Counted from the stretch's first letter, positions 1 to 64,000 are shown. The stretch: DNA of 64,000 nt from Desulfobacteraceae bacterium 4572_35.1 (GCA_002084705.1 NBLX01000005.1:3695-67694); one strand, 5' to 3'. The notes: generated from the sequence alone by a model not told the origin. Made by a program: numbers and translations.

Positions 1-501
1 CTGGCAATGACAGTTTCCAGTACCAATCTGGCTACCATGATTTATCGTCTGCTCGATTTCCCTTTCCAACTCTATCCGTCATTTATTTTTGCCGGTCTTG
101 GTTTGTTGCTGGTAGCTGTTGCCGAGTGTGGACGGATTCCGGTAGATAATCCTGCCACCCACCTAGAGTTGACCATGGTGCATGAGGCGATGATCCTGGA
201 GTACAGTGGTCGTCATCTGGCTCTTATGGAGTGGGCGGCTATGCTGAAGTTGATGATTTACGGGGTGCTGATAGCGAATTTGTTTGTGCCCTGGGGGGTA
301 GCTTTAGAGTATACCGCGTATGATTTTGCCGTGGCAATGGTAACGATAACCGCCAAATTGCTGGTTTTGGGTATTGTGCTGGCAGTTTCAGAAACCTCTT
401 TGGCTAAAATGCGTCTGTTTCGGGTGCCACAATTTCTCGGGTTGGCATTCATCCTGTCGTTACTTGGAATGTTAAGCCACGTTATTCTGGAGGTGCGCTA
501 G
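1..501 (+). CDS. hyfC: HyfC/NuoH-like membrane subunit of an Ehr/Hyf-type complex (5' partial)
   Basis: AECGRIPVDNPATHLELTMVHEAMILEYSG motif of the NuoH/HyfC family; frame is open from base 1. Confidence 0.9.
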   Translation: MAMTVSSTNLATMIYRLLDFPFQLYPSFIFAGLGLLLVAVAECGRIPVDNPATHLELTMVHEAMILEYSGRHLALMEWAAMLKLMIYGVLIANLFVPWGVALEYTAYDFAVAMVTITAKLLVLGIVLAVSETSLAKMRLFRVPQFLGLAFILSLLGMLSHVILEVR

Positions 502-1179
502 ATGCAACTGATCTCTTTACCTGTTTCTGAACAATTGATTCTGACTTTGGCGGCGTTAATTTTATTTACCTCGTTTTTGCTGCTGGCGCAGACCCGTTTG
601 GTGACTTTGATCCACACCTTCGCCTTGCAGGGTGGACTGTTATTTTTGACCACGGTGTTGGTTGCGATAGCGTCCGGTCGCCATCACCTGCTAATTTCTG
701 CCGCATTGACTTTAGGCTTAAAAGTGTTTTTTATCCCTTGGCAGCTGCGCTTGTTGGTGGTTCGTCTGGATATCCGGCGCGAAGTTGAAGTGGTTGGTAA
801 CGCTTCGCTGATTATGATCGGTGCCGGAGCGTTGACACTGTTCAGTTACTATGTAGCGCTGCCAATTCGAGAATTGTCTTTGCTCTCAACACGTAACACC
901 ATCGCTATCTCTCTGGCGGTAATACTTATCGGTATGTTGATGATTATTACTAGACGTAAGGCGGTTACTCAGGTTATCGGCTTTATGTCGATGGAAAATG
1001 GCTTGATGTTTGCTGCTGTTGCTGCCACCCATGGTATGCCGATGGTTGTTGAACTTGGGGTTGCTTTAGACGTACTGGTTGCGGCAATTTTATTTGGTAT
1101 TTTCTTCTTTCATATTCGCAGCGAGTTTGGCTCGCTGGATGTAGACAGGCTTAATCGCCTGAACGAGGTTGATCGATGA
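502..1179 (+). CDS. hyfE: Hydrogenase-4 component E-like membrane subunit
   Basis: Hydrophobic; RRKAVTQVIGFMSMENG and GMPMVVELG motifs; operon position. Confidence 0.88.
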   Translation: MQLISLPVSEQLILTLAALILFTSFLLLAQTRLVTLIHTFALQGGLLFLTTVLVAIASGRHHLLISAALTLGLKVFFIPWQLRLLVVRLDIRREVEVVGNASLIMIGAGALTLFSYYVALPIRELSLLSTRNTIAISLAVILIGMLMIITRRKAVTQVIGFMSMENGLMFAAVAATHGMPMVVELGVALDVLVAAILFGIFFFHIRSEFGSLDVDRLNRLNEVDR

Positions 1180-2642
1180 ACGCACTGTACCTCACCTTAT
1201 TGTTGCCATTGTTTGGCACCATGTTATTTGCCGTAGCGGGTCATCGGCGCTCTGCGGGTACCATCAACATGTTTATATGTGTGGCGACCTTTGCAACCTC
1301 ATTGTGGCTAGCAATCAATGTGTTTAATCAGGGGACGCTTATATCTGACGGTAAACTGTTTTACATTGATGGTTTCAATGTATACCTGATTTTGTTGAAC
1401 GCTTTTGTGGGGATGACCACCTCGGTATTTTCTGGCCCCTATATGGCTCACGAAGTTGAGATAGGGCGGGTTGATGATGGTCGAATGCGTCTGTATTACT
1501 CCATGTATCAGGGCTTTCTGTTTACCATGCTGGTGGCGTTATCCACCAATAATCTTGGTTTATTGTGGGTGGCGGTTGAGGGTGCAACTCTGGCTACTGT
1601 GTTGCTGGTCAGTTTATATCGCACTCCAGAGTCAATTGAAGCTGGCTGGAAGTATTTTTTGATCTGCGGTGTGGGGATTGCTCAAGCACTGTTTGGAACG
1701 GTGTTGATCTATTTCGCAGCTGACAAGGTTTTGCCTGGTAGTGATGAAACTTTGTTGTGGACAGTTCTTAACGCCCATGCGATGGAGTTGGAGCCGACGG
1801 TATTAATTCTGGCTTTTGTATTCTTGCTGGTTGGTTATGGCACCAAGGTTGGTCTGGTGCCGCTGCACAACTGGCTTCCCGACGCGCACAGTGAAGGGCC
1901 TACCCCCATGTCGGCTATCCTCTCCGGATTGTTACTTAATGTTGCTCTTTATGCCATTGTCCGGTTTAAAATGATTATAGATCCGGCGCTGGGTACCGAT
2001 CTGCCGGGGAAGATTATGATGGGTTTTGGTCTGGTGACATTTGCTACGGCGGGCTTGTTGCTTCATCGTCAGAAGGATGTTAAGCGGATGTTCAGCTACT
2101 CATCTATCGAGCATATGGGGCTGATGACCTTCGCTTTTGGAATCGGTGGTTCGCTGGCTACCTTCGGTGGCTTGTTACACATGATTGTTCACTCTCTGAC
2201 TAAATCGGCCATTTTCGTGACTGTTGGCCATGCTGCTCATGTGGCCAAAACTCAATCTATTGATAAGATACGCGGGCTGATTAGCACCCAGCCGACAGTT
2301 GGATGGGGGTTGTTGCTCGGCACCGTTGCTATAGCCGGGTTCCCACCGTTTGGTGTTTTTACCAGCGAGTTTCTACTGTTTAGTGCAACAATGAAAAGCT
2401 GGCCATGGTTGGTTATTACCCTTTTGATCGGTTTAGCGGTAGCCTTCGCCGGTCTGTTTCGCCATGTGCAGCCGATGGTATTTGGTGAAGCGCCACCTGG
2501 ACAACAACCGGTAGAAGCTAATATGTGGCCGGTAATTATCCATCTGGTGTTAATACTGTGGTTGGGGATCTCTGTCCCTGAGGTGTTGGCGCGCTGGATT
2601 GATCAGGCAACCATCATGATAGTTGGGGAGGGGCTGCTGTAA
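1176..2642 (+). CDS. hyfF: Hydrogenase-4 component F-like antiporter-type subunit
   Basis: GYGTKVGLVPLHNWLPDAHSEGPTP and KRMFSYSSIEHMG motifs; ATGA overlap with hyfE. Confidence 0.9.
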   Translation: MNALYLTLLLPLFGTMLFAVAGHRRSAGTINMFICVATFATSLWLAINVFNQGTLISDGKLFYIDGFNVYLILLNAFVGMTTSVFSGPYMAHEVEIGRVDDGRMRLYYSMYQGFLFTMLVALSTNNLGLLWVAVEGATLATVLLVSLYRTPESIEAGWKYFLICGVGIAQALFGTVLIYFAADKVLPGSDETLLWTVLNAHAMELEPTVLILAFVFLLVGYGTKVGLVPLHNWLPDAHSEGPTPMSAILSGLLLNVALYAIVRFKMIIDPALGTDLPGKIMMGFGLVTFATAGLLLHRQKDVKRMFSYSSIEHMGLMTFAFGIGGSLATFGGLLHMIVHSLTKSAIFVTVGHAAHVAKTQSIDKIRGLISTQPTVGWGLLLGTVAIAGFPPFGVFTSEFLLFSATMKSWPWLVITLLIGLAVAFAGLFRHVQPMVFGEAPPGQQPVEANMWPVIIHLVLILWLGISVPEVLARWIDQATIMIVGEGLL

Positions 2643-4168
2643 TGAGTGGACGTCAGGAATACACGGTTACTTCTGGTAAGGTGGTAGATTTAAAGGCTCA
2701 GTTGCTGAAGCAGGGATTGGCGGTTGAATCTGCTCAAGTACCGGCAGGTCCTGTCCTCTATCTTGAAGTGTTGGCGGATGATTGGGGGCGTGTGGCTAGG
2801 GTGGCGGTTGACTTAGAGTTGCGCTGGTCGGCGGTGTGGGGTGAACATCACTCGCCACAATTGCTGGTGACATCACTGATAGCAGGTTGCGACGGGCATA
2901 TATTGCTGCGTACTATGGTGTCTGAAAACCAGTCTCGGTTGCCATCGCAAACCCCATATTTCCCAGCCGCCAACCGTCCCGAACGCCATCTACAGGATAT
3001 GTTTGGTGTTCAGTTTGTAGATCATCCCGATGGACGGCGCTGGATTCGCCATCAGGGTTGGGCTGAGGGGGAATTTCCGCTGCGTAAGGATTTTCCTGTG
3101 GCTGGGAATCCCGCTGCAGAGACTCCTCCCGATTGCTCTTATACGTTTGAACCTGTTACGGGTGAGGGTGTATACGAAGTTCCCGTTGGACCGGTACACG
3201 CTGGTATAATTGAGCCGGGACATTTTCGGTTTCAGGCTATTGGCGAAGATATGTTGTATCTCGAAGAGCATCTAGGGTACGTACACAAAGGGATAGAAAA
3301 ACTTGCCGAGGGGCGAGATCTTGCAGGGCTTGCACGTCTTGCTGGGCGTATTTCTGGTGACAGTAGCGTAGGCCATTGTTGGGCTGCATGTCAGGCGGCG
3401 GAGAGGGCGCTGGGGGTAGAGGTGCCAGCGCGGGCGCTGTACCTGCGTGCCATAATGGCTGAGAGGGAGCGTATTGCTAACCATATTGGCGATATTGGGG
3501 CTATATGTAACGATGTCGGTTTTACCTTTGCGTTGGTTCAGGGGAGTAAAATTCGAGAACGCTGGCAGCGTAACAATGCCACTGTCTTTGGTCATCGCCT
3601 GCTCATGGATCGGATAATCCCCGGTGGGGTGTGTTGTGATATAGATCCAAGTTATATGCCGACACTGCGTGCTGAGATTATTGAGGTGCGTGCCGAAGTG
3701 GAAGAACTTATGCCGATGCTGTTGGAGTATCCATCATTGCAGGATCGTTTGCGCACCACCGGAATATTATCTCCACCATATCCCCCCTACGATACCCTGG
3801 AAGTGGAAGTGCCAGCCTATATAGATGGTGATGTCGCTAAAAGGACACGTGTGCGTGGTGATGAGATATTGATCTCTTTGACTTTGTTGGAGAATCTTTT
3901 GGAGAACTTGCCTGCCGGAGAGTTGATGGTCGATTGTCATAATACTGGTGCTGAATGTGATGGTGTTGGTTTGATCGAGGGATGGCGGGGGGAGATCGTT
4001 GCTTATTTGCGTCTTGATGCTGATGGCAAGGTGTTGCGCTATTTTCCCCGTGACCCGAGTTGGCTCAACTGGCCGGCGTTGGAGGAGTTGATCCACAATA
4101 ATATCGTTCCCGATTTCCCAGTATGCAACAAGTCGGTAAATGGTTCTTACTCTGGACAGGATCTGTAA
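2642..4168 (+). CDS. Ehr large subunit (NuoC+NuoD/HyfG-like) lacking NiFe cysteines; probable internal deletion near 3775
   Basis: EVPVGPVHAGIIEPGHFRF, GYVHKGIEK, RISGDSSVGH (no CxxC), C-terminal DFPVCNKSVNGSYSGQDL. Confidence 0.88.
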   Translation: MSGRQEYTVTSGKVVDLKAQLLKQGLAVESAQVPAGPVLYLEVLADDWGRVARVAVDLELRWSAVWGEHHSPQLLVTSLIAGCDGHILLRTMVSENQSRLPSQTPYFPAANRPERHLQDMFGVQFVDHPDGRRWIRHQGWAEGEFPLRKDFPVAGNPAAETPPDCSYTFEPVTGEGVYEVPVGPVHAGIIEPGHFRFQAIGEDMLYLEEHLGYVHKGIEKLAEGRDLAGLARLAGRISGDSSVGHCWAACQAAERALGVEVPARALYLRAIMAERERIANHIGDIGAICNDVGFTFALVQGSKIRERWQRNNATVFGHRLLMDRIIPGGVCCDIDPSYMPTLRAEIIEVRAEVEELMPMLLEYPSLQDRLRTTGILSPPYPPYDTLEVEVPAYIDGDVAKRTRVRGDEILISLTLLENLLENLPAGELMVDCHNTGAECDGVGLIEGWRGEIVAYLRLDADGKVLRYFPRDPSWLNWPALEELIHNNIVPDFPVCNKSVNGSYSGQDL

Positions 4169-4196
4169 TAAGCCGATTGTTTATGGAGTTTTTTGT

Positions 4197-4706
4197 ATGC
4201 TTAGTATTCTGAATAAAATTCGCCGCACCGGACATCTCACCGAGGCTGTTGAAGCGGATGAACAGGTGGTAAAATTGGGGAAGGCATGTCAGCGGGAGAT
4301 CGCAGTTAGCTTTGGTGGCAGCTTGGCAATTCGGATGGTTGACGCCGGTTCTTGTAATGGATGTGAACTGGAGATGCACGCAGTAAATAACAGTTTTTAT
4401 GATATCGAGCGCTACGGTATCCACTTTGTGGCATCGCCACGTCATGCCGATATGTTGCTGGTGACGGGTGTTGTTTCACGCCATATGCAGGCGGCGTTGA
4501 AGCGTACTTACGCTGCTGTTCCAGCTCCGAAACTGGTGGTTGCGATGGGTGATTGCGCTGCCAACGGTGGCGAGTTTGGCGTGAGTTACGCTAGTTGCGG
4601 AGCTGTGGAAAATGTGATTCCGGTAGATGCGGTAATTCCCGGGTGCCCTCCTACTCCGTTGCAACTGTTGCAGGGGATATTGACGCTGTTGCAGAAAAAA
4701 CCGTAG
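4197..4706 (+). CDS. Ehr small subunit (NuoB/HyfI-like Fe-S protein)
   Basis: DAGSCNGCELE, ASPRHAD, GDCA and PGCPP motifs; ATG at 4197 after GGAG. Confidence 0.9.
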   Translation: MLSILNKIRRTGHLTEAVEADEQVVKLGKACQREIAVSFGGSLAIRMVDAGSCNGCELEMHAVNNSFYDIERYGIHFVASPRHADMLLVTGVVSRHMQAALKRTYAAVPAPKLVVAMGDCAANGGEFGVSYASCGAVENVIPVDAVIPGCPPTPLQLLQGILTLLQKKP

Positions 4707-4805
4707 TTTTCGTGTGCTTATTAAGCTCGCTGCTACGGCAACACCCTTTACGTGGGCTTCGCTAGGGTGTCTGGCAGTTATGTTAAAGATAACTATGTTT
4801 GGTGC

Positions 4806-4849
4806 GCTGTGTTTGCTAATACCCTCACTGTGGGGTTAGCAAACACAGC
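4806..4849. terminator. Long hairpin between convergent genes
   Basis: GCTGTGTTTGCTAA...TTAGCAAACACAGC, 14-bp stem. Confidence 0.55.
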
Positions 4850-4872
4850 TGGTGTGATTTAGAATGTGATAG

Positions 4873-5805
4873 CTAACTTTTTTTGTAAAAGCTGCCCCGT
4901 TCCTGTTGTACTGAAACAATTTTATCTTCCGATTCCAACACGTCGAGATATTTATTTATCTCACTTCTGTGCATCCCCAAGATCTGTACGATATCTTCAA
5001 GGGTACATGGTCTACGGGCGATCGTCTGTAAAATAGCTGTTTCTGCATCGTCGCGGTAGGATAAAATATTTTTCCTTTGTGGTGCTTTGGCTATTATTTC
5101 GACGTTGTCCAAATTTAATAGATCAACCACCTGTTGTAGCTCTTTTTTGGTTGCTCCGCGCAAATTAGTTTCTGTGCCCGGCCTGTCTAGGGTGTTTATC
5201 TGCACCGACTCCGATTTTATCCGCTGGATGATTTTGCCCATTCGGGCTATCTCCTCGGAGCTGTCGTTGTAATCTGGAAGGATAAAGACTTCAAGCCATA
5301 TCTTCCCGGTGAACTGTTGGGCGAAATCTACCAGTCCTTGTAGATATTTCCCGAAATCGAGAGTGGAGGTTGGGCGATTTATTTTTTCAAATACATCTGG
5401 CGTAGCTGCATCTAATGAGGGAAGGACAAGGTCGGCAGCCATCAACTCTTTTTTGACTTCATCATCGTATAGCAGGGTGCCGTTGGTTAAAACTGCGACG
5501 GGAATGTTAGGTCTGTGCTGTTTTATGAAATTAATCACATCACCTATTCTGATGTTCAGCGTAGGTTCGCCAGATCCAGAAAAAGTGATGTAGTCTGGGT
5601 CGGGGTTATTTTCGAAATAATGTGTTAATTCCTGAACGATTACGGAGTATGGAATATATTCTTTTCTGTCGATGGTCAGCTTTGTAGTTTTACCAACTTC
5701 ACAATATACACAGTCGAGGGAGCATACTTTCAACGGTACTAAGTCTACACCCAACGACATTCCTAACCGTCTTGATGGTACGGGACCAAATAGATATTTA
5801 TACAT
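4873..5805 (-). CDS. Radical SAM protein (COG0731/TYW1-like) with C-terminal HTH-like tail
   Basis: FGPVPSRRLGMSLG, CSLDCVYC, SGSGEPTL; start trimmed to MYKYLFG. Confidence 0.85.
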   Translation of the reverse strand: MYKYLFGPVPSRRLGMSLGVDLVPLKVCSLDCVYCEVGKTTKLTIDRKEYIPYSVIVQELTHYFENNPDPDYITFSGSGEPTLNIRIGDVINFIKQHRPNIPVAVLTNGTLLYDDEVKKELMAADLVLPSLDAATPDVFEKINRPTSTLDFGKYLQGLVDFAQQFTGKIWLEVFILPDYNDSSEEIARMGKIIQRIKSESVQINTLDRPGTETNLRGATKKELQQVVDLLNLDNVEIIAKAPQRKNILSYRDDAETAILQTIARRPCTLEDIVQILGMHRSEINKYLDVLESEDKIVSVQQERGSFYKKS

Positions 5806-5992
5806 TATCGTTACTCTCTTTATTTGAATCGGTGTTTTTGAGTGGATAGTTGGTTTGTTGACCTGTGGATAGCAGGTTGAGCACAGATTCAAGGTAAAAA
5901 ACAGTGGAAAACAAACATACATTGAACATAACATATACTAGAACAGTTTTGTTGCCGAATTGGTGTGGTTGACCCTGTGTATTGTTTTACAG

Positions 5993-6038
5993 GAATAAAA
6001 AAGCCCCGCAATTGAGTCATTGCAGGGCTTTTTTATTC
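5993..6038. terminator. Intrinsic terminator (bidirectional form)
   Basis: AAAAAAGCCC...GGGCTTTTTT downstream of the Tsx-like gene. Confidence 0.75.
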
Positions 6039-6073
6039 AGATGGTTTTATGCGCTCATATAATTCTATGTGTT

Positions 6074-6838
6074 CTAAAATGAGATGGCAAAGAAGATGGT
6101 AGGGTTCACTTCCCAGTCGGCATCTTCACCGAAAAAGTCATGGCTGATCTCAACTTCGGTGCCGATCACCGCGCTGCTCATCATGTTGTCGTTGCCGAAC
6201 AGGTTGGAAAGGTGAAAACGCAGTTGCGGCTCGGTCAAAAACACGTAATGGCTGTCATTTTTCCAGTAATCCGCAAAACCTTGGGTAGAAAATTGCAAGC
6301 CGAACAGCTCGAAAGGTTGCCCCCAAACATAGGTAAGTTGAAAGGCGACGTCCTGTTTTTTTTCATGACGCAGCAGTATGCTGAAATTGGAAAAGCCGTA
6401 GTTTGGTTGAAAGTTGAAATCGAAGGAGAGACCAGACAACCATACGCGGTTGATGAAATCTTCGTTGCCTTCGTTGTATTGGACGGTAACATAGGTTTCG
6501 CCGAGAATATCCAGTGGCATAACCTTGCTGCCCAAAATACGATCTAAACTTAAACGGGGGGCAATTTCGTAATAGATATCTTCACTTTTCGAGCTGTACT
6601 TGGGCTGACCTTCATCATCTATGAAAAAGAAATTGTCGCCATATTTCCATTCTGAAAAGTGCTCTAGGGTTGCGGTAAAAATTCCCTCTCCCAGATACGG
6701 TTCGCGGTCTAAATCGAGGTGAAGTTGCAGTTCTGTCTTAGAGAAATAACTCTCAGAATCTTCGGCTAGAGCGGATCCTGTAAATGACAGCAAAGTCAAC
6801 GTGATCAGGCTTAACAAAAACGCGGCAGTTTTGTTCAT
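6074..6838 (-). CDS. Outer-membrane beta-barrel, Tsx/DUF5020 nucleoside-channel-like
   Basis: Signal peptide (ALA), TLEHFSEWKYGDNFFFID motif, C-terminal Phe. Confidence 0.7.
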   Translation of the reverse strand: MNKTAAFLLSLITLTLLSFTGSALAEDSESYFSKTELQLHLDLDREPYLGEGIFTATLEHFSEWKYGDNFFFIDDEGQPKYSSKSEDIYYEIAPRLSLDRILGSKVMPLDILGETYVTVQYNEGNEDFINRVWLSGLSFDFNFQPNYGFSNFSILLRHEKKQDVAFQLTYVWGQPFELFGLQFSTQGFADYWKNDSHYVFLTEPQLRFHLSNLFGNDNMMSSAVIGTEVEISHDFFGEDADWEVNPTIFFAISF

Positions 6839-6991
6839 GGTACCCTTCCTGTTTGTGTGCATAAAAATTGCAGACGTAATAAAAATTTAAAAACGGCGGA
6901 TTATACCGCTAATGAAAGAGCGATACAACTGTGTATCAGGAGATGAAACGAAAAAAAGAAATCCTTATTAGCACTGATCTTCCGCTTTACC

Positions 6992-7099
6992 GTAGGAGCA
7001 AATTTATTCGCGAATTGTTCGCAAAATCAAGAGCTTCGCGGTTTAAATCCCTCCTGTAGTTATTTTATGAAAATTCTCCCGCAGGGTGGGGGTCGCTAA
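6992..7099. repeat. REPIN-like dispersed repeat, copy 1
   Basis: GTAGGAGCAAATTTATTCGCGA...TCGCGGTTTAAATCCCTCCTGTAG; reverse complement aligns by eye with 29909-30014. Confidence 0.75.
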
Positions 7100-7201
7100 T
7101 CAGGAAAGAAAATGTTGTTCAGGTGACTATCTTGTCTGAATAGTTGAAGCTATGTTGTGGGGTTATGTCGTTAATGAAAGATGAAATGGGGTAGGTATCA
7201 T

Positions 7202-7246
7202 CCCCATCCGAATCAGCTGAGTTCTTGTTTTCGGATGGGGTTTTTT
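7202..7246. terminator. Hairpin terminator downstream of the response regulator
   Basis: CCCCATCCGAA...TTCGGATGGGG followed by a T-run. Confidence 0.6.
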
Positions 7247-7248
7247 GT

Positions 7249-8007
7249 CTACTCGTTTATTTTGTTACGTTTTTTGAACTGGGTGAGCCAGAGTTGTAGC
7301 TCGGTTTCTTCATGCTCAAGTTCAAAAGGATTGATCAGCCCACGATGGGTGGCAACAGCTACGGCGCGGTTGCGTGGATTAAAAGCGTCGCCTACTTTTT
7401 CGGTCTGAAACTGCTCCTGGTCGATACATAGCTTATTATATAGAGAATTGAGCCTGCTCTGCACCCCGCGTCTCGACAGGTAGCGGCGCTGCGCGATCAG
7501 ATTGTCGGTTAAGCCGAGGGAGATGTCGATCAACGCTTCGAATTCAATGTCGGATAGTGCTGTCTGGCTGTGGCCAGTTCTACCCTGAACCTTGCGCACC
7601 TCTGGGTCTATCCAGCATTGTTCGTCGAGCAATACAGTGACCACCGCTGAGGCGATACGACTTTTGCTATTGGATTTGAGGATGTAGCCATAGACTGTTT
7701 CCGGCGGCACTATTTTCAGTAAAGAGCGCACATACATCTCATCTTTGAACTGACTCCAGAATACGATGCGCGCCTGGGGTTTTTGAGCCCACAACGCTTT
7801 AGCAAAATCAATACCGTTAATCTCCGGCATCTGAATATCGCTGATAACTAGTGGTTGATCAATCTCAAGAGCCATTTCCAGTGCAGCTTGTCCATTAGCT
7901 GCGCGGCTTATATCAAACTGAGCCATATCGCAATCATTAAGTAATTGCTCCAGAAATTCAAAATCCTTGGGGTTGTCTTCGGCAATAATAACTGAAATAG
8001 TTGACAT
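7249..8007 (-). CDS. NarL/LuxR-type response regulator
   Basis: IIAEDN...SDIQMPEINGIDF receiver domain plus LuxR-like HTH (GLTDNLIAQRRYLS). Confidence 0.85.
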   Translation of the reverse strand: MSTISVIIAEDNPKDFEFLEQLLNDCDMAQFDISRAANGQAALEMALEIDQPLVISDIQMPEINGIDFAKALWAQKPQARIVFWSQFKDEMYVRSLLKIVPPETVYGYILKSNSKSRIASAVVTVLLDEQCWIDPEVRKVQGRTGHSQTALSDIEFEALIDISLGLTDNLIAQRRYLSRRGVQSRLNSLYNKLCIDQEQFQTEKVGDAFNPRNRAVAVATHRGLINPFELEHEETELQLWLTQFKKRNKINE

Positions 8008-8086
8008 TGGCTTTACCCTTTGTTGAATATGTAGTGACATTGCATATAAGAACATCTCTACTTTTCTTCTTTGGATAGGTTTTTAA

Positions 8087-9466
8087 TTACGAATAGTTTT
8101 CATTCTGTTTTGGTTCGATATTAAGAACTACTTCAAAACGGGTGCCGGAGGAAAAACGGGAAGGTTTCCAGCTTACTTCGGCTCCAATAGTACGCGCACG
8201 CTCTTTAATGTTATGTAAGCCACGCCCTAATGATTCCTTAGATAGGTCGAATCCGCTGCCGTTGTCTTCAACAGATATTCTAAGTTGGTTTTGGTTGTAA
8301 TCAAGATTAACTTCATAGCGGCTGGCACCGGAATGCTTGTAAACGTTGTGAATGGCTTCAATGATGATGCGATACAATTGCAGTTGCACCGTTTTGTTCA
8401 GTTGTAACTCCTCGGTGTTTCCTGATGCGTAGTAGTTGCTGTCAATGTGGTGATCGCTGCCATTTTGATGCCCCTCTATGTGAGATTCAATAGCAGCGTC
8501 TAAACCGAGAACATCAAGCGTCTGCGGGTGCAGATCATCCATCACTTCGCGTAGATTGTTTATTGCTCTTTGCAGCTCGGCTTCGAGTCGAGGCGCGATG
8601 CTGGCACAATCTTTTTGTTTTAAATCCTGTATGTCGCGCAAGATATTGGAAAGATCTGACAGGGTTTGATCGTGGAGATCACGGGCGATGCGTCGTCTCT
8701 CTTCTTCTGCTCCTTCTAACAGCTTTTCAGCACCTACAACCCTGATTAATTTGTCAGACATGTTGGCGAGGGAGGCACTTAAATCGTCGAGTTCGTCGCT
8801 TATGGTTGTTGGCGTGCAGGTCAATTCACACTCGCCACGCAATAGACAGCTGGCGCTGGTGGATATGGTTTGTATTCGTCGTAGAATGCGCCGAGCGAAG
8901 AACAGTGATAGAAATATTCCTAGCACAATGGCAGCACTCAAAACGATTAACGATACCAGCGCTGTTCTGGCAACCAGTTCATCCATGTTTTTATTGCGTA
9001 AATTTTTAAAACGGCTCCGTTGGCTGCGCGCATTATCTATTAATAAAATGAGGTGGGGACGCATCTCCTGCAGTGTTGTTAGGAAACGATCGGGATCAAT
9101 TCCTGCTGTCGGGTCTAGGTGCTCTAATTCTGTGCGGAGTGTATTTGCCGTTTCTGTTGGTATGTCCAACAATTCGATGGTGTGGTTTACTGCGTTGGCT
9201 AGATGCCAATACAGTTGCTCAACTTCATCTATGCGAGGGACATTGACAAGGAGATTCTTGCTTAGAGCCAAAGAGAGGGCATGGATACGTTTGGCGGCCA
9301 GGTCGGCTTCAGCCAGGGCGATAAATGCTTTGCCCAGCCGGTTGGCTTCGTGTCGTTGAACCGACAGGTCCCAGTAAGTGTATTGTAGAAAAATTAATAA
9401 CAGACCCATTATCAGCAATACCGCTGCTGGAGCCATTAATATCTGGTGTTTAAGTTTGATACGCAT
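8087..9466 (-). CDS. Sensor histidine kinase (HisKA_3 type)
   Basis: EEERRRIARDLHD H-box, EAIHNVYKHS N-box, EDNGSGF G-box; two TM helices plus HAMP. Confidence 0.9.
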   Translation of the reverse strand: MRIKLKHQILMAPAAVLLIMGLLLIFLQYTYWDLSVQRHEANRLGKAFIALAEADLAAKRIHALSLALSKNLLVNVPRIDEVEQLYWHLANAVNHTIELLDIPTETANTLRTELEHLDPTAGIDPDRFLTTLQEMRPHLILLIDNARSQRSRFKNLRNKNMDELVARTALVSLIVLSAAIVLGIFLSLFFARRILRRIQTISTSASCLLRGECELTCTPTTISDELDDLSASLANMSDKLIRVVGAEKLLEGAEEERRRIARDLHDQTLSDLSNILRDIQDLKQKDCASIAPRLEAELQRAINNLREVMDDLHPQTLDVLGLDAAIESHIEGHQNGSDHHIDSNYYASGNTEELQLNKTVQLQLYRIIIEAIHNVYKHSGASRYEVNLDYNQNQLRISVEDNGSGFDLSKESLGRGLHNIKERARTIGAEVSWKPSRFSSGTRFEVVLNIEPKQNENYS

Positions 9467-9574
9467 AGCTCGAAAGCTAACACAGGGTGTGCCAGAAAAC
9501 ACTGTGCTAATGCACAGAGCTTCTTTGTCACGTTAACGTTCGTGTCAAAGGTGGCAATTAAGAGTGATCACCAT

Positions 9575-10924
9575 TTATGGTAGGCGCATGGTGGCGAAAA
9601 ATAGCCCCTCTCCGCGCTGGATTAATAGCCGGTCTACTTTGCGATGTTTGGATAGGTACTTTTCCAGATCGCTTTTGCTGGCGACAGGTTGATCGTTGAA
9701 TTCGATGATTACGTCGCCGGGTTGTAATTTAGCTTGATTTGCAGCGCCATGTTCCTGAACTGATGTGATAACTATGCCACTGTTAGCCAGTAGTCCAAGA
9801 CGTTCTTGCAACTCGAAGGTGATCTCCATTGTTGTTGCTCCAAGGGGGTTGGCAATTGTGGTAGGAGTAATATTTTTAGCGTCGCCATGGTTTGGTTCAA
9901 CTTTTATGATGCGCTCGATTTTTTCGCCATTGCGAAAGATGGAGATCTCGACCTGATCGCCGATGGCGACGCTGTTCAATATCTTGGGAAGATCGCTGAT
10001 GGAGTTTATTTTGATGTTGTTAAAGGTGACTATTATGTCGCCTCGAAGCAGTTGCGCATGGTCTGCTGGCGAGTCATGGACAACCGAGGTTATCAATGCG
10101 CCTGCTGCGTTGGCAATTTTAAAGGACGTTGCCAGATCCTCTGAAACCTTCTGTATAGTTATCCCCAGCCAGCCACGCTGTACGTGACCCGTTTGTTTTA
10201 GCTGAGGTAAAATACTTTTTGCTGTGTCGATGGGGATGGCAAAGCCGATCCCTTGTCCGCCGGCAACAATAGCGGTATTAATTCCCACAACTTCACCGTG
10301 GCTGTTGAATAGTGGACCGCCTGAGTTGCCGGGATTTATTGAGGCGTCGGTCTGGATGAGATTGTCATAAGGTGCGGCGTCAATAACTCGCCCCTTGGCG
10401 GAGACTATACCGACGGTAACGGTTTGCTCTAGTCCGAAAGGGTTGCCGATAGCTATAACCCACTCGCCAGTTTCCAGTTTACTGCTGTTGCCCAATTTCA
10501 CCGTTGGCAACGTTTTGTTTGATTCTATTTTAACTAAGGCTAAATCAAGGTTTCGATCAATTCCTTTCAATGTGGCGGGATAGGTTTCGCCTCCGGCGAG
10601 TTGAACTTTTATTTCGCTGGCATTATCGACAACATGGTCGTTGGTGAGAATGTAACCATCGCTGGAAATAAGGAAACCGGATCCAAGGGACTCCGTTCTC
10701 TTGTCGCCGAGAAATGTGTTAAAAAACTGATCAAAAAAATTGTTTTTATCGGTGCCATTATCCAGACCTGAAGGATTGTGCCCTTTTTTTGAACTACTGA
10801 TGTTGACCACCGCTGGCTTTAATTGTTTGCTTAAAGCTACGAAATTTGGTACCTGGCTCCATACCAAGGTAGGGAGCAGGCTGAGAGCGGTAACAAATGC
10901 GCAGATACTGTTTATCGGTTTCAT
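9575..10924 (-). CDS. degP: DegP/HtrA periplasmic serine protease with two PDZ domains
   Basis: LTNDHV, QTDASINPGNSGGPL; signal peptide. Confidence 0.92.
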   Translation of the reverse strand: MKPINSICAFVTALSLLPTLVWSQVPNFVALSKQLKPAVVNISSSKKGHNPSGLDNGTDKNNFFDQFFNTFLGDKRTESLGSGFLISSDGYILTNDHVVDNASEIKVQLAGGETYPATLKGIDRNLDLALVKIESNKTLPTVKLGNSSKLETGEWVIAIGNPFGLEQTVTVGIVSAKGRVIDAAPYDNLIQTDASINPGNSGGPLFNSHGEVVGINTAIVAGGQGIGFAIPIDTAKSILPQLKQTGHVQRGWLGITIQKVSEDLATSFKIANAAGALITSVVHDSPADHAQLLRGDIIVTFNNIKINSISDLPKILNSVAIGDQVEISIFRNGEKIERIIKVEPNHGDAKNITPTTIANPLGATTMEITFELQERLGLLANSGIVITSVQEHGAANQAKLQPGDVIIEFNDQPVASKSDLEKYLSKHRKVDRLLIQRGEGLFFATMRLP

Positions 10925-10969
10925 AGTGTAGGTCCAGAAATTTTATGGTCAGAAGTTTAGTGGATAGTC

Positions 10970-12055
10970 TTAGTGTATTGGTGTCGGTGGACCAGCTATA
11001 GGGAGCGTTACTTTGAAGTGGCTGCCCACCCCTTTTGTGGAGTTTACTTCAATTGTTCCGGCATGGGTTTCGACAATCCATTTTACTATCGCCAATCCTA
11101 ATCCTGTGCCGCCTGTTGAGCGGTTTCTATCTTCGTCAGTGCGGTAAAAACGTTCGAATATGTAGGGTAGATGTTCTGCGCTGATACCAATCCCGGTATC
11201 ACTGATAGTAACAATGGCGTTTTCTTCGTCCTGATCGGCTTCAATGGTCACTTCGCCGTGTTCATTGGTGTAGTGAATTGCGTTGGTTAAAAGATTAAGG
11301 AACATCTGACGCAGACGCAGATCGTCACCATAGATGATTATTTCATTGCTGGCATGGTGAACCAGATTCAGTTCAAGCTGTTTATCTTGCGCCAAAGTTC
11401 TCCCTTGCAGATAGATCTCCTGAAGCAGATCAGTTAGGCTTGTCTGTTTAATTGAAAGGGGTAGATCGCCGGACTCGCTTTTGGCGATGGTGAGCAGATC
11501 TTCTATGATCCTCCCCATGCGATCGATCTCTTCCATGTTTGAATTCATGGCAGCACGGAACTCATCACTGTCTTTTGCCCAACGCAGCGCTACTTCCGTT
11601 TCGCCGCGCAATATGGTGAGGGGGGTGCGTAGTTCGTGTGAAGCGTCGCCGGAAAATTGTCGCATTCGCTTGGCGCCGGTTTCCAGGCGTTCGAGCATGT
11701 CATTACACGCTGCGACAAACTGATCGCTTTCGGCACTGTCTCCTATCGAAGTCAGACGCATGTTAAGGTTGTGGATGTTTATTCTGGCACACTTTTGCGT
11801 TAAAACATGTAGTGGAAGCAAGCACTTATGTACTTGATGCCGAAACAGGAGCATTGCCACCAATAATTGTGTTGGAAACAAAGCGATTATTAACAGTTTG
11901 ATTTGCGAGGAATAGTTGTAGAGTGTCGAACCTGGTTCTAGTGATTCCAGTCCAATAAAATAGGTGTAACACAGCAGGGCGCTGACCGTCGATATGACAG
12001 CCAGCGCCAAGATGAAACTGATTATTAGGCGAGAATTTGCCGAATATGACAGCAA
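10970..12055 (-). CDS. Sensor histidine kinase (CusS/BaeS-like) with a very short periplasmic loop
   Basis: FSGDASHELRTPL, NLLTNAI, GGTGLGLAI. Confidence 0.9.
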   Translation of the reverse strand: MLSYSANSRLIISFILALAVISTVSALLCYTYFIGLESLEPGSTLYNYSSQIKLLIIALFPTQLLVAMLLFRHQVHKCLLPLHVLTQKCARINIHNLNMRLTSIGDSAESDQFVAACNDMLERLETGAKRMRQFSGDASHELRTPLTILRGETEVALRWAKDSDEFRAAMNSNMEEIDRMGRIIEDLLTIAKSESGDLPLSIKQTSLTDLLQEIYLQGRTLAQDKQLELNLVHHASNEIIIYGDDLRLRQMFLNLLTNAIHYTNEHGEVTIEADQDEENAIVTISDTGIGISAEHLPYIFERFYRTDEDRNRSTGGTGLGLAIVKWIVETHAGTIEVNSTKGVGSHFKVTLPIAGPPTPIH

Positions 12056-12727
12056 TTAGTCCTCCTTAAGGACGTAGCCGACACCGCGAATGGTGTGGAT
12101 AAGTTTTTTACTGTGATCTTTATCAACTTTTTTACGTAGATAGTTTACGTAGACATCTATGATGTTTGTGAATGAATCAAAGGTGTAGTCCCATACATGT
12201 TCGGCAATCATTGCCCGTGTTAGCACCTGATTAGGATTACGCATGAAATATTCGAGCAAACCATATTCCTTGGTAGTCAGGTCGATCTCTTTTTCTCCGC
12301 GCCATACTTTGTGGGTTACCGGATCAAGGCGCAGATCAGCGAAGAATACTTCGGCACCACGATCTTGTGCGCCACGACGTACCAGCGCTTTCACCCGTGC
12401 CAACAGTTCCGCAAAGGCGAAAGGTTTGGTCAGGTAGTCGTCGCTGCCGCTATCCAGTCCGGCGACAATATCCTCTACGCTGTCTTTGGCAGTCAGGCAC
12501 AAAACTGGGGTGTTTATCTCTTTGGCACGCAGTTCTTTAAGAACGGTGAGACCATCTTTTTTAGGTAACATAATGTCCAGGAGGATCAAGTCATAATGGT
12601 TTGATTCTGCTTTTTCCGATCCCTCTTCGCCATTAACGGCTATTTCTACGGTAAAACCTTCCTCTTCAAGACCGCGCTGAATAAAGCTGGCGACTTTCTT
12701 TTCGTCTTCTACGACCAGGATGTTCAT
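12056..12727 (-). CDS. OmpR-family response regulator (CusR-like)
   Basis: ILVVEDE, DDYLTKPF, IHTIRGVGY. Confidence 0.93.
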   Translation of the reverse strand: MNILVVEDEKKVASFIQRGLEEEGFTVEIAVNGEEGSEKAESNHYDLILLDIMLPKKDGLTVLKELRAKEINTPVLCLTAKDSVEDIVAGLDSGSDDYLTKPFAFAELLARVKALVRRGAQDRGAEVFFADLRLDPVTHKVWRGEKEIDLTTKEYGLLEYFMRNPNQVLTRAMIAEHVWDYTFDSFTNIIDVYVNYLRKKVDKDHSKKLIHTIRGVGYVLKED

Positions 12728-12851
12728 TTGTCTTTATCTCCTTTATCTGAATGTAAGAATGTAAACGTAGTGAACGTTTTTAAATATTAGCTAAATATTT
12801 TTGACTATGACGATGATTGCAATGTTCGGTATTGCTGTATTTTGTTATCTA

Positions 12852-13676
12852 TTATTTAAGTTTTAATTTGATCAGAACTTCATTGGCGGTTTCTTCCACA
12901 GCTTTGCCGGTGACATTTACTATCGCCCATTTTTGTTTGCGAAAAAAAGTTTTAGCTTGTTTTAGCTCTGTTTCAACCTGTTCAAAGTCGGCATACGCAG
13001 TGCGAGGATCCTGCCCCAGATTGCGCAAACGTGATGCGCGTAATTCCACTAACCGTTCGGGATTAATCAGCAGCCCAACAACTCTTTTGTGCTCCAGTTG
13101 TAACAACTCTTGCGGTGGATCTATTCCGCTGACCAGTGGAATATTTGCCACCTTCCAGCCACGATGTGCCAGATATATAGACAGCGGTGTCTTACTGGTA
13201 CGCGAAACTCCAACCAGAACAATATCTGCATTATTCAAGAAGCGTGTCTCTTGGCCGTCATCATTGCGCACGGTAAACTCAATAGCGTCGATGCGGCGGA
13301 AATACTCATCGTCGACACCGTGTAGTAGCCCCGGAGTTTCGTTTGGTGTTTGACCTAAGAATTCCGAGCAGCGTAATAGCGTTGGTGTCAGAATGTCCAC
13401 ATTTGTTAATCCTAGCGCTTCACATTCGTCATGAACCAGTCGTGATAATTCACGATTAACAATGGTAAAAATAACTAGCGCATGTTCTGTCGCTGCTGCA
13501 TCAAGAGCTTCATAAACATGATTCTTTGTGCGTACATTGCTAATCCGATTCAGCTGGACAGAAACATCGCCAAACTGTGTTAACGCCGCATTGACTAGGT
13601 TTTCGGCTGTTTCACCTGTAGCATCTGACAAAAGAAAAATACTTTTGGTTGCCATGCCGGTTAGTTTCTGCTCCAT
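12852..13676 (-). CDS. PEP synthase/pyruvate phosphate dikinase regulatory protein (DUF299)
   Basis: [32 protein letters not shown]. Confidence 0.92.
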
Positions 13677-13981
13677 TGTTATCGAGGCTGTTCTGAATAT
13701 TTGCCTTCATTAGACTAATATTATTGACTCTATCATTTATTGTTAGAACTGCAAGCTCAATTTTGTGACATATCAAAAATTCTTAGCTATGCCGGATAGA
13801 TATCTATTGAAGACTTTGCTGCTCAGTAGACTATTCTGTTTAAAGTTGCTGCAATATGGTATTTTTGCATCATGTACGGTATTTGTACTCATTAGTGGTG
13901 CGTAAGAATATAAGCCTAATGGTTAGGTTGTTGTCAAGGTTTTTTATTGCCTTTATCGGGTAGCTTTGTTACACAAGCGCA

Positions 13982-15517
13982 ATGACTGAAAAATGGTACG
14001 AAATATTGATAGATGTCCCTGTCGCTGCTGCCGATTTACTCTGCTATCACCTCAATGATCTTGGCAGCGTCGGTGTAGTTGTTGAAGAGCGTGATCTGGA
14101 TACGTTTATTCCTCCAGACCCGGATGAAACCGATGGTGATAGTTTTACCGTCAAGGCTTACTTTGCCGCTGGCGTAAACATGCCGATGCTGCGCCTGCAA
14201 ATTATGGATTGTCTTCGGGGTATGTCTTATGAGTTTCCGCAGTTAGATAAGGTGGATATTCGAGTTGGTGAGATCGGCCAACAGGATTGGGCGGAGGATT
14301 GGAAGCAACATTTTAGCACCACTCATATTGGTTCCAGGTTGATTATAAAGCCGAGCTGGGAGGAATACACACCGAAAGCAGATGATGTGGTGGTTACCCT
14401 TGACCCCGGTATGGCATTTGGTACCGGAACACATGGGACAACCCATTTATGTTTGCAGATGCTGGCGCAATTGTTTGTCGCTGAGGCAGGATGTGCAGCG
14501 CCTAGACGGGTGCTGGATGTAGGAACTGGTTCTGGAATATTGGCAATCGCAGCGGCGGCGTTGGGAGCACAAGAGGTGGTTGCTTGCGATATTGATCCTC
14601 AGGCTTGTGTTACTGCGCGAGAAAATATTATTCAGAATGGCTGCGAAGAAGTAATTAGCGTTACAGATAGTTTGCTCGAAGAGTTGGGGTACGATTTTGA
14701 TGTAATTCTGGCCAATATACTGGCAGAGGAAAATATCCGTTTGGCGGTGCCGCTACTTGAGCGTTTACAGAGTTTGTTGTGTCAGGTTGCTGTTGGTGAT
14801 GAAATTATTCTTCCTAAAGAGGTTCGTCATCATGTTAAAACTGTGCTGCGTTTAGCAAAGGGTAGTGAATTATTGCTCGGCGATGGTCAAGGTAGCTGCT
14901 GTCGTTGCTCTCTTGCGCGGCTCGACGGTGATGTAGTGGCAGTCGTCAACGAGTGTAGTTTTAATGAGCAAACTGCTTTGCCTGTGGAATTATTTCAGGG
15001 ATTGCCTGGTGGTGATAAATTTGAGCTGGTGTTGCAAAAAAATACAGAACTTGGTGTGTCCAGGTTTTATCCGTTGGTGACGGAACGCAGTCAATTTAAG
15101 GTGCCGGGACATAAGCTGGATCGCAAGATGGAACGCTGGCAGCGCATTGTCAATGAGGCCGCTCGCCAATCACAACGGGCGTGGCTGCCCTGCGTTGAGA
15201 GGCCTGCCGCCGTTGCTCATGGTTTGGCTCAGAGTAATGCCGAATTAAAATTGTTATTGTGGGAACAAGGCACTCGGCCCCTAAAAACTGTGCTGCCGTC
15301 TAATACCCCTGCTGGTGTGGCTGTTTTTATTGGTCCCGAAGGTGGTTTAACCAGCGCCGAGGTCGACGTGGCGCAGAAAAGTGGTTTTATTCCGGTCAGT
15401 ATGGGGCCACGCATTTTGCGTACTGAAACTGCTGGATTGACCATTGCTGCAATTTTACAATTTCAATATGGCGATTTCGATCTGTTGCCGGAGCATCATC
15501 TGACCCCTCCGATTTAG
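13982..15517 (+). CDS. prmA: In-frame PrmA'-'RsmE fusion (L11 methyltransferase truncated, joined to 16S m3U1498 methyltransferase)
   Basis: DPGMAFGTGTH and VLDVGTGSGIL (PrmA), then HVKTVLR, EAARQS, IGPEGG and ILRTETA (RsmE); junction near 14770. Confidence 0.85.
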   Translation: MTEKWYEILIDVPVAAADLLCYHLNDLGSVGVVVEERDLDTFIPPDPDETDGDSFTVKAYFAAGVNMPMLRLQIMDCLRGMSYEFPQLDKVDIRVGEIGQQDWAEDWKQHFSTTHIGSRLIIKPSWEEYTPKADDVVVTLDPGMAFGTGTHGTTHLCLQMLAQLFVAEAGCAAPRRVLDVGTGSGILAIAAAALGAQEVVACDIDPQACVTARENIIQNGCEEVISVTDSLLEELGYDFDVILANILAEENIRLAVPLLERLQSLLCQVAVGDEIILPKEVRHHVKTVLRLAKGSELLLGDGQGSCCRCSLARLDGDVVAVVNECSFNEQTALPVELFQGLPGGDKFELVLQKNTELGVSRFYPLVTERSQFKVPGHKLDRKMERWQRIVNEAARQSQRAWLPCVERPAAVAHGLAQSNAELKLLLWEQGTRPLKTVLPSNTPAGVAVFIGPEGGLTSAEVDVAQKSGFIPVSMGPRILRTETAGLTIAAILQFQYGDFDLLPEHHLTPPI

Positions 15518-15531
15518 GTATAAATGGTTCT

Positions 15532-16359
15532 ATGCGCTGTCCTCAATGTGGGTATAACAGCTATGAAGCTTTAAAGCGCTGTAAAAAGTGTGGTGCTATG
15601 TTGCGCCCGCTACAGTTGCCTGAACGGTCTAAGATGGCAGCCACTATGGAGGTAACTACAGAAGTATCTGCTGAAAAATCAGTTTATGGTCAAGTGGGTT
15701 TGCAACAAGATGCTGCGGCAGAAAAAAAAGTAAAACCTTTCCCCCAATTTCTACTGGAACCAGATGATCACACCCCCTTTTTCTTGCACTTGGACGAGAA
15801 CGCACAGCCTGTTGATGAAAAAGAACAGTGTTCGGTCTCAGCAATAACCGGCGCTAGTGATCGTGTGCCATTACTTCGCCGTATTTTGGCAACGGTACTG
15901 GATTATATGGTGATGGTGGAGATCTGGTACGCATTTGTTTTAGTTGGTGCGTGGGTAGCACATCAGCCTGTTAATGTGTTTACCGATTATTTGTTTGCTC
16001 AAACAGCCATGCGTATTTGCTATTACTTCTTGGCGGTTACCATTATCATAAGTTATTTTACCTTGTTGCACTGTTGTTATGGGCAAACTCTTGGCAAGAT
16101 GCTGTTAGGCTTTCAAGTGGTTGATGAGGATGGGAATCCTCCGACAATTAGTCAGGCGCTGCTGCGCTCAGCTGGAGGAATATTGGCTCTGTTATGCGTT
16201 GGCTACGGTTATTTGACTATTATATTTGATTCCGCCGGTCGTGGCTGGAATGATCGTGTAGCAGGGACGCAGGTGGTAGCTGTAAGTAAATTGGTGTCAC
16301 CGATGAGGGAAGATGTTGCGCTTGAGGAACTTGGCGACGAGATAAAGTCAGAGCTGTAG
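15532..16359 (+). CDS. RDD-family membrane protein with N-terminal zinc ribbon
   Basis: CPQCG...CKKCG; RRILATVLD, GQTLGKML, RGWNDRVAGT. Confidence 0.85.
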   Translation: MRCPQCGYNSYEALKRCKKCGAMLRPLQLPERSKMAATMEVTTEVSAEKSVYGQVGLQQDAAAEKKVKPFPQFLLEPDDHTPFFLHLDENAQPVDEKEQCSVSAITGASDRVPLLRRILATVLDYMVMVEIWYAFVLVGAWVAHQPVNVFTDYLFAQTAMRICYYFLAVTIIISYFTLLHCCYGQTLGKMLLGFQVVDEDGNPPTISQALLRSAGGILALLCVGYGYLTIIFDSAGRGWNDRVAGTQVVAVSKLVSPMREDVALEELGDEIKSEL

Positions 16360-16428
16360 GAGCCTGTCGATAGCCCCTAGTGATGTGAGCAGCCTGAAAA
16401 TGAAAATTCGACTACGGGAGATAGCGGG

Positions 16429-17274
16429 ATGAAGTTCGTTAAAATGCATGGCGCCGGAAATGATTATGTTTATGTCGATTGTTTCAACCAGTGCGTTGAT
16501 GACCCTGCTCGATTGGCTCGTGAGGTCAGTTCGCGCAACTTCGGAGTTGGTTCAGACGGTCTGATCCTTATTTTGCCATCTGGGTGTGCTGATGCCAGAA
16601 TGAGAATCTTTAACGCCGATGGCAGCGAAGCGGAGATGTGTGGCAACGGAGTGCGCTGTGTTGCTAAATATGTTTACGACCACGGTATTGCCCACCGCGA
16701 TCATCTCCATATCGAAACCAACTCCGGCGTGTTGGCATTGCAGCTTTTTACCGACGCACACGATTTGGTTGAACGGGTACGGGTAGATATGGGCGAACCA
16801 CGCTTGCAGCGTGGTAAAATTCCGATGTTGGGTGATGCTGATAGCAATGCCTTAGGTGTTGAGTTGGAGGTTGGCGGGCGAAATTTTAAGGTGAGTTGCC
16901 TCTCTGTCGGCAATCCACACTGTGTGGTATTCGTTGATGACGTGGATAACTTTGATGTGCACCAATGGGGAGAGCAGTTGGAAAACCATCCCCAGTTTCC
17001 GCAGCGGATAAATGTTGAATTTGTTCAAATTGTTTCAAGAAATGAAGTGTGTCAACGAACTTGGGAGCGTGGCGCCGGTGAAACTCTTGCCTGTGGAACA
17101 GGCTCTTCCGCCGTTACCGTTGCCAGCTTTTTAGCTGGATATACTGAGCGCAGGATTGTCAACCATCTGCGTGGTGGTGACCTGGAGATGGAGTATTCCG
17201 AAGCAGGAGTCATTTATATGACTGGTCCAGCGACAGAAGTGTTCAGCGGTCAGTGGCCTGAGAAGCAGGTTTAG
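16429..17274 (+). CDS. dapF: Diaminopimelate epimerase
   Basis: KMHGAGNDY, EMCGNGVRC, ERGAGETLACGTG. Confidence 0.97.
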   Translation: MKFVKMHGAGNDYVYVDCFNQCVDDPARLAREVSSRNFGVGSDGLILILPSGCADARMRIFNADGSEAEMCGNGVRCVAKYVYDHGIAHRDHLHIETNSGVLALQLFTDAHDLVERVRVDMGEPRLQRGKIPMLGDADSNALGVELEVGGRNFKVSCLSVGNPHCVVFVDDVDNFDVHQWGEQLENHPQFPQRINVEFVQIVSRNEVCQRTWERGAGETLACGTGSSAVTVASFLAGYTERRIVNHLRGGDLEMEYSEAGVIYMTGPATEVFSGQWPEKQV

Positions 17275-17277
17275 TAT

Positions 17278-17967
17278 ATGCGGGCGATATTGTTTGACCT
17301 CGATAATACTCTCTACGGTTCTGAACGGGCGCTGTTCAGTTTGATCGATGTTCGTATAAATTATTACATGCATCACATGGTTGGAATCGCGGCTGAGGAT
17401 GTTGATATTCTGCGCCGTCGTTATTGGCGACAATATGGGGTAACTTTGCAGGGATTGATACGTGAATACGCCGTTGATCCCGAGGATTACCTCAACTATG
17501 TGCATGACATCGATGTCTCCAGCCGTTTGCAGCATAACCTCCCTCTGCGTACCATGTTGCAAGAACTGCCTCAGCGCAAGTTTGTTTTTACCAACGGCAG
17601 TTACGATCATGCTTGCCGAGTGCTTAACTGCCTGAATATCGATGATTGTTTTGAACATATTTTTGATATCCGCTGTGGAGATTATATCCCCAAGCCTAAC
17701 CGTAAACCCTACGATGTAGTACTTAACTCCACGGGGTTAACTGGAGAGCGGTGTGTTATGGTTGAAGACTCATTGGACAATCTGGAGACTGCGGCACAGT
17801 TAGGAATGAAAACCATTTTGGTGAGAACATGCGCCGCTGGGGTACCCGTGTCGGATAAAAGTTCAGAACATGCTTTTGCTACTGCGGTAGACGGGAAGCA
17901 GCTGGATGCCGTAGTTGATTGTGTTGAGCAAGTGGGATCAGTTATCCAGGGGTGGATGGAAAAATAA
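17278..17967 (+). CDS. HAD-family pyrimidine 5'-nucleotidase
   Basis: [19 protein letters not shown] motifs. Confidence 0.88.
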
Positions 17968-18416
17968 TGAGAGCGGTAATTCAGCGGGTAAGTCGAGCTC
18001 AGGTTACGGTAGAGGATCGTGTAAGTGGTGCTATAGAGCGTGGTGTAGTGGTGCTGCTTGGGGTTGCCGATGGTGACAGTGAGCAGGACGCGAGTTATTT
18101 AGCCGATAGAATAATAAATTTGCGTATTTTTGAGGATGATGCTGGCAAGATGAACTTGTCGTTGGCACAAACCTCTGGCGAAGTGTTGGCGGTGTCGCAA
18201 TTTACTTTGCTGGCGGATTGTCGTAAGGGTCGGCGACCAGGTTTTTCTCAGGCGGCAGTGGCTCCAATTGCCAGACAATTATACGATTTTTTCGTCGAAC
18301 AGGTTCGTGCGCGTGGAGTTGATGTGGCCTGTGGTGTATTTCAGGCCGATATGCAGGTTGAGCTGGTTAATGATGGTCCGGTGACCATGTTGCTTGATAG
18401 TCGTAAGGAGTTTTGA
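17967..18416 (+). CDS. dtd: D-aminoacyl-tRNA deacylase
   Basis: [19 protein letters not shown]. Confidence 0.96.
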
Positions 18417-18964
18417 TGGTGGTAAAAGGGGAACATCTGAATTTTTCTGATGAAGAGTGTGGCGACAAGGAACAGCCTTCGACACCTAGCCGCTCAGCGC
18501 GTAAACGTGAGGCCAAGGAGGTTGAACATCTGGCTCTTGCCTTGGTTGAATTGTCTGCTGCCGAATTTAATCGCCTGCCAACTCACACAGATGTTTTGGC
18601 AGAATTGACTAAGGCACGGGCAACTAAGGGCCATGGTGCGCGCAAACGCCAGTTGAAATTTGTTGCAGGGATGTTGCGCCGTGATCTTGAGGCTGCGGAG
18701 CAGTTGCGTGCTTTTGTTGCTGGGGAGCATCAGCAGCAGCGTGATGAACGTCGGCTTAATCATCAGTTGGAGCGACTACGGGATCAGTTGTGTGAGCCAA
18801 GCACACGCCAGCAGGCTCTGGAACAGGTAGCTGAATTGTTTGCAGCGATAGATATGTTGGAGTTAAGGCGCTTGTTGGATAGATATCACGGAGCTGATGA
18901 TAAAAAAAATTATCGCCAGATTTTTCGTTGTTTGCGTGCTGGTAGTGAAATTGCTAACGATTAA
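18416..18964 (+). CDS. yjgA: Ribosome biogenesis factor YjgA/DarP (DUF615)
   Basis: SRSARKRE, ARKRQLKFVAGMLR, RQIFR. Confidence 0.85.
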   Translation: MVVKGEHLNFSDEECGDKEQPSTPSRSARKREAKEVEHLALALVELSAAEFNRLPTHTDVLAELTKARATKGHGARKRQLKFVAGMLRRDLEAAEQLRAFVAGEHQQQRDERRLNHQLERLRDQLCEPSTRQQALEQVAELFAAIDMLELRRLLDRYHGADDKKNYRQIFRCLRAGSEIAND

Positions 18965-19076
18965 GTTGTGTTTTTGGCATGTTTGAATTAAGGCTGGTAT
19001 GAAAAAGCCCGATCTCCAGTCAGAGGTGTTTGTGGCTGGTGTTGATCGGGTTTTATCATAAATTTTACTTTACAGT

Positions 19077-19406
19077 TTACAGCGCTTTGTTGATCAGTTC
19101 TTCAAGTTGACTTTTAGAAACAGCGCCGACTAGTTGGTCAATGACTTGACCGTCCTTGAACAGGATTAAAGTTGGAATGCCGCGGACCCCGAATTTGCCC
19201 GGAGTGTCAGGGTTGTCATCGACATTTACTTTGCCGATCTTGACTTTTTCTCCGTACTCGTCGGCGACGGTGTCAATTGTTGGCGCTATGGCTTTACATG
19301 GTGCACACCATGTTGCCCAGAAATCTACTAAAACAGGGGTGCTGGAGTTTATAACTTCAGTTTCAAAATTACTGTCAGTGAACTCAAGAACATTGTCGCT
19401 TGCCAT
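19077..19406 (-). CDS. trxA: Thioredoxin
   Basis: DFWATWCAPCK, GIPTLILFK; start MASDNV. Confidence 0.96.
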   Translation of the reverse strand: MASDNVLEFTDSNFETEVINSSTPVLVDFWATWCAPCKAIAPTIDTVADEYGEKVKIGKVNVDDNPDTPGKFGVRGIPTLILFKDGQVIDQLVGAVSKSQLEELINKAL

Positions 19407-19659
19407 TAGAAAAATCCTTTCAATATAGGGGTTATTAAACACATGTCTAGGTTGATATAGTGTCTTTTTTCTTGGGTTATGGTAAAAACGAGCCAAATAA
19501 AATTATCGCTTTTAATATGTTGTTATTGCAATGTCAACCCCCCAAGTTGAGAGCATAGTACTTAAGTTATAGGATAGTTTTGGCAGTTCCCATTTCAAAA
19601 GTAATTTTTATAAGTGCTTACGCTATTATCTATAGAATTTTATAAAGGCTATCAGAGCT

Positions 19660-20235
19660 ATGTCAGAAAGTAAACTTTTTACACTGTATCAGGATCATAG
19701 CGAAACCCTGGAGCAGTCTTTGGCTATTAATGCCGATAGGCTGGAAGGATATGCTAAAACCTTGGCTGAAGCCCTTGCTTCTGGGCAAAAATTGATTATT
19801 GTTGCCAGTGGTTTCTTGGCCGGAGTAGCTGCAACCTTGAACAATGCTTTTCTCTATCGGTTGGAGGTTGAGCGACCATCACTGCCGGTGGTGACGCTGG
19901 ATCACAACTATGGTCTGGCTGCAACCATGAGTTCTGATGGTAATTATGAGCAGTTTTTTGATTGTCAATTGGCTGCTCAGGCAAGTGTTGGGGATCATGT
20001 TCTTATTCTCGATAGCTCGGCGGATGCGGCATTGATGGCGGCATTGAAGAGTGCAATTCAGCTTGATTGCAACACCGCGGTGATTAGTTATGCCGATGAA
20101 AATAGCTGGAAAAAAGAGAATCCAGACTTAATGTTTCCTATTGTCTCATCAGCGCCGGCACGCGGCGTAGAAGCGGTGCTGTTTCTCGGTTTAGTGCTGT
20201 GCGAAATGGTTGAGGCTGAGCTGTTTGGTTTTTAA
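19660..20235 (+). CDS. SIS-domain protein (GmhA/DiaA-like, degenerate)
   Basis: ERPSLPVVTL and overall GmhA-like layout, but no GNGGS motif. Confidence 0.65.
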   Translation: MSESKLFTLYQDHSETLEQSLAINADRLEGYAKTLAEALASGQKLIIVASGFLAGVAATLNNAFLYRLEVERPSLPVVTLDHNYGLAATMSSDGNYEQFFDCQLAAQASVGDHVLILDSSADAALMAALKSAIQLDCNTAVISYADENSWKKENPDLMFPIVSSAPARGVEAVLFLGLVLCEMVEAELFGF

Positions 20236-20291
20236 CTTGATTGTTGTGATTGTTGATGTGGTTCTTAGGCGTTAATTGCTCCGGAAAACCA

Positions 20292-20321
20292 TTGACAGTG
20301 ATTTGTTTGCGCGCCTAGAAT
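20292..20321 (+). promoter_or_regulatory. sigma70-type promoter for the ccs-hem operon
   Basis: TTGACA-N18-TAGAAT. Confidence 0.6.
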
Positions 20322-20405
20322 GCCGGTTTGGTCGATGGGGATGGCGCGGAGTGTTGATCTCCCTCAATTTATTGAGTTAGATATTATGGGAACCGAAGGG
20401 ATATT

Positions 20406-21239
20406 ATGGTCGTGAACATAATGTTGTTTAAGCTGACATTGTTGCTGTATGGGATTACTACGCTGCTGTATATGGTTAGTGTGGTGGTAAATAAACCAAA
20501 TGGTGATAATTGGGCACGCAGGGTGTTAGTGGTAGCGTTTGCAGGTCATACGCTAACGCTTATTATGCGCTTTTACGAAGCTGGTTACACGCCGGTAACT
20601 AATTTACATGAATCGTTGTCGTTTTTTGCCTGGACACTGGCAGGTACTTTTTTGGTGATCGATCGCCGCTTGCGTATGGCGGTACTGGCGGCAACTACCA
20701 GCACTATTGTTCTGATATTGATGTTGTTTGGTAGCTTGATGCCCATGGGGATTCAGTCCCTTAATCCGGCTTTGGACAGCTTGTGGTTGCCTATTCATAT
20801 TGGGTTGGCTTTTTTGGGCAATGCGGTATTTACCGTTGCCTTTGTTGCCGGGGTTTTTTATTTGTTGCAAGAACGGATGTTGAAAAGTAAGAATTTTTCT
20901 GCCTTGTACCATCGTCTGCCATCTTTAGATACTCTCGACAATATCAACTATCGCTGCCTCACTTTGGGTTTTCCGTTGATGACAATGGGCATTGTCTCGG
21001 GTGCGGTGTGGGCTGAAAGTGCTTGGGGAACCTACTGGAGTTGGGATCCGAAAGAAACTTGGGCTTTAATTACCTGGTTTTTGTATGCGGCATTATTGCA
21101 TGGGCGTTTAACTACGGGCTGGCGTGGACGGCGGGCAGCGATCCTGGCAATTGTCGGCTTTGTGTTTTTGTTATTTACTTTCCTTGGGGTTAACCTGTTA
21201 TTGCCTGGCTTGCATAGTTATAGCTCCATGACGGGCTAG
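20406..21239 (+). CDS. ccsB: Cytochrome c biogenesis CcsA/CcsB-family (HemX-like) membrane protein
   Basis: WWD motif WAESAWGTYWSWDPKETW; C-terminal GLHSY. Confidence 0.88.
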   Translation: MVVNIMLFKLTLLLYGITTLLYMVSVVVNKPNGDNWARRVLVVAFAGHTLTLIMRFYEAGYTPVTNLHESLSFFAWTLAGTFLVIDRRLRMAVLAATTSTIVLILMLFGSLMPMGIQSLNPALDSLWLPIHIGLAFLGNAVFTVAFVAGVFYLLQERMLKSKNFSALYHRLPSLDTLDNINYRCLTLGFPLMTMGIVSGAVWAESAWGTYWSWDPKETWALITWFLYAALLHGRLTTGWRGRRAAILAIVGFVFLLFTFLGVNLLLPGLHSYSSMTG

Positions 21240-21305
21240 GCTGTGGTATTTACAGGTATTTATCTTGAACTGCATTAAATAGCGAGTTTCTCGCGGATTT
21301 TAAAT

Positions 21306-22610
21306 ATGGATATTATTGTTGTTGGATTAAGTCATAAAACTGCACCGGTGGCGGTGCGCGAAACGGTGGCCTTTGCTCCCGAAAATATGCAACAGCCGCT
21401 GGAGCAAATATGCGAGTTGCCGGATGTAGCTGAAGCTGTAATTGTTTCCACCTGCAATAGAGTTGAGTTGTATGCAGCTACCAATGCGACAGATGCCGCA
21501 CTGGCACAGCTGAAACAGTTTCTTGCGGACTATCATAACCTCGATTTTGCTCAACTGGAAAAACATCTGTATACCAAGCATGGTGAAGAGGCTATTCGCC
21601 ACGTTTTTGAGGTGGCATCAAGCCTTGACTCAATGGTGATCGGTGAACCGCAAATCTTGGGTCAAATTAAGACTGCCTATGGCTATGCGGCTGAATTCAA
21701 GAGTGTCGGCTTGATCTTGAACCGATTTTTGCACAAAGCTTTTTCGGTGGCTAAGCGGGTGCGCACCGAAACCAACATCGCTGGTAACGCGGTGTCGGTA
21801 TCTTTTGCCGCTGTTGAGTTAGCGCGTAAAATATTTGGTAGCGTCGAGGGTAAGACGGTTATGTTGGTTGGTGCTGGCGAGATGTGTGAGTTGGCAGCCA
21901 AACATTTTATTAACAATGGTGTAAATCGAGTATTGGTTACCAATCGCACCTTTGCTCGGGCAGAAAAACTGGCAAATGAGTTTTCCGGTCATCCTGTTTT
22001 ATTTGAAAATTTCAAAGATCAACTCCATCAAGCGGATATCGTGCTGTCCTCAACAGGAGCCTCCAATTTTATTGTTGGGGTTGAGCAGGTAACCAGCGCT
22101 CTGCGTCTACGCAAAAACCGACCAATGTTTTTTATTGATATTGCCGTACCACGTGATATTGATCCTCGCGTTAATGATATTAACAATGTTTACCTTTATG
22201 ATGTTGATGATTTGCAGGGGGTGGTTAATGCTAACCTTAAAGAGCGGCATAAAGAGGCTGCGTCAGCCCATCTGATTATTGAATATGAGATTGGCCAATT
22301 TCAGAGCTGGATGGCTGGATTAGACGTGGTACCTACCATTGTTTCTCTGCGTCGCAAGGTTGATGAGTTGCGTCAACAGGAACTTGATAAAACTTTCAGT
22401 CAGCTGAAACATTTAAATGAAGATGATCGTAAAGCGATTATTGCCATGAGTTCGGCACTGATGAATAAGATATTACATCCTCCTACTAAGGTATTGAAAT
22501 TGGCACAAAAGGATGATGGCGCTCAGCAGTATGTTGATGCCCTGCAGCGGTTGTTTGAGCTGGAGATTGATGCTCCAGAAGGGAAACTCAAAGATGTTGA
22601 GAGCGTTTAG
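21306..22610 (+). CDS. hemA: Glutamyl-tRNA reductase
   Basis: [30 protein letters not shown]. Confidence 0.97.
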
Positions 22611-22616
22611 CCGGTG

Positions 22617-23417
22617 ATGGCGTATGGAGTAGAAGATGCGCTGGCAGGGAAGAGAATACTGGTGACAAGGGCTGCGCATCAGTGTGCTTCTTTTGTGCGC
22701 TTGTTACACGAACGTGGTGCAACAACCGAGGCTGTGCCTTTGTTGGAAATTGTGCCACCATCCAGTTGGGAACCCCTTGATAGGGCATTAACTAACTTAG
22801 CTCAGTATCAATATATTATTCTCACTTCGGTAAATGCTGTTACTGCTGTTCATCAGCGTCTGCAATATTTGGGCAGGACGGATATCTTGACGGCTGCATC
22901 GACGCAGACAAAACCGAAGTGGGTATGCGTCGGTCCGAAAACTGCGCAGGCGCTGCAAAAACTTGGTCCCAGCAATGATCTGCAACCAGAAAGCTACCGC
23001 GCTGAAGCGGTGGTTGAGCTATTGCTTAAACGCCATGTGGCTGGTAACCGCATCCTTTATCCACGTGCGGGGTTGGCTCGCGATATTATACCGACGCAAT
23101 TACAGGCTGCTGGTGCTATTGTGGATGATCCCATTGCGTACGATACCTTGCCTGCTGTTGCCGGTAAAGATCGCATTGTCGAACTGGTGCGTAGACATCA
23201 GGTGGATGTGATAACATTCACTTCATCGTCGAGCGTGGAGAATTTTATTGCCGCTCTTGGACCAGGGGCGCAGCACCTGGTCGCCGATACTGTGCTGGCG
23301 TCAATTGGACCGCTGACCACTGCAACGGCACAGCGGCTGGGGTTAACCGTGGCTGTTGAGGCTCAGGAATATACCCTTGAGGGGCTGGTTACGGCGTTGG
23401 TCAATTATTATAATTGA
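22617..23417 (+). CDS. hemD: Uroporphyrinogen-III synthase (stand-alone)
   Basis: ILVTRA, LTSVNAV, FTSSSSV, SIGPLT. Confidence 0.9.
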   Translation: MAYGVEDALAGKRILVTRAAHQCASFVRLLHERGATTEAVPLLEIVPPSSWEPLDRALTNLAQYQYIILTSVNAVTAVHQRLQYLGRTDILTAASTQTKPKWVCVGPKTAQALQKLGPSNDLQPESYRAEAVVELLLKRHVAGNRILYPRAGLARDIIPTQLQAAGAIVDDPIAYDTLPAVAGKDRIVELVRRHQVDVITFTSSSSVENFIAALGPGAQHLVADTVLASIGPLTTATAQRLGLTVAVEAQEYTLEGLVTALVNYYN

Positions 23418-23491
23418 TAACAGTGCCTTGAAAATATTACTTGCTTGCCAATTTAGCCCAAAGACTGCTTAAAATCAAAAAGGAGACCGCC

Positions 23492-24466
23492 ATGTTTTTT
23501 CCAGAATATCGTGCTCGGCGTATGCGGCGCAACGATAATATCCGCCGTATGGTGCGAGAAACTTTTTTACGGGTAGATGATCTGATTTATCCAATGTTCA
23601 GCGCCTTTGGTGAAAATATAAAAAAAGAGATTCCATCCATGCCGGGGATCTATCAGCAGTCGATAAATAATATAGTTGCTGAGGCGCAGGAGGTTTATGA
23701 CCTCGGTATTCCAGCGGTCATTCTGTTTGGTATCCCTGAGTACAAGGACAGCATGGGCAGCGATGCTTACTGCGATACCGGTATTATTCAGGAGACGATT
23801 CGTGCCATTAAAAAGCAGGTGCCCGGTTTGACCATCATCACCGATGTGTGTATGTGTGAATATACCGATCATGGCCATTGTGGTGTGATAAAAGGGGAGG
23901 ATGTGGACAACGACGAGACGTTGAAGTTGTTGAGGGCGGAAGCTCTTTCCCATGTTCAGGCAGGAGCGGATATCGTTGCTCCCAGCGATATGATGGATGG
24001 GCGTATCGCGGCCATTCGTGAAGAGCTTGATGAAAATGATTTCTCCCATATTCCCATCATGAGTTATTCGGTTAAGTATGCCAGCGCCTATTATGGCCCA
24101 TTTCGCGATGCCGCCGATTCTACCCCTCAGTTTGGTGACCGGCGCAGCTATCAGATGGATCCGGCTAACCGTCTGGAGGCTTTCCGTGAGGCGGCGCTGG
24201 ATGTTGTCGAGTGTGCCGATTTCCTCATGGTGAAGCCTGCATTGGCGTATCTGGATATTCTGCGCGACATCAAAGAGCGTTTCGACCTACCTTTGGTTGC
24301 TTACAACGTTTCTGGTGAGTACTCCATGGTAAAGGCTGCGGCAGAAAAAGGCTGGATCGATTATGACCGGGTGATGATGGAGACTTTGACGGGGATGAAA
24401 CGAGCCGGTGCTGATTTGGTTATCACCTACCATGCGAAAGATGCGGCGAGAATTCTTAACGGCTGA
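23492..24466 (+). CDS. hemB: Porphobilinogen synthase
   Basis: [30 protein letters not shown]; RBS AGGAG. Confidence 0.97.
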
Positions 24467-24586
24467 TTTAAAATCGGCGGTGACAGGTAGAAGTTAATAA
24501 TCAATGTTTTGCTGGTTTTAACCAATTGCTACGTTCTCAGGAATGAACGTTGTAAAATTTTTTACAATCGGAGATTAAAAGAAACA

Positions 24587-25879
24587 ATGAAAGACTTTTT
24601 TGAACTTGAGAAGCGTGGCACAACCGTTAAGCGTGAGTTTGTCGGTGGACTGACAACTTTCCTGACTATGGCCTATATCGTATTTGTAAATCCTGATATT
24701 CTATCTCAAACGGGTATGGATAAAGGAGCCTTGATAACGGCGACATGTTTGGCTGGCGCTATCGGAACCTTGATTGTGGCGCTTTGGGTTAAGGCACCCA
24801 TGGCTATGGCTCCGGGGATGGGATTGAATGCATTTTTTACCTACTCGCTGGTTCTTCCACACGAGAATGTAACTTGGGAGATGGCTTTAGGCGTCGTATT
24901 TCTCTCAGGTATTTTCTTCCTGTTTCTTACAATTTCAAAAATTCGTCAAAAAATAATTAATGCAATTCCCGATTCGTTGCGTCTCGCAGTTGGTGCCGGT
25001 ATTGGTTTGTTTATCACTTTTATCGGTATGAAGAACATGGGTCTTATTACGGCGCATCCTGCAACTCTGGTCACCCTCGGGGAGTTTACTCAGCCTGTAG
25101 TGCTTGGGCTTGTTGGACTGATAGTTATTGTTGTTCTTGAAACATATAAGGTGCGTGGTTCGTTACTGATAGGGATAGTAACAACTTATGTTCTGGGGCT
25201 GACTTTTGGTGAAATTTCACTGTCCGGCTCTTTAATGTCCATGCCGCCGTCACTGTCACCAATTGCTTTTAAACTCGATATATTAGGTGCATTGCAGTTG
25301 TCTCTTGTCGGTGCAATTTTTTCTTTTATGTTTGTGGATCTGTTTGATTCTGTTGGCACCATAGTGGCGTGTTCGTATCAAGCTGATATGGTAGAAAAAG
25401 ATGGCAGCATACAAAAAATAGATAAAATGCTTGAAGCAGATGCTATCGCCACTGTGGCTGGTTCACTGTTGGGGACTAGCACAACGACCACCTATGTGGA
25501 GTCTGCTTCGGGAATCGCCGATGGGGCGCGAACTGGCTTGGCCTCTCTTTTTACGGCACTGTTTTTTATCTGTGCACTGTTCTTTGCGCCGTTTATTGGT
25601 TCGGTACCCTCTTTTGCCACCTCTCCAGCGCTTATAGTTGTTGGTGCTTTTATGTTCCGCCTAGTTCGGCAAATTGACATTGCCAACTTTGAGGTTGCTA
25701 TCCCAACATTTTTAACTATCATAATGATGCCACTGACCTACAGTATCTCTAATGGTATTTCGATGGGTTTTCTCGCACATATTGTAGTGAGTGTTGCTGG
25801 GGGCAAGGTTAAGACGATTAGTCCGATCCTGTGGATTGTCGCCGCTCTCTCTTTACTCAATTTGCTGTATGGAGTCTAA
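24587..25879 (+). CDS. NCS2/AzgA-family purine permease
   Basis: TTFLTMAYI, APGMGLNAFF, YVESASG..GARTG. Confidence 0.92.
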   Translation: MKDFFELEKRGTTVKREFVGGLTTFLTMAYIVFVNPDILSQTGMDKGALITATCLAGAIGTLIVALWVKAPMAMAPGMGLNAFFTYSLVLPHENVTWEMALGVVFLSGIFFLFLTISKIRQKIINAIPDSLRLAVGAGIGLFITFIGMKNMGLITAHPATLVTLGEFTQPVVLGLVGLIVIVVLETYKVRGSLLIGIVTTYVLGLTFGEISLSGSLMSMPPSLSPIAFKLDILGALQLSLVGAIFSFMFVDLFDSVGTIVACSYQADMVEKDGSIQKIDKMLEADAIATVAGSLLGTSTTTTYVESASGIADGARTGLASLFTALFFICALFFAPFIGSVPSFATSPALIVVGAFMFRLVRQIDIANFEVAIPTFLTIIMMPLTYSISNGISMGFLAHIVVSVAGGKVKTISPILWIVAALSLLNLLYGV

Positions 25880-25942
25880 AGCTGTATAAACTTGCTCGCA
25901 AAATTTTATGCTATGATAACCAGTAATTTACAAGGTGCTAAC

Positions 25943-26464
25943 ATGAATTACAAAGAATTGATTGGAAAAGATGCGATTGCCCAGCGTATAGCTGAGATGG
26001 GACAGGAGATAAGTGCGCACTATAATAAGGTTGGCGGTGATCTTCTTGTCGTTGGTCTTTTGCGTGGTTCATTTATTTTTATGGCCGATCTGGTGCGAGC
26101 TATCGATTATGATCACGAGATAGATTTCATGACTGTTTCATCTTATGGCAACAACACGACCAGTAGTGGTGACGTAAAAATTGTTATGGACCTGAATAAG
26201 ACCATTGATGGAAAGCATTTGTTGCTGGTTGAAGATATTGTTGATACGGGGAACACCTTTCATAATGTTATTAATCTGTTGAAACTGCGCCAGCCAGCTT
26301 CTATTAGTGTAGCGACAATGTTAAATAAGCCGTCTCGACGTGAAAAAGAGATCCCCATAGATTTCTGTGGCTTTGATATCCCCGATGAGTTTGTTTTTGG
26401 GATGGGTCTTGATTTTGAACAAAAACTACGCAATCTCCCTTATATAGCAGTTAAATGTGATTAG
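25943..26464 (+). CDS. hpt: Hypoxanthine phosphoribosyltransferase
   Basis: LLRGSFIFMADL, LVEDIVDTG, RNLPYI. Confidence 0.95.
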   Translation: MNYKELIGKDAIAQRIAEMGQEISAHYNKVGGDLLVVGLLRGSFIFMADLVRAIDYDHEIDFMTVSSYGNNTTSSGDVKIVMDLNKTIDGKHLLLVEDIVDTGNTFHNVINLLKLRQPASISVATMLNKPSRREKEIPIDFCGFDIPDEFVFGMGLDFEQKLRNLPYIAVKCD

Positions 26465-26517
26465 TTTAACTTCGCCAGCGCGGTGGGTTAAATAATTAAT
26501 ATATTTACAGGTGTAAT

Positions 26518-27153
26518 GTGATAATAAAATCGACCAGTTTTGTAAAAAGTGCTACACGGCCAAGTAACTATCCGGAATCTGGTCGCCTTGAAATTGCCTT
26601 TGCAGGGCGCAGTAATGTGGGCAAAAGTTCATTGCTCAATGTGTTGATTAATCGCAAAAATCTGGTGCGTACCTCATCAACTCCGGGGCGTACGCAGCTT
26701 ATAAATTTCTTTGATCTCAATGGTGAATTGACGCTGGTTGATTTGCCTGGCTACGGTTTTGCTAAAGTGCCGTTGGCGGTTAAAAAGCAGTGGGGGCCGA
26801 TGATACGTACCTATCTGCACTCCAGAACAACGTTGGCCGCAGTGGTGATGCTATTTGATGTACGTCGGGTGCCGCGTGAGGAAGATCTGCAGCTGCTCGA
26901 TTGGCTGGAAGAATTTTCTGTGCCCACAATTCCTGTTATTACTAAAATAGATAAAGTGAGTCGTATAAAACGGCATAAGCAAATTCAGCCTATAGCTGAT
27001 GCTACCGGATTGCCCCTTGAGGCCTTTACCCTGTTTTCAGCATTAACTAAAGAGGGGCGCGATGAAGTGTGGGAACGTCTTGATGTGGCTATCGAAGAGA
27101 TGGCTGAAGAAATGGGTGCGGAATTGAGCGCAGATCTTGACGCTGAAAGTTGA
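26518..27153 (+). CDS. engB: Ribosome biogenesis GTPase YihA/EngB
   Basis: [19 protein letters not shown]. Confidence 0.95.
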
Positions 27154-27251
27154 AATGGTTAGAGTGAAAATTGATGCACGAGAAGATTGTACGGTTTGAC
27201 TGCCTGTTTATTGGGTGTTGTGATATCTGAAAAAGAAAAGGGGTAGACTTT

Positions 27252-28484
27252 ATGGGCGTCGTCTATGTCGTGGGAGCTGGGGTAGAAGGGCAGGAAGGGT
27301 TTGGTGCTCGCGCTTTGAGCTTGGTACAACAGGCTCAGGTCTTGTACGGGTCACCGCGACTGCTGGAGCTGTTCCCAAAGTTGTTGGCACGCAAGGTGGT
27401 GCTCCACGATCACGATGATCTGTCGGAGTTGCTTCAGGAGAGCAATCGCGGTGATGACGAGGTTGCGGTGCTGTTGACTTCCGGCGATCCATTGTTTTTC
27501 AGTATTGGTCGTAGCTTGCTGCGCAATTTGCCCAAGGACAAACTAGAGTTTGTCCCCAACGTTAGCTCTGTACAGTTTGCCTTTGCCAGAATTAAAGAAC
27601 CTTGGGACGATGCGGTCTTTGTCTCTACTCAAGGACGCACCTTGACAGATATCGTTGATCGGATTGTGGCCAATAACAAAGCAGCTATCCTTACCGATAC
27701 GCAACATACTCCAGCTGCAATTGCCTCCGAACTGCTGCGTCGTGGTCGTGATGGTTACACTGTTTATTTGTGTGAAGAGCTTGGTGGTAGTAACGAGCAC
27801 ATTGTTCAAACCTCGGTACAAAAGTTGCCGCAGTTAACAACCGCTGGATTGAATGTACTGATCTTTATCAAGAGCTACGAGGGTGATAACGTGAGTTTTC
27901 AGCGTGGCTTTGGTATTGATGATGGGGAATTCAATACCCTGAAAAAGCAGATGACCGGCGAGGAAGCGCGAGTGGTGGCGCTGGCTAAATTGCGATTGCA
28001 GCGCAACATGATTTTATGGGATATCGGGGCTGGATCAGGTTCAGTAAGTATTGAAGCCGATTATTTGCTCCCCGAAGGGCGGATCTTTGCCATCGAACGC
28101 AATGCTGAGTATATGAGAGCTCTACAACAGAATTTGAACAAGTTTAAGTCGCGCAATGTTCGGGTTGTTGAGGGGGAGGCTCCGAGTTGTTTTGAAGATA
28201 TTCCCGACCCGGACAGGGTTTTTATCGGTGGTAGCGGTGGTAACCTGTGGGAAATTCTTGAAGAGGTCGATGCTCGCCTCGCAGCATCAGGGCGTGTGGT
28301 GGTAACGGCGGTCACTCTTGATACTCTGGTTTCGGCGACAGACTATTTCGAGAATGCCGGTTATGGTGTCGATGTTGTAGCTCTAAATGTTGCGAGAACA
28401 AACGCCGGTACCGACTATAAGCTGTTTGAGGCATGTAACCCGGTGTATATAATTGTAGCCAGTAAAGATTCAGGTTTAGGATAA
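27252..28484 (+). CDS. cbiET: Precorrin-6Y C5,15-methyltransferase (CbiE+CbiT fusion)
   Basis: SGDPLFFSIG; WDIGAGSGSVSIE; PDRVFIGGSGG. Confidence 0.92.
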   Translation: MGVVYVVGAGVEGQEGFGARALSLVQQAQVLYGSPRLLELFPKLLARKVVLHDHDDLSELLQESNRGDDEVAVLLTSGDPLFFSIGRSLLRNLPKDKLEFVPNVSSVQFAFARIKEPWDDAVFVSTQGRTLTDIVDRIVANNKAAILTDTQHTPAAIASELLRRGRDGYTVYLCEELGGSNEHIVQTSVQKLPQLTTAGLNVLIFIKSYEGDNVSFQRGFGIDDGEFNTLKKQMTGEEARVVALAKLRLQRNMILWDIGAGSGSVSIEADYLLPEGRIFAIERNAEYMRALQQNLNKFKSRNVRVVEGEAPSCFEDIPDPDRVFIGGSGGNLWEILEEVDARLAASGRVVVTAVTLDTLVSATDYFENAGYGVDVVALNVARTNAGTDYKLFEACNPVYIIVASKDSGLG

Positions 28485-28556
28485 CAGATGCTAAATTTAG
28501 TATCTGTGGCTACCGAATAGCAGTATATTTGCCTTGGCGAAACTGAGGGAGTTAAA

Positions 28557-28901
28557 ATGGAATTAGACGATCGTCGTGGTAGTGAGCGTTTTGCGACTCT
28601 GAATTTTGTTCATTATGTCTTGGATGGTTGCAGTGAAGGTGATATCGAAGATATGGGGCGCACTATAGATGCAAGTGAGCGCGGTTTGCTCATCCAAACA
28701 AGTGATCCATTGCCTGTTGGTCAGAGAGTATCCTTGAGCATTGGCTTGGGTGATAATATTGCCGATTTAAGTGGCGAGATCGTCCACTGTGTTGATGATG
28801 AGGATGGGTTGTGCCGCAGTGGTATTGAATTTGACCCCCTTGATGCTCAGCAGCTTAGTAAGTTGAGAACGTATCTTGCCGCTTTTGCGGCGAGCAGATA
28901 A
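28557..28901 (+). CDS. Stand-alone PilZ-domain protein
   Basis: RRGSER and DASERG (RxxxR / DxSxxG). Confidence 0.85.
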   Translation: MELDDRRGSERFATLNFVHYVLDGCSEGDIEDMGRTIDASERGLLIQTSDPLPVGQRVSLSIGLGDNIADLSGEIVHCVDDEDGLCRSGIEFDPLDAQQLSKLRTYLAAFAASR

Positions 28902-28921
28902 GAAACGTATTTAATAATTAA

Positions 28922-29884
28922 ATGTTGCCTTGGCCGGTTGATACTGTACCATTGATGTTGGCTCCTATGCAGGGTGTGACTAACCGTGCCATGCGTCAGG
29001 TGCAGGTACAGATTGGTCAGCCTGATCTGGTGTTTACCGAGTTTGTCAGGGTACGTCAAGCTACACATCATCGCATCTCCCGTAGTGATCGTCGCGAATC
29101 CGCGGCACAAATTCCAGTACATTCATCATTGCCAGCACCGCCACCGTTGGTGGTGCAGCTTATTGGCCACACATCCACAGCACTGGCTGAGGCCGCTCAG
29201 CTGGTTCAAGATCAGGGTGTTCAACACGTCAACCTAAATATGGGTTGCCCCTTTGGTCGCACTACTTCAGGTAAGACCGGTGGTTCCATGTTATTAGAGC
29301 CGGAGTTGATTCCTGAGTGTGTATTCGCTATTCGCCACGTGTTCAGTGGCACTTTTTCAATAAAAATACGAGCTGGATATGCAGATCATGAGCAGATATT
29401 TGGGTTGTTGCCCATTTTTGCTGATGCTGGTGTCGATTTCCTGATACTTCATCCGCGCACAGTAGAACAAAAATACACTGGTCGGGCTGATCATGAAATA
29501 ACCAGGCGTGTTGTTGCCGTCAGTAAAATTCCGATAATAGCTAACGGTGATGTGGTGTGTGCAGAACAGGGTCGACAACTGCTAAAAAGAAGTGGAGCCG
29601 CTGGTTTGATGTTGGGGCGTGGGGCTATAGCGGATCCATTATTGTTTCAGCGCATTCGTGGTCTGGCACCAGCGACGGTAAGTGCTGAGCAGTTTAAGCG
29701 GGATACTTGTACTTATTTGGAGCAGGTGCTTGCAGCTTATCGGGAGTTGTTTTGTGGTGATCAACAGGTGCTTGGCAAGTTGAAGGCAGTTGTGGCGTGT
29801 ATGGAAGATCAACGATTGCAGCAGTGGCTAAGACGGTTACGGCGTAGTCGTAACCTTGATGCATTTGCTGCAGAAATTAAATAA
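28922..29884 (+). CDS. tRNA-dihydrouridine synthase family protein
   Basis: LAPMQG, NLNMGCP, HPRT, IANGD, GRGAIADP. Confidence 0.9.
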   Translation: MLPWPVDTVPLMLAPMQGVTNRAMRQVQVQIGQPDLVFTEFVRVRQATHHRISRSDRRESAAQIPVHSSLPAPPPLVVQLIGHTSTALAEAAQLVQDQGVQHVNLNMGCPFGRTTSGKTGGSMLLEPELIPECVFAIRHVFSGTFSIKIRAGYADHEQIFGLLPIFADAGVDFLILHPRTVEQKYTGRADHEITRRVVAVSKIPIIANGDVVCAEQGRQLLKRSGAAGLMLGRGAIADPLLFQRIRGLAPATVSAEQFKRDTCTYLEQVLAAYRELFCGDQQVLGKLKAVVACMEDQRLQQWLRRLRRSRNLDAFAAEIK

Positions 29885-29908
29885 GATGGTGTTGGCAAAA
29901 AATTCTAC

Positions 29909-30014
29909 TTAGCGACCTAGCCTGCGGACGAATTTTCATAGAGTAACTGTGGAGGGGCTTTGACCGCGAAGCTCTTGACTGTACGAATAAATCGCGGCTA
30001 AAAGTCGCTCCCAT
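29909..30014. repeat. REPIN-like dispersed repeat, copy 2
   Basis: TGTGGAGGGGCTTTGACCGCGA...TCGCGGCTAAAAGTCGCTCCCA; shares blocks with the reverse complement of 6992-7099. Confidence 0.75.
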
Positions 30015-30104
30015 ATAGAATGCTAGTAATGCTTACCTGCTTTGCGATGCAAGATGGTAGCGCAGAAAATTGATTTAAGTTGCTCAGAAGAGTGTCCACA
30101 ATAT

Positions 30105-30188
30105 AGTATGAAAAATATATACATTGCTCAGTTGACTTTCCCCTTTTAATCGTGTTAGCTACTGAAGGCTGTATATTTTCTCTATACA
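30105..30188. promoter_or_regulatory. Pair of 19-bp palindromic operators upstream of the cbcL-like gene
   Basis: AGTATG-N7-TATACA (30105-30123) and TGTATA-N7-TATACA (30170-30188). Confidence 0.6.
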
Positions 30189-30266
30189 ATGGGGGTTGGT
30201 TAAGTATTGTATGTTGTCGTATGGGTAGCTACAAGCTTGGTTCTTAGCGGAAGTGAGGAGTTTTAA

Positions 30267-32108
30267 ATGGAAAAAAGGATATCACCTTGGGTGTCGGTTG
30301 CTTTCTTAGCGTTTATTTTACTGTTTTCCGGAGTTCAAGCTGCGCTGGCAAATAATGATACCTGTCTTGAGTGTCATGAAGATGTCGTTGTTGCCAAAGA
30401 TTTTATGGTTTCAGTGCATGGACAGAATGGAATTGAATGTAGCGATTGCCACGCTATTGATAATTTGACGGCTCATGTTGATGCTGGTGTTCTGCCCGCT
30501 ACCGTAGATTGTACTTCCTGCCACGGAGATATCGCGGCTCAGCATGATAATAGTGTGCATAAGTTGAATGAAGTTAGCTGTATAGACTGTCACAATGATA
30601 TTCACACTATGACAGTTGATGATAATAAACAATCCATTGTTGATAATTGTTCAAATTGTCACGAGATGGAAGATTATGCTGGTTCAAGTCATGGCATGGC
30701 CGTCGCTGATGGTAATGAAGATGCCGCGACGTGCGCTGATTGCCATGGTTTGCATGAGATAAAAAGTTTGTCGAGTATTGACGAAAAAGAGGCACGCCAG
30801 TTTCGCTCCGCAGTGTGTATAAAATGCCATGGAGATGAAGAGATGATGAAACGCAATGGAGTTCTTGCCAGCGCGGTTCATACTTACTTGGATAGTTATC
30901 ATGGTAAGAGCTTTCAGCTTGGTTATGCTGAATTGACAGCAACGTGTACCGATTGCCATGGCGGGCATGGAATTTTGCCTCAGAATGATCCAGCCTCAAT
31001 GGTCAATGTTGATAATCGTGCGATGACGTGTGGTAAGTGCCATGAAGGGGCTACTCGTCTGTTCGGTCAGTTCTATGCTCATGGTGATCATTCCGATTTT
31101 ACCAATTATCCGGTGTTGGCGATAACCTTTTGGGCTATGACCACACTGTTGGTGTGTACTTTTTCGGTGTTCTGGCTGCATTCAATTTTGTGGATGATTC
31201 GTGGTATCGCCGACAATAGAGAGAAAAAGGCTGCCTTGGCCGCGGGTAAAGCACATATAGAAATTCCTGATGGCCACCGAGTCTATAAACGTTTTCAGAA
31301 TTATCACATTTTTATGCATCTGCTAGTGATAATAAGTTTCCTGATCTTGGCGCTCACCGGATTGCCGCTGAAGTTTTATAATCAGCATTGGGCACAGGTG
31401 CTGATCGATTTTTATGGTGGTACGGCCAACGCTGCATATGGTCACCGTATCGGTGCCTGTATAACCTTTGTATACTTTGGCATGGCTCTGGTTTTGAGCG
31501 TTAATTTCCTGTTTATTCGTAAGGATATCCCGGGTATGTGGTTGCAGCGCTTGTTTGGTCCCGATTCGCTGATGCCTAATTTGCGTGATATTCAAGATGT
31601 TACCAATATGGTGCGCTGGTTCTTGTGGAAAGGACCGAAACCAACCTTTGAGCGCTGGAACTATTGGGAAAAATTTGATTTTATCGCTGTATTTTGGGGT
31701 ATGTTCGCCATCGGAGGGTCAGGGCTGATGTTGTGGTTCCCTGAGCTCTTTGGCCTGTTTTTGCCGGGCTGGGTGTTTAATGTGGCAACTATTGTCCACT
31801 CGGATGAAGCATTGTTGGCGACTGGTTTTATATTTTCGGTTCACTTTTTCAATACCCACGTGCGACCCGAAAAATTTCCGATGGATTTTGTTATTTTCAA
31901 TGGTGAAATGGACAAGGAAGAGTTTATTGAAGAACGTGGTGACCAGTGGAAGCGTTATGAAGAGATGGGGATTACCGAGAAATTCTTTAAAGAGAAAACA
32001 TCAAGCCCTGTCTATGGCATAATGCTTAAGACCTTTGGTTTTATAGCGGTAGCGATAGGGGTGACACTGTTTATTTTGATGGTGCTGTCAGTGTTAGGTG
32101 GTCATTAA
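30267..32108 (+). CDS. cbcL: CbcL-like inner-membrane quinol oxidoreductase: nine-heme cytochrome c fused to cytochrome b
   Basis: Nine CxxCH motifs, then a TM cytochrome b domain with conserved His and WNYWEKFDF. Confidence 0.85.
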   Translation: MEKRISPWVSVAFLAFILLFSGVQAALANNDTCLECHEDVVVAKDFMVSVHGQNGIECSDCHAIDNLTAHVDAGVLPATVDCTSCHGDIAAQHDNSVHKLNEVSCIDCHNDIHTMTVDDNKQSIVDNCSNCHEMEDYAGSSHGMAVADGNEDAATCADCHGLHEIKSLSSIDEKEARQFRSAVCIKCHGDEEMMKRNGVLASAVHTYLDSYHGKSFQLGYAELTATCTDCHGGHGILPQNDPASMVNVDNRAMTCGKCHEGATRLFGQFYAHGDHSDFTNYPVLAITFWAMTTLLVCTFSVFWLHSILWMIRGIADNREKKAALAAGKAHIEIPDGHRVYKRFQNYHIFMHLLVIISFLILALTGLPLKFYNQHWAQVLIDFYGGTANAAYGHRIGACITFVYFGMALVLSVNFLFIRKDIPGMWLQRLFGPDSLMPNLRDIQDVTNMVRWFLWKGPKPTFERWNYWEKFDFIAVFWGMFAIGGSGLMLWFPELFGLFLPGWVFNVATIVHSDEALLATGFIFSVHFFNTHVRPEKFPMDFVIFNGEMDKEEFIEERGDQWKRYEEMGITEKFFKEKTSSPVYGIMLKTFGFIAVAIGVTLFILMVLSVLGGH

Positions 32109-32133
32109 TCACAATTAAATTTATATGTGTTAT

Positions 32134-32169
32134 AAGGGGGGGAGTTGCCGACGCAGCTCCCCCTTTTTT
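32134..32169 (+). terminator. Intrinsic terminator after cbcL
   Basis: AAGGGGGGGAG...CTCCCCCTTTTTT. Confidence 0.7.
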
Positions 32170-32190
32170 GGTCGATATCTGGAGATCATT

Positions 32191-32406
32191 GTGAAAAATT
32201 TTTCTGTTTCGATTGCTGTCTTGGCTCTTATTCTTAACATATTTGGCGGTATGTCGGCATTAGGTGGAGTGTATCTTATTGCCCTTAAATCCGGTGTCGA
32301 TTTTTTTGGCTGGGGAGATGCCCGTAGTGTAGGTTATCTGTTATTTTGCGTTGGTTTGTGCCTTGTTTGTGCTGGAATTGTTTTGGCAAAATATTCGCGT
32401 AAATGA
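32191..32406 (+). CDS. Small two-TM membrane protein upstream of the sensor kinase
   Basis: GTG start after GGAG; two hydrophobic helices; 71 aa. Confidence 0.6.
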   Translation: MKNFSVSIAVLALILNIFGGMSALGGVYLIALKSGVDFFGWGDARSVGYLLFCVGLCLVCAGIVLAKYSRK

Positions 32407-32421
32407 TTATTTGAGGTTGCC

Positions 32422-34008
32422 ATGATATCATCTCGACATTCCCTTTTAGTAAAGTTCATGACCGTGCTAGGTGGTGTATTGCTGGTTACCATGTTGATCT
32501 CTGTTGTGGTAAATGTCCGTTTCCAGCGTAAGACTACTGAAGAAAATTCGTTGCATGCTGCAGATTATTTCAGCGAAACAATTCTGCGTTCAACTCACTA
32601 TCAAATGTTGTCTGGTGATTGGAAAATGCTGTACCAGATGATTGATGAAGTTGGAGCAATGCCAGGTATTCGGCGCATCCGCCTGTTTAATAAAGATGGG
32701 GTGATCAACTTTTCTACAGATAAGCAGGAAGTCGGTGAAGTGCTGCAACTGAAGTCTGAGGGTTGCAGTGTGTGCCATATCGAAGATAGCACTCCTCTTG
32801 TTGACGTATCAACAACAGCCCGTGGTAGAACTTTTTATGATGAAAATGGAGAGATGTTTCTTGGCGTGACTAAGGCCATTTATAATGATCCGAGTTGTTA
32901 CAACGCTGACTGTCATTATCACAGTCCCGACCGGGAAATGAATGGTATCCTTGATGTGCAGATATCTTTGAAGGACAGGATGGCGCAGGTGGATGCTTTT
33001 CGTAACTCCTTTATCATTCTTACCTGTATTTTGTTGGTTTTACTTCTTTTTGCTTTGCTGATGCTTACCAAGCGCCTTATTATTGCGCCAGTCGAGGTGT
33101 TGTTGGCACATCAACAACGTATCTCCGCCGGTGATTTAACCAGTTGTATAGAGAATGCACCACGCAATGAATTGGGAGAATTAGCCCGCGGAGCAAATGA
33201 GATGACTAAAAGTTTGCAGGCGTCTCAAGAGGAAATTCGTGAATGGGCACATACTCTTGAGGCAAAAGTTGAGACGCGAACCGCGCAAATCAAAACAATG
33301 CAGAGCAATCTTGCCCGCTCGGAACGTTTGGCATCGTTGGGTGAGTTGGTTGCCGGCATTGCTCACGAAATAAACAACCCCTTGACGGGTATCTTAATGT
33401 TTTCCACTATGGCCAGTGAGACTCCGGGTATTGATGAGCAATTGAAAAATGATTTGCTTACCATTACCCATGAAACCGAACGTTGTGCCGGTATAGTGAA
33501 GGGACTGCTGGATTTTGGTCGTGAATCGATCCCACAAAAAGCATTTACTACCCTGAATTCGATTTTAGATAAAACATTAGCGTTGATAGAAAATCAGATC
33601 TTGTTCCAAAATATAAAAGTAGTGCGCGATTATGATATCAATATGCCAGAAATAGAGGTTGATCCGAATCAGCTGGAGCAGGTGTTTATGAATATATTTA
33701 TAAACGCAGCTCAGGCCATGCCTGGTGGTGGAGAATTGATAATTAAAAGTGTGGAGGATGACGATTGGGTCAAAGCTATTGTTTCGGATAGTGGTTGTGG
33801 AATCCCCAGTGAAAATCTTACCAGAATTTTTGATCCGTTTTTCTCAACCAAACAACAGAAGGGGACTGGCTTAGGGCTGTCTGTCTCATATGGAATTGTC
33901 GAAAATCATGGTGGAGATATCCTGGTTGATAGTAGTCCAGAGTCTGGAACGACTTTTACCATTCGGATCCCCCGAGCGGGAAATCAAGATGAAGCTTCCG
34001 AAGCATGA
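32422..34008 (+). CDS. NtrB-type sensor histidine kinase with periplasmic heme-c motifs
   Basis: CSVCH and CYNADCH in the periplasmic domain; HAMP; AGIAHEINNPL; GTGLGL. Confidence 0.9.
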   Translation: MISSRHSLLVKFMTVLGGVLLVTMLISVVVNVRFQRKTTEENSLHAADYFSETILRSTHYQMLSGDWKMLYQMIDEVGAMPGIRRIRLFNKDGVINFSTDKQEVGEVLQLKSEGCSVCHIEDSTPLVDVSTTARGRTFYDENGEMFLGVTKAIYNDPSCYNADCHYHSPDREMNGILDVQISLKDRMAQVDAFRNSFIILTCILLVLLLFALLMLTKRLIIAPVEVLLAHQQRISAGDLTSCIENAPRNELGELARGANEMTKSLQASQEEIREWAHTLEAKVETRTAQIKTMQSNLARSERLASLGELVAGIAHEINNPLTGILMFSTMASETPGIDEQLKNDLLTITHETERCAGIVKGLLDFGRESIPQKAFTTLNSILDKTLALIENQILFQNIKVVRDYDINMPEIEVDPNQLEQVFMNIFINAAQAMPGGGELIIKSVEDDDWVKAIVSDSGCGIPSENLTRIFDPFFSTKQQKGTGLGLSVSYGIVENHGGDILVDSSPESGTTFTIRIPRAGNQDEASEA

Positions 34009-34082
34009 TAATAGCAGAAGAATAGGATCTAGGCAGAAAATTGCTCCACTGCCTCTGTGGTAAGGGGAGATTTGGAGCGGCT

Positions 34083-35498
34083 TTAATCTGTCTTGCGATC
34101 ACGAGCCGAAACATTGAGTTTTTTCATTAATGCCTGAAAATTTGGACGCAACATGCCAACGTCAGCTGCTGCGCGGGTGATGTTCCAGTCGTTACGTTTG
34201 AGGGCTTCAATGACAAAACTTTTCTCGATGGGGATCACAGCTTCTTCCCGAAGGCGTCGTTTTATCTCTTTTAGCTCTTCTGTTGTCGATGGTATGTGGC
34301 ACTCCTCTTCGCATTGTGTACTAATATTTTCATCTCCAAGTCCAAGGTCGGCTGGTTGAATTACGTCGCTGGATGCCAGCACAACTGCACGTTCAATCAT
34401 GTGCTCCAGCTCACGGACATTGCCGGGGAAGTCATATTCTTCCAATAGGTTCATAACTGCCGGACTTATCCCTTTAATATTTTTATTGATCTCATCGGCA
34501 AATTTACGTAAAAAATAGCCGGTTAATAGGGGCAAATCTCCGATTCTTTCACGCAAGGGTGGCATGTCGATGGGGATAGTGTTGAGGCGAAAGTATAGGT
34601 CTTCCCTGAAATTACCTTCGTTGGACATGTCACGCAAATTTTTGTTGGTTGCCGAGATTAATCTAATGTCGATAGGTTGAGGTTTTGTCCCGCCTAAGGG
34701 GGTGACAACACGTTCCTGAATTACCCTGAGTAGTTTTGCTTGTGAACTCAAACTGATGTTGGAAATTTCATCAAGGAATAAAGTTCCCCCGTTGGCAACC
34801 TTGAACAAACCAATCTTGGTGTGGGTAGCGCCGGTGAAGGAGCCTTTTTCGTGACCAAAAAGCTCGCTTTCAAGTAGACTCTCCGCTAGTGCTGTGCAGT
34901 CTATGGCAACAAATGGTTTATCTTTACGGGCACTGTTCTCATGGATGGCGCGTGCCACAAGTTCTTTACCTGTGCCGCTTTCGCCGGTGATGAGCACAGT
35001 GCTGTCGGTTGGAGCTACTTGTAGGATACGGGTGTATATTTTTTGCATCGCCGGACTATCGCCAATGAATCGGTTTAACCCTGGATGATTTTTAATGCTG
35101 TCATTGCTTAGATGTTTGTCATCATTGATGCGTTGTTGCTGTATTGCTCTATCGACGATCTCTTTGACTTGAGCTGGGTTGAAAGGCTTGGCCAGGTAGT
35201 CGAATGCGCCGTTTTTAATCGCATCTACGGCAGTTTCAACCGTAGCGTATCCTGTGATGATGATAACAGGTATGTCAGGCTGTAAAATTTTTATCGATTT
35301 TAGTACGTCCATACCGCTCATGCCGGGCATTTTCAAGTCGCTGATTACTAGGTTGAAGCTTTCACTTTGTATGAGTTCGAGGGCGGAATGACCACTGCTG
35401 GCGGTATTAACTTTGTAACCTTCATGCTCAAGAATTCGTTGAACTGCTTGGCGGATGACGGCTTCGTCATCAACTACTAAGATGCGTTTCTCGGACAT
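34083..35498 (-). CDS. sigma54-dependent response regulator (NtrC family; BccR-like by context)
   Basis: Receiver domain, GESGTGKE, GSFTGA, Fis-type HTH; divergent from the cbcA-like gene. Confidence 0.92.
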   Translation of the reverse strand: MSEKRILVVDDEAVIRQAVQRILEHEGYKVNTASSGHSALELIQSESFNLVISDLKMPGMSGMDVLKSIKILQPDIPVIIITGYATVETAVDAIKNGAFDYLAKPFNPAQVKEIVDRAIQQQRINDDKHLSNDSIKNHPGLNRFIGDSPAMQKIYTRILQVAPTDSTVLITGESGTGKELVARAIHENSARKDKPFVAIDCTALAESLLESELFGHEKGSFTGATHTKIGLFKVANGGTLFLDEISNISLSSQAKLLRVIQERVVTPLGGTKPQPIDIRLISATNKNLRDMSNEGNFREDLYFRLNTIPIDMPPLRERIGDLPLLTGYFLRKFADEINKNIKGISPAVMNLLEEYDFPGNVRELEHMIERAVVLASSDVIQPADLGLGDENISTQCEEECHIPSTTEELKEIKRRLREEAVIPIEKSFVIEALKRNDWNITRAAADVGMLRPNFQALMKKLNVSARDRKTD

Positions 35499-35698
35499 GT
35501 TAAATATATTCCTCCTGCCAGTCGGGCTGCCGGTTTTTTACACTAGACGTTGTCTGATGTTGGTAACAGTGATTTTTTAGCCCGATTTTGCTGTTATTGT
35601 CAATATGGGTCAATATGCATGAAGTGGTTTATATGCCGAAAAAATTAGGCAACCACTGATTAAAATGTCGAGAGCATAATACACTGATTGTTGCTGAC

Positions 35699-35796
35699 TG
35701 CATAGTTATTCTATACAGCCTTGATTGGGTGTTGGTGTCCGTTGTAAATAGTGGAGGGGTTAAGTTTGAGAAATTGTCGTATGTAAATTGTATACA
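35699..35796. promoter_or_regulatory. Pair of 19-bp palindromic operators upstream of the cbcA-like gene
   Basis: TGCATA-N7-TATACA (35699-35717) and CGTATG-N7-TATACA (35778-35796). Confidence 0.6.
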
Positions 35797-35956
35797 GTTG
35801 TGGTTTTTTTTTGATTCATGTAGTGTGCTAATGTTGATCCGATGTGGATATTGTGGGGTTTGAGGTAGGTAGAAGATGCCGATCTGGGCTACTGGATCAC
35901 AGCCTTCAATTTTATGTAATTGGTTTTTACGTTAGGAAAAGGAGCTTCGTTACACC

Positions 35957-36997
35957 ATGAAAACAAACTTTTTATTTTTGCTTGCCCTAGTGGCTTGCCT
36001 GCTTTTTGCTGGCAGTCCGGTAGTGGCAATGGAAACCGATGATTGTCTTGCGTGCCACACCTGTGCAGATGATGTTGGTGAAGACAATGTTGTTGATGCG
36101 GGAGTGTTCTCCAAAACGCAACATGCTGAAGAGGGTTGCGCCGGCTGCCACGAAGTTAGTGACGAGCACCCTGATTCAGATCAATCCCCGACAATGGCGG
36201 CTACTTGCGCTGATTGTCACGATGAACTAGCGTCTACTTATACTGCAAGTGTGCATGGTGATAACGCAACTTGCACCGAGTGTCACAACCCTCACGCAGC
36301 GTTTCCACCGGTTAGCCTGTCTGGTGTACAGATGAACAAGCCGTGTCAACAATGTCATGAATCTGCAGAGATTGAAGCTACCCATGCGCGGTGGTTGCCT
36401 GAAGCGGAAGTGCATATCAGTTCAGTAGCGTGTGTGACCTGCCATAGTTCTTCGGATAAATTTGTTATCACCCTTTACCCCACTCATCGTAAAGACAATC
36501 GTGCCTATGCGCCTTATGAGCTGATGACCTTTACGGAGATGCAACAAACAGCTGGAACAGAAAACGGTGCTAGCTTGATTGATACAGATAGCAATGGTGA
36601 AATCTCCCTTGATGAATTGTCAGCATTCTATGCTAACAGCGCTAAATCTGGTTTGCGTTTGTGGGCTATGATGACCCCGGAAAATGTTGATCATGATTTT
36701 AGAACGATGGATGATCGTTGGGACTGTACTTACTGCCACGCAGCTGGTCCTGAGGCTATGGACAGCAGCTATGTTGCCTTCCCTCAAGCTGATGGTACCT
36801 ATAAGCGTCTGCCGATGGAAAAGGGCGCTACTTTGAACGCTCTATTTGGTACCCCAGATTTTTATATGGTGGGAGCAACACGCAGTAAGACGTTAAATAT
36901 TATCGGTCTATTGATTTTGCTTGGTGGCTTGGCAATGCCTATTGGTCATGGTAGCATCCGCTTCTTGACCCGTAAAAATAGAAGGAAGGAACATTAA
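35957..36997 (+). CDS. cbcA: CbcA-like seven-heme cytochrome c with EF-hand-like loop and C-terminal TM anchor
   Basis: Seven CxxCH motifs; DTDSNGEISLDEL; signal peptide. Confidence 0.8.
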   Translation: MKTNFLFLLALVACLLFAGSPVVAMETDDCLACHTCADDVGEDNVVDAGVFSKTQHAEEGCAGCHEVSDEHPDSDQSPTMAATCADCHDELASTYTASVHGDNATCTECHNPHAAFPPVSLSGVQMNKPCQQCHESAEIEATHARWLPEAEVHISSVACVTCHSSSDKFVITLYPTHRKDNRAYAPYELMTFTEMQQTAGTENGASLIDTDSNGEISLDELSAFYANSAKSGLRLWAMMTPENVDHDFRTMDDRWDCTYCHAAGPEAMDSSYVAFPQADGTYKRLPMEKGATLNALFGTPDFYMVGATRSKTLNIIGLLILLGGLAMPIGHGSIRFLTRKNRRKEH

Positions 36998-36998
36998 A

Positions 36999-37637
36999 AT
37001 GGAAGTACAAGAGAGAATATATCTGACACCAACCCCCGTGCGTATCTGGCATTGGTTGAATGCCCTGGGGATCGTTACTCTGTGTGTTACTGGAGCGCAG
37101 ATTCGTTTTCCGGATGTTATCAATATCTTTGGTACTTATAAAGCAGCGGTGAGTTTACACCATGCAGCTGGTATCGTAGTTACCTTATCATTTGTGCTGT
37201 GGTTGTTCTATTATGCGGTAATTGCCAAGCAGTTGGCTAAGCTGTATGTCCCTAACGCTGAGGACATTAAAGGCGGAATTATAAAGCAGGCGTTGTATTA
37301 TTTCTTTTACTACTTTACCGGTACTAAGGAGAATCCACATCACGAGTCTCCGACCAACAAATTCAATCCCATGCAAAAGGGTGCGTATGTGGCTATTATG
37401 ATGGTGATGGTTCCGGTGATTATTGTTACTGGTCTTGTTTTGTTGAATCTGGAACCACTACGTGAACTAGTTATTCTGTTTGGTGGGGTACGGTTTGTGG
37501 TTGGTGTTCACTTTTTGGTTGCTTGTATCCTTGGCGCCTTTATCCCAACCCACTTTTATTTAGCAACACTAGGTCATACCCCTTTTGCTCACTTCAAGCC
37601 AATGTGGACGGGTTGGGAAGAGCATTCTGACCATTAG
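36999..37637 (+). CDS. cbcB: CbcB-like di-heme cytochrome b
   Basis: RIWHWLN, KFNPMQK, four TM helices with His ligands; 1 nt after cbcA. Confidence 0.82.
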   Translation: MEVQERIYLTPTPVRIWHWLNALGIVTLCVTGAQIRFPDVINIFGTYKAAVSLHHAAGIVVTLSFVLWLFYYAVIAKQLAKLYVPNAEDIKGGIIKQALYYFFYYFTGTKENPHHESPTNKFNPMQKGAYVAIMMVMVPVIIVTGLVLLNLEPLRELVILFGGVRFVVGVHFLVACILGAFIPTHFYLATLGHTPFAHFKPMWTGWEEHSDH

Positions 37638-37664
37638 ACATCTATACATTTAAGTTGTTCATTG

Positions 37665-37697
37665 CAGCGAAGCGACTAGTCGCTTCGCTGTTTTTTT
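37665..37697 (+). terminator. Intrinsic terminator after cbcB
   Basis: CAGCGAAGCGACTAGTCGCTTCGCTG plus T-run. Confidence 0.75.
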
Positions 37698-37709
37698 AGG
37701 AGCTAAACC

Positions 37710-38504
37710 ATGTCAAAGCGGATATCAACGCGGACGATTGTTCCTGTCGCTGTAGTAATGGCTGCCTTTGTTACCTTGTGTTTTATTTTATTATATTCGT
37801 ATGTGCGTACATTAATACAGGATAATAATATTGAGCGAGTAGCGTATGTGGCGAAAACTGTTGTTAGTTCGTTAAGTTACGAGATGCTTAACAATGATCA
37901 CGCGGCAGTTGAATATTCTATAGCAAATATGGGCAGTAATCCTGGGGTTGTCCACCTTCGTGTCTTTGACAAAAAAGGGGTGATCCGTTTTTCTAAAAAT
38001 AAGGCTGAGGTGGGTAAGTTAGTAGACCTGAAAGCTGAGAGTTGTAATATTTGCCATAATAACCAAGATGTAGTATATGCCGGTGAGGGCAACGAGCGGG
38101 TACGCTTTTTTCAGAGCGCAGATAAAACCAAAGTGCTTGGCTTGTCGTATCCAGTACCGCGTCAAGATGGTTGTGCGACAAATTCATGTCATGATGGGCA
38201 GCAGCAACGAGAACTGCTTGGAGTCGTTGATGTGGGGATGTCTCAGCAACAGTTTCAAAAAGATATGGCTGGTGTTGCTAAGGTTTTGGTTGGTTTCTGG
38301 TTTATGGTAGTTTTGCTTGCAGTGGGGATTGTTGCCGCTATTTTGCAAAAAAATGTTCTCGTTCCCATTGATCGATTGTATCGCTATGCTAAACAACTGC
38401 GTCGTGGTATTTTTGTGGAACCGGACCTTGAAGACAATTATGAGTTGAAATATATTGCCGAAACCATAAAAGAGTTTGCCGATAAGGATGAATCGAAAAG
38501 GTAG
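37710..38504 (+). CDS. Membrane-anchored heme-c sensor-like domain with degenerate HAMP and no kinase
   Basis: TM, CNICH, CATNSCH, TM; resembles the sensor domain of 32422-34008. Confidence 0.7.
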   Translation: MSKRISTRTIVPVAVVMAAFVTLCFILLYSYVRTLIQDNNIERVAYVAKTVVSSLSYEMLNNDHAAVEYSIANMGSNPGVVHLRVFDKKGVIRFSKNKAEVGKLVDLKAESCNICHNNQDVVYAGEGNERVRFFQSADKTKVLGLSYPVPRQDGCATNSCHDGQQQRELLGVVDVGMSQQQFQKDMAGVAKVLVGFWFMVVLLAVGIVAAILQKNVLVPIDRLYRYAKQLRRGIFVEPDLEDNYELKYIAETIKEFADKDESKR

Positions 38505-38562
38505 TATTTGCAAATAAACAAGAAATTAATAGTGTAGCCCCAATTATTGATGGAGACAATTT

Positions 38563-39126
38563 ATGCCGTTAGGGCGTAAGTCAAAAACTGATCGAGATCA
38601 GGTCAATGCGCATAATTCTCAGCAACGTTTAGCAAGAATTCAAACGCATATTGATAGTCTTCATGCCTTGTCGCGCCAGGGCTTGTGGGGGTTGCTGACT
38701 TTTGTGCTGATTAGTGTAGTTGTGGTTTATTTTCAAGATATTAATCTGCTGGCAAATGTGTCTCAGCAAACGCGGGAATTTTTAGGTAAGCCGCCTTCGG
38801 CTAAATTAATCAATATAGCTTTAGCGGTATACAGCTTCTCGGCGCTTATCTTAACGTTGTCGCGGTTAGCTGATAGTACCGAATCATATCGTGGATGGGC
38901 TCATGTCGGTTACTTGACTGGGTTTTATATGTTTTATTTTCTGGCTAACGCGGTGCGGGTTAATTCCATGGCGGTTTTGGTTTCCGGGATAACTATCCTG
39001 GGTTTGGAATACTATAGTGTGCATAGCTTTACTGCTGCTTCTATTCGACGCGAACGTACCATTATGAAAAAACTGTCTGGCTTGCCCCTCGAAGATGCCG
39101 ATGGTGGAACCGATGATTGCCGTTAA
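38563..39126 (+). CDS. Hypothetical four-TM membrane protein (possible accessory subunit of the Cbc complex)
   Basis: Hydrophobic segments, RBS GGAG, position in the cbc cluster. Confidence 0.6.
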   Translation: MPLGRKSKTDRDQVNAHNSQQRLARIQTHIDSLHALSRQGLWGLLTFVLISVVVVYFQDINLLANVSQQTREFLGKPPSAKLINIALAVYSFSALILTLSRLADSTESYRGWAHVGYLTGFYMFYFLANAVRVNSMAVLVSGITILGLEYYSVHSFTAASIRRERTIMKKLSGLPLEDADGGTDDCR

Positions 39127-39138
39127 GTGGTTAAGTGA

Positions 39139-39423
39139 TCATAACGATAATTTACAATGGCGGCAGCGTTTACCCCACGAAGTACTGACCCCCCGCATGT
39201 GAAATAGATTGCCGCACTGCGGACAGCGGCTTAAGCTAACACGTGCTCCAGCTATTGCCGCTGCAATAATCCACACTATGGCAACAGTTGCTGGACCAGT
39301 ATTGTCTGATGAGAATCTTAACACAATGCCGATTGCAGGCAGGTAACTGATAAATACGCACCATAGAGCTAACCGTTTCCTCTTGATCTCTTTTAAGCTT
39401 TCTTCAAGGTTTGTGTTTGTCAT
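39139..39423 (-). CDS. Small two-TM protein with C-terminal CxxC...CxxC
   Basis: CPQC and CRHC; RBS GAGG. Confidence 0.6.
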   Translation of the reverse strand: MTNTNLEESLKEIKRKRLALWCVFISYLPAIGIVLRFSSDNTGPATVAIVWIIAAAIAGARVSLSRCPQCGNLFHMRGVSTSWGKRCRHCKLSL

Positions 39424-39701
39424 AGCGTACCTCTCTACTGTTGCAATGGTGTTTATCGAAATCGTTTTATTGTACTTGTTTATATCGATTATAACAAAGA
39501 TTTAGCTGAGGTTGTGCGATAAGAAAATACAGTTTTGGTAGAAAATAGCAGTGCTGCTCAGTCGGTTGCTTACAGTGGCTCGAGTGTGCTGGTGTGCTTT
39601 TGTTGCTTAGTCTGATTGTGGCTATATTTGCAAAAACAGATGGAGAGAAATACACACAAACCGATCGTAAATAAACCGTGTTTATGCTGAATCATGACCT
39701 A

Positions 39702-40385
39702 TTATTGGTGAGTCGATAGTTGTTGGTCTGCTTCCACTCCAGCTCTATTTTCTATTTTTTTTGTGGATAACTTTTTTATTTGTAGCCATTGCAAACCTAT
39801 AAGGGCTGTCGCATTGTTGATTTTACCATTGTTAAGCATTGTCTCAACATTATTCCATGGCAGTACTTTTATTCTTATATCCTCGGATTCGCCGGGAACC
39901 CCGGCTAAGAGTCCGTCCAGCCCCTCGCTGTCAACAACGGCAAAATAGAGATAGATTTGCTCTGTACACCCTCCCGGCGATACATAATAGTGACCAATAA
40001 GTTCCAATTCTTGTAGCGCGCACTTGGCTTCTTCCATACTTTCACGTCTTGCGACATCTTCTGGTTGTTCCCCCTCTTCAATCACACCTGCAACTAATTC
40101 AAGTAACCACGAAGTTTCAGGGTCGTTTATAGCGCCGATACGAAACTGTTCCACCATTATAATCGCATCACGTTGTGGATCGTATAGTAGTACGGCAACA
40201 GCTTGACCACGTTCCATGAGCTCTCGGGTTATTACGCCGGATGTTTTTCCATTGAACAGTTGATGTTGCAGCTGGATTTTTAAAATATTCAAAAAACCTT
40301 GATATGCTTGAGTTGAAGAGAGTATTTTAACGTTGAGCCTAGAGGTGAAAGCGGTCTTGATGTGAGGTTTGTTAGAGTTTTGCAT
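39702..40385 (-). CDS. nudF: ADP-ribose pyrophosphatase (Nudix)
   Basis: EQFRIGA; AGVIEEGEQPEDVARRESMEEA Nudix box; SPGG. Confidence 0.9.
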   Translation of the reverse strand: MQNSNKPHIKTAFTSRLNVKILSSTQAYQGFLNILKIQLQHQLFNGKTSGVITRELMERGQAVAVLLYDPQRDAIIMVEQFRIGAINDPETSWLLELVAGVIEEGEQPEDVARRESMEEAKCALQELELIGHYYVSPGGCTEQIYLYFAVVDSEGLDGLLAGVPGESEDIRIKVLPWNNVETMLNNGKINNATALIGLQWLQIKKLSTKKIENRAGVEADQQLSTHQ

Positions 40386-40499
40386 TGGCAGTTTACCTTA
40401 ATGATGTGAGTTAGAGAATGGATAACTTTTCAACTAAATGCCACAATACCTTTTTTTATACCAGAAAAACCTAATTCTGTTAGTAAACTAATTGCTTTT

Positions 40500-40547
40500 T
40501 AACAACATATTGTGGGTATTAAAAAATATGATCTCTATATGTGGTGT
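40500..40547 (+). promoter_or_regulatory. Tandem NrdR-box-like operators
   Basis: AACAACATATTGTGG and TCTCTATATGTGGTGT about 31 bp apart, upstream of nrdD. Confidence 0.65.
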
Positions 40548-40652
40548 TTTCTCTTGTTTGCGTGTTTGTTGCTGTGGTAGTTTCAGTACGTGATTTTTAA
40601 GCGAGCCTGTTAATGCATACAGGGCTGTTTGTTTTTTATACGGAGGCATCGA

Positions 40653-42641
40653 GTGCTGGAATATATTCGTAAAAGGGATGGTCGTTTGGCTGTTTTTGAT
40701 GAAAGTAAAATCGCTAAAGCTATAAAGAAATCGGTTCGTGCTGTTGGCGGTCAGGATATGGCTAAGGCTGAAAGTATTGTGCAGCAAGTTGTCGGGATTC
40801 TGGAGATCATCTACAAGGACGATCGGGTGCCAACGGTCGAAAATGTTCAAGATTTAGTTGAAAAACAGCTAATCGAAAGTGGTCACGCTCAGACAGCGAA
40901 AGCTTATATCCTCTATCGTCGCCAGCACGAGCAGTTACGTGAAACAAAATCCTTTATGCAGGAATCGATTGAAGCAATAGATTCCTACCTTACCCAAGAG
41001 GATTGGCGGGTAAAAGAGAACGCAAATATGGGTTATTCCCTTCAAGGTTTGAATAATCATATAGCTTCTAACATAACCAGTAACTACTGGTTGAATAAAA
41101 TTTATCCGCAACATATATCTGATGCTCATAAGAATGGTGATTTTCATATTCACGATCTGGGAATGTTGTCAGTGTATTGCTGTGGTTGGGATTTGAAGGA
41201 TCTGTTGTTGCAAGGGTTTACCGGGGCTTACGGCAAGGTACAGAGCGCACCGGCGAAACATTTTCGCACTGCCTTGGGGCAGGCCGTTAACTTCTTTTAC
41301 ACCTTACAGGGGGAGGCAGCTGGTGCTCAAGCGTTTGCTAGCTTCGATACTCTGCTGGCACCATTTATCCGTTATGATCAACTGAGTTATGGTGAAGTTA
41401 AACAGGCTATGCAAGAGTTTATCTTCAGCATGAATGTGCCGACACGGGTTGGTTTTCAAACCCCTTTTACTAATATTACCCTCGATCTGAAACCGCCGCG
41501 CAATGTTGCTAATGAGGCTGTGGTTGTCGGTGGTAAATTACAGGATGACTGTTACGGCGACTTTCAGGAAGAGATGGATCTTTTCAACCGTGCCTTCTGT
41601 GAAGTGATGATGGAGGGTGATTCTGCCGGGCGGATTTTTACCTTTCCGATTCCTACTTATAATATCACCGCCGATCTAGACTGGGAAAGTGATCGTTTGC
41701 GTTCGGTATGGGAGATGACGGCTAGGTTTGGCACTCCATATTTTAGCAACTTTATCAATTCTGATATGGATCCAGAAGATGCACGCTCTATGTGTTGTCG
41801 TCTCCGATTGGATAACCGGGAACTGCGTCGTCGTGGCGGTGGATTGTTCGGCTCAAATCCGCTTACGGGATCAACCGGGGTTGTCACCATAAATTTACCC
41901 CGAGCTGGGTATCTAAGTGGCGATAAGGATGCTTTTTTTGCCAGAATCTCGGAGATGATGGGTCTCGCTGCTGAGTCTCTAGATATAAAACGCAAGCAAT
42001 TAGAGCGTTTTACTGAAGAAGGGTTGTACCCTTACAGCCGTTATTATTTGGATGCTATCCATGCTCGCAGTGGCCGCTATTGGGATAATCATTTTTCCAC
42101 CATTGGTTTGATAGGGATGAATGAAGCTGCGCTGAATTTGATCGGGGTGGGAATTGACAGTGTTGAAGGTGCCAGGTTGGCCGAAGAGACATTGATGTTT
42201 ATGCGCAAGCAGTTAGAGGCGTTTCAACACGACAGTGGGCAATTGTATAATTTGGAAGCGACTCCAGCCGAGGGTACTAGTTTTCGGTTGGCTCAGCGCG
42301 ATCGTCAGCAATATCCTGATATTATCTGTGCTGGTGTTGACCAGCCATTTTACACCAACTCAACCCAACTTCCGGTTGGTACTACCGATGATATTTTTCA
42401 GGCATTGCAACATCAAGATGACTTGCAAACAAAATATACCGGTGGCACAGTGTTTCACGGTTTTCTCGGGGAGAAACTGGAGGATTGGCGGAGCGCACGC
42501 CTGTTGGTGCGGCGTATAGCAGAAAATTTTCATCTACCCTATTTTACTATCAGTCCAACATTTACAATCTGTCCGGTGCATGGCTACATAGCGGGGGAGC
42601 ATTTTTCTTGCCCGTACGATAAAGATGATAAGGCCGCATAG
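40653..42641 (+). CDS. nrdD: Class III anaerobic ribonucleotide reductase, catalytic subunit lacking the glycyl-radical C-terminus
   Basis: ATP cone (IRKRDG), RSMCCRL, YNLEATPAEG, YTGGTVFH; ends CPVH...CPYDKDDKAA; GTG start after GGAGG. Confidence 0.93.
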   Translation: MLEYIRKRDGRLAVFDESKIAKAIKKSVRAVGGQDMAKAESIVQQVVGILEIIYKDDRVPTVENVQDLVEKQLIESGHAQTAKAYILYRRQHEQLRETKSFMQESIEAIDSYLTQEDWRVKENANMGYSLQGLNNHIASNITSNYWLNKIYPQHISDAHKNGDFHIHDLGMLSVYCCGWDLKDLLLQGFTGAYGKVQSAPAKHFRTALGQAVNFFYTLQGEAAGAQAFASFDTLLAPFIRYDQLSYGEVKQAMQEFIFSMNVPTRVGFQTPFTNITLDLKPPRNVANEAVVVGGKLQDDCYGDFQEEMDLFNRAFCEVMMEGDSAGRIFTFPIPTYNITADLDWESDRLRSVWEMTARFGTPYFSNFINSDMDPEDARSMCCRLRLDNRELRRRGGGLFGSNPLTGSTGVVTINLPRAGYLSGDKDAFFARISEMMGLAAESLDIKRKQLERFTEEGLYPYSRYYLDAIHARSGRYWDNHFSTIGLIGMNEAALNLIGVGIDSVEGARLAEETLMFMRKQLEAFQHDSGQLYNLEATPAEGTSFRLAQRDRQQYPDIICAGVDQPFYTNSTQLPVGTTDDIFQALQHQDDLQTKYTGGTVFHGFLGEKLEDWRSARLLVRRIAENFHLPYFTISPTFTICPVHGYIAGEHFSCPYDKDDKAA

Positions 42642-42685
42642 ATTAAGTTCCTAAACATAAGTTTTATGTCAAAATGAGGAGAAAG

Positions 42686-42841
42686 ATGATGGCTAATAAA
42701 TGTCAACAGAATACGGAAGTATATTCACGCGTATGTGGTTTTTTTCGCCCTGTTCAACAGTGGAACAAAGGTAAGCAGGAAGAGTTTGTTCAACGGCGAG
42801 AATATGTGGTTGAAAACAACAGCGTAAAAAGTGATAGCTAG
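42686..42841 (+). CDS. Stand-alone NrdD glycyl-radical domain, 51 aa (absent from the ORF track)
   Basis: MMANKCQQNTEVYSRVCGFFRPVQQWNKGKQEEFVQRREYVVENNSVKSDS; RBS GAGGAG; TAG overlaps the nrdG GTG. Confidence 0.9.
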   Translation: MMANKCQQNTEVYSRVCGFFRPVQQWNKGKQEEFVQRREYVVENNSVKSDS

Positions 42842-43536
42842 TGGCTGTTAAGGGTTTTCAGGGTACCAGCATGCTCGACTTTCCTCAGCGTGTTGCCTCC
42901 CTTGTTTTTTATGGTGGCTGCAACCTACGTTGTCCTTATTGCCACAATCCTACGTTGGTGGAAAATCCCAATCAGTATCCAGATATTCCAACGGAAGATA
43001 TTTTGGTAATGCTTGAGCAGCGGCGTGGTTTTATCGATGGGGTGGTGATTTCCGGGGGTGAACCAACCCTTGATCCACATCTGGATGAATTGTTGCGGCA
43101 GATAAAACAGCAGAAGTTGCAGATTAAGCTGGATACCAACGGGTTGCGACCGCAGGTGCTGGAGTCGCTGTTGGCGCAGCAGTTGGTCGATTTTGTTGGC
43201 CTAGATCTTAAAACTGCGTTGCCACGCTATGGCGAGTTATATCATGATGACGTCGACAGCTCGCTTTTACGAGAGAGTGTTGTTATCCTGAAACAGGCGC
43301 AGGTTGAGGTTGAGTTTCGTACCACCTGTGTCCCCGGTTTGGTGGAGGAGGGGGACATCCGCGCTATTGGTGAACTGTTGTGCGGTGAGCCTTTATGGGT
43401 GTTGCAACAGTTTGTGGCCCAGCCGGCTATGGATGAGGAGATGCGCCAGTTAACTCCCCATTCTCCAGAGGTGCTACGCTCTTTTGTTGCCATAGCTGAA
43501 GAATATGTTGAACGCGCTATGATTCGAGGTATATAA
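42841..43536 (+). CDS. nrdG: Anaerobic RNR activating enzyme (radical SAM)
   Basis: GCNLRCPYCHN, SGGEPT, DTNG. Confidence 0.92.
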   Translation: MAVKGFQGTSMLDFPQRVASLVFYGGCNLRCPYCHNPTLVENPNQYPDIPTEDILVMLEQRRGFIDGVVISGGEPTLDPHLDELLRQIKQQKLQIKLDTNGLRPQVLESLLAQQLVDFVGLDLKTALPRYGELYHDDVDSSLLRESVVILKQAQVEVEFRTTCVPGLVEEGDIRAIGELLCGEPLWVLQQFVAQPAMDEEMRQLTPHSPEVLRSFVAIAEEYVERAMIRGI

Positions 43537-43566
43537 ACTACTGTTAACACAATCGAGGAGAGGTAG

Positions 43567-44076
43567 ATGAAAAAAATTGTTTTGTTATTGTTGCTGTTAC
43601 TGCCCATAGTGGGATGTAATCGTCCACAGGCGGTGTCGGTTAAGGCTGATGGTAGTCATTATCAGGTACAGTTTCTGGTCGATGCCGCAATTCAATCAGG
43701 TATGAGTGAACAGCAGGTGCGGGCACAACGCCAGATGGCAACATGGATGGAAAACGATCTATTGAGTCTGTTGACCAGGGCAGGATATAAAGCATCCCCG
43801 ATTAGCAGCAGTGCTAAATTTAAGGGGGGCAGTGGTAGCTACCTTCTACTTGTTAAGGTTGTCAACTATAATCCCGGGAGTAAAGCAGCGCGGATGCTGG
43901 TTGGTTTTGGTGCTGGATCAACCAGTATCGACATTAATTATCAAATTTTTAACGGCAGTAAGCAACAACTTGAAAATCGCGACGATGGCGTGGGTTCCAG
44001 CCGTGATTGGAATTATTGTGCGCGGGTGCTGAATCAGCGTATGCTTGCCACTCTGGGGGATAATGTTGGCAAATAG
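43567..44076 (+). CDS. Lipoprotein, DUF4410-like
   Basis: Lipobox IVG-C; YNPGSKAARMLVGFGAG. Confidence 0.7.
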   Translation: MKKIVLLLLLLLPIVGCNRPQAVSVKADGSHYQVQFLVDAAIQSGMSEQQVRAQRQMATWMENDLLSLLTRAGYKASPISSSAKFKGGSGSYLLLVKVVNYNPGSKAARMLVGFGAGSTSIDINYQIFNGSKQQLENRDDGVGSSRDWNYCARVLNQRMLATLGDNVGK

Positions 44077-44123
44077 TAGATTGGCGTTGTCCTTATGACG
44101 ATCAATTATTGTTTTGTAACGTG

Positions 44124-44167
44124 AAAAACTGTGCCCAGCCATAAATTTATGGCTGGGCACAGTTTTT
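44124..44167. terminator. Intrinsic terminator (long palindrome)
   Basis: AAAAACTGTGCCCAGCCATAAATTTATGGCTGGGCACAGTTTTT. Confidence 0.8.
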
Positions 44168-44334
44168 ATAAGAATTTGATAAACGGTGAGCAATAGATTG
44201 AAGAAGATACCTGTTTCGTGTTATTTTTGCGCCGAAAAATAGGCTGTTATCGCAAAATAGAGTTAACTATTAAGCATGTTATTTGAGAAGTGCTGAATGG
44301 TTGCAATTAGAGTAGCTATTGATGGAGGAATATA

Positions 44335-44622
44335 ATGAAAATAACTCGCGCCGAAGTTGAAAAAGTAGCTCGGTTGTCGCGCTTGACTTTTAGTGATCAG
44401 GAATTGGAAGCTCTAACTCAGGATATGGATGCAATTCTTAATCATGTTGAGCAATTGAACGAATTGGATACCGATGATATTGTCCCCATGGCTCATGCTG
44501 TACCGTTTGAGAACGCCTTTCGCGACGATGTCGTAACGGCTTCTATTGGCAGCGAACTGGCTTTGCAAAATGCTCCTAACTCGGCCGATGGCTGTTTTGG
44601 TGTGCCAAAGGTTATAGAATAG
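44335..44622 (+). CDS. gatC: Asp/Glu-tRNA amidotransferase subunit C
   Basis: VARLSRL, FRDD, VPKVIE. Confidence 0.95.
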   Translation: MKITRAEVEKVARLSRLTFSDQELEALTQDMDAILNHVEQLNELDTDDIVPMAHAVPFENAFRDDVVTASIGSELALQNAPNSADGCFGVPKVIE

Positions 44623-44716
44623 TAGTTACGTTTTTTGAAGTGTCTTCATGCTGAAAGTGGCGGCACCCCTTGAAAGATAATGACTGACCGAGCATGGTTA
44701 GAAGTGTGGAGTTATA

Positions 44717-46174
44717 ATGGAATTAACAGATTTGACCATCCATGAGATGCAACAACAACTGGCCGATGGTACAACAACATCGCTGGCGTTGACCAAAGCT
44801 TTTCTTGAACGTATTCGTGCAACCGACGACAACTTAAATGCCTTTATCACCGTGTGTGATGACGAGGCTTTGGCGGCGGCAGAAGCTGCTGATGCACAGC
44901 GCAGGGCCGGAGAAGTGCAACCTTTGACCGGTATCCCCATAGCGTTGAAAGATATATTTGTTACCGCCGGTATCCGTACAACCTGCGCCTCGAAAATTCT
45001 TGGCGAGTATATGTCACCTTACGATGGTACTGCGGTGTCTAAGCTCAAACAGCAGGGGGCGGTTATTGTTGGTAAGCTGAATATGGATGAATTTGCCATG
45101 GGCAGTTCCAATGAAAATAGTGCCTTTGGTGCTGTGCGTAATCCGTGGAATAGCGATTGTGTCCCTGGGGGGTCTTCCGGCGGGTCGGCAGCGTGTGTTG
45201 CGGCACGGCAGGCAGCGGCAACTCTGGGTACCGATACCGGTGGTTCAATCCGCCAGCCAGCGTCACATTGCGGTGTGGTTGGTTTGAAGCCGAGTTACGG
45301 GCGGGTGTCACGTTATGGTGTTATCGCTTATGCCTCATCCCTGGATCAGGTGGGGCCGTTAACCCGTGATGTGCGCGATTGCGCCATCATGCTTGGCGCT
45401 GTAGCAGGGTATGATTCCGCCGATTCCACCTCGGTGGATGCGCCGGTGCCCGACTATTTGGCCAACCTTGAAGGGGGCGTTGCTGGCAAGAAGATTGGCC
45501 TGCCTAAAGAATATTTTATCGACGGACTCGATGACGATGTTAAGCAGGCGGTGGAAAGTGCTGTGGCAAAATATCGTGAATTGGGTGCGGAAATTGTTGA
45601 GATCAGTCTGCCCCACACCAAATACGCAGTTGCTACCTACTATGTTATAGCTACCGCCGAAGCTTCGAGCAATCTGGCGCGCTACGATGGGGTTCGCTAC
45701 TGTCAGCGGGTGGATAATGGCAATGGCCTGATCGACATGTATACGCAAACCCGCGCAGAAGGTTTTGGTCCAGAAGTGAAGCGGCGTATCATGCTTGGCA
45801 CATACGCATTGTCCTCAGGATATTACGATGCTTATTATTTAAAGGCGCAAAAAGTTCGTGCCCTGATTCAACAGGATTTTACCAATGCCTTTGAGCAGGT
45901 TGACTGTATCCTGACGCCGGTGGCACCGACCCCAGCTTTCGGTATCGGTGATAAAACATCCGATCCATTGCAAATGTATCTATCGGATATTTTTACCTTG
46001 TCGGCAAACCTGGCTGGTATTTGTGGACTCAGCTTGCCGTGCGGCATGTCTCGGCAAGGTTTGCCCATCGGGGTGCAATTGCTAGGCAAGGCTTTTGGTG
46101 AGGATGAGTTGTTACAGACTGCCTATGCTTTCGAGCAGGCAACCGAATGGTACGCCAATAAACCTAATCTGTAA
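44717..46174 (+). CDS. gatA: Asp/Glu-tRNA amidotransferase subunit A
   Basis: [21 protein letters not shown] amidase signature. Confidence 0.97.
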
Positions 46175-46295
46175 TCGTTTGGCGCTGTGGGATGGTAACT
46201 TCTATGGCAAGGGCAAATAAATTTTTACTTTGGGAAGTTTAAGCCCACTCTATAGAGTGCAGAATGGTTAAGCTCTTTGAAAGGTTGATGTAAAA

Positions 46296-47741
46296 ATGAG
46301 GAAACATTACGAAGTTGTTATCGGTTTGGAAGTACATGTCCAGCTGACTACCAACACTAAAATATTTTGTGGTTGCTCTGTTCAGTTTGGCAATACTCCC
46401 AATTCGCAAACCTGTCCGGTGTGTCTGGGTCTGCCCGGGGCATTGCCGGTGTTGAATAAACAAGTTGTTGAGAATGCTATCAAGGCTGGATTGGCTACCA
46501 ATTGCCAAATTGCTCCGCGTTCGATTTTTGCACGAAAAAATTATTTTTATCCCGATCTGCCCAAAGGTTATCAGATCTCCCAATTTGAATTGCCCATATG
46601 CGAGCACGGGCACCTTGAGGTTGAAACCGAAGGGCGGGGGAAACAAACTATCGGTATCACTCGTATTCACATGGAGGAGGATGCCGGCAAGTTGTTGCAC
46701 AGTGATGATCCTGCTGTTGGCTCCCGCGTCGATTTGAACCGCGCCTGTACGCCGCTGCTCGAAGTGGTATCCGAACCCGATATGCGTAGCAGCGACGAGG
46801 CCATAGCATACCTGAAAAAATTGCATCAGATTGTGATGTACCTCGGCATCTGTGATGGCAATCTGGAGGAGGGCTCATTTCGTTGCGATGCAAACGTTTC
46901 AGTCCGCCCTTGGGGGCAAAAAGAGTTTGGCACTCGCGCAGAATTGAAAAATATCAACTCTTTCCGTTTTATCAAGGAGGGGATTGAGTATGAGATCGAT
47001 CGTCAGATAGAGTTGATCGAGGATGGTGGCGAGGTGGTGCAGGAGACCCGCCTGTACAATAGCAACACTGGCGTAACCCGTTCCATGCGGGGTAAAGAGG
47101 AAGCACACGATTATCGCTACTTCCCTGACCCCGATCTGGTACCCCTGGTTATAGCCGACGAGTGGGTGAAACGGGTGGGTGATGCCCTGCCAGAATTGCC
47201 CGAGGCGAAAAAAATACGTTTTATTGCTGAATATAAATTATCAGAGCACGACGCCGAAATGCTTATTGCCGAGAAAGCGCTGGCTGATTACTTTGATGAA
47301 TGTGCAAAACTCCATAAAGATTCCAAGGCGTGTGCCAATTGGGTTATGGGTGATGTACAGCGGCGGCGCAACGAAGATGGGATAACTGTTGCGCAAATTC
47401 CTGTTACTCCGGTGATGTTAGCAGCGATGCTCAAGCGTATTGATGATAAAACTATCTCTGGTAAAATAGCTAAAACTGTTTTCGATGAGATGTGGAGCAG
47501 TGGCAAGGATGCCGATACAATCATTGACGAAAAAGGGTTGAAGCAGGTGACCGATACCGGTGCTATCGAAAAGATGGTAGACGATGTCATTGCCGCTAAC
47601 CCCGGTCAGGCTCAGGAGTTCAGTGAGGGCAAGGACAAGCTGCTTGGTTTCTTTGTCGGTCAGGTTATGAAGGCCAGTAAGGGTAAAGCCAACCCCGGCA
47701 TGGTTAACGAATTGCTGTGTAAGAAATTGCGCGGCGAATAA
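46296..47741 (+). CDS. gatB: Asp/Glu-tRNA amidotransferase subunit B
   Basis: [31 protein letters not shown]. Confidence 0.97.
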
Positions 47742-47762
47742 AATTTCGAGCAAATGTTGGAT

Positions 47763-47798
47763 AAAAAAGCCCCGCTGGTTTATGTCAGCGGGGCTTTT
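47763..47798. terminator. Bidirectional intrinsic terminator
   Basis: AAAAGCCCCGCTG...CAGCGGGGCTTTT. Confidence 0.8.
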
Positions 47799-47856
47799 GA
47801 GTTTAAAGTGGTTGAGTCTAAAGAGTCCAAGTCTGAGCTCTCCAGGGCTAAAGGTG

Positions 47857-48771
47857 TTAGCTTTGTTGAGACAGTGACGTTTGAGCTTCTTCACGCAACA
47901 CATCGCTGAGGTGTTGATCGTTCATCACCGTACGCAACAACTTCAGCCCTTTTCTCCGTGCGCCATTAGCCAGATACGTTTGGGCAACCCGTAGTTGCCA
48001 GCGTGGATTGTCAGGTTCTTGGCGGCAGGCAGCGTTGAAGGTAGTAAGAACCTGTTGGAGTTCCCGCTTCTGACGCAGAAAAAATTCAGCTAGATACAGG
48101 TTTATGCCGCTGTCGCAGACGTTGTCGGTGATTTTGGTATATAACGCTTCAGCCTGCTGCAACTTGTTGTTGCGTTCCAGCAATGTGGCACCAAGTAGTG
48201 TAATGTTCGGATCGTTGTGACCGGCATCAATGGCTTGCAAGCAGTGGTTCAAGGCAAGATCATCATCTTGTTTAATATGGTAGAGCGTGGCTAGTTGGGC
48301 ATGGCAAAATGCGGCATCGCGATCCTCTAGTAACATTTTCAGCGCCAGCTCAAGAGCTTGATCCGTTTTCTCCAAACCAACCAATAAAATTACCAGACTT
48401 TCAGCAGCTAGCAGGTGATCAGGGTTGTGTTTGAGGCACGATCTCATGGCGCGGCATGCTTTTTCCGTATGTCCATGGCGTGTCATCAATATTCCTAGCT
48501 CATAGTCAAACAGGTCGTCCTGCTCACTGGCTGCTAGTTTGCCGAGGAGTTCCAGAGCTTGGCGATCTTCCCCTTGGTGAGAGAGCACAAGAGCTTGTAA
48601 AAATTTATGGCTTTTTTTTCGATAACTTTCGACCAACTCAGGGGGGTAGCTGGTTAGAATTAATTCCAGTTGGGAATCAAAATCGGGCTGATCATTGCCG
48701 CTGATTGCAGCCGGGGCTTGTGATGTGCCAAGATTTTTTGATTTGTAAAATAGGCGATTAAGCAGACCCAT
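47857..48771 (-). CDS. Tetratricopeptide-repeat protein
   Basis: Helical TPR-like repeats (e.g. NPDHLLAAESL, EPDNPRWQLRVAQ). Confidence 0.7.
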   Translation of the reverse strand: MGLLNRLFYKSKNLGTSQAPAAISGNDQPDFDSQLELILTSYPPELVESYRKKSHKFLQALVLSHQGEDRQALELLGKLAASEQDDLFDYELGILMTRHGHTEKACRAMRSCLKHNPDHLLAAESLVILLVGLEKTDQALELALKMLLEDRDAAFCHAQLATLYHIKQDDDLALNHCLQAIDAGHNDPNITLLGATLLERNNKLQQAEALYTKITDNVCDSGINLYLAEFFLRQKRELQQVLTTFNAACRQEPDNPRWQLRVAQTYLANGARRKGLKLLRTVMNDQHLSDVLREEAQTSLSQQS

Positions 48772-48988
48772 GGTGTTTGTTTCCTTTATTGATAAATGGT
48801 TGATATGCAGCCGCTACTTTAGTGAGGTTGGGCGAGAAGTGCAAGGGTGGTTTATCGGAAAGGTTGTTTCGTGGTTTGTTAGCTTTGTTGCGTGAAATAC
48901 TTTTTTGCTAACTATGATCTGATAGTGGTAAACTTTAGCTTTGTTTTGTAACTACTAGATGAAGAAAATAATTTCCAAAGAGGGTTAT

Positions 48989-49950
48989 ATGGCTATTAAA
49001 CCGATTGAATACGAAAACGGCGCCTGCCGTATGATCGACCAGCGTCTGTTGCCTGGTGAAGAGGTGTGGATTGATTACACCGATTATCAGGGAGTTGCGC
49101 AGGCGATTAAAACTATGGTGGTACGCGGCGCGCCGGCCATTGGAGTCGCTGCTGCTTTTGGTGCTGCATTTGCTGCCGCAGCTATTGATGTGGATAATTT
49201 TACCGATTTTGAATCCCGGTTTGTGGACTGTTGTGATGTTCTGGCAGCAACCCGTCCCACGGCAGTAAACCTGTTCTGGTCGTTGGATAGGATGCAGAAG
49301 GTGGCGCGGCAGCAGCGTCATTTGCCAATAGATCAGTTGCAAAAAAAATTGCTCAACGAAGCTATTGAGATTGCAGCAGAAGATGAACAGATAAATCGCA
49401 ATATGGGGCAATATGGGCAGCAATTGTTGCCACATCGGGGTCGTATTTTGACCCACTGTAATGCTGGGGCGTTAGCTACCGGTGGCTATGGAACTGCCCT
49501 CGGTGTTATCCGTGCGGCGGTGGAGGCAGGGAAACAGCTTGAGGTTTATGCTGATGAGACGCGGCCATTCTGGCAGGGAGCACGGTTGACTGCTTGGGAA
49601 TTGCATCAGGACAATATCTCAGTAACGGTTATCTGTGACAATATGGCTGGATATTTGATGCAACAGGGTAAAATTGACGCTGTTATCGTCGGCGCTGATC
49701 GCATTGCCGCCAACGGCGATGTTGCCAATAAAATTGGTACTTACACCGTAGCTGTGCTTGCTAAAGAGCACGTACCCATTGTGGCGACAAGCAATTAACT
49801 CCCGATGGGGTGGCGGTGTATAATCCGGCATTTGATGTGACTCCAGAGCGACTGGTGACAGCAATTATTACCGAGTATGGAGTGGCGTACAGATCAGGAT
49901 CGGAAGGATATATACCTCAACTCAAGAGATTGGTAGCGAAGGGTTATTGA
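48989..49950 (+). pseudogene. mtnA: Methylthioribose-1-phosphate isomerase, disrupted by deletion plus frameshift near 49772 (or assembly error)
   Basis: VRGAPAIG, THCNAG, ANKIGT; after KEH the frame ends, and [24 protein letters not shown]...IITEYG continues in another frame from 49774 to TGA at 49950. Confidence 0.85.
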
Positions 49951-49951
49951 G

Positions 49952-52900
49952 ATGAATCATATGGTAGCTGCTTTATCGCCGCTTTTGCAGAACGTTGATC
50001 CTGAACAGAAACAGGAATTGGAACGGGTAGTTGCCGAATGTGGTTTTCATGAAGTAGAAAAAACGGCAACCAACCTGTATGAGTTGACTGCTGCGTTGCA
50101 AGATGAGCGGTTGGTTATTGCTGCAGCTCAAACGGCGCTGGAATGTTCCGATCCGGATATGGCGTTGAATGGCCTGGAGAGGTGCTGTGATAACCTTGAT
50201 ATAGCGAATGTTGTTGCAAGTTTATGTCTGCCAAGTTATCGGCGGCAACTGTTGTTGATACTCGGAGCTTCATCTTTCCTCACATCAATTTTATGCCGCA
50301 GTGATAATTATTTAGCTAAGTTGTTTGTCGATGGTGAGGTGGAGCGTAAGAAAGATACCTCCACAATGCGCAGCGAGTTGGAACAGTTGTTGTCGCCTCA
50401 GGCTGATTTTTCTGAGCTGCAACGCTGCCTACGTCGTTTCAAATACAGGGAAGTGTTGCGTATTGCTGCTAGAGATCTCAGTGCGGTTGCCGATCTGGTT
50501 GAGGTGACGGCGGAGCTGTCCAGTCTGGCGGCGGCGACGTTGCAGGTGGCGTGTAGTTATTGCCAAAACCTGATGCAGCAGGAGTATGGTAAACCGTTGT
50601 TGGATGCTGAGTCTGGTGCCCAAGGACAGGAAGCTGTTTTTACTGTGTTGGGAATGGGCAAGCTTGGTGGCTGGGAGCTTAACTTCTCATCGGATATCGA
50701 TCTGATCTATTTTTATTCATCCACAAAAGGTCAAACATCAGGAATATCTGACGGTGCCGGTGGGGTGAAAAATCAACTCGAGCTGCATCAATATTTTATT
50801 AAACTGGCAGAAAAGTTAACCCGTGCCATTGGTCAGGTTACCGAAGATGGCTTTGTCTTTCGTGTTGATCTCGATCTGCGTCCAGAGGGGCGAAGTGGTG
50901 AAATGGCGTGCTCCCTCGCTGCTGCTGAAACCTATTATGAGGGCTGGGGGCAGAACTGGGAGCGTTGCGCTATGATGAAGGCGCGTCCTGTTGCTGGCAG
51001 CATTGAGCTGGGTGAGCAGTTGTTGCAGACGTTGCAGCCATTCATTTATCGGCGTTATCACGATTACGGTATGGTTGAAGATCTGAAGCAGATGAAGCAG
51101 AAGATAGATCATCACCAGAGGGGACAATATGGTGCAAATGAAAATTTAAAGCTGGGCAAAGGGTGTGTGCGTGAAATTGAATTTTTTACTCAGGCGTTAC
51201 AGATGGTTTATGCCGGTAAAAATCCGCAAGTGCGGGAACGTAGCACTTTGAAAGCATTGTTGTTGTTGCGCGATGCTGGTTTTCTTCCAGCCGAAGAGGC
51301 AGAAAATTTGCGCCAGGCGTATATCTTTTTGCGTACCGTTGAGCACCGAATACAGGTTGTTCAAGAGCGTCAGACCCATAATTTGCCAACCTCTCAGCAG
51401 GAGCGTCACACTTTGGCTCGCCGCTGTGGTTTTTCCTCTACTGATGAATTTATGGCTGCCCTTGAACAGCATCGTCAAGCTGTAACTACGATTTATCGCA
51501 GCCTGTTTTATGCTGGTGAAGATGAGGTCGTGGATGAAATAAAACCAGTTGTTCGATTTTTACTCGACGACGAAGGTGATAGCGACCTGGCCAAAGATGT
51601 GTTGGAGGAACACGGATTTCGTGATCCAGATCGTGCTTATGAAATTTTGGTACGTTTGCGCACTGGTCATGTGGGTGCTCACATGACTGCCCAAGTGCGG
51701 CGCCATTTTGAACGTGCTCTTCCTCTCATGATTCAGGAGATACTCGATTCTCCAGAGCCGGACATGGCGCTGAATAATCTCGAAGAATTTCTGTTGCGAG
51801 CCCGCGGTCAGGGGACGTTTTATGTGCTGCTGGCCGAAAATAACCGGATTAATCATCTCCTTGTCGCCCTGTTTGGTACCAGCAAATTTTTATCACATAT
51901 TTTTATTCAGCGACCAGAACTGCTCGATTCCCTGGTCTCTAGTTATTATGTGGTCGGGGCAAAAAGTTTGGACGATATGTGTGCCGATCTCAAGGTGCAG
52001 ATGCAACAGGCTCGCGATTATGAAGATAAACTGGATATTTTACGCCGTTTTCGTAATGAGGAGTTTCTACGTATAGCCCTTAACGATTTGCGTGGCGATG
52101 TATTGCAGGGGCGTAGTTTGGAGCAGTTGAGCTTCCTCGCAATATCTTGTTTGCGTGAAGCTGTAATTATAGCCAGAGACGAATTAATCCACCGCTTTGG
52201 TTTGCCTTTTTGCAAAACAGGATCTGGACAGTGGCGTGAGGCCGAGTTTGCCATTTTGGGGATGGGCAAGTTGGGTGGCATGGAGTTGAACTATCATTCA
52301 GATCTCGATATTATTTTTATGTATAGCGGTCATGGGGAAAATCAACCAATATCCGGTACCGAGGTTGCGCGTTTTAAGCAGCTTACCAATCAGGAATATT
52401 TCTCCAAGTTAGCGCAACGGATAATTTCGGTATTAACTATAGCTACCCGCGAAGGGAGGGTGTACGAGATAGATACTCGCTTGCGTCCATCCGGAAATCA
52501 GGGACCGCTGGTTACCAGTTTGAGCGCATATGAAAATTATCACCAGTCGTCGGCGCAATTGTGGGAGCGCCAGGCCTTGACTAAGGCTAAGGTAGTGGTT
52601 GGTAATCCAATAATAGTTAGGCAGATTAACCAGATCAACAAGCGGATAACTTGGGAGAAACCATTACCAGGGGAACTACAAGCTGAGATATATCGGTTGC
52701 GCGGGCGGATGGAGCGCGAGATAGCCCAGGAGAGCACAGAGAAGGTTAATATTAAAACCGGACGCGGTGGAATGGTAGATGTCGAGTTTTTGGTGCAGTA
52801 TCTGCAGCTGTTGCATGGCGCCGAATTTGAGAAAATTAGACTGCCTAACACGTTAGAGGCGCTGCGGGCAATAAAAAATCAGGGTTTGTTGCCAATTGAT

Positions 52901-53149
52901 GAAGCAGATGCACTTAATGATGGCTACAAGTTTTTACGCCGCTTGGAAAATAAACTACGCCTGATTCACGACCAGTCCTTTAATCAACTAGAAACCGATA
53001 GACGTACACTGCGTAAGTTGGCACTTCATCTCGGCTACAGTGGACAAACAGCAAAACCGGAGCAGCAATTGGCGGCAGATTATAAGGGAATTACAGAGCG
53101 GATTCGTGAAATATTTGATAGTTACTTGATGCCAACGGATGGTTGTTGA
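49952..53149 (+). CDS. glnE: Bifunctional glutamine synthetase adenylyltransferase/deadenylase
   Basis: Two GMGKLGGxELNxxSDxD nucleotidyltransferase domains. Confidence 0.96.
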   Translation: MNHMVAALSPLLQNVDPEQKQELERVVAECGFHEVEKTATNLYELTAALQDERLVIAAAQTALECSDPDMALNGLERCCDNLDIANVVASLCLPSYRRQLLLILGASSFLTSILCRSDNYLAKLFVDGEVERKKDTSTMRSELEQLLSPQADFSELQRCLRRFKYREVLRIAARDLSAVADLVEVTAELSSLAAATLQVACSYCQNLMQQEYGKPLLDAESGAQGQEAVFTVLGMGKLGGWELNFSSDIDLIYFYSSTKGQTSGISDGAGGVKNQLELHQYFIKLAEKLTRAIGQVTEDGFVFRVDLDLRPEGRSGEMACSLAAAETYYEGWGQNWERCAMMKARPVAGSIELGEQLLQTLQPFIYRRYHDYGMVEDLKQMKQKIDHHQRGQYGANENLKLGKGCVREIEFFTQALQMVYAGKNPQVRERSTLKALLLLRDAGFLPAEEAENLRQAYIFLRTVEHRIQVVQERQTHNLPTSQQERHTLARRCGFSSTDEFMAALEQHRQAVTTIYRSLFYAGEDEVVDEIKPVVRFLLDDEGDSDLAKDVLEEHGFRDPDRAYEILVRLRTGHVGAHMTAQVRRHFERALPLMIQEILDSPEPDMALNNLEEFLLRARGQGTFYVLLAENNRINHLLVALFGTSKFLSHIFIQRPELLDSLVSSYYVVGAKSLDDMCADLKVQMQQARDYEDKLDILRRFRNEEFLRIALNDLRGDVLQGRSLEQLSFLAISCLREAVIIARDELIHRFGLPFCKTGSGQWREAEFAILGMGKLGGMELNYHSDLDIIFMYSGHGENQPISGTEVARFKQLTNQEYFSKLAQRIISVLTIATREGRVYEIDTRLRPSGNQGPLVTSLSAYENYHQSSAQLWERQALTKAKVVVGNPIIVRQINQINKRITWEKPLPGELQAEIYRLRGRMEREIAQESTEKVNIKTGRGGMVDVEFLVQYLQLLHGAEFEKIRLPNTLEALRAIKNQGLLPIDEADALNDGYKFLRRLENKLRLIHDQSFNQLETDRRTLRKLALHLGYSGQTAKPEQQLAADYKGITERIREIFDSYLMPTDGC

Positions 53150-53170
53150 TGTCGTTGCAACGCAGCAAAT

Positions 53171-53199
53171 TTGACTTTCATTACTGGTTCTGCTAGTTT
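53171..53199 (+). promoter_or_regulatory. sigma70 promoter with extended -10
   Basis: TTGACT-N17-TAGTTT preceded by TG. Confidence 0.6.
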
Positions 53200-53229
53200 G
53201 CTGCGATAAGTGGCGGCGTTCTGCCAGAA

Positions 53230-53357
53230 CGTTCCGACCATAGACCCGCTTGTGAGGTGGACCAAGTAGACCAGTTCTGCTCGGGACGAACCCTCTCTCT
53301 CTGGAGCAGCACCGGCTTAAAGTGGTCCACTTTAAGATTGGGTGCGGGTGGCTCCAT
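53230..53357 (+). ncRNA. Candidate structured RNA (nested stems with internal loops), family unassigned
   Basis: ACCCGC/GCGGGT, GTGGACCA/TGGTCCAC, CTGCTC/GAGCAG and GGG/CCC nested pairings; GC-rich island in an AT-rich spacer. Confidence 0.5.
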
Positions 53358-53619
53358 CTCGATAAAAATAATTGTTTCGCAGTCTGAGTGCAGGTTGTAC
53401 TCGCCCCATTAGGTTTCTGATCTCTTTGTTGATGTTGGGAATTGTCAGTATCTTTCTCCATTCTTTTTTATTTAATGAGAAAAGTTCCTGCCTCTGAGTT
53501 TTTACCTGTACGGCAAAAGTTTTATTTGCTTTTACAGTGTAACTATTGTGCTGCAATATTTTTTGCAGTTATTCATAAGGTTTAATATGAAAAATAGTAT
53601 AAAAAAGGAGTCTTAATAA

Positions 53620-54873
53620 ATGGACAGCAGTCCTGAAAAAATAGTACCGAAGATGCAAGTGCGTAATCTATACAAGGTTTTTGGCTCTGCTCCAGATGAA
53701 GCTATCGAGATGTTAAAGCAGGGAGCAGCTAAAGACGAAATCCTGGAAAAAACCAGACAAAGTGTCGGTTTGGCTGATGTCAGCTTTGACGTCTATGATG
53801 GTGAGATCCTAGTCATTATGGGTCTTTCTGGAAGCGGTAAATCCACTTTGGTTCGTTGCCTGAATCGCCTGATTGAACCAACCAGTGGAACTATCACTAT
53901 AGATGATTGTGATATCACTCGTTTGAACAGTGAGGGATTACGCAATCTGCGTCGTAAAAAGTTTGGCATGGTTTTTCAACATTTTGCTTTGTTTCCCCAT
54001 CGAACAGTACAGGAAAATGCAGAGTTTGGTCTTGACGTACAAGGGATGGAAGCGGGAGAACGTGCCGAAAAAGCTCGTGAGGCTCTAAAGCAGGTTGGTC
54101 TAGAAGGTTGGGAAGATAGCTATCCAGATCAACTTTCTGGTGGTATGCAACAGCGGGTAGGTTTGGCGCGTGGGTTGGCGGTAGATCCCGACATTTTACT
54201 TATGGACGAGGCGTTCAGTGCTCTCGACCCTTTGATCCGTCGTGACATGCAGCATGAACTTGTTGAATTACAGGATAAATTTAAAAAAACCATAATATTC
54301 ATAACCCACGATCTAGATGAAGCACTAGAGATTGGAGATCGTATCATTCTTATGAAAGATGGGCATATTGTCCAGTTGGGGACAGCTGAAGAGATATTGA
54401 CCCAGCCAGCTAATGAATATGTCTCCCGTTTTGTCGAAAGTGTCGATATGACCAAGATACTCACAGCCAGTGCAGTGATGGTGCGGGCGAAAACAGTAGC
54501 TTATCCCAAAGATGGGTTGCACACCATGTTGCGTAAAATGCGCGACGTGGGGATAAGCTCAATTTTTGTGGTTAATCGCGACAAAACACTGCGTGGTTTG
54601 GTGACAGCGCAGGCGTGTAATGATGCTTTGAAGTCTGGTACCAAGACTATAGATGACATACTGGTTGAGGATCTTCCGACAACCACGCCTGATGAGCCTG
54701 TTACCAATCTTATTGGTCGCATGGCCGAAGCTAATATGCCCTTACCAGTAGTCAGCGTAGATGGTAAGTTGCATGGTGTGGTGGTTCGTGGTTCCCTGCT
54801 GGCAGGAATTGCCGATGGTGGTTTTGACCCGGAAGTGGCAATGGAGAATTGCAGTGACGAGGTGGCGCAATGA
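53620..54873 (+). CDS. proV: Glycine betaine/proline ABC transporter ATPase with CBS domains
   Basis: GLSGSGKS, LSGGMQQR, DEAFSALDPLIR. Confidence 0.94.
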   Translation: MDSSPEKIVPKMQVRNLYKVFGSAPDEAIEMLKQGAAKDEILEKTRQSVGLADVSFDVYDGEILVIMGLSGSGKSTLVRCLNRLIEPTSGTITIDDCDITRLNSEGLRNLRRKKFGMVFQHFALFPHRTVQENAEFGLDVQGMEAGERAEKAREALKQVGLEGWEDSYPDQLSGGMQQRVGLARGLAVDPDILLMDEAFSALDPLIRRDMQHELVELQDKFKKTIIFITHDLDEALEIGDRIILMKDGHIVQLGTAEEILTQPANEYVSRFVESVDMTKILTASAVMVRAKTVAYPKDGLHTMLRKMRDVGISSIFVVNRDKTLRGLVTAQACNDALKSGTKTIDDILVEDLPTTTPDEPVTNLIGRMAEANMPLPVVSVDGKLHGVVVRGSLLAGIADGGFDPEVAMENCSDEVAQ

Positions 54874-55706
54874 ATATTTCTAAATTTCCATTAGCGAAAT
54901 ATATTGATACCCTCCTGGATTTTTTAACTGACCACCTGGCATGGTTTACCAAGGGTATCAGTGAGGTAATGAGCACTGGAATGGATTATGCCGTTGATGC
55001 TCTGCTTGCGCTGCCGAGTTGGTTGTTTATTCTTATTGTTGCTGCGCTTGCCTACAAAGTTGTTGGCAAGAGGATGGCGTTGGGGACTCTGCTGGGGCTC
55101 TGTTTTCTTGAAAATTTACATTTGTGGGTGCCAACAATCGAGACTTTGGTGCTGGTGCTTATTGCTACCATTGTTGCGGTCGCTATTGGAATTCCGTTGG
55201 GTATTTTGGCGGCAATTTTTGATGGCGCTCATCGGGTAATTATGCCATTGCTCGACTTTATGCAAACCATGCCAGCCTTCGTTTATCTAATTCCGGCGAT
55301 CCCGTTTTTTGGTCTGGGTCCCGTTGCGGCTATTTTTTCTACGGTAATTTTTGCCATGCCGCCGGCGATTCGTCTTACTAGCTTGGGGATACGTCAGGTA
55401 CCAGCAGATTTGGTAGAAGCTGCGGATGCCTATGGCTGCGATCGACGGCAAAAATTATTGAAATTGCAATTACCCATAGCTTTACCCACCATCATGGCAG
55501 GAGTTAATCAGACCATCATGTTGGCGCTGTCAATGGTTGTCATCGCTGCTATGATCGGTGCTGGTGGTTTAGGGGGCGAAGTGTGGAAGGCTATACAGCG
55601 CCTGCAACCTGGTAAAGGATTTGAAGCGGGGATTGGTATCGTTATCCTGGCGATGATTCTCGACCGTTTTACTAGCAAAGTTGGGCGCGGTAAGGTTGCT
55701 GAATAG
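54870..55706 (+). CDS. proW: Glycine betaine/proline ABC transporter permease
   Basis: LDFMQTMPAFVYLIP, GVNQTIMLALSMVV. Confidence 0.94.
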   Translation: MNISKFPLAKYIDTLLDFLTDHLAWFTKGISEVMSTGMDYAVDALLALPSWLFILIVAALAYKVVGKRMALGTLLGLCFLENLHLWVPTIETLVLVLIATIVAVAIGIPLGILAAIFDGAHRVIMPLLDFMQTMPAFVYLIPAIPFFGLGPVAAIFSTVIFAMPPAIRLTSLGIRQVPADLVEAADAYGCDRRQKLLKLQLPIALPTIMAGVNQTIMLALSMVVIAAMIGAGGLGGEVWKAIQRLQPGKGFEAGIGIVILAMILDRFTSKVGRGKVAE

Positions 55707-55729
55707 TTTTAATTTTAAGGAGAAGTGAG

Positions 55730-56599
55730 ATGAGTAAACGTAGAGGAACGATTGTTGCTGGTTTATGTCTGCTGCTGATTATGGTAGCTGGAGTGTGTGT
55801 ACAACCGGCTCAGGCAAGTAAAGGTAAGGTGAAGCTGGTTTATGTTGAGTGGTCGTGTGCCACGGCGTCTGCCAATGTTGTCAAGGCGGTACTGGAAGAG
55901 AAACTTGGCTATGATGTGAAATTGATTCCCGTTGCTGCGGCTGCCATGTGGCAAGCGGTAGCTACTGGAGCCGCTGATGGCTTTACCACTGCATGGTTGC
56001 CAACAACCCATGCTACCTATCTGGATGGGGTAAAAGACGAGGTTGAAGATCTTGGCCCCAACCTTGAGGGGACAAAGATTGGTCTCGTTGTTCCAGATTA
56101 TGTAAGCATAGATTCAATTGACCAGATGAAGGATAACAAGAAGAAGTTTCGTGGTCGTATCGTGGGGATAGATCCCGGTGCCGGCATAATGATGAAAACT
56201 GAAAAAGCTATCGAAGATTATCAGCTCACCCGTTTTCGCTTGATAGAGGGTTCTGGTGCGACTATGACGGCGGCGCTCAAAGATGCCATCCGCAACAAGG
56301 AATGGATTGCGGTAACTGGTTGGACACCACACTGGATGTTTGGTCGTTGGCAGCTCAAGTATTTGAGTGATCCGCAAAATGTTTATGGTGGAGCTGAATT
56401 TATTAACACCATCGTGCGCAAGGGCTTAAAAGAGGATATGCCTGAGGTGTATGCGGTGCTGGATAATTTCCACTGGACTCCGGCTGAGCTGCAGCAGGTT
56501 ATGGGTATGAATCAGCAGGAGGATAGCCAACCATACGAAAACGCCAAGCGCTGGGTTAACGAGCATCCAGAATTGGTGAATAGCTGGCTGGCTAAATAG
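55730..56599 (+). CDS. proX: Glycine betaine ABC transporter substrate-binding protein (OpuAC-like)
   Basis: AWLPTTH, GIDPGAG, GWTPHWMF. Confidence 0.92.
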   Translation: MSKRRGTIVAGLCLLLIMVAGVCVQPAQASKGKVKLVYVEWSCATASANVVKAVLEEKLGYDVKLIPVAAAAMWQAVATGAADGFTTAWLPTTHATYLDGVKDEVEDLGPNLEGTKIGLVVPDYVSIDSIDQMKDNKKKFRGRIVGIDPGAGIMMKTEKAIEDYQLTRFRLIEGSGATMTAALKDAIRNKEWIAVTGWTPHWMFGRWQLKYLSDPQNVYGGAEFINTIVRKGLKEDMPEVYAVLDNFHWTPAELQQVMGMNQQEDSQPYENAKRWVNEHPELVNSWLAK

Positions 56600-56788
56600 G
56601 TTTAGTAAGCTTACCTTCTGTTCAGACAACACTGTTATCGTTCTTGATGACTTTGATATGATTTTCTCCGCCGGGGAAAGACCGTTCTGGATAACGAGCG
56701 TATTACCCGCTTTAATGTCAATTTTGGTTATTATTTCTAACCTGTTTCTCCTCCACTCTGTGTCAATAGGGGCAGAGTGGAGGATGGG

Positions 56789-57544
56789 TCAAAATTCTTT
56801 CAAATTTTTATCCAGTAGGTGGCGTGGTTGCACGTTGCTCATGGCGCCGATAAGACTTTGTTTCAAGTGCGGATTCTCTGCACTTAACTCCTCCAGTATC
56901 CGTTTTATTCGTTGCCGTTTTTGATCTTTGCGTGCCAGGGATGGGCAGCTACAATCAATTAAGGGTATTTTCTTTAGGTGTGACCACTCGGTTATCATTT
57001 TTTCTTCCACGTACACAAGGGGGCGAATGACGGTGTGTTTGCCGTTGTCTGCTTGTAGTTTTGGGCTCATTCCAGCAATGCTGCCAGAATAAAACTGATT
57101 GAGTAACAGGGTTTCAATGTGGTCGTCCAGATGATGCCCCAGGGCTATTTTGCTGCATTTGAGTCGGCTGGCGCAGGTGTATAGTGCTCCACGGCGTAAA
57201 CGGGCGCAGAAGGCGCAATATGACGATCCTGGGCGCAGGTTAGCCGCAATTATTTCATTGGCATTGGTAACTTCGGTATGGGGAGTTAATCCAAGTGTTT
57301 TGATCTGTTTATCTATGGTGTCAGTATCAAAGCCAGTAAAACCGGGGTCGATGGTTACCGGTATCAATTCATACCTTATCGGAGCGCGACGAGATAACTC
57401 TTGCAGCACATGCAGCAGCGCCCATGAATCTTTGCCGCCCGATACAGCTACTAAGATGCGATCATTATCCTCAATCAGGTTAAATTCACCAATGGCCTGT
57501 CCGGTCAATCTTTTTATCCGTTTGAAAAGTCTCTGTTCTTCCAT
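56789..57544 (-). CDS. ttcA: tRNA 2-thiocytidine(32) synthetase
   Basis: SGGKDS PP-loop, CAFCARLRRG, GHHLDD, CSC. Confidence 0.93.
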   Translation of the reverse strand: MEEQRLFKRIKRLTGQAIGEFNLIEDNDRILVAVSGGKDSWALLHVLQELSRRAPIRYELIPVTIDPGFTGFDTDTIDKQIKTLGLTPHTEVTNANEIIAANLRPGSSYCAFCARLRRGALYTCASRLKCSKIALGHHLDDHIETLLLNQFYSGSIAGMSPKLQADNGKHTVIRPLVYVEEKMITEWSHLKKIPLIDCSCPSLARKDQKRQRIKRILEELSAENPHLKQSLIGAMSNVQPRHLLDKNLKEF

Positions 57545-57660
57545 GATTCAGTTCTTATTGTGGGATGTAAAACGTGCTGAATAGATGCAAGTGCGAATTG
57601 TAACAGGGATGGCGAGTTCAGTGGATATTAGTTTTGCTGAGGAAAGCAAATCAGAAAAGA

Positions 57661-57690
57661 AAAAGAGGTCGATCTAACGACCGACCTCTT
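57661..57690 (-). terminator. Intrinsic terminator after the selenoprotein gene
   Basis: AAGAGGTCG...CGACCTCTT with U-run on the minus strand. Confidence 0.7.
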
Positions 57691-57722
57691 AATATGGTTG
57701 CTTTACCAAGTATTATGTTGAA

Positions 57723-59114
57723 CTACTTGGGATTGCCTGAACGGTAAGTGGTCGGCTTGGATTTTTTATCCAGACTGATCGTTTCTTCCCACTCGTTCCA
57801 CAGAACTGCGCCATCCATGGTGCCGAAAGGTTTATACCAAAGTTCAACGGTTACGTCCATCTCACGCTCTTCGGCAACTTGTTTGCCATCAGCGCCTTTT
57901 TCAGTAACCGGGTAGAAGATGTCGAAACGCTCTTCAACTTCTTTACCTGGGGCAAGACCGGTATCCTCTACGATAGAACTCTTCTCGTAGGGACCACGAC
58001 CCATATTGTTACCACGTGCCATCAACTTGGGTGTTGGCATGTAGATAATTTCTTCTTCAAATAACTCATCGTCTTCTTCAGTTTCCGCTTTTACCGACAG
58101 AACCAGTCGGTTAGGGGTCGGTCAGCCATCAGGGATAGAGTGACCGGAGCGGTTAACCATTTTTACTTTGACAACGGCTTTTGGTTTGAGAGTGCTGCCG
58201 TCTAACCATTGAGATACATAGCTTTCAACTTTGAAGTCAATTGCCATCTTCTGCATGGTCTCGTCGCTGTAGCTGAGAATTTTATGTCCGAGGCCACTTT
58301 TCTCCATGTGACATTCCTGACAGCTTTCTTGACCACCTTCGGCACGGTAGGCCCACATGTAGCTACCGTAAGCGGTTGCACATTGTGTCGGGTTTTCCAA
58401 CTCCAGGTTGGGTCCCATACCGTGACATTGACCACAGAAAATTGATTCGTCCATAATGAGGCTGCGCTTCATTTTGGTGAAAGTCTCATCTTCGTGTTCG
58501 CCGTCGTTGAAGCCATATACGGTATCGTGTTGCGGATAGCCGTCGGTCCACTTGTGGGTGATTGCCATACGGTTGTGGCACACCAGGCAGTTGATGTTAA
58601 GGCTGGTAAGGGTTTTCTGGTGCTTGTCGCGTATTGCGATAGCTTTTTTGTCATCAGGATTTTTAAGGGCTTTTTTCGCATTGGCGTACCACTCATTCAG
58701 GGTGTCGGCCAATTCAACAGCTACTTCGTCGGTGGCATCTGCCAACTGTGGCAGATGGCACTTCATGCAGCCCATCCAGTGTTCAACTTTTATGTCTTTA
58801 GTGCTTTTAACTCCAGAGTATTCCCATGACATAAAACCATTTTTCATGGCGGTGATCATGGTTGCTGCGGCACGACCAGTGCCGTAGATAGAGCGGGCAT
58901 GCGGTGAAGCCGCCCAATCGTCGTGAGCATCTTCATGGCAGTCGATACAGCCGGTTGAATCGTACATGTCGATCAACTCTTGGACTGTTTTAGCTTTGCC
59001 CTTGGTGCCGACAATTGTGCCGTCGCGACCAACGCCGGCGCCAATGGCAAATGCCATCGTAGCACTGAGCAGTAAAGCTAAAGCAGCAACGCCGATAACT
59101 TTAAATTGTTTCAT
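57723..59114 (-). CDS. extKL: ExtKL-like pentaheme cytochrome c selenoprotein, 463 aa with Sec at the UGA 58122-58124
   Basis: Five CxxCH motifs; HSIPDG-UGA-PTPNRLVLSV runs in frame into the 57723-58040 ORF; SECIS-like hairpin follows. Confidence 0.88.
58093..58121 (-). promoter_or_regulatory. Bacterial SECIS-like element
   Basis: UGA, then CCGACCCCUA, then ACCGAC-UGGUUCU-GUCGGU (6-bp stem, G-containing loop). Confidence 0.75.
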
Positions 59115-59333
59115 CGCTATATCCTATTGTTTAGGTGGAAAAATAAGCCCCTGATGAGAATCAGGAGCTTATTTTCTGTTGCTATCTAATGCCATCTGTT
59201 TTCTCCTTGCGTTTGTCAATGAAAATGAACAAATAAAAAAGGTAAGTACGTTTTTGGTCTCCTGTCCAGCTGGACAAGAGACCAAAATGTTAAATGCGAA
59301 TAATATTATATACAGATAATATATTCTTGTCTA

Positions 59334-61163
59334 TTAGAACATTACATCCATGGTCAGATATGCTTGATCCATAGAATCGATTGGTGCCCAGAATTGAGCA
59401 TTCAAAGGATCGTCCAGATCATCTACATCAACAGGAGCGCCTAACCAGTTGCCACTGCCAGTATATTCGTATTCGTAGTGTTGGTAGCCAATACGCATGA
59501 ACGCTTTACACTTCTCACTCAGCAGCTCGCCAACAGGCAGGTCGTAGATGGCGTAGATCTCACCAACGTGACCGCGAGTAGCCAATTTAGCTTGAGTCAT
59601 GTCGTCGTGACCGGGGGTCATAGAGATCCAGTTTTTGGTGCCGTAGTTGTACTCTAAACCAACTTTAAGACCAAGATCGTCAAGATCGTAGCGGACGCCG
59701 GCATATACACTGTAACCATCTTTTTGGCCTGGATTTTCCCACCAAGAGCCGAGTAGGGTGGAACCCATCTCATCAACGCCATCAGGATCGGTGCGGCTCC
59801 AACCAGCAGATACGAAGTAGTTGAGGTCAGCAACTTTGTCCATGTATACTGCAGTGGTATGGAAGATGTCGCCGAGATTTTCTGTGTCTAAGATATTGTT
59901 TCCGGTACCCATGGCAATCTCCAGTGGGTTAGCGAAGGTAACGCCATCGGGTACGTTGACAATATTTGATGCCAAGAAAGATTGAATATTAGCGAAGCGG
60001 TCACCCTTGTTGATGATGTCCCAGCTGAATCCGCCGAAGTCCATGTCGTCCAGATTGTTGCCATTCTCAAGGGGACCTGCTTCGAAGCCACGACCGTAGC
60101 AGAAACGGATTTTGCTGTAGCCCATGAAGTCGAAGGGGTTGTCGAATACCATCCCTAAGGATGCGCCGTCAAAAGCATAGTCCATGAAGCTGATGGGAGT
60201 TGCCATCCGCTTGCCGGTGCCTAAACGGATGTGTGAAGGAGGTCCATCGGTGGTGGGACGACGACCAATGGAGAACCATACGGGCATTCCACCAATATTA
60301 GTCCAGTTGATATAGGCGCGATCTACCATCAATGAGCTGTCGTTTGGTTGGCGGCTGGTTTGCCCATCCATCTCGGGGAAGCTATTGAAGTAGTAAGGGC
60401 CGTTAACTGTGGGGTTAGATGTGTTGCCCCACGATTTATACATGGCCAGGCGACCTTTAAAATTGAGGTTTTCAGCAACTTGGAACTTCATCCCTAGACG
60501 GAAACGGTTGGTGAACAGGGTGTCGTTCTTGTAGTTGTTTTTTGGAGTCATGCTGTAAGTGTTGTTCATACCTAGACCCGGAAATGATGGGTCTGTTGGT
60601 GAGTTTGTTATCATAGTGTAAGCTTGTTGAGTAGCACCGGCAATTTGTGCGTTATATCCGGCTGACCCTCTAGCCATTCCCATGCCACGAAGCTGCATAT
60701 CTGCACCCATTTGTGCTAAGGACATTGGTAGGTTTTCCATCATCCCTTTGCGTTCAGCACCAGTGTAATTGCCCATCAATCCAACAATTTGTGGAACGTT
60801 CATTGGCTGACCAAAAGCGGTCATGACATTGCTCATGTCATTAACTGCGTTAGCGATATCCATTGCACCCCAGTAAGCCTTGGTGTCGGTATCACTGTAA
60901 TCAAGACGGGCACGGTAGTCGCCAAAGAACTCAAAGCGAGCGCGGTCGTCCCAAGTGGCAGACTTGTCTTCCAGCAGCTCTACAGAATCAGCATTATCGT
61001 CGCTGGCGTCCTGTACTTCTGCAACCTGTGCTTGTAGCTCTTGTAGTTGCTGAGTTAGCATTTCGATCTGCTTGGCGAGATCTGCTGTGCTGGGCGCTGC
61101 GAAAGCGCATGTTGGCACGAGCATAAGAGCCGCCAGGAACAAACCTAGTGTTCTTTTCACCAT
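59334..61163 (-). CDS. DUF3373-like outer-membrane (porin-type) protein
   Basis: Signal peptide, N-terminal coiled coil, GDYRAR, SIGRRPTTDGPP, C-terminal Phe. Confidence 0.75.
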   Translation of the reverse strand: MVKRTLGLFLAALMLVPTCAFAAPSTADLAKQIEMLTQQLQELQAQVAEVQDASDDNADSVELLEDKSATWDDRARFEFFGDYRARLDYSDTDTKAYWGAMDIANAVNDMSNVMTAFGQPMNVPQIVGLMGNYTGAERKGMMENLPMSLAQMGADMQLRGMGMARGSAGYNAQIAGATQQAYTMITNSPTDPSFPGLGMNNTYSMTPKNNYKNDTLFTNRFRLGMKFQVAENLNFKGRLAMYKSWGNTSNPTVNGPYYFNSFPEMDGQTSRQPNDSSLMVDRAYINWTNIGGMPVWFSIGRRPTTDGPPSHIRLGTGKRMATPISFMDYAFDGASLGMVFDNPFDFMGYSKIRFCYGRGFEAGPLENGNNLDDMDFGGFSWDIINKGDRFANIQSFLASNIVNVPDGVTFANPLEIAMGTGNNILDTENLGDIFHTTAVYMDKVADLNYFVSAGWSRTDPDGVDEMGSTLLGSWWENPGQKDGYSVYAGVRYDLDDLGLKVGLEYNYGTKNWISMTPGHDDMTQAKLATRGHVGEIYAIYDLPVGELLSEKCKAFMRIGYQHYEYEYTGSGNWLGAPVDVDDLDDPLNAQFWAPIDSMDQAYLTMDVMF

Positions 61164-61335
61164 GTTGTTGCCTCCTTCTGGTGTGTTTATTTTTGGGAGA
61201 AAAAGTGTTTCGGTGTCTCCCTGCTAAATTTTGTAACGTAACAGACCGTCTGTTACGTGGTCGATCAGGTGACAGCTGTCGACCTTTTTACGGTTAACGT
61301 TTGCTGTACAATTTAACTAGTCCGACTATGCGTAT

Positions 61336-61352
61336 AACAGGATGCGTGCCAG
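61336..61352 (-). promoter_or_regulatory. Putative sigma54 (-24/-12) promoter for the DUF3373-like gene
   Basis: CTGGCACGCATCCTGTT on the minus strand (perfect -24; -12 is GT instead of GC). Confidence 0.5.
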
Positions 61353-61533
61353 TTTTTGTAATTAGTTGTTTTTGCAGTTGTATTGATGAAATTAAGTTAT
61401 TTGGGGTAAATTAATGGGTGAGTGCTGCGGTTAAATGGCTGACATCGGTACGTAAAATAACCGGTTGTTTGGCGTGCTTTTACGTATGTTGGATTGGGTG
61501 ATTACTGCTGATTGTTTGATGGCTGGTTGTGAT

Positions 61534-61567
61534 CAGTACAGCCTCCGCAGTTGGGGAGGCTGTACTG
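61534..61567. terminator. Hairpin terminator after the GltD-like gene
   Basis: CAGTACAGCCTCC...GGAGGCTGTACTG. Confidence 0.7.
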
Positions 61568-61577
61568 TTTATTGATA

Positions 61578-63890
61578 TCAGACTACATTTTCCATTGTCC
61601 AGATACCGCAGGGGCAAATCCCCGAACAGATACCACAACCGATACAGAGATGATCATCGCTTACATAGTCAAAACTGCCGTCCTCTTTTTCTACCCGGCG
61701 AATGGCTGATTCGGGGCAGGTCTCTAAGCACATGGAGCAGTCTCTACAACTGCCACAGGAGATACAACGGTTGGCCTCTTGGTGACCATCAGCGAGCTGA
61801 ATCCGACCGCGATTTAAGGGGCGGAAAAGTTCTTTGCTCAACCGTTGTTGCGGAATAGCTTCAGGTTTTTTTCGTTCTACAAGCTCCAGACCGTTGAGCA
61901 GGTCGTTGCAGTAGTCGGCTGCTTCGTGACCATGGCCGATGGCGTTGGTCAGCAATCCGGGCTTGGTGGTGTCACCTATGGCAAAAACATTCTGTGCTTG
62001 TTTAACTTGCCAGCAGCCGTTGACATCCATCATGCCGCGGTCGCTAAGCCATGCATTGGGTACATAGGATAGATCTGGGCGCTCACCGATGGAGATGATA
62101 ACCATATCAGCTTCGATCAGTTCGCCATCTTTGGTGTGTAACCCTTTTTCGCTGATGTGATCTGTGAATACCGGCCAGCGCACTTCGCCGCCAAGGGCTT
62201 TTACGTGATCGATCTCTTTGTCGAAAGCTGCCGGACGCTGTACGTCTATGGTGGTTACCTTTTTTGCGCCCAGGGCGTAGGCGCCAAGGGCGACATCCAT
62301 GCCAGCATTGCCGGCACCAATAACGACCACTTTTTTGCCTACTGGGGGTTTTTCTCCGGCGTTGATTTTTTTCAGAAAGTCGAGTCCTTTAACCAGCAAA
62401 TCGTGACCGGGGAATGGGATCACGACCGGGTTGTGAGCACCGCTGGCGATGATTATAGCGTCGTTTTCTTGCTGCAGTTGCTCGAACAGCTCGGAGTCTA
62501 CTTTGGTGGCGGTTTTAACTTTGATGCCGCTGTCGAGGAGACGCTGGATCTCTGTGTTCAGGATCTCGGCAGGTAGGCGCTCGGTGGGTATAGCCTGATA
62601 CAGTTTGCCGCCGAGGCGTTTGTCGGCTTCATAGACGGTAATATCGTGCCCTTTGCGGCGCAGTTGCCATGCTGCCGACAGTCCGCCGGGGCCGCCGCCA
62701 ATAACAGCAACTTTTTTGCCGGTTGCTGCAGCACATTTCGGTGCTTTGATGTTGAGGCTCATCAATCCGAGTTGTTTCATGGATACAGCAGTATCGAGAA
62801 AGCGGCGGCTGCAAGCATCCATGCACAGATTTGGGCACACCATGCCGCACACGCTGGCTGGGAACGGGGAATATTTCAAAACCAGTTCTAGCGCTTCATC
62901 CTCTTTTCCTTCGCGTAATAATTTAAGACGCTCTTGAGTTGGGATAAATGATGGACAGGCCGACTGGCATGGGGCAGCGTAGCGTTTCTCCAGCCAGTGA
63001 GGAGTTTTTAAGCGGTCGTCACCTCTGTTTACCAGTCCGGCAACGTGGTTATAGTCGTCATCAACGATATCACCGAAAATCCCACCTTTGACCCATTTGC
63101 CGAGGCGGAATTCGTTTATTGATATTCGCTCTTTTGCATTGCGCTCTTCGTAGGTTTTGGCGACAATTTTTTTCCATTGTCCCATCTTGCTTAGGGTGTC
63201 CAGCAATTCGGGGCGCTGTATATGATCTAGATAGTTGGGCAAACCTGAAGTGAGGAATTTTTGGTCGGCCTCATCAAGTTCGACTATCCACACATCATTG
63301 GAAAGTCCGGCAACTGGACCGCGTACATAGATGGTGCCACCAACCATGCCGGTACAGGTGCGGTCACCGAGGATAGAGTCGACGTTGTCGCAGCCGATGC
63401 CGCAAATTACTGCTATCCCGCCGCTGGTAAATTCAAAGGAGAAGGAACCAGTTTTTTTCAGCACCCATAATTCTGGCGCATCGAAGGCTGGGTCGTGTTT
63501 CATTAATGAACCGCTGCGGGTACCGACTTGACCGGCGACGTATATTTTACCGCTGGCGGCACAGTGGGCGGTAGTATCACCGCTGTCGCCGAGGATGGTG
63601 AGGGTGGCTCCGGCGTTGAGCCAGCCGGCATCAGCAGGGGCTGAACCCTGAACGACAATCTCGGTGCCTTCCATGCCGAAGGAGCCGACACGCTGGCCGG
63701 GATTTTTTACGGTGAATTTAAGTGGTGAACCGTCGGCTGTCCACAAAGGACCCCCAATGTTGTGGTGGCCGGAAGAGACGACTTCAAATTCGGTTTCCCC
63801 GTTTTCTAGGGCAGTATAAAGTTCTTGTAATAATGTTTGAGTGGAGATGCGCCTGTTGTTGGCGTCAAATCCATTGATTTGTGTGGCCAT
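61578..63890 (-). CDS. Glutamate synthase-related protein: GltB domain 3 (GXGXG) + GltD-like FAD/NAD(P) oxidoreductase + 2x[4Fe-4S] ferredoxin
   Basis: beta-helix Gly repeats; PCQSACP, CGMVCPNLCMDAC; GGGPGG; GAGNAGMD; CIGCGICSGICP. Confidence 0.85.
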   Translation of the reverse strand: MATQINGFDANNRRISTQTLLQELYTALENGETEFEVVSSGHHNIGGPLWTADGSPLKFTVKNPGQRVGSFGMEGTEIVVQGSAPADAGWLNAGATLTILGDSGDTTAHCAASGKIYVAGQVGTRSGSLMKHDPAFDAPELWVLKKTGSFSFEFTSGGIAVICGIGCDNVDSILGDRTCTGMVGGTIYVRGPVAGLSNDVWIVELDEADQKFLTSGLPNYLDHIQRPELLDTLSKMGQWKKIVAKTYEERNAKERISINEFRLGKWVKGGIFGDIVDDDYNHVAGLVNRGDDRLKTPHWLEKRYAAPCQSACPSFIPTQERLKLLREGKEDEALELVLKYSPFPASVCGMVCPNLCMDACSRRFLDTAVSMKQLGLMSLNIKAPKCAAATGKKVAVIGGGPGGLSAAWQLRRKGHDITVYEADKRLGGKLYQAIPTERLPAEILNTEIQRLLDSGIKVKTATKVDSELFEQLQQENDAIIIASGAHNPVVIPFPGHDLLVKGLDFLKKINAGEKPPVGKKVVVIGAGNAGMDVALGAYALGAKKVTTIDVQRPAAFDKEIDHVKALGGEVRWPVFTDHISEKGLHTKDGELIEADMVIISIGERPDLSYVPNAWLSDRGMMDVNGCWQVKQAQNVFAIGDTTKPGLLTNAIGHGHEAADYCNDLLNGLELVERKKPEAIPQQRLSKELFRPLNRGRIQLADGHQEANRCISCGSCRDCSMCLETCPESAIRRVEKEDGSFDYVSDDHLCIGCGICSGICPCGIWTMENVV

Positions 63891-63902
63891 TTTTTATCCT
63901 CC

Positions 63903-64000
63903 TTAACACACGTACTGAATCTTTAGGCGATCAGCTACAGCTTTATCCATGGCGACCAAGGCATCGGAACGACCGATGGGCAGCGAGGAGTTGCCAATTG
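63903..64000 (-). CDS. C-terminus of an upstream gene, probably a glutamate synthase FMN-domain protein (partial)
   Basis: Reads IGNSSLPIGRSDALVAMDKAVADRLKIQYVC-stop, directly upstream of the GltB3/GltD-like gene. Confidence 0.6.
   Translation of the reverse strand, partial: IGNSSLPIGRSDALVAMDKAVADRLKIQYVC

Follow-up and report, generated by a model that had tools for sequence, protein, structure and literature searches.

The intergenic region between glnE and a proVWX-type transporter operon of Desulfobacteraceae bacterium 4572_35.1 carries one copy of a conserved structured RNA family of about 150 nt. In the window, i.e. the whole 64,000-nt stretch of DNA that was analysed, this copy occupies positions 53210-53357, and proV begins 263 nt 3' of it on the same strand. 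A covariance model built from 104 copies (model R2) finds the family in 76 of the 151 genomes of the Desulfuromonadales, one of them (G066) through a weak partial match (E 6e-4). Its secondary structure is established by covariation, its position and orientation relative to its gene partners are constant, and 107 of the 109 genome members with readable downstream DNA precede osmolyte-type or KamA-family aminomutase genes. Judged by sequence comparison, the family is real and apparently undescribed, and it is a strong riboswitch candidate for an osmolyte regulon.

The RNA family and its gene partners

The features of the locus are as follows.

49952..53149, plus strand: glnE, the upstream neighbour; placed outside the system because upstream genes vary across the family
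53171..53199, plus strand: predicted sigma70-type promoter, with -35 TTGACT (53171), a 17-nt spacer and a TG-extended -10 TAGTTT (53194; TG at 53191)
53210..53241, plus strand: P1, the 5' hairpin, with two bulges (GTGGCGGCGTTC / GAACG-TT-CCG-A-CCAT); both-side changes at 10 of 11 pairs in 104 sequences
53244..53249, plus strand: ACCCGC, 5' strand of the long-range pairing; predicted to form a pseudoknot or alternative helix with 53344-53349
53254..53295, plus strand: P2, comprising a GAGG/CCTC helix, a standard kink-turn (k-turn) sequence and the hairpin P2b
53258-53261, 53285-53287 and 53288-53290: non-bulged strand, bulge (GAC) and GAA of the k-turn, with 3b.3n = A.G
53265-53281, plus strand: P2b hairpin with a C-rich loop; covaries at 6 of 6 pairs
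53302..53357, plus strand: P3, comprising a TGGAGC/GCTCCA closing helix, a GCACC/GGGTGC inner helix and the apical hairpin CTTAAAGTG/CACTTTAAG
53316-53336, plus strand: P3 apical hairpin CTTAAAGTG/CACTTTAAG; both-side changes at 7 of 7 pairs
53344..53349, plus strand: GCGGGT, which lies in the internal loop of P3 and supplies the 3' strand of the long-range pairing
53361..53403, plus strand: A-rich spacer (53361-53371), then P4, a small hairpin (GAGTGCA-GGT-TGTACTC, 53386-53402); the expression platform is predicted to start here
53404..53500, plus strand: pyrimidine-rich tract, putative Rho loading region
53620..54873, plus strand: proV, betaine/proline/choline ABC transporter ATPase (TIGR01186, above cut-off)
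54870..55706, plus strand: proW-type permease (ChoW/ProW models, below their cut-offs)
55730..56599, plus strand: proX/OpuAC-type binding protein (PF04069 match)

With glnE, the RNA element and the proVWX-type transporter (53620-56599) all on the plus strand, the element is not the orphan without a following ORF that a preliminary description of this DNA had reported. G006, the closest relative, has a motif 90% identical to this one, and there the order is glnE, motif, ablA-ablB-kamA-proVWX; ablA, ablB and kamA are missing from the window locus, and the motif stands directly before proV. Elsewhere in the window, an mtnA ORF (48959-49798, 279 aa) has a truncated or frameshifted look, its model match ending at 269 of 358, and the minus strand at 57723-61163 holds multiheme cytochrome-like ORFs with CxxCH motifs together with a large outer-membrane-like ORF. 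Multiheme cytochrome-like ORFs are ordinary for metal-reducing Desulfuromonadales.

The number of recognised carriers grew with the search: 15 of 61 related genomes by BLAST, 60 of the 151 genomes of the order with a model built from 16 copies (model R1), and the 76 given above. Genomes hold up to three copies. A search of the present genome for further copies found three (on C99, C119 and C110); two of them stand before separate proVWX operons, and the one on C119 before a KamA-family gene. Model R2 finds no member among 75 genomes from the class's other families, which presumably include Geobacter, and model R1 finds none in 150 other genomes across the phylum; four weak phylum matches of R2 (E 0.007-0.04) were dropped because they lie inside ORFs. 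When 185,579 species genomes were scanned by pattern, 93 matches were obtained. Of these, 76 pass R1, and all 76 carry Desulfuromonadales-type or broader deltaproteobacterial record titles; the other 17, with titles that name Actinomycetes and other distant taxa, did not pass the model and were set aside. The same kind of scan in metagenomes gave 78 matches, with 67 passing R2 and 11 failing and discarded. It should be noted that the search patterns recover 42 of 64 known members, so that distant members may be missed. Viral contigs yielded no member by pattern scan, and a plasmid collection no match by blastn. The family now comprises about 165 distinct sequences, with a median pairwise identity of 57%; its members are kin, and counts of members are not independent of each other. 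Two metagenome-assembled genome (MAG) records titled Geobacteraceae carry the motif (L151 and L169), and cultured carriers, by record title, include Malonomonas rubra DSM 5091, in which each main subtype is present once, and Desulfuromusa kysingii DSM 7343.

The motif does not score at or above the gathering threshold of any Rfam 15 family. When the region 52600-54200 was compared with Rfam 15 at E values up to 10, four weak matches were obtained, none of them over the motif, and 20 loci of diverged members likewise gave no Rfam match. The 4227 models scanned presumably included DUF1646. In the full-text literature searched, which excluded subscription journals, no description of the motif was found.

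Among 113 distinct genome members, the first recognised gene within 900 nt is proV in 55, a KamA-family gene of clade A in 30 or clade B in 10, ablA in 9, a polar amino-acid ABC binding protein in 2, ehuB in 1 and another gene in 2, with 4 cases too short to read; this tally excludes L017, which runs off the end of its contig, as well as a duplicate of L004. Strictly annotated osmolyte genes account for 65 of the 109 readable members and the KamA clades for 40. The 53 new metagenome members have the same partner genes in 47 of 48 readable cases. No K+ importer, Na+/H+ antiporter or cell-wall enzyme was found downstream of any genome or metagenome member.

Two main subtypes are distinguished in alignment A3 (104 rows). 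Type I (44 rows), to which the window copy belongs, precedes kamA/ablA in 41 of 46 readable cases, and type II (60 rows) precedes proV in 54 of 63. This split by gene would suit a switch that senses the osmolyte itself, with glycine betaine (or N-acetyl-beta-lysine, for the synthesis subtype) turning uptake or synthesis off, in which case the two subtypes may have different ligands; betaine has been proposed for the unrelated proX motif (PMC8632094). Against such an arrangement, the subtypes cross over, the window copy being a type I member before proV and type II members standing before ablA/kamA eight times and before ehuB once, and the osmolyte substrates are chemically different. We regard this sub-case of riboswitch control as quite unlikely. 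A third subtype with a shortened P2 was also seen (L074:998-1161, L076:556-716, L077:5633-5792 and L018:1396-1540), in each case before proV; a GCAA tetraloop caps the shortened P2 in three of the four.

The ablA copies pass TIGR03820, with ablB (TIGR03827) as the following gene. KamA clades A and B pass the KamA subfamily model only, and share operons with ablAB, proVWX or mscS; from these operons we infer an osmolyte role, and the two radical-SAM clades behind 40 members are thus candidates for new osmolyte aminomutases. The clades (for example L074:5132-6199 for A and L074:6766-8043 for B) are about 34% identical to each other and 38-39% identical to AblA, and fall below the AblA, glutamate and arginine aminomutase cut-offs. 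The clade A gene behind the second copy of the present genome (G000:C119:8649-9464, equivalent to L016:1887-2702) encodes 271 aa compared with about 358 aa in its relatives and has an unrelated-looking tail, i.e. it is either truncated or misassembled. In six members, the first ORF behind the motif is an rpsU (S21) paralog, with kamA/ablA beyond it; the paralog was called by TIGR00030 in L023 (1102-1356) and by similar sequence in L025, L079, L069, L139 and L180.

The association between motif and osmolyte genes is not reciprocal: 40 further ablAB/proVWX loci, hand-picked and mostly from motif-negative genomes, all lack the motif. A MarR-family gene lies upstream in 12 of these 40 loci versus one nearby match among 94 motif loci, and no such gene was found in the present genome. 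This conserved gene precedes ablA or proV (L253:1175-1774, L231:3775-4368 and ten more of L231-L270) and, typed to family level, is possibly an analogue of CosR/EctR, the MarR repressors that control compatible-solute operons elsewhere (PMC7876524). These repressors do the same regulatory job on proVWX and osmolyte synthesis genes, but as proteins acting on DNA rather than as RNA. Comparison of the 40 motif-less loci with known riboswitches returned tRNAs only. The present genome itself has a third proV operon without the motif (G000:C52, before proV at 4575, minus strand); its ProV is 83% identical to a family-linked copy, and it is preceded by a TTTGAC-type promoter-like site and a long AT-rich leader.

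Upstream of the motif, the ORFs are heterogeneous, with various Pfam families in 70 of 96 cases and none in 26; they occur on either strand (same strand in 48 of 96), and none encodes a transposase. This bears on the main idea of the preliminary description, that the element is a domesticated bridge or seek RNA of the IS110 family. Bridge RNA consists of a 5' stem-loop and two stem-loops with internal loops (PMC11208160), and the family shares with that of IS621 a similar length, a 5' hairpin followed by two looped stems and a sigma70 promoter, i.e. a generic outline. In one member (G043:C71), an IS110 gene does occur about 2 kb downstream, beyond the kamA gene, and IS110 genes are present in 67 of the 151 genomes of the order. 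On the other side, no IS110 transposase (PF01548 match) was found in the 87%-complete genome under study, and model R2, run with filters off on 30 IS110 loci of the order, gave at best 11.8 bits (E 0.09), a comparison made with this family's model and not with a bridge-RNA model. The family has no recombinase, element ends, varied insertion sites or variable guide loop; it is fixed to osmolyte genes rather than following insertion sites, and is missing from the plasmid and viral sets described above. Its first internal loop is a k-turn that is invariant in 44 of 44 type I rows with different flanks, as opposed to the poorly conserved first loop of bridge RNA. The bridge-RNA idea is therefore almost certainly wrong.

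Conserved secondary structure

The window region folds better than 198 of 200 shuffled sequences (z -2.73). In a MAFFT alignment of 104 sequences, 91.7% of the cells assigned to P1, P2b, P3 and the long-range pairing are paired. Changes on both sides of a pair occur in 653 cells, compared with 224 in column shuffles and 81-156 when the partners are slid, and affect 29 of 38 pairs. Counted as events on a tree built from the same alignment, there are 37 both-side changes at 12 pairs versus 0-7 in slid controls. The pairs with the highest mutual information lie in P3a, P2b, P1 and the P3 apical hairpin. Covariation in the aligned sequences thus supports three helical domains. Within P3, the closing helix shows an A-U/G-C swap at 53305/53353 in 47 of 104 sequences, and the first two bases of GCGGGT can also close the inner helix.

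The ACCCGC/GCGGGT pairing is conserved beyond chance, five of its positions being pairable in 102-104 of the 104 aligned members. The spacing between CCCGC and GCGGG is 93-99 nt in nearly all members. One compensatory change was counted (in L070), along with wobbles, and another was recognised by eye in the diverged L018; the pattern searches fixed the CCCGC/GCGGG bases, and no pattern was involved in finding at least 46 of the 104 rows. Because this pairing crosses P3a, it would be a pseudoknot, and we consider that it probably forms one; the inner helix of P3 competes with the last two pairs of CCCGC/GCGGG.

In type I, P2 reads as a standard k-turn, defined by a 3-nt bulge, G.A and A.G pairs and a flanking canonical stem (PMC4382518). 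All 44 type I rows have its GGA and GAA unchanged, with the 3-nt bulge in six forms, and the new metagenome type I members keep GAA in 26 of 27 cases, the remaining one having GAT. The standard k-turn is missing from the 60 type II rows. An A.G pair at 3b.3n is described as the best ion-folding k-turn sequence, which folds in metal ions alone, and G at 3n as typical of riboswitch k-turns (PMC4382518).

All of the strings listed in the preliminary description are present in the window, including ACCCGC (53244) and GCGGGT (53344), CTGCTC (53277) and GAGCAG (53304), GGGACGAACCC (53283), GTGGACCA (53257) and TGGTCCAC (53323), and CTTAAAGTG (53316) and CACTTTAAG (53328). A GC-rich rod like the one assembled from them is indeed the predicted minimum-energy fold of the window copy (-65.0 kcal/mol versus -58.7 kcal/mol for the family fold, as computed with ViennaRNA, which scores neither pseudoknot nor k-turn), but it is not the conserved fold of the family. 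Its CTGCTC/GAGCAG helix is not conserved, with 0 compensatory events versus 75 breaks on the tree. The GTGGACCA/TGGTCCAC helix is mostly pairable in type I (33-44 of 44 rows at seven positions, 1 of 44 at the eighth) but lacks support from covariation, with 2 compensatory events versus 118 breaks family-wide; in the predicted ensemble it prevails in 3 of 44 type I rows, the window copy among them, and in 0 of 60 type II rows, and may be an alternative state. The CTTAAAGTG/CACTTTAAG hairpin, which had been described as a competitor of the rod, is itself part of the conserved fold.

A conserved upstream ORF was also considered. An SD-plus-start pattern occurs inside the motif in 45 of 112 members; the candidate was rejected because loop indels of 1-2 nt break the frames, and no such pattern exists inside the window copy.

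Predicted promoter, tail and proposed mode of action

The promoter proposed in the preliminary description (TTGACT-N17-TAGTTT) is supported as a prediction by its recurrence in the family: the pattern TTG-N-TAnnnT with a spacer of 16-18 nt lies upstream of 64 of 109 members, compared with 1.6% of shuffled sequences, and among these 64 the spacer is 17 nt in 53 and TG precedes the -10 in 33. Transcription would start at about 53205-53207. A simple promoter scan did not list this promoter; it listed 53531-53560 (1 found, 1.3 expected), where another promoter-like sequence (TTTACA-18-AATATT with TG) lies 60 nt ahead of proV; this second site is at chance level in the scan and could bypass the leader if real. 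The inverted repeat said to frame the promoter, CGCAGCAAA (53161) and TTTGCTGCG (53197), is present, but at 9 bp it is within chance, repeats of this kind having 59 start positions in the window and occurring in 2 of 109 members. An operator role for it was rejected, as the repeat is private to the window copy.

The same promoter pattern occurs at 13 of 37 motif-less osmolyte loci, so that the promoter alone may give osmotic control. In eight of 112 members (L023, L025, L079, L081, L085, L105, L125 and L164), the extended -10 region contains TATGTTAG, which is common to these eight leaders and the E. coli proV upstream sequence (L379:337-349). We take this E. coli region to be the osmo-inducible proU promoter. 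In addition, 28 type I promoters have TTGC at -35, as does the E. coli sequence. A blastn comparison of proV with E. coli gave no match.

Alternatively, the leader may be protein-bound or purely structural, binding a regulator or the ribosome (through S21) or protecting the mRNA 5' end, with the promoter providing osmotic control. These promoter data, the rpsU paralog in six members and the lack of a recognised expression platform fit such a leader, and k-turns often bind proteins (PMC4382518). By contrast, no protein gene is consistently linked to the motif, its k-turn sequence is of the protein-independent folding type, and a 150-nt fold of three domains with a long-range pairing would exceed the needs of 5'-end protection. 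We hold this explanation to be doubtful, while treating it as a serious contender.

Downstream of P3, the family tails are 48% A at +20 to +40. P4 has a median of -8.8 kcal/mol across the family and is weakly supported (mean z -0.6). At +60 to +80, C exceeds G in 79 of 98 members; the window tail departs from this, being U-rich with C about equal to G (16 versus 17). No intrinsic terminator was found in the window tail. Terminator-like sites occur in 30 of 98 tails versus 11 in shuffles, and some members may use intrinsic termination. The distance from P3 to the first SD-plus-start has a median of about 180 nt (10th-90th percentile 147-236, 98 members). No conserved anti-aptamer pairing with the tail was detected, the largest mean gain being -0.5 +/- 0.2 kcal/mol, and the evidence on the expression platform is therefore mixed.

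The promoter, the long gap before the next gene and the terminator-like tails could also be read as the marks of an independent small RNA that is released by termination in the tail and acts in trans. Such a role is very unlikely, as the motif without exception shares its strand with a narrow gene set and lies upstream of it, and moves with osmolyte operons between unrelated neighbourhoods.

Position, orientation, mobility with the operons and exchange with the MarR-family gene all argue that the element is, with high probability, a cis-acting leader of osmolyte operons. It has the general feature of a riboswitch, i.e. a conserved, covarying structure 5' of a coherent gene set, and the conserved core and ion-folding k-turn lead us to favour, with some reserve, riboswitch-type control by one or other of the candidate signals, by which the genes would be held down until osmotic stress. 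From the conserved TTGAC-N17-TGnTAnnnT promoter, RNA polymerase would begin transcription about 5 nt upstream of P1. P1, P2 and P3 would then fold, and the P2 kink and the CCCGC/GCGGG pairing would pack them into a tertiary core. The fold would decide whether the roughly 180-nt tail is read through, by exposing the pyrimidine-rich tract to Rho or hiding it. Control is probably by Rho-dependent termination, since the ribosome site is too far away for sequestration and most members have no intrinsic terminator; a rho gene is present in this genome. The suggestion in the preliminary description of a conformational switch controlling osmolyte uptake is therefore upheld as regards osmolyte control, which may extend to synthesis, but with a conserved fold that differs from the proposed rod.

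Candidate signals and known regulators

Since the downstream genes serve either the uptake of betaine or ectoine or the synthesis of N-acetyl-beta-lysine, the core would read a general osmotic-state signal rather than the product of one pathway. Our first guess, a tentative one placed ahead of c-di-AMP and an osmolyte, is the rise in cytoplasmic K+ or ionic strength after upshock. It is preferred because no member precedes a K+ importer or Na+/H+ antiporter, and an ON switch for K+ would avoid K+ importers; the trigger proposed for the build-up of osmolytes is K+ together with glutamate (PMC7876524). Na+ is less likely, given that no Na+ transporter is found among the partners, unlike the case of the DUF1646 motif.

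A related possibility is a second, structurally unrelated class of c-di-AMP riboswitch that turns osmolyte genes off. The genome encodes a diadenylate cyclase domain (PF02457), as do 148 of the 151 genomes of the order, while the known c-di-AMP riboswitch (RF00379) is found in only 7. All seven of these switches (L185-L191) precede K+-uptake-like genes, which, from sequence features, we take to be TrkA-like in four cases and Kup-like in three; the new motif never does, nor does it precede cell-wall enzymes. Three genomes (G069, G118 and G153) carry both RF00379 and the new motif, which suggests a division of labour. Elsewhere, RF00379 (the ydaO/yuaA motif) controls osmotic-stress genes, and ablA/kamA are among its targets in other phyla (PMC9337991, PMC5737381). 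It resembles the present family as a long structured 5' leader with a pseudoknot, but there is no model match and no similarity between the two. We consider c-di-AMP, also a sub-case of riboswitch control, an unlikely signal.

Returning to riboswitch control in general, ablA/kamA genes are known to be under such control in other phyla (PMC9337991), and several described RNAs invite comparison. The Na+-I riboswitch (DUF1646 motif) is likewise an ion-sensing leader and occasionally occurs upstream of ablA, eam and dapB (PMC9337991), but its main targets, Na+ transporters and ATP synthases, are absent from the genes of this family; it also generally uses intrinsic terminators, and no Rfam match links the two. 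The proX motif (SRC-29-1, Spiribacter; PMC8632094) and the one named opuB (SRC-50-1, Enterobacteriaceae; PMC11109978) are riboswitch candidates before betaine-type ABC transporter genes. They belong to other taxa and, in the accessible text of these papers, which sets them apart from the present family, are not described before ablA/kamA; according to the same text, a stem sequesters the ribosome site in each of them, whereas in the present family that site is about 180 nt away. Five Geobacter riboswitch candidates are counted in the accessible text of PMC11109978, and the family may overlap with them, as it occurs in the two MAG records titled Geobacteraceae. The k-turn aptamers (SAM-I, lysine, glycine and cobalamin) share a standard k-turn with G at 3n in the P2 arm and a long-range pairing (PMC4382518), but the present RNA has three consecutive hairpin domains and no closed multi-way junction, with the k-turn in type I only. 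Resemblances to SAM-I, which stem from the k-turn, and to glycine, T-box, ykkC and HDV-like RNAs were dropped for lack of an Rfam match.

Taken as a whole, our most specific proposal is a new riboswitch class that would read K+ or ionic strength through a k-turn/pseudoknot fold and switch on the osmolyte regulon, replacing MarR (CosR-type) repressors in a Gram-negative order; in this complete form it is speculative and rather improbable. If true, it would flag the two KamA-family clades as makers of unrecognised compatible solutes.

It has long been asked how bacteria convert osmotic stress into gene expression when no dedicated sensor protein is involved. We know of no RNA sensor for K+ or an organic osmolyte. 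RNA sensors have been described for Na+, Li+ and c-di-AMP (PMC9337991, PMC9646797). The family offers about 165 sequences, a structure backed by covariation and cultured carriers, and its tight gene set narrows the list of ligands to a handful. Whatever the signal, the RNA would stand for an aptamer class not described before or for a new type of osmo-responsive leader. In addition, 40 genes for uncharacterised radical-SAM aminomutases, being preceded by the motif, stand out as coding for probable osmolyte enzymes.
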